Below, in pieces: positions 1 to 36,439 of a stretch of 36,439 nucleotides of DNA. The stretch comes from Dimargaris cristalligena. Taxonomy: Eukaryota. The stretch is from positions 1 through 36,439 of the forward strand of contig ML002374.1 in assembly GCA_003614675.1 (NCBI GenBank). The letters are read 5' to 3'. Below the pieces are notes generated by a model. The model was not told the origin of the DNA. It was given only the letters and a program-made list of their open reading frames with translations, and ran no database searches. Each line of letters starts with the position of its first letter. Position 1 is the first letter of the stretch. Position numbers and translations under genes: made by a program.

Positions 1-11412: not shown

Positions 11413-11477
11413 TTGAATTTTATCGGAAATAAAGGGATATACAAGGTGAATTGTGATTTAGTAAAATTCTAAATTGA

Positions 11478-12154
11478 CTACCAGACTCGACATTGTTTAA
11501 TAGCTTCCACCAGTGGCCCTAGAGTTTCGCGCAGTTGGTTGCCGGAAGTAGTATCGTTGCGTTGAGTCAATGTCCGGTGGTCTTTGAGAGATATCCCCAG
11601 TAAAAGTTGACGTCCATCGTAGCGGTTCGCCTGATAGATGGTGTTGGTAATTTGGGTGGCCAACAGCTGGTATATCATACCGAGTGCAGGATCACCAGGG
11701 GTTCCGAGAATAAACCGGGTATCAATGGGGACTGAAGACTCAGCCAAATCCTTCGAACCATCGGAGTTGTGCATCGGTGCCGATATCATGGGGTTTTCGG
11801 CCGATGATGCGAGCTGGGTCATGAGCTGGCAAGGGGGATAGGAAGGGGAGCGGAGAGAAACATATCGGAAAACATGGTCAACGTAAGCTTCAGGGCCTCA
11901 GCTAATCTATCTGGGTTGCAGTGGGCCAAATGAGTCAAGGGTGGAAGGGGGGAGGAGTACCGCTATAAACCGAGTCCAGCGTTGGCGGTTGCACTTACTA
12001 AAGAGCCGATATTGTCCAGTTGAGTAACCAGTACGACGATGCGATTGCTGAACCCAAGCACTACAATGTCAGTGGGATTTCCAGCAATCAGGATACATGC
12101 TTGCTCGATTGGGACCGGGAAAGCACGGTCAGTATTGGAAGTTTCGTTTTCCAT
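11478..12154 (-). CDS. PAC3: Proteasome assembly chaperone 3 (PSMG3/PAC3 family), 2 exons
   Basis: Exon 12154-11999 (FPVPIEQACILIAGNPTDIVVLGFSNRIVVLVTQLDNIGSL, donor GTAAGT) joins exon 11825-11478 (...TRFILG...YQLLATQI...RQLLLGISLK...CRVW-TAG). F.NRI.V.VTQ...IG, LLLGISL and the terminal C.VW are PAC3 hallmarks. Confidence 0.85.
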
Positions 12155-12776
12155 CGTTTTTATTAGGGCACCCGGCAGTAATAGTGGTCGCCTTGACAAA
12201 TGGGTATTGAATGGCGTGAGTTAATTGCCAATAAAAGGGGTTATAAAAAAATTAGAAACAGTCAAGCAAACAGGTACTTGTTGTCGTGGGTGGAGCCCCA
12301 ATAGCCAGGTTAGACTACCAGCGAAAGCTCAGTCTTAAAGTGCGAAAATAGTCAAGGGCCAGCGTTATATCGTACATGAACCGCACTGTTCTCCCAGAGC
12401 AGGGTACTTTGGGCTTCAATAAATCGACCACGGGGCCAATTTCCTTATATTCCGTTGGGCTTATGACACATCTACCCACGTCCGCATATTAATACGAATG
12501 ACTTTTGTAACCCTAAACCAAAGATATCATCTAAACCGGGCTGAGCACGGATCATAGCCAGCCACACCAGGAGGATGGTTAGTTTGATAAAGAATCGGAT
12601 TCTATTCCTAGTTGCTTTTACCTATTCCTCGGCTCAATCTAGCCGGATAGATCACCCCCCCTGGTGACAGCAAATTCCAGAATGTGAAAACACGAAATAT
12701 TTATTAAGCACTACCAGATATTAAGTATCCATTCAAACTTAAGGGGACATTGCCCATTGGAAGGAAACAGCGGTAT

Positions 12777-15700
12777 CTAAGTTACATAAACATACATATC
12801 CCGGTTGTTTTCATCCCGCTCAATATACTCCTTATTGATCAGTTGCTCAACGCATTTTTTAACCAACGGCACGTCTGGTCGGAACCGCTGTTGGCCCATC
12901 TGTATGACCTCAGCCACCAACTGATTATGGCTTAGCTGCCGTCTTGTTTTCATGATGCGCACAATCAGGGCCTGGAGATACAGTCGACGATCTTCCTCCA
13001 CTACCCGCCGGGTTGCTTCCGAACTCTCCTCCGCGTCGCCCAGGAGGCCATCGCCCTTCGGCGAATACGAAGCGGAGGGGTTGGAATCATCACTGCCGGC
13101 CCCGGCAGAGGCCCCGGTGGCTGACGAAGCCATCGCATTGGCTGCAGGGACGCGCAGCTTGAAGCGCCGGTGACTAAACCGTTGATTAAGTAGGAGGACT
13201 GAATGTAAAGTACAGCCGGGTTGGGTTTGGGGGGCTTGTCGGACTAGCGAGTCCCCCCGGCCTTTGGTCAGGGCACTACGCTCATTGGTTGGAGGGACAG
13301 TTGTGTCGTCGGACACGGCAGATACCGATGGGGTGGAGGAGGAGGATGCGTCTACCGTCAACAGACCCATATCGACCAGTGGTTGGGTGTGGTAAAGGGT
13401 CTCCAAGGGACTCAGTTCGGTCAAGGCGGCTAGTTCAGGTATACTCAGCCGATCTATGCGTTCAAACTGGAGCAGTAGGGCCAGTTGGTGCAATGTCATG
13501 TGGACTTCGTACTTTTTGTCCAAATAGTTGAGTTTCACGTCGGCTTTAGCGAACTGCCACAGCCATGTCAGTTTACGGCCACTGTGTTTGCTGTGGTAAA
13601 ATTCCACGAAGCGATTAAAGCTGTCGAGCAACTCCCCGGGAAATTTGAAGTCCCGGCCCGCCGCCGCCGTCGAAGAAAGCTGACTGCCGCTGCCACTACG
13701 GCTTCCGCCGTTATAATTAGGGTTACTATTGCCATTACCCCCGCCGTTCAGGGGCCACGACCGGGCCGTCAGAACCATACTTTTCATGCGGGTGACTGGT
13801 GCTCCCGGACCGGACCGGGCGAACTCCTGGCTCAGCGTCTCACTCATGGCCACGTCGTTGAACATCTGGTTGAGTTTATTAGTGTACTCCACCCCGCAGA
13901 CACTCTGCAATTGGGCCACAATGGTGGCCTCGGTATCGGGGGAGGCACACTGGTTGAACATCAACCGGCGGGCGAGGGCCCGGGTGTAAAATTTCTGGAA
14001 CACGTCCTTGTCGTCAATATACTTGAATAAATGCAGCATCTGGTGGAGACGACCTTCCCGATCGGTCTCGCTGAGACTGGCCCGGGTCGGTCGGCGTAGG
14101 AGGACCAGGTCACAGTATTTGGCGAAGAGTTCCGGGGCATAAAGAGCCTTGGCTAATTTACCCTCCAAGTCCGGCCGGGTACCACCCCCACCGGTGGCGG
14201 GTGGGGGAGTAGTCTGACTTCCCCCGATGGAAGAAGGGCCACTGGTGGCCGGGGTGGGTAGCGACGATGGACTGGCAACCTCCGTACCCGGGGTCGCCGT
14301 GAGTGCCCATAGACTCCGCTGCTCGTTCACCACCGTTCGGAAGGCCTTGTCCAAGGCGGCCGTAAAGGCCGGGTCATTCCGGAAGACGTCCTGACACGCC
14401 TGGAGCTGTTTGGTATGGAAATGCATGAGCTTCTCCACCACCTCCCGCAGGTCCTTAAACTCGGTCGAGGCCACCGCTCGCTTGATCTGCCGGCCACCCT
14501 CCACCACAAACTGTTCATAAGTTTCCAGGGCCGGTTGAATGCCGTCAGCAATGCGGGCCAACAGCGAATACGCCAACGCACAGCTGTACAGATTGCCAGT
14601 AAAGATGGCCATGTCCAGTTCGGTTTGTAAGCGTGTCACATAGGGGCTAATAAGGGCCCGTTCGCAGCAGGTAACTACTTCCTGGAGAGAACTGGGGTGA
14701 CAGTAACGTTCGCCGTTGGCCGTTTCGGTGACTAAAAGGGCGCTGATTTGCTCCATAAACGACACGATATCCAGCGAATCAAACAGATCACGGGCCCGTT
14801 TTTGGCAGTAGTGGCGAAGCCGGGAAATATAGGGGCTTTTGAACTCGATAAAGTACCAGCTCAGATGGGAGGACGGCGTGGGATCAATAACACACACGGA
14901 ATCGACGAATCGCCGGACGAGCGATGGATGGGTGGCCGACGCGGCGCTGGTAACAATGGTAGTGGCGGCGTTATGGACGCCCTGTCGACCGGAGGCGATG
15001 ATACCAAACGCCTGATTCACCAGTAAATTATCATACTGGTCCCGGATCGCATTGAGGACCCGATAGCGCCAGATCCGGCGGGACAACGAGAGGATATCCT
15101 CGAGGTCGTAATAAGGCGGCTGACTGGTGTTCGGCGAGGCAGATCCCGAAGTCCATAAATCGTTGCTTAGACTACCCGGAAGACCGTCGTATATTACCGA
15201 GGGGTGGGCCGTCAGTCTTGTGGCATAGTTTTGGGTCGGGCCCGTTTCGCTGGCTAATTTCTGGAGCCGTTTGTTTAAGTAGATGCAGAGCGAGTCGATG
15301 TAGATGGAGGCGAGGGAGTACTGCTCCCAGTGGGTGGCGTACGCCTGGAGCGGGTTGTCGCTGTGGATAATTTGCTATAATCGCGGGGAGATAATGGGGT
15401 TGATGGGTAGTTGTTAGTGAGGCCGTGGGTGGTGACGCATAATCTGGCCTAGGTATTAGAAAGGTCGGGATAGGTTTTGTAGAAGGTCGCCGGTTATCCC
15501 CCACCATAATATTTAAATCCCCGATAGGGGTAATAACGGCAGGATTGGCAAGGGGGCTGGGGGGTTTGATTTTATAAACAGCTAAAACTCGATCGTTGCG
15601 GGATACCGGGACGGGCCAGAAACGAAACTCACACCCTCCCATACTAACTACTTGGTCAAGGCACACTCCAACAGCATAGAAACTCCTACCATATAGCGCA

Positions 15701-15931
15701 ACTTACAAGTAGCAGATGACTGGTGTGTTCCTCCAGGTACCGGGCCAATGCATGGAATAGCTGTTGAATGTAAGGTTGGGGTCGGGCGGTACACATATCG
15801 TAGATAAGCTGGATAATATGCACGCCCGAGACACTATCGAAGTTTGAAAAAGAGTATAGTTTGGTCAAGTCATTGCTCAGCTTGGCGAACATTTGCCCAA
15901 ACGGAATGCGACGCTTCTTTAAAAGCAACAT
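12777..15931 (-). CDS. CUL2: Cullin, CUL2-like, 2 exons, 940 aa
   Basis: Exon 15931-15707 plus exon 15374-12777, which is continuous with ORF 15086. Cullin motifs: ALDKAFRTVVN, APELFAKYCDLVL, FKYIDDKDVFQKFY, CGVEYTNKLNQMFND, HSGRKLTWL, neddylation site IVRIMK, KKCVEQLINKEYIER. The N-terminus LKKRRIPF...IYDMCTARPQP...YLEEH resembles animal CUL2 (LKPRVVDF...IYALCVAYPEP...FLENH). Confidence 0.85.
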
Positions 15932-16691
15932 AGTGGGCGAATGGGGCGCATGTGAAGTCCGAAAGGGCGAGAAGTGTGTGTATGCGTGTATATGAAGGGA
16001 TTGTTAAGAAGTGATAAATATAATGTGGATGGGGGGATGGGCAGAGAATGTGGCCAAGGTAAATGAAACGAAACTCAAAGCTAACAATCTACACTCAACT
16101 GTTTATAAGTTCAGTTCTCAATAACAAAAGAAATCTAGGGCCTTACTCAGTCCTCAGGGTCCCTAAGAGATGCAAGGGGGAGGGAGGTTCCTTCTAGCAA
16201 ACCAAGGGCCTAATGGGGGGGGGATGAAGTTCCGAGCTGCCTTGGGCATATAGCACCTGTAAATCTCCCTAGAAGCCAATAAATGCCCCGAAAATAGCTT
16301 GCTCTATTATACCGAGATTGCGGTGAAGTTTATTCCAAAGTATGTGATTAGTGGGAGGATATAAGAGTATCAATGACATCTTAGCATAACTATTGATAAA
16401 GTAGCAATTGTTGGGGTACAAAAACTCAATTTGTTAAATTCATCATATTTCTCAACATAAATGGGCCACGAGTCACTTAATCGGCGGCTTAGATTAGGGC
16501 ACGTAAATCACCGTATTTTTACTTAAAAATGGTATATGATAGCAATAAATAATAAAAGGTAGTACAAAACAGAGCGCGACATCCGTCTAGTCTGATGGCC
16601 AGATCAATTCGGTAAAAATTGCAATTTAGAGCACAGGAAGTATGGGTAGAAATTACAGCAGGCTCAAAAGGGAGAGGCATAATAACGATGG

Positions 16692-19600
16692 CTACGCATT
16701 GCCGCTATCCATCTTGGACTCGAGGGCCTTGACAATAGTATTGGAGAGGGAGGTGGTATAACGCTGGATTTGCAAGAGCTGCCTACAATTTGGATTTAGA
16801 GATGGTGTAAATGGCAGTATTTTTAAAATAAAGCAACAAAAGGTTAGATTAGTAAGTCTGGGGTATTCATAGTATCTAAAACTTGGTACATAGACACCCC
16901 ACCCAGGATAGTGACACTATTTTGCGCAGTATATAGGATATAAGGGCCAGATTTCAGCTGACTTGGTGCGGAAAGGTGCACCCACTTACTTAATACTAAA
17001 TGACGAAAAGTTGGTGTGTGCCTGGCAGTCCTGTAAATCCTGCAAGAGTTCAATTAGATCATCGGGGGACGAGGGTGACCGGTGTTGGTGACTGGCAGTA
17101 TCGGACGAATTCACCTTGGTGGCCTTAATAACTGGTTGGGAGGGCTTTGATACATTGACATCCGCCGCTGGCACGCTGAGCTTCCGTTTACGCGGCAGTA
17201 GCGTCGCAGTGAGGGATCCATTCGTCGAGCCGTCCGGGGAGGGGGCCGAATCCGACTCATCCGACACTTGTGGACTACCGGACCGACTATTGGTCCCATT
17301 GGCAGGGTTCTGGCTTACCAGCTGGTCCCGCGTCATCAATAGCCGTTGGTGGAATGCGTCAGGCACGGTAAAAACGACCCGGATCGGTGATGGACGGAAT
17401 GCCAGGGTAGCAGGGTTCGTATTGCCATTCGTTCGAGAATATTTGGGTGACTTGAGGTAGCACAGTGATATGGGACGCGCCTGGTTCAAAGCATCGGCTT
17501 GGCACGGAACCAGGATTCCTGTGACCGGTGCAAAGAGGTGGTTCCAAAAAAGAATGGCACAGCGGGCGAGTCGGGTGGATTTGTGAGTCAAGGCGATAGT
17601 TAAGAGAGGCATGATGATGCTAAATAGTTTAGCATCGACGACTTTGGTGTACAAGGCCATGGCTCGAAGAATGGCCCGAAGAAGCTGACCTAGCTCGGTA
17701 TGATACAGTGCCTGAACCTGCCGGGTTTGGTCGGCCACATAATGTCGCTCGTCACTCAGCCAGAGGCGTAGGGCCCCCAAAAGGGATGAGTGGGCATCCT
17801 GGAATACGGCTCCATCGGCAAAGTAACAAGGGAAAAGCTCGAGCAATTGGCAGATGCATCGGAACGTGGTCTGTAAAAAGACCGGAAGTTGTTTTTTATC
17901 CTGAGGGACCTGGTCTAGCCAGTTGTAGCAGTCGTAAAGGAAGGACGTGGCTGTTTGTAGTGTATGCTCGTAATCGGTTAGAAATAGAGTGGGTTCCGAT
18001 TGCGAATTAAGGGCGTCGACAAGGGCCTCGGGGAACACAGAGAGACCCATGGGGGAATTGATGGCGATATCAGTCGGATCAGCCGTGCCCAACGTTTGGC
18101 AGACAATGTCGAAAGCAAAGGTCTGCCAAAAAAAGGAGCTACAACCCAGCATGTCCAAGATTAAAGATACACAAAAGTCCGATTTTTAGTAACGGGGTTG
18201 GTTCAAATATATTAATGTCGCAATCAGCACCAACACAAGTATGCCTGTCTAAATCGGTGTATCAAATGGCGGGAGTAGTTCGATTTAGAGTGTCTAAAAA
18301 TCTCGACTTACCTGGATACGGTTAAGAGGGCGCCGTGGTGCCAGTATCGGGCCAGTTGGGTATAAAGGGGGAGTAATAAAAAAGTCAAGCCCCAAGTTGC
18401 TTCGCCAATCCCACTTTGGTGGTCAATCAAGCGGGTGAATAACAGAGTCCACTGGGATCGGATCTGATCCAAAAGCGAAGGTGAACAGTCTTCCGGATTC
18501 AGTAATTTCATGGGCTGGAGTAGCAGAGCAAGGCACTGGGTCAACGCTTCGGTGGGTAACCGGCAGGCCGGGGATAGCTGCGCCAGTTGCGCATTAGTCC
18601 ACTGGGCCCACACTACCCAAGTGACTATGGACGACCGGTGGGGCGCAGGGAAAGCGTTGTGCCATTGTAGCCAGAATGGGTGCATGGCCAAAAAACACTC
18701 TTTTGGGCTGTTTGGTTCGACCTGAGGGCGACTATGTTGTATTAACGCGAGTAAATGGCATTGGGTACTTTTGATCAGGTCCTGGACGCAATCATTGGAT
18801 TCGATTGGGATGCGGTCGAGATGGCGGAGAATCGCCAGGAATAAATCGTTGAGCGCGTCTAAAGGTCGAGTATATTTAGGTAAATCGGCATTAAAAAGAA
18901 AACCAGGTGAGGGATAATGAAATTCCTAGGATAGTTATAAACCCCTCATTGGTATCGGCCATCCACGGTATCCTTAGCATAAGAGCCAGTAACCAATTAT
19001 AGGGAAGTCAGAGCGGAGAAAAATGGAGGGGCACTGGGCTATCGATGATAAACCTACCTATGAGTGTAGATGGCGATGATACAGATGACTGGCGGCTTGG
19101 GGGGGTGAACGCCCCGGTTTTATCGCCGTTTTCGCGGTCCGAATCAATTTCGGCGCCACTATCCCCAGGCTCCCCGATTTTGCCAGCCGGGCCATCTGCC
19201 TGGGTATTGGAGGACGAATCAGATGTCCGAGTTGCGGTGGGGTCACTTGGCAATCCAAGACCGGCGGGGGTAATACATTGGTCATTCAGCAGAGGCCAGA
19301 GATGGGTCGAGTTAAGAAGGCTTGTGACGAGTCGCTCGAATAGAAATAATTCACTGAGATGATACGGCGGAGTAAACGGAGCGGAGTTAGAGGTGTCATC
19401 AGTAGGTGGAGAGGCGGTTTCCGATTCAGGGTAGAGCCAAGTGGGTGGTTTTGCGACACACGGCGGGTCCGTCCGCTGGGATACGGTGCGTAAGGCATTA
19501 ATATACGCCTCGATAGAAGGGCGAGCGGGCAGCCCGGTAGGGTCTAACGTGGCCATAGCGCTAGGGGACGGTGAGGAATTCATCCCGTCCGAGGCTTCCG

Positions 19601-22600
19601 TTATCTCGATTGGATCGCCCTGCAGCAGGTATAGGAGGGCATCCCAGACGGAGGCTAAATAATTATCGCAGAGAGGAATCCGGGTCGAGTCAATCTGGCT
19701 CTCAGGATGGTCGGGAGGCAGATACACCATCGCTTGGTCCGACCACGAAGCCATAGCGGAAGGAGGGTCTGAAGGGGTTATAGCTAGGTTGGTGGGGTCA
19801 ATATTATCGATAGGGGTATTAGAGGACCACGTGAGGGGATTTGGTGGCAGGTCCGCGGACGGCTCTATAGCAGTGTCCTGCAGGGATTTGCCTAATGTAA
19901 ACTGGAACCATTCGATAATTAGCGGGAATTGCTGAAGCACAGTCGCCAAGTCCAACCCAGTCGACTGAAAAAGAAGTGAACGGCAATGAAGGGCTTCAAC
20001 AGCCATCGACTGGATATTTACAGCCGCCGGACTCCCAATTGCCTGGGGTGGATCCCCATCTTCCGCGGATGCCGACGTAGCATCAACTGGGGTGCCCCAC
20101 TGGCGGGTATAAGAAAGCCACCGGGGGGTTAAAATAGGGTTCGGTGGATAGGGGGAAAATGAGAGGTATTCTAGGATGCGGGAGGGCTGCCATGTGGGGG
20201 TAGCATCCGTGACTGGTGTAGGGGTAGACGTACGATCCCGGTTGAGACGTATTAGAGCAGGAGCCACCATGGCCTCAAGCGAATATAGAGCTAATGAGCG
20301 AACCTCGTCGAAGGGGTCAGTCAGGGCCCGCGGGAGTAGCGGCTCAACTACAATGGAGAAAAATACGCCAAGGTGGGTGCCCAAGGCATACACCAAGGTG
20401 ACCCAGGTCCGGAGACAGACACTGCGTATACACCGATTCTTCTCAAACATGAAGCAGTTAATCAGCGGTACCATGATGAGGCGCACCCGTTTTTCGTGGA
20501 ACAGGTTACCGTCCAGGGAAAGGGTGTAAATCAAACAGCGCCAGTGCCGGAATGCAGTCGTTTTCACATCGGCCTTGCGACTATTGAAGGCCTTCTCTAG
20601 CACTTTAAGAAATGGGTTGAGCATGGCGCTCTTGTGGAGCTGGCGACCGAGGTAAGCGATGAGAATCCCCCAGACTCGGGTGACTAGTTTCTCCTCACCC
20701 TTTGCGAACAGGCGGTTCATGGCATCAATTACGGCCACGGCATTATTGGTTAAAAAGTTCTAACGGCAGTGGATATGACATACAGGTCCAATTGGTGGCT
20801 GATGGTTAGAATTGATATAAGGTGATTGTTAAGGGACACGCCCCCCTGATCTTATGACTGCATGCAGAGGTGCTGCCCAGCCTTCACTTGCAATTAACAA
20901 TATCCATGTCATAATTTCCGGCAAACTATACCAATCCAGGGAGATAGTAGTTTATCCCATAACAACTTACTTTGAATACCAAGTCAGTTAGTTTGGAATC
21001 CACGGGCCCTTTATCCGTCGATTTCTCGTGCGGCTGTGGCGTAGGATCCACAAACTGCAGGTAAACCAACCGCATGATCCGTTCCGACTTCATGCGTGCC
21101 ATGGGTGGATCGCTAAATACGTAGTCAATTAGGGTATTAAACCAATCACTTAAATACTGGGTGGCGACCGGTGGGTGTACCGTAAAGGCCCTTTCGAGTA
21201 CTACAAGTGCCTCCATTTTAATGGAAACCGATTTGGGACACTGTCGTAGTATCTGGGTGGTCACACTGACCATCCGAGGAGCCAATTCCTGGATCAGTTC
21301 AGAAGGTACTTGGGCATTTGCGATACAATTAAGGCAGAGTCCGCTGGTCGTCTGATGTATTTACCGAGGCACATGAGTACAAGTATGGTTAAACAGTATG
21401 TGCGTATTATAGGCGGGTTAGTATATTAAATGGCCACAGTCAATTCCCTAATTCGGGGGGGGGGGTGTTCATTTGGGAAAATCAACCATGATTCAATAGA
21501 CGTCGGATAGTACTGGCTGGACTAGGGGGTGAGTGGGTTAGGGCATTAAACGAATAAAAAGTAGGTTACACAATAGAATGTTAAATGACAATATACCTTT
21601 TCCTGGGTTACGGCTAGACGCTCAAGAATCCAGTTCAGAACGGCCTCCAATTGGTCCTGGGGCACTGATTGGGTACATTCGGGAATCCGGAACCAATACA
21701 CGAGGCACCGTAAGGCATAGAGACTAATGACGTGGTTGCTGCTTTCCTTGAGATCGGTGTGAAACGCCTGAAGAAAGAGGGGGGCACTCTCGATTAGGGC
21801 TCGACAGGGCGGAAATGATGTTAATGTGTTGGTATCAACCGTTTCGGCTACTTCGACGGATAGTGAAGGATCAGCTAGCTCGGCCGAAGCCTGGTGATCA
21901 TTGGTAGTAGAGGAACATTCATCTACGGGGATTGTCGCCATAACCGAAGGTGTAGTAGGGCGCAGTTGATGATAGAGGCCCGAGTACAGCTCAATCCGTT
22001 GCTCCACATCCATGATAGCCCATACTAAATTGGGCGATTCGTCCTTCACGTTCATTGGGGACGATTCATCGAAGTCCTTCGGGATACATTTTGACAGAGG
22101 AGTACTCGAATCGGTAGAGTCGGTCTTGGCGGCATCGGATTGGTAGTGGGCGGACCATAGCTGGATAGCGATTTGGGCAAAATTACAGGTGTCGGTGGAG
22201 GGGTCGGAATCAGTTCCCGGGAATTCATCTTCCGGGGACCAGGCCACGGGAAAGAGCGGGCCATGGCCACCGGCTTCCGATATTTGGGCCTGCCGGAGCT
22301 TAGCCTGGAAGAGCGGGGACGGAGAAACCGCGGATGCGCCGGCCTCGAGAACCGCCGCGATGGAGTCCGCCGCCGGGCGGGAGCGGGGGCTACTAGCAAA
22401 TAAACTCACATACTGGCGTAATTTAGACGGGGTTTTCAGGATTCCCTTGACCACATTGGGAGCGGGGGACAGACCAGGCGGGTTGGTATGGGTAGGCAAA
22501 TAACTGGGAGTTCCGGTGGCGGTGGGAGGGGCTGCTGGGACAGGGGTAAGGTCAGTGGAAGCGACTGTGGTAGCGTTTGTGGTTGTGGTTGAAGTTGAAG

Positions 22601-22784
22601 TTGTGGAAGCTGCGCCGGAAGAATCTTCCGGGTGACCCATGAACCGGGGGACAGGTGACCCAGCAGGGATAGGAGAGTAGACAGAATGAGTCAGTGGCGA
22701 CACTAGGCTGCGGGGGCCTAACTGGCAGGAACTGAACGAGACCTGCTTGGCCTTATTACGGGCACTGGCCGGGGTGGCGGGCAT
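16692..22784 (-). CDS. RIF1: Rif1 (replication-timing/telomere regulator), 6 exons, about 1685 aa
   Basis: Exons 22784-21597, 21351-20971, 20759-19058, 18858-18312, 18138-16990, 16782-16692 (5058 nt, phases 0,0,1,2,2 consistent). PP1-docking motifs KQVSF (RVxF) and KGILK (SILK) lie at the N-terminus. Rif1_N HEAT segment: VWGILIAYLG...LNPFLKVLEKAFNS..DVKTTAFRHWRCLIY...RVRLIMVPL. Short helical C-terminal domain. Confidence 0.88.
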
Positions 22785-24516
22785 AGCGAGAAAGAACGTT
22801 TCGAATGAAAGGAACGGGACTTGGGCGGATTCGCGTATAAGAAGAATATATGGGCCGCAGGGCAATTTAAAGAATAAGGTGAGGGTGGTGGAATCGGTCA
22901 GGTACTATTAAAAAATAAGAGTATTTTTGAGAGTCCAGCAGGTTCGCTTGTTACGGCCTGCACTACTGTTCAATAGAGGGTCCCTGCTATGCAAAGGTGG
23001 TGGTAGTGGACAGGTGCTGTTGTTGCGGATCGGGGGCGGGGTTTCGGGGAGGGCGAGTTGAAGAAACCAAAAGAATAAAGGAATAACGATGCAAAAAAAA
23101 TGGCATATATATATAAATAGATTTATGAAAATGGGTGAGGGGGGATATACAATATGAGAGAAATATTCAGAAGGATTTAAACAATGCCAACGAGAAAGAA
23201 CTCGCTTTGTCAATGAAATGGAAATCAGAAGGTCAAAGACGGGCAGCACGGCCGGGAAACCATTAGGGTTAACAGGCACACTACAGCCACTTGGTAGGCG
23301 TTATCGAGCAATGGGTTAGGTTAGCAGGGTAACGTGGGTTGAGGAGTAGGAAGGGGGGCTTGGTAATAAACAAGGCCCCCCGCTAAACTAAGCCGGCTAT
23401 TTGGTTTGGAAGCGCGAGAGCCAGCCGCGATGATTGGTTGATCTAATAGACTAATTCCGAAATCATAACAAAGACCAGTGACATTCAAAATACTCGTCTT
23501 CAATCTCACTCCCTTAATTACCTGACTCAGTCCTCCCCCTCCTCCTCCTTGAAAATAAGACCCTAATATACCCGGTTACCCTTGGAACAATCCGCTGTTT
23601 AATTCCACCGAATCAATGTGGTATAATATGTATATTATTATTTCATAGGTTTGGATACGTTGAGGATGATCACATTATCTAAGAAATAGAGAAAGAGAGG
23701 GGAGCTCATCTCAGCTGCAAAAGGTTTCCAATAAAAATAATATCTCAGAATGATACATTATTATTATCTAGACATCGGACAAATGCGATTTGGAATACGG
23801 ACTGTTCATTTTATACCGGTTGTGTCGAGTGGGACTGGGGGTTACCGAGAGTTGGGATCCAAGTGGGGATCTAGGTTAGGGCTACGCGGATTAGTGGGGG
23901 GTGTTTAAATTAGGATTTTATCAAGACATGTCTATTTCCGGATTCGGTGGCCAATTTTAGGTTTTATACTATTGGTTCCGTTTCGGGTTCAGTCGGGTCG
24001 AATATCGTTCGCTCATCGCTTGGCAGGTTCTCCCGCCATGGTGGGCTACATGGTTGATACGGTTCGTGGGCGTTCTGGTCGCTTGGCGGTTGTAATTTAA
24101 AAAGCGGGGCAGCTGAGCGAAACTCTTATTCAGCTAGAAATACAAACCCACAGGACAGGGGAGGACCACTCCAACTTTATCAGTTTATAGGCACTATCAA
24201 TTACAGAGACGGAAATCATCATAGAAGCAATTACAAGAGGAAGGGAGGGGATGGAAATCAACAGCCGGCATATACTTCGAGTCAGCGGATAATCCACATC
24301 TGTGAATAAGTATGTCATAAGCAATGTATGGGTTGTAGATTGGTTATTGGGGTATTACATTGTTAGAAACTGTCGTAAAAAACTACAAATAGATCCAGTT
24401 TGGGTGAAATACGCCAACTTGTAATAAGGGAGGGTATATGGTAGACGTCGCGGGTAAATTAGGGTATCGGGTGTGCGCGCACACTTATCCTCTCCCCTCG
24501 CTTGCATTCCGACACC

Positions 24517-27500
24517 TCATTTAAGGGTATTCCGAACATAGAACAAATTATACGCTGCCTTAGTCTTGACCTTCGTTTCATCCGACTCCAGTACCCGAGA
24601 GTCGTCAAATAGGTACCATTGGTCCCGCAGGCCGTTTCGGACATGGGCGGTATAATGCCCCCCGGTCAAACTGCCATAGTGATTGGATACGGCATAGAGA
24701 TCGTATAGGCTCGATTCGCCCGCCGTGGAATTGGAATTGGAAGCCGAGGCTGAAGCTAAAGCAGGATAATTCGGGGAGGAACCCATCATCGACCCATTTG
24801 TACTTGTCGGGGGGCGTAAGGGAGCCGCAATAAACCGGTCCATGTTAAGGCCCCGCACGGGGAAATCCACGTCCGTTTCCAGTTTGTTTCGGAACGGTCC
24901 CGAGAACGAAAACCGTTTCAGGTGAATAATCAGCACATCGGGCAACCGCGTAATGACCAGTCGTTTACTCGTCCGGCGGTGCACTTGGCACCGGGGACAA
25001 AACCACTGATCATCACCATCCAGAATTTCCTCCTGGACGAAACTTTCGAGGCATTGGGCGAGGGTGACCCGGGCGAGCTGCGCCCCGTCTGCCACCGAGG
25101 CGGCCGACGGAACGGGTACGGACAGGGTGGTAAAAGGCGCATAAGTAGTCGAAGTTTGGCCGCACGTAATGCACCGTAAGCGGGACTGGATTTGGCCCTG
25201 GAATAGACCCACCACCACCGACCGGTCGCGCAGGAGATGTTTCTCCCAGGCCAGTTCCATGGCTTGGCGGACCGGCAGGGCTTCGAGGGCCTGGTCGGAC
25301 ATGGTGTCGGTCACATGGGCGGGGGGTTTGGCCCCGGGGGGCAACACCACCAGGTTTAGGTCCTCGTGCAACCCATCGAGTAAAAACACTAGCAACTCCT
25401 GGGAATCCTGTTGGTCGTCGCCTTTGAACTGGGGGGCAAACCGACCAATGGCCTCCCGGAACCCCACCGGGGAAATCACCGAGTACTGGCCGCTCCACAT
25501 GGTTCGAACCAGGACCGCAAAGGACTCGGCCAAAACGCCTTGGGTGCCCAAGGGATTCGTTCGGTTGAGGTGGGGTCGGTAGCTGCCGTCCATAAAATAC
25601 CGGGCGAGGGGCACGGTGGCGCTTAAGCACTGGACGATGGAATTCATAAAGCAGGTATTGCCGAAATTGCGCAGGCCCGTGGTGCCCACGTTGACCAGTT
25701 GATTGGACAGGGCCAGTTTCGGGGCAGCGAGCCGAGCGGATGAATCCGACTGAGACTGAGGCTGAGGCTGGGCCGGGGTCGGGGATGGTTTGGGAACCGG
25801 TGGCGGGGGCATGGTAGGTTTCCATTGGGGCCCGGGTACGGAAATGGATTTAGTCATGGGCTGGGGAGTGAGATGGGTAGTAGCCGCTGTGAAAGCCGGG
25901 TCCTGGGGGCTGGTGGCACTACCGCTGGTACTCACCATGGCCTGGGCCTGCATTTCAAGGGGTTTGGCAGGCAGTGGGGGAAGGGCCCCCGAGACTTGTT
26001 TACGTGCGGCCACGGGGATGATGGGCTGGGGCCCTGGTGACCGCGGAGGGGCAGGTCCGGTGCTTCCTAGCGGCCGTAGTCCACCTAACTGTCCCATGGA
26101 TTGGCTAGCGGGGGGTGAATCCTTCGTGACAGCACCAGTCACCCCAGAAATAGGTGAACTCGCCGCGGACAAGGCCGGGATTTGTGGGTAGGCCGGGGCG
26201 GAACGCGGGGGAGGCTTAGGCTTCACTGGTGAATCAGGAGTGTGAGTGAACCCATAGTACGGATTATCGAATATCGATTTCCGCCGGTTCAGTGCCGATG
26301 AACCGGCCACCCGGGAAGGTTTAGATACCCCGCCATGGGGGCTATTAGGCTGGCCATTGTGCGCTGCTCGGTCCGGGTGTTGAGTAGTTGAGGAAGGCTG
26401 CTGTTGATCCACAGACTGGGCCAGGGCGTGGACCGAGGCTGAACCACCGTACATACGGCTCAGCACAGCCGAGGGTAAATCAGACGAATACACAGGCGAG
26501 TCCGGGCCACGCGTAGGAAAGACACCCGAGGCCGTTGCGGCTGTATCCACCGTGGGTCTGGGCGTGGGTTTGAGTTTGGGGGCGGCCGCTGCCGATGACG
26601 CCAGAGAAACGCTCGAGGACCCATTATTGGGTGAGGATGTGTAGAAATACGGACTCGATGCCTTAGGGTAGGCGTGGGCAATATGGGGGCTATAGTCGAA
26701 CACAGAACTGGTTGGTCGGGAGGAGGAAGCTGCCGAAGGTGCGTCAAATGATGGACGACTCAGATTAGAGGTGGAAGTGCCACTATCATTCCGGGGCGGA
26801 TCGGGTCGCTGTCCATGCGCATGGGGGCCTGGGCGATCCGCCAGCCCCCCTTTAGTGCTCGTCCGTTCACTGGAATTATTCAAGTAATCGTAGATGGACC
26901 GATTAATACCCGTGGTTGACGAAGCTGGCGAGGCCACCGCCGACCCGGGCGTAGGTGCAGTTCCCGGGGCGACCCCATTTTGGTCGCGGGTGGCCGGTGG
27001 GATGATCAGGTCGACTGGGGCGGTCGAAGACTGCATAATCAATTGTCGCCAGGCGTTGAATCCGCCTTCCAAGAGCACGGGCATCCGCCGCAGGCTTTTG
27101 GTGAATGCCCGCTCATAAATGATACCAAAGAGCCGGCGAGTGGGGGAGTTTTCGAAGCTGATGGACGAGGGTAGCGAAGGGTTCGAGGCACCCGGAACCG
27201 GGATTAGGGCAGACGGAAGGCCAGGCGGGGCCGTCGTAGTGGTCCGCTCGTCATAATATACAATAAGATCAAATTTATCCCGCTGCCGGAAGTAGTCGTA
27301 ACTCGGTGCATTGCATTCGGTCGCCAGATGACGTTCGATATCCAGGGCGGTGGTGGACCCGGCGGCGATCCAGGCCGGTTGGATATGAACACTGTAGATG
27401 TGGTTGATGCGACTGGCTTCCCAGTATTCCCGGGGCCGGACATCAAGGAGCAGGACGGTGGGGCGCTGGGTAATTGGGAACACGGTTAAATACCGGAGTA

Positions 27501-28807
27501 AAACGACCGGAGTAACGCTGGTGCCAAACGGAAAAGTGGCTGTCGACCGGCTAATGGGGATGGAATAGTCGTAGGTTTCCGCCATGGTATTCAATACCGG
27601 AGAGGGGTATTTTTTATCAATGTCGGTAATGGTTACCTCGGGAGGCGGACTGGGTGCGTGGGGGATATCGTGGTCGAAAAAGGGTGACACCGATCGAGGT
27701 GCTGGCTCCGCGTCGACCGGATTTTGGACATTTTTCCGGTCCAAAGGGGGTGGTAGATCAGACACCTGGGCCAAATCACTCAGTGACGGAAGCGAAGAAT
27801 CGGCGGCGATCGACGGGTTGGAACTGGCGGAATCTGAGCCCTGGGACACCAGTGAATTGGAGCGAGAGGTGGCCGACCGCGCCTTGGCCCGTAGAATTTC
27901 GGCATAAAGACCTTTGCCGCCGGCTTCATAGTAGACCTGGTGGGATGGATTTAATGGATACTTGGAAGGTTCATCGGATTGGGATAGTCGTGGGGAAGAT
28001 GTTCGAGGGATGGCGGCGGTACCGTGGTTACTTGACGTTTTTGCGGGGAGTGGGCTGGTTGGGCTGGTTAAAGTAGGTTTGCTACTCTCTCGGGTACGAC
28101 CTGGGACCCGGTTCAGGGGACGCACTGGTGTGGCTTTAGTACCGGCGCTGCCTTGGGCTCGCTGGAGAAACTGTTGGATACGGGCATTGGTATTGCCGGT
28201 GGGGATATCTTCCACACTCGATGGGTCGGGTGTCGACTCAGAGACTAGAGCGGGGGCCAGGTCGCTAGGTTTTTTATCGTCGGAGGCCACATTGACAGGG
28301 GTTTTGTCCTGAATCTCCTGGGCCAGGGTTTCGAGTATTGGCATGACCTCTACTACTTTCTATGGGGGGCGTGGTGCATTGTAATATTGGGGCGCAAAAA
28401 TAGGAAATTGTAGAGTGGTTGAGTGTCATGGGGGTGGGTTATATTGACAATTATTGGACAACGCCGACGATAGTCTTGCGCTGCATGGGCCAGGCAGGGT
28501 ACATTCAAGTGCACCACGGACTTACCTTACGTAGGTCTAAATACGACGGGTCTTTCTGTACAAGTTGAAAGTCCCGGTGCTTGGGAACCACCTCAACAGC
28601 GACGGAACAGAATTTCATAAAAGCGACATAGGCGTCCTCGGTATGGTGCTCGATGCGGGCCAAGGTGCCCTGTTCGTACAATTTAAAGGCGGAGTGAATC
28701 CAGCTGCGGACCGAAAAGTTCTTCTGGGCCGTGACTTGGGCCCGCTGGTTGAGCTGGGCCAACGATGGATGCACCTGGTACGGCTCTGAAGCCATCGCAG
28801 TCAGCAT
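24517..28807 (-). CDS. USP8: USP8/Doa4-type ubiquitin C-terminal hydrolase (MIT/USP8-dimer + rhodanese + USP domain), 2 exons, about 1374 aa
   Basis: Exon 28807-28526 (USP8-dimer/MIT-like: EDAYVAFMKFCSVAVEVVPKHRDF) plus exon 28359-24517. Rhodanese domain: LLLDVRPREYWEASRI...LLEGGFNAW. Cys box GLRNFGNTCFMNSIVQCL, QQDSQE, CxxC pairs, LIIHLKRF, His box YDLYAVSNHYGSLTGGHYTA, WYLFDDS. The start could instead be ATG 28795. Confidence 0.93.
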
Positions 28808-30251
28808 GCTGAAGGGGACTGGCGAGGTCTACGGTACAGCGGATAGGAATGCACGATTTTTGAGAAGTAGATAGATAAGGAGAGGGTAACGGGCGACTGG
28901 AATGGGCCAAACGTAGAAAAGGACAAGGGAAAGTAGAGTCCAATGGGAAGAGTGAGCAGCCAAAGTGGTGGTACGGGACCTGCACTCGCGGAGATGGTCA
29001 CCGGACAAAGCAACCCTATTATTAGAAATACAAGTACAGATAAGCACGGGGTTGAACAAAGGAATGCGCGGGAGAATGAGAGAGAGATAGAAAGTAAAGT
29101 TCCAGCGACGGGGAAGTAATATAGGAGGGAACCAGTACTACACTGGAAAGGCTTCTGGGGAAGAATGGGATGGAGCTCCGCCTGCGCAGGCCTACGGGAA
29201 ATAACTGGTAAGGCTGAGACTAAAGGGTAAACAAAAGCAGCGACGGGCGGCAGCTACTTGGCTATAACAGCCGTCACGACACCCACACTCACCTAATAGA
29301 TACAGCCAAAACCATATTGAAGGCAGTAAGTAAGTAGTAAAGTAGGCCTCTCCCCACAAGGGCTACTGCTGCTGGTGGCCTTCGTATTGCTTTGGTATAC
29401 TATATATTGGGGTTCTTTATCACAAATACACTGGTCTTTTCTTGGGGATGCACTGACCCTGTAAGTACTGCTGGTGATGCTCGCCAAATTAAAGGATCTG
29501 GGAAGTCACAAGATCTATGGCTGGCTGATGACCACCCCCCCTACCATGCCAAGATTGCTTAGCTTTAGGGCCAAGACCGCACCACTCATTTTGTCAATAT
29601 CCGCTGGACTATTCGCCCAATCAACTCCCTTAACTATGGCAAGTCCCTCTCTTGGCGATATTATTATGTAATTCGCCGGTGAATCCTTTTAACCCAATAA
29701 ACTGCTCCTAGGCTGTAGCACCGTCACTACCTCCCAATAACCACGGCCCGTACGCTTGGACCGTTGCTCATGGACCAATCGGACGGGAAAAAGCCGGGGT
29801 CCCCCTGGAATGGTGGTCCGTCTTGGAATAATGATATTGGCATATTATATCGTAAGAATGCGATGCCAGGTGGTTTCCGGCCACTGCGGGTGCCCATAAC
29901 CCCGCCTGCCGACTCTCTCATCCAAAGCCATCAATAGATAAATAGTTGAGGGACTTACACCAATCACCTAGCACTAGTCATTTCAACCTGTCTGGAATAT
30001 TCCTATGTTCTTTTATTGACACACCAGTGTGGGAGGGACCACCCCAAGAACACTCATTTAATTTAATCCCAATCATGGCACCGACTAGGTACCGCCCTTC
30101 TAATGAAACAACGGAACCTTGTCCGCCGGGATCCTCTAAACTCTCACTAGTTAGTGCCCCGCCGAATGCCACTACTGCTATAGCCAAGGAAAGGCCCTCG
30201 AGTCAAAGTCACGCCATCAAGAATATTTCCACCGGAATAGCGGATATAGGA

Positions 30252-31791
30252 CTACTCTTCTGCATCAGTTGGTAGAGTGGTGTCTATCTCGTCGAAATCA
30301 ACTATACGGGAGGCTAGGTCGGGAAAATCAACCAGTACGCCAAACTGGCCGGGGTGCGGGTACTCGACAATTTCAGAATGAAACTCCTGCGCGCAGTCGA
30401 GATCCTCGGGCCGATCGGGCAAAATAAATTCGGGGAGCCCATTCTCCCGCCGGAAAATTTGGTAATTTTCCACGACCCGGAAGTAGTTCAAATCCGTAGC
30501 GCATTGCAGGGCCAATACCAACTCCCGGGAGTTGCGCGTTGTAAGCTGAGCGGCAAACTCCATAGTATAATCGGCGGCATTGGAATCGGCACTGAGCAGG
30601 AAACCCAGGGTATAGAAGCGCACCAGACGAGAGTCCCGGCCGGGATCAGGCCGGTGGTTCCAGAGGACCAGGTCCTGATAGATGGGGTCAAGTTGCCGGA
30701 TAAATATAAGCATATTTTTGAACTGCCGGTCTTTGGCCAGGGCCATCAGGGCAATGGTGATCATTACCGCAATCGTTTCCCGAGCCAGATAGATACATGT
30801 GTCATAGAAATTGTAGCTGTGGTGATTCTGCATCTCCTGGGAAATGTATTTGCCGAAATAGGTCTGGGCCACCGGGAGAGCGACTTCCCGACGGAGCGCC
30901 TGGGCTAGGACGCGGGCGGCCCGGCCGTCGGACGGATCGTAGGTCAGGGGAACGAACGGAAACGCTTGGGCAACCTCAGTCGGACTTAGGGCCGAGAAAC
31001 TGATCCTCTGGAAACGCTGCCGGGCGTTGCGTAGAAGTTCCCTGGGTCGGTGGGTAAGGGATACCGGCCGACCATTCAGGTTATTAGGGGGTTGGGCTGC
31101 TATTTGCTGATATTCTCTCAAAGTATAGGCGCCAATATGGCCACCTAGTTCGGTTTTGGCCAGTATCTTCCAGATGTGGGCCGGTTCTTGGTTATTCACA
31201 TCAGGTTGGATTTTGAGTTTGGCGAAATCTCGGAAATCCGCCCTGGTCTGGTGGATCATATATTATTCAAAGCAAGGTCAATTAAACCCCCCAAATAACA
31301 AAAGAGGCGTAGTTGTAAGAATAAAAACGATTAGTGGACGAGATGAATTAATTTAAAAATCCATTTGGGTCATCCAATAAACGATCTAATAGGATGTGAT
31401 GGTTGACCATTTATGGCCAAATATATATAGGCCATGGGAGCCTAGGGGGATACAGGCTAAGTCATGGATTTTCTAGGATAAGCATACTAAGTTAGGTAAT
31501 TGAGGAGGGGGTCATTCTCACTAAAACTACCTCTCGTTGTTTGACCTCCAGGGTATAGCGAACGCCCGCACGGTAGCAACTGTCGATGAGGTACAGGGCT
31601 TTGAGGGATGGAATGTCCTGTTGTTTCAGAATTTCGCCCTGGATTTCCACCGGTAGCTTGATAAATAGAGCGGCGTTTAGAGTGGGTTGACGTTTACGGG
31701 CGGCAATCCATTGATCAGGATTCTTCCAGACGACATTAGCCGTTAATGCCGCCCCGAAAAAGTAAAACCATATCCAAATGGAGAGCATCAT
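30252..31791 (-). CDS. Putative secreted protein with an N-terminal F-box-like motif and an unknown C-terminal region, 2 exons, about 418 aa
   Basis: Exon 31791-31531 (donor GTAGTT, phase 0) joins exon 31247-30252 (acceptor CCACCAG, phase 0; branch ACTAAT at 31335-31330 with no AG in between). Hydrophobic N-terminus MMLSIWIWFYFFGAALTA; F-box-like FIKLPVEIQGEILKQQDIPSLKALYLIDSCYR. Confidence 0.7.
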
Positions 31792-33812
31792 TAAATAGAT
31801 CGAATTGTACGATACGGTGCTTTTTAAATGCAGGCTACTTAATATAGGGGATTGGAGAGTGAATGGGGCAGAGTGGTTGAAGTGAAATAATAATAAATGA
31901 TAAGCCGGCTATTTAGGGCCAACGTTGGCGAAGAAGCGAAATCGGCAATTAGTTAAAAGGGAATATATCTAGGAGAAAGTTGCCAACCACCCGTGCAGTC
32001 GACTAATTAATCGAGCCGGGAAAATACTAGAGAAGGGCGGTTCTTATGGGGAACAACAGAGGGAAGGAAATACAAATCGGGTGATGGAGGAGGCTCAGGG
32101 CGCCCCCAGCCTGACTATTTATGGTATGAGTTCCAGCCAACCTCGTCTGGTCTTTCCCTAATTGTATTTTGATGTATAGACATCGGTGGGTCGGCAGGGG
32201 CGGCACTTACCTTGTGCTCTGGAGCAAGAAGTATACACCTGTGTCACCTAGTGACCTACAAAAAAATCAGTCAAGTCAAGGGGTTCTTCAAACAAGCCCG
32301 TAGGTAGGAGAAACAGAAGGCTAACCAACCCAAGCGAATTCCCGAAAATGGTGTAACTCAAGCCACACTGCCAGCAATGGAAACCAAAGATACGCCCTGC
32401 AGTGATTTGCGGAGATGGCCGGCATTATTACATGGGCCTACGGCAATAGAAATAACCTAATAAATCAAACGACCATGCTGAGCCGGCCGGAGTCCTTCGA
32501 CCTTTTGCTGCTAGAGCCCCATTTTAGATCCACAGACAATTGATTCGCCGTGGGGATGTATCAAACGCGAAAAGGATTTAGGCCTCGCCACTGTGGATCC
32601 CAGAGTGCTGGGGAGATGGGATATACAATTGATTGTCCCACAGGGAGTGGATTAGCACAATAGAAACGGCGCTACCGATATTATAATACAGCGCCATCGC
32701 TAGCTGAGCCAAATCCGGCCTGGAGATAACTCAGGCAATGAATATAGATGTATTGGAAGGCGGGAGGGTAGGAGGGCTACACCGTCGGCATTGAACGACC
32801 CGACGATATAGCACCAGCCGGAAGGAGTGAAGGGATGAGAGGGGAGGTTGGAAACAGGCAGACTATTCCGCTGCCGAAAGGTTGATGATTAATTATATAT
32901 ATATCTATGAATTATACCGTGGTATTCGCGAAGTATATAGAGCGCGCTCCAATAAGGGAATGTTGAGCCCCCGTCATTTTCGGGCAGGCCGGGGTTTGAT
33001 ATAGGCTCGGATGGAGCAGTTCTTATCTAATGCAAGTAGAGAACCCTTGGATACAGTCCAAAATCCACGCGCAGAGTTGGTCTGCGAAGGGAGGTGGGAT
33101 TTGCAAGGTGGAAGGATGTGTACATCCGCCTGCCCAGCTGACCAAAGGCCCGGCAATGTGAATGGCTGCTGCTGTTGCTTTCGCCCGTTACGCGATGGTA
33201 TATTATGGTAGGAGGGATTTATAAATACTTGGTTAGAGTCCGACAATCTCGGCCAAACCACCGATAATTTATTCTTCTTAATTACCCCTTGTGCTTCGTC
33301 CGTTACGGCTCCTTCATCCTCCACCGTGGGCAAGAGAGCCTGAGTGGAGTGGGTGAATGAAAAATACGTTGCGTTGATTAACCTTCAGTTTCTGGAGTGG
33401 ACCCTGACTGAGAAGAACGCCACTTTCGCTTCCGCATCTCTGCAGAATTTTTCACTCTCAAACTATTTATATCCCGCTTGACCTCGACTACGATATAGAG
33501 AGCGCCGCTCATCCTGTTAAATATAATACAGCCGCCGTCCCTTCTATTATATATTACACAGCACCTTCTTCCCACACCTGTTTTTCCCCTTCCGACTCAA
33601 CCCTGCTTTTTCCCTGCCGTCGTATTGGCTTTCTCACCTCGTCAAACCGTGCTCTTCCTTATGAGAAGATCCCCCCCTCCTCTGCTATTCCACTGCTACC
33701 TTCTTTACGCCTTTCTTTATCTGGTCTTCTTCTTTTACCACTATTATTGCTGACTTTCAGTTGCTGTTGTTGTTGCATTCTATCAAGCATTACTCCCTTC
33801 CACCCCACTGCC

Positions 33813-34637
33813 ATGATTCGGACCTACCGCATTCAAACTGGGCTATTCAGCCCCTCCACGGTAACCCTACACCTCGACCGAGCCCTTCCAGGCCTCCTGG
33901 TGCTAGCGTCAAGCGGCCCTTCCCGCCAGCGCCAGCATTCCTTTTCGCAATCCTCCGCCCGCCTCAACTCCGTGGACTCTGCCTACTTAACCGAGGGAAG
34001 GTCGCGTGCCCAATCCCACAGCCACGACGCCCCCAGGGGTCTCGCCAGTAATTCTTCCTCCTCCTACGCCGGAGACAGCCCCACATCGAGCCAGGCCTCC
34101 AAAGATTCCAGCGACTCACAACTGTCCACCACCCTGGAGGCGGCCCCTGAACTGGCCTCCTGGCGCAAATCGAGCGTGGCCCTTCCCCAGGGTCGCCGGG
34201 TGATTCTACATAGCCTAGCGACCGGCCAGGTCCTCTGGGAAACCGATGTGGTGGTCCCGGACCCGACCAGTTTCGTGGGGCAGGGTCACGGTATCAAACT
34301 GGAACTGCGTCAGCCGAAAGTGCCGGGTGCCCGCTCCATTACCCTGCGGCTCCGGGTGGAGTTCTGCCTGGCGACGGCGTCGTTCCAGTTAAACGGCCAC
34401 AAACTCCGGTGGACTTTGCTGAGCAACGCCCTGGGCGTCGGGGACGGGGCCTTTATCTGCATGGATACCGTGGCCCGGCAGCCGGTGGCGCGGCTCGAGT
34501 ATTCCCCGCTCAAACTCTTCCGACAGTCCGGGCGCTTCTCCATTCAAGACCAGGGCCAGTCCGGGGCCGACTCACTTATTGTCTTCACCCTCCTGGTCGC
34601 CCTGGAGTTTTGTCGCCAATGCGGCCTGGCCCTCTAA
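33813..34637 (+). CDS. Hypothetical protein, DUF6593/LURP-one (tubby C-terminal-like) resemblance, intronless, 274 aa
   Basis: First ATG at 33813 in GCCATG context, inside ORF 33747-34637, with GC3-rich codons and a Ser-rich insert. The C-terminal pattern F.LNG..LRW...F.C.D....PVARL......G.FSI......D.LIVFTLLV.LE resembles fungal DUF6593-type proteins. The family call is tentative. Confidence 0.7.
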   Translation: MIRTYRIQTGLFSPSTVTLHLDRALPGLLVLASSGPSRQRQHSFSQSSARLNSVDSAYLTEGRSRAQSHSHDAPRGLASNSSSSYAGDSPTSSQASKDSSDSQLSTTLEAAPELASWRKSSVALPQGRRVILHSLATGQVLWETDVVVPDPTSFVGQGHGIKLELRQPKVPGARSITLRLRVEFCLATASFQLNGHKLRWTLLSNALGVGDGAFICMDTVARQPVARLEYSPLKLFRQSGRFSIQDQGQSGADSLIVFTLLVALEFCRQCGLAL

Positions 34638-35669
34638 AGAGAGGGGTGCCCTCTCCCCGCACTATTTGCTATTTTATACTACCTCATCTCTCTGTATATG
34701 CTCTAGTTGCCCTTGCTTATTTAGTCTAGCTAAACGACCCTTTTCTTCTTGCATGTTACATTATCCGGGCGCATATACCCGGCCGGTCCATAACCACCTT
34801 CCCGTGGCTCTGTGGCTATTTAATTGTAGATATCTCCTCCTCATGCTGTTTGCAATATCTTCATTTGGCATGGCATTGGCTTTGCACAATCATCTTCACG
34901 TACTCCACCCCTCGCTCTTACCCCTTATATATATATCCGACCCCCCCCCTCTTTGTAATGTATAATAATAATACACATATACTCGTACACCCACTAGAGC
35001 CTGGTTTGGCGCCAACAATAAGTTCACTAATACCTGGGTTGATAGGCAAAGGTCTCTGTATCTATTGAACTCCCGTATCTGCGGCTAATTGAGCCAACTA
35101 ATAAGGAGCTGCTGGGACTAAATTTTCGAAACGCTCGAGTGGATGATGGGACTAGTGTGGTATGCAGCTGCGCTACAGTAAACAGACGCAGCCACTAATG
35201 GCGCTTAATCCCAAATGAATGCATTTCTCAAAATATACCGCTTTACCTTGTTTAGCAAAGAAAGGCATGGTGTTATTGGCCCTGCTGTTTTCAAGACCTT
35301 GGCCCACGTAGGTTTCTAGCTTAAGCCCCACGCCTGCTCGTTTGCCTGCATCTGTCAAGTTATTTGAATTCCTTAATCCTCCAGTCTCGTTCACCCACCT
35401 TTGTGAATGCCGCAGTCGGCCCGTAAAACCTCCTCCATTGGCTACTCCATTCGTTTAACTCCTCGTCCACCACAACAGCCCCCCGATCTCCCGGTGTTTG
35501 TCCGTTTGCCCTAGACCACCAGCAGCTACTTCGTGAACCCCCTCTTTTGTACCCCGCTACTTGGCGTACCTCATACATCGGCTATTTCCGTAAGGGATTT
35601 GCTTACCACTGCCAGTTCGCCCCGTGTTGTGTTCAAAAACCCTCTCTCAACCCAGGCCCCTCTGCTACC

Positions 35670-36438
35670 ATGTTTGACAGCGCGCTCCCTGTCAAACCCA
35701 AGCTAAGTTTATCTTCTCGGAAACGCCGCCTTGAACACACCGAACAACTTGTAGTAGACACGCCCGACTCCTCCCCAAAGTCCCTCTCCTCTTATGAGAT
35801 TGATGAATTAGCCCAATTATTCGATGAATTTATCGACGAATCGGGCCCGTACAAAAAGAATCGACTGGTAAGTGGTTTACACTATACCAACAATGGTTGC
35901 ACACCTGCCTGTCTTTGCCAGCGCTAGTGCCTTCCCTGTCTGGATCGGAGAGACCATAAATCCAATAACCTATAAGCCCATCCATTATCTTTATCTCTAC
36001 ATGGCCAATTTTCCTGGCCCCACTCTCCATTAGATTCCCGAAACAAGCGAGTCGATCGTTGCAATTCCCAATGCATCACCTCCTCGTATATTGCCCCCAT
36101 CAACCGCTTCAGCCACACCTAACAGCACCCGTCCGGCGACTAAATCCAACCCTGACACGTCAATACCACTCACCAAGGCCACCATTGAAATCGACGGTTC
36201 TCCTCATGCCCACCAGCCATCCCCTCCCCCTATTCCCCGCGCCCCTCCACCTAAAGTGCCCCGCAAGTTAGGTAGTCTAGAAAACGTATTTACCGAGGAC
36301 CAAGTTCGATCATGGTCCGCCGCCCGAATCCACGCCTGGAATATTCGACACACCAACCCAGAGGCCTATTATTACCGTTTTGTGGACCCAACCGAAGGGC
36401 AATTCAACGGAGGGTTCAAGCGATCGGACCATGATTAA
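35670..36438 (+). CDS. Myb/SANT-like domain protein of the NPxAYYYRF type, 2 exons; apparently truncated at TAA 36436-36438 or the window edge
   Basis: Exon 35670-35867 (MFDSALPVKPK...SRKRRL NLS-like; donor GTAAGT) plus an exon from 36034 (after TAG, in frame with ORF 36091). The motif WSAARIHAW..RHTNPEAYYYRFVDPTEGQFNGGF recalls the lead-in to a Myb-like repeat that I recognise from early-diverging fungal and protist proteins. Confidence 0.6.
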
Positions 36439-36439
36439 T

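Follow-up and report, generated by a model that had tools for sequence, protein, structure and literature searches.

Membrane-tethered or membrane-directed F-box proteins have a precedent in FBXW7beta and SCF-FBXL4. FBXW7beta, the ER-membrane isoform of human FBXW7, is described in the available part of its source as carrying a unique transmembrane domain, which lies in the isoform-specific N-terminus, with the F-box facing the cytosol (PMC10111352); PMC11026729 contains nothing on membrane anchoring of FBXW7beta. SCF-FBXL4 was reported, in the accessible portion of the corresponding paper, to act on proteins of the outer mitochondrial membrane (PMC13554234).

F-box proteins have also been connected with parasitism. 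According to the part of the source at hand, the SSGP71 proteins of the Hessian fly combine an F-box with LRR, the F-box of one member binds wheat Skp1-like proteins, and Hessian fly effector genes encode signal peptides (PMC7330099). SSGP71, as portrayed there, is a model for a eukaryotic parasite whose secreted F-box proteins bind the Skp1-like proteins of the host. Predicted secretion together with an F-box-like domain is also on record, in the sections available, for zygomycete-grade fungi, namely NLS_30765 of Rhizophagus clarus (PMC4746824) and the Mortierellomycotina secretome orthogroups OG0000176 and OG0000338, which carry PF12937 (PMC9391592, Table S6); all of these are computational predictions. 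The same supplement, in the portion available, lists 815 of the 7,456 proteins of Dimargaris cristalligena as predicted to be secreted, giving totals only and no per-protein list (PMC9391592).

Here, a gene of the mycoparasitic fungus D. cristalligena is described whose product joins a hydrophobic leader to a divergent F-box-like segment and an orphan C-terminal domain. It occupies positions 30252..31791 on the minus strand of a stretch of 36,439 nucleotides (contig ML002374.1 of assembly GCA_003614675.1), which was analysed at its full length and is referred to below as the window. A preliminary description had proposed a translocated effector, probably from an expanded family, that redirects host ubiquitination. 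We tentatively favour another reading, in which the protein would be anchored in a membrane, face the cytosol, and serve the fungus's own SCF as a substrate receptor.

Like FBXW7beta, the protein would have a membrane segment in front of a cytosolic F-box, but the two are unrelated in sequence: the WD40 repeats and dimerisation domain of FBXW7 contrast with an orphan C-terminal domain in the D. cristalligena protein. The latter also has its candidate anchor right at its N-terminal end, with only about 20 residues between anchor and F-box. The SSGP71 proteins make up a very large and diversified LRR family, in contrast to the present protein, which has no paralogue, no LRR detectable with Pfam, and an atypical leader. 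The R. clarus and Mortierellomycotina candidates, as far as the available tables and text go, have a Pfam-detectable PF12937, and the D. cristalligena protein does not. F-box effectors of bacteria and viruses arrive through type III or type IV secretion, or are made inside the host cell, and do not rely on a eukaryotic signal peptide; they likewise have no sequence relation to this protein. No paper naming both "Dimargaris cristalligena" and "F-box" was found in the literature searched, and the main text of the D. cristalligena genome paper is silent on secretion, signal peptides, and transcriptomes (PMC6784888).

Gene model and coding signal

The open reading frames of the window include two minus-strand frames, at 31492..31908 and 30252..31262. 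When 31791..31531 (261 nt) is joined to 31247..30252 (996 nt), the frame is maintained and 418 codons plus a stop result, which reproduces the earlier proposal that both fragments belong to one gene of about 418 aa. The spliced product equals NCBI RKP38388.1 (BJ085DRAFT_30611, a hypothetical protein of D. cristalligena of 417 aa) with an extra leading Met. A second, independently annotated D. cristalligena assembly contains KAJ1994484.1 (418 aa), which has the MM start and an identical junction; 415 of 417 residues are identical between the two public gene models, and both differences are in the C-terminal part.

Exon 1 (31531..31791, minus strand) has 87 codons and comprises a tandem ATG ATG start, the hydrophobic leader, a basic cluster, and the F-box-like motif; the N-terminus that it encodes is the same in both public models. 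The predicted intron (31248..31530, minus strand; 283 nt, GTAGTT...CCACCAG) has a GC content of 0.37, versus 0.49 and 0.54 in the exons, and contains stops in all three frames. Exon 2 (30252..31247, minus strand) has 331 codons and a stop (30254..30252), and encodes the orphan C-terminal domain, which ends in an acidic tail. With regard to the splice sites, 32 in-frame GT-AG joins are possible, and three donors within 9 nt use the acceptor at 31247, with exon ends at 31531 (GTAGTT), 31528 (GTTTTA), and 31522 (GTGAGA). The last of these looks more canonical than the annotated GTAGTT; the alternative donors alter at most 3 residues and leave the domain layout unaffected. Sequence does not single out one exact donor, and both splicing and start are predictions.

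The coding signal was assessed with codon-usage log-odds, for which five Pfam-supported ORFs in the window formed the training set and four ORFs were held out. In the annotated frame, exon 1 scored +0.22 and exon 2 +0.27, compared with +0.10 to +0.23 for the held-out ORFs, and the intron was below zero in all six frames. Taken by itself, the 66-nt leader is indecisive: its in-frame score is -0.13, and one reverse frame reaches +0.15. An antisense ORF at 30318..30908 was rejected as a gene on reverse-frame codon scores of -0.03 or lower. In its overall arrangement, the locus looks like a real two-exon gene.

A start at the tandem ATG (31791) is reasonably supported. The next in-frame ATG after codon 2 is codon 226, a TATA-like element (TATATT, 31841..31846, minus strand) is located 55 nt 5′ of the first ATG, and the roughly 1.1 kb upstream of the gene contain no ORF larger than 62 aa. 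A second A/T-rich element, TTTAAA, begins at 31828. The in-frame stretch upstream of the start (31792..31908) has no ATG, is open for 39 codons, and has a codon-usage score of +0.11. Because no in-frame ATG occurs between codons 2 and 226, an F-box-containing protein that starts in exon 1 must carry the leader.

The F-box-like segment and the C-terminal domain

A divergent F-box is very probably present at residues ~42-87 (LFIKLPVEIQGEILKQQDIPSLKALYLIDSCYRAGVRYTLEVKQRE; 31531..31668, minus strand). The F-box consensus comprises LPxE[ILV], the spaced hydrophobic residues of helices 1 and 2, and the [VIL]xxxx-aromatic of helix 3. These positions are occupied in residues 46-73 (LPVEIQGEILKQQDIPSLKALYLIDSCY), which read LPVEI...IL...L..L.LI...Y, with an aromatic residue at the usual position of the F-box Trp. 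A regular expression for such a motif, written from the consensus and partly post hoc, after the sequence was known, had this site as its sole match in the window (72,874 residues in six frames) and matched 7 of 20,000 shuffles of the protein. The UniRef name of the protein is "F-box domain-containing protein"; such names presumably derive from PROSITE or InterPro signatures, and the name implies that some signature other than Pfam was matched.

Structural and feature-based comparisons in the ESM Atlas point in the same direction. For residues 34-92, the top feature match (0.91) is a cluster with PF00646 in 58% of its members, and the best 10 structure matches to the Atlas's own model are all F-box-bearing clusters (TM 0.54-0.65 by query), with the aligned part on the F-box itself in several of them. 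One of these 10 (row 8, TM 0.57) is a cluster of Ralstonia GALA, proteins that hijack the host SCF by F-box mimicry. The neighbours of the whole protein include several F-box clusters (0.85-0.87), which serve as leads only, and its whole-protein structure matches (TM of at most 0.30) are uninformative.

Pfam, on the other hand, returned no family at E<=10 for the whole protein, for either exon product, or for three sub-pieces of the F-box region. The F-box recognised earlier from its LPxEI pattern is probable on the pattern, the UniRef name, and the Atlas neighbours, and has no match among the Pfam F-box models. A region search with residues 36-90 retrieved one of five candidates, the protein itself. 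The PDB sequence search with exon 1 found no F-box chain; its 11 weak matches were all NMDA-receptor chains (E>=2), which were rejected as noise, the aligned part being the receptor's own N-terminal leader region. AF2 was run without an alignment because no homologues exist. Its pLDDT was 35 over the full protein and 54.8 over residues 34-103, so low that the models carry no weight for or against an F-box, and this includes the strands that appear in the latter model in place of a three-helix F-box.

PF12937 and the Skp1 family PF01466 were also sought in other genomes. PF12937 gave only three matches in 401 bacterial genomes, all below the cut-off, and PF01466 had no match in one bacterial genome (that of a uS5 look-alike locus) and 14 control genomes.

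The protein is a lineage-specific orphan. In a phmmer search against 1.84 billion representatives at E<=0.001, from a library whose parent collection includes both D. cristalligena gene models, the sole match was the protein itself, and a word-indexed search with exon 2 likewise returned, from 2,942 candidates, only the protein itself. Since phmmer recovered no recognisable paralogue, the expanded family assumed in the preliminary description is unsupported in D. cristalligena. Its remark that some 330 C-terminal residues defied assignment still holds, as neither Pfam, the PDB, nor the Atlas provided an identity for them. The domain is helical in the low-confidence AF2 model. The PDB matches of exon 2 (45 in total, best E 0.16), of which 44 were to P450cam/camphor monooxygenase and one to ribosomal protein L10E, were rejected as noise. 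A second hydrophobic helix at residues 239-257 (IYLARETIAVMITIALMAL; 30738..30794, minus strand) has the highest Kyte-Doolittle window of the protein (1.78), with R and E among its residues. This helix probably lies buried in the protein core, and predictors could call it a TM segment.

The leader and the basic cluster

Residues 1-22 (MMLSIWIWFYFFGAALTANVVW; 31726..31791, minus strand) form the leader. Uncharged and rich in aromatic residues, it may be an N-terminal membrane anchor or else a signal peptide. The first charged residue is K23, and no K or R precedes the hydrophobic run; the uncharged run has 22 residues, and the h-run has 18, of which six are aromatic. The best 19-residue Kyte-Doolittle window is 1.59, and AF2 places a single helix at residues 2-22 with low confidence. 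Downstream lies the basic cluster R32-K33-R34 (31690..31698, minus strand). Both the leader and the ARKR motif reported earlier are present; their direct succession is not, with 12 residues (NVVWKNPDQWIA) between them. The cluster could be a positive-inside flank, a Kex2 site, or an NLS, and these roles are indistinguishable from the sequence alone.

Cleaved signal peptides have a basic n-region, an h-region of about 7-15 residues, small residues at -3 and -1, and a mature flank that is no more positive than the n-region. Reverse signal anchors are uncharged hydrophobic segments of about 18-25 residues at the extreme N-terminus, followed by a C-flank that exceeds the N-flank in positive charge; the flank with the greater positive charge stays cytosolic, and long hydrophobic cores favour N-terminal translocation. 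Microsomal cytochromes P450 have a type III reverse signal anchor of this kind, in which roughly 20 hydrophobic residues, preceded by a very short N-flank or none and followed by a basic cluster, lead into a bulk that is cytosolic. Their resemblance to the D. cristalligena protein is one of layout only, and the weak match of exon 2 to P450cam (E 0.16), a soluble bacterial P450, is noise.

Measured by these rules, the 15-residue C-flank of the leader has a net charge of +2 (+3 if the core extends to W22) versus +1 for the free amino terminus, so that delta(C-N) comes to +1 if A18 is taken as the end of the core and to +2 if W22 is; the charge-difference and h-length rules are statistical ones applied by hand and differ in kind from a trained predictor. 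The uncharged residues 1-22 and the more positive C-flank match the layout of a reverse signal anchor under this rule. A polysaccharide deacetylase gene in the window (chitin-deacetylase-like; PF01522, E 1e-28; ATG at 10371) served as a control. Its leader (MKCTFIALGLLLVVSAGQSVHA, with TT following the cleavage point) has a basic n-region that starts with MK, an h-run of 15 residues of which one is aromatic, and a polar c-region that ends in VHA; the delta(C-N) of this canonical signal peptide is -1, versus +1 or +2 for the candidate.

The leader thus looks more like a membrane anchor and is atypical for a cleaved signal peptide. As it has no basic n-region, a long h-run, and a more positive C-flank, the rules above predict a reverse signal anchor with N-out/C-in topology. 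Cleavage is still compatible with the leader, in that an acceptable site between ALTA and N follows a hydrophobic core of 14-16 residues, with A at -1 and L at -3. A mitochondrial presequence was rejected because the first 22 residues lack positive charge, and a GPI anchor or HDEL retention signal was rejected because the C-terminus is acidic and has no hydrophobic tail. The 418 residues include no N-x-S/T sequon and four Cys; these features, the acidic tail, and the helix at 239-257 appear neutral to mildly unfavourable with regard to a luminal or secreted fate.

Proposed location and role of the protein

The best explanation at present, which we hold tentatively, is that the gene encodes an orphan, membrane-anchored, cytosol-facing SCF substrate receptor of D. 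cristalligena itself. Residues 1-20/22 would most likely be a reverse signal anchor at the N-terminus, with N-out/C-in topology. The membrane would probably be that of the ER or another endomembrane, and the anchor would hold the F-box (~42-87) and the helical domain of about 330 aa on the cytosolic face. The F-box could there bind the fungus's own Skp1 and thereby join the Skp1-Cul1 SCF ubiquitin ligase, and the C-terminal domain, presumed to bind substrate, may recruit a membrane-proximal substrate for ubiquitination. With an anchor that keeps the F-box on the same, cytosolic side as Skp1, the paradox of a secretion signal on an F-box protein disappears, and an effector is not needed to explain it.

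The protein could also be soluble in the cytosol or nucleus, the RKR cluster forming part of an NLS and the leader being a 5′ gene-model artefact (from an overlooked upstream exon or a misplaced start) or a plain hydrophobic helix. We regard this as somewhat unlikely. Most F-box proteins are soluble, which counts in its favour, as do the indecisive codon-usage score of the leader and the open in-frame stretch of 39 codons upstream of it. The two gene models are themselves predictions, and neither "transcriptom*" nor "RNA-seq" occurs in the genome paper's main text (PMC6784888). However, any start in exon 1 includes the leader, this start fits the TATA-like element, the upstream region is poor in ORFs, and two pipelines picked the same start region. 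A more radical doubt would be that LPxEI is a chance look-alike in a young or decaying orphan ORF, or that two unrelated ORFs have been joined, and this we consider very unlikely. The lack of a Pfam match, the absence of homologues from all sequence searches, and the low confidence of all fold attempts would fit such a view, and the second ORF, which opens at 31262 with Y-M, has an in-frame ATG of its own at 31259. Yet both exons have the codon usage of bona fide genes, the signature-based UniRef name and the Atlas neighbours independently indicate an F-box, and the pattern is rare in shuffles; moreover, an 87-codon F-box ORF, an AT-rich GT..AG gap, and an in-frame ORF of 331 codons make up a normal layout for an F-box protein.

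In the effector reading, the signal peptide would be cleaved, RKR would be a Kex2 pro-site, and the F-box would enter the host hypha via the haustorium and recruit host Skp1, leading to the degradation of host proteins. The N-terminus is hydrophobic, with a possible cleavage site at ALTA and a dibasic site 16 residues further on; orphan, fast-evolving genes are typical of effectors; and the fungus is a haustorial mycoparasite whose predicted secretome, by the totals of the supplement quoted above (PMC9391592), is large. The partly available accounts of SSGP71, R. clarus NLS_30765, and the two Mortierellomycotina orthogroups supply precedents. Nevertheless, we judge this reading improbable. The leader has no basic n-region, a long aromatic-rich uncharged run, and a positive delta(C-N), the opposite of the canonical signal peptide in the window, and the leader anatomy accordingly speaks against secretion as far as sequence can tell. 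The phmmer search of the 1.84 billion representatives gave no paralogue family, and a protein of 418 aa with four Cys and no sequons is unlike small Cys-rich effectors. In addition, if the helix at 239-257 were called TM, standard secretome pipelines would drop the protein. That it might be the first SCF-hijacking effector of one fungus against another, with a cleaved leader, RKR cut by Kex2, and a mature F-box that docks on the conserved host Skp1 and directs targets to the proteasome, is slightly less probable again.

Should the protein nonetheless be secreted, host-SCF mimicry, known in bacteria, viruses, and a gall midge, would extend to parasitism between fungi, and the candidate would be testable through its conserved partner Skp1. 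Secreted F-box candidates of early-diverging fungi have already been published as computational lists, to judge from the parts of those sources at hand, and therefore only the gene would be new and not the concept. If the anchored reading is correct, the gene carries a warning that N-terminal anchors inflate lists of effectors defined by a signal peptide plus an intracellular domain. The protein itself would then be one more lineage-specific F-box receptor, and would illustrate, in a modest way, how an early-diverging fungus can target SCF through a membrane tether.

Ubiquitin-system genes and the splice donors of the F-box gene

Three ubiquitin-system genes, all on the minus strand, lie close together, in about 19 kb of sequence inside the window, a tally that was made post hoc, and their closeness may be due to chance. 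The cullin gene (12777-15702) matches the Pfam Cullin family with an E-value of 7.5e-100 and also carries a Nedd8 domain; its top PDB match is human Cullin-1 (9.9e-78), with Cullin-2 nearly as good. The second encodes a large USP/UBP-type deubiquitinase (24517-28359; UCH, E 3.2e-69), and the third is the F-box gene itself (30252-31791). In the latter, three in-frame donors, GTAGTT, GTTTTA, and GTGAGA, occur within 9 nt (31522-31531, minus strand) and share the acceptor at 31247; another of the three looks more canonical than the one in the annotation.

A reference signal peptide

A polysaccharide (chitin-type) deacetylase (10371-11231, plus strand) begins with a textbook signal peptide, MKCTFIALGLLLVVSAGQSVHA followed by TT, which served as the in-genome reference for the appearance of signal peptides in D. 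cristalligena.

A probable Rif1-like gene, uS5 domains, and unassigned genes

A series of long minus-strand ORFs spans 19008-23300 (22908-23300, 21546-22904, 20926-21360, and 19008-20759). Rif1_N is matched by the last of these (E 4e-16), no Pfam match was found for the other three, and a single stop is all that divides 22908-23300 from 21546-22904. The four are probably parts of one large multi-exon Rif1-like gene.

An ORF with ribosomal protein uS5 domains (2111-2953, minus strand) consists of about 138 unassigned N-terminal residues followed by the S5 domains (N-terminal, E 7e-24; C-terminal, E 9e-21). It may be a uS5 of the mitochondrial type. A Verrucomicrobiaceae MAG holds a stretch with 43% identity.

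Coding-like codon usage was also seen in two long ORFs, of 399 aa (16986-18185, minus strand; +0.22) and 409 aa (33408-34637, plus strand; +0.19), neither of which matched any Pfam family at E<=0.001. These are additional genes without an assigned family, and the D. cristalligena genome is fast-evolving.
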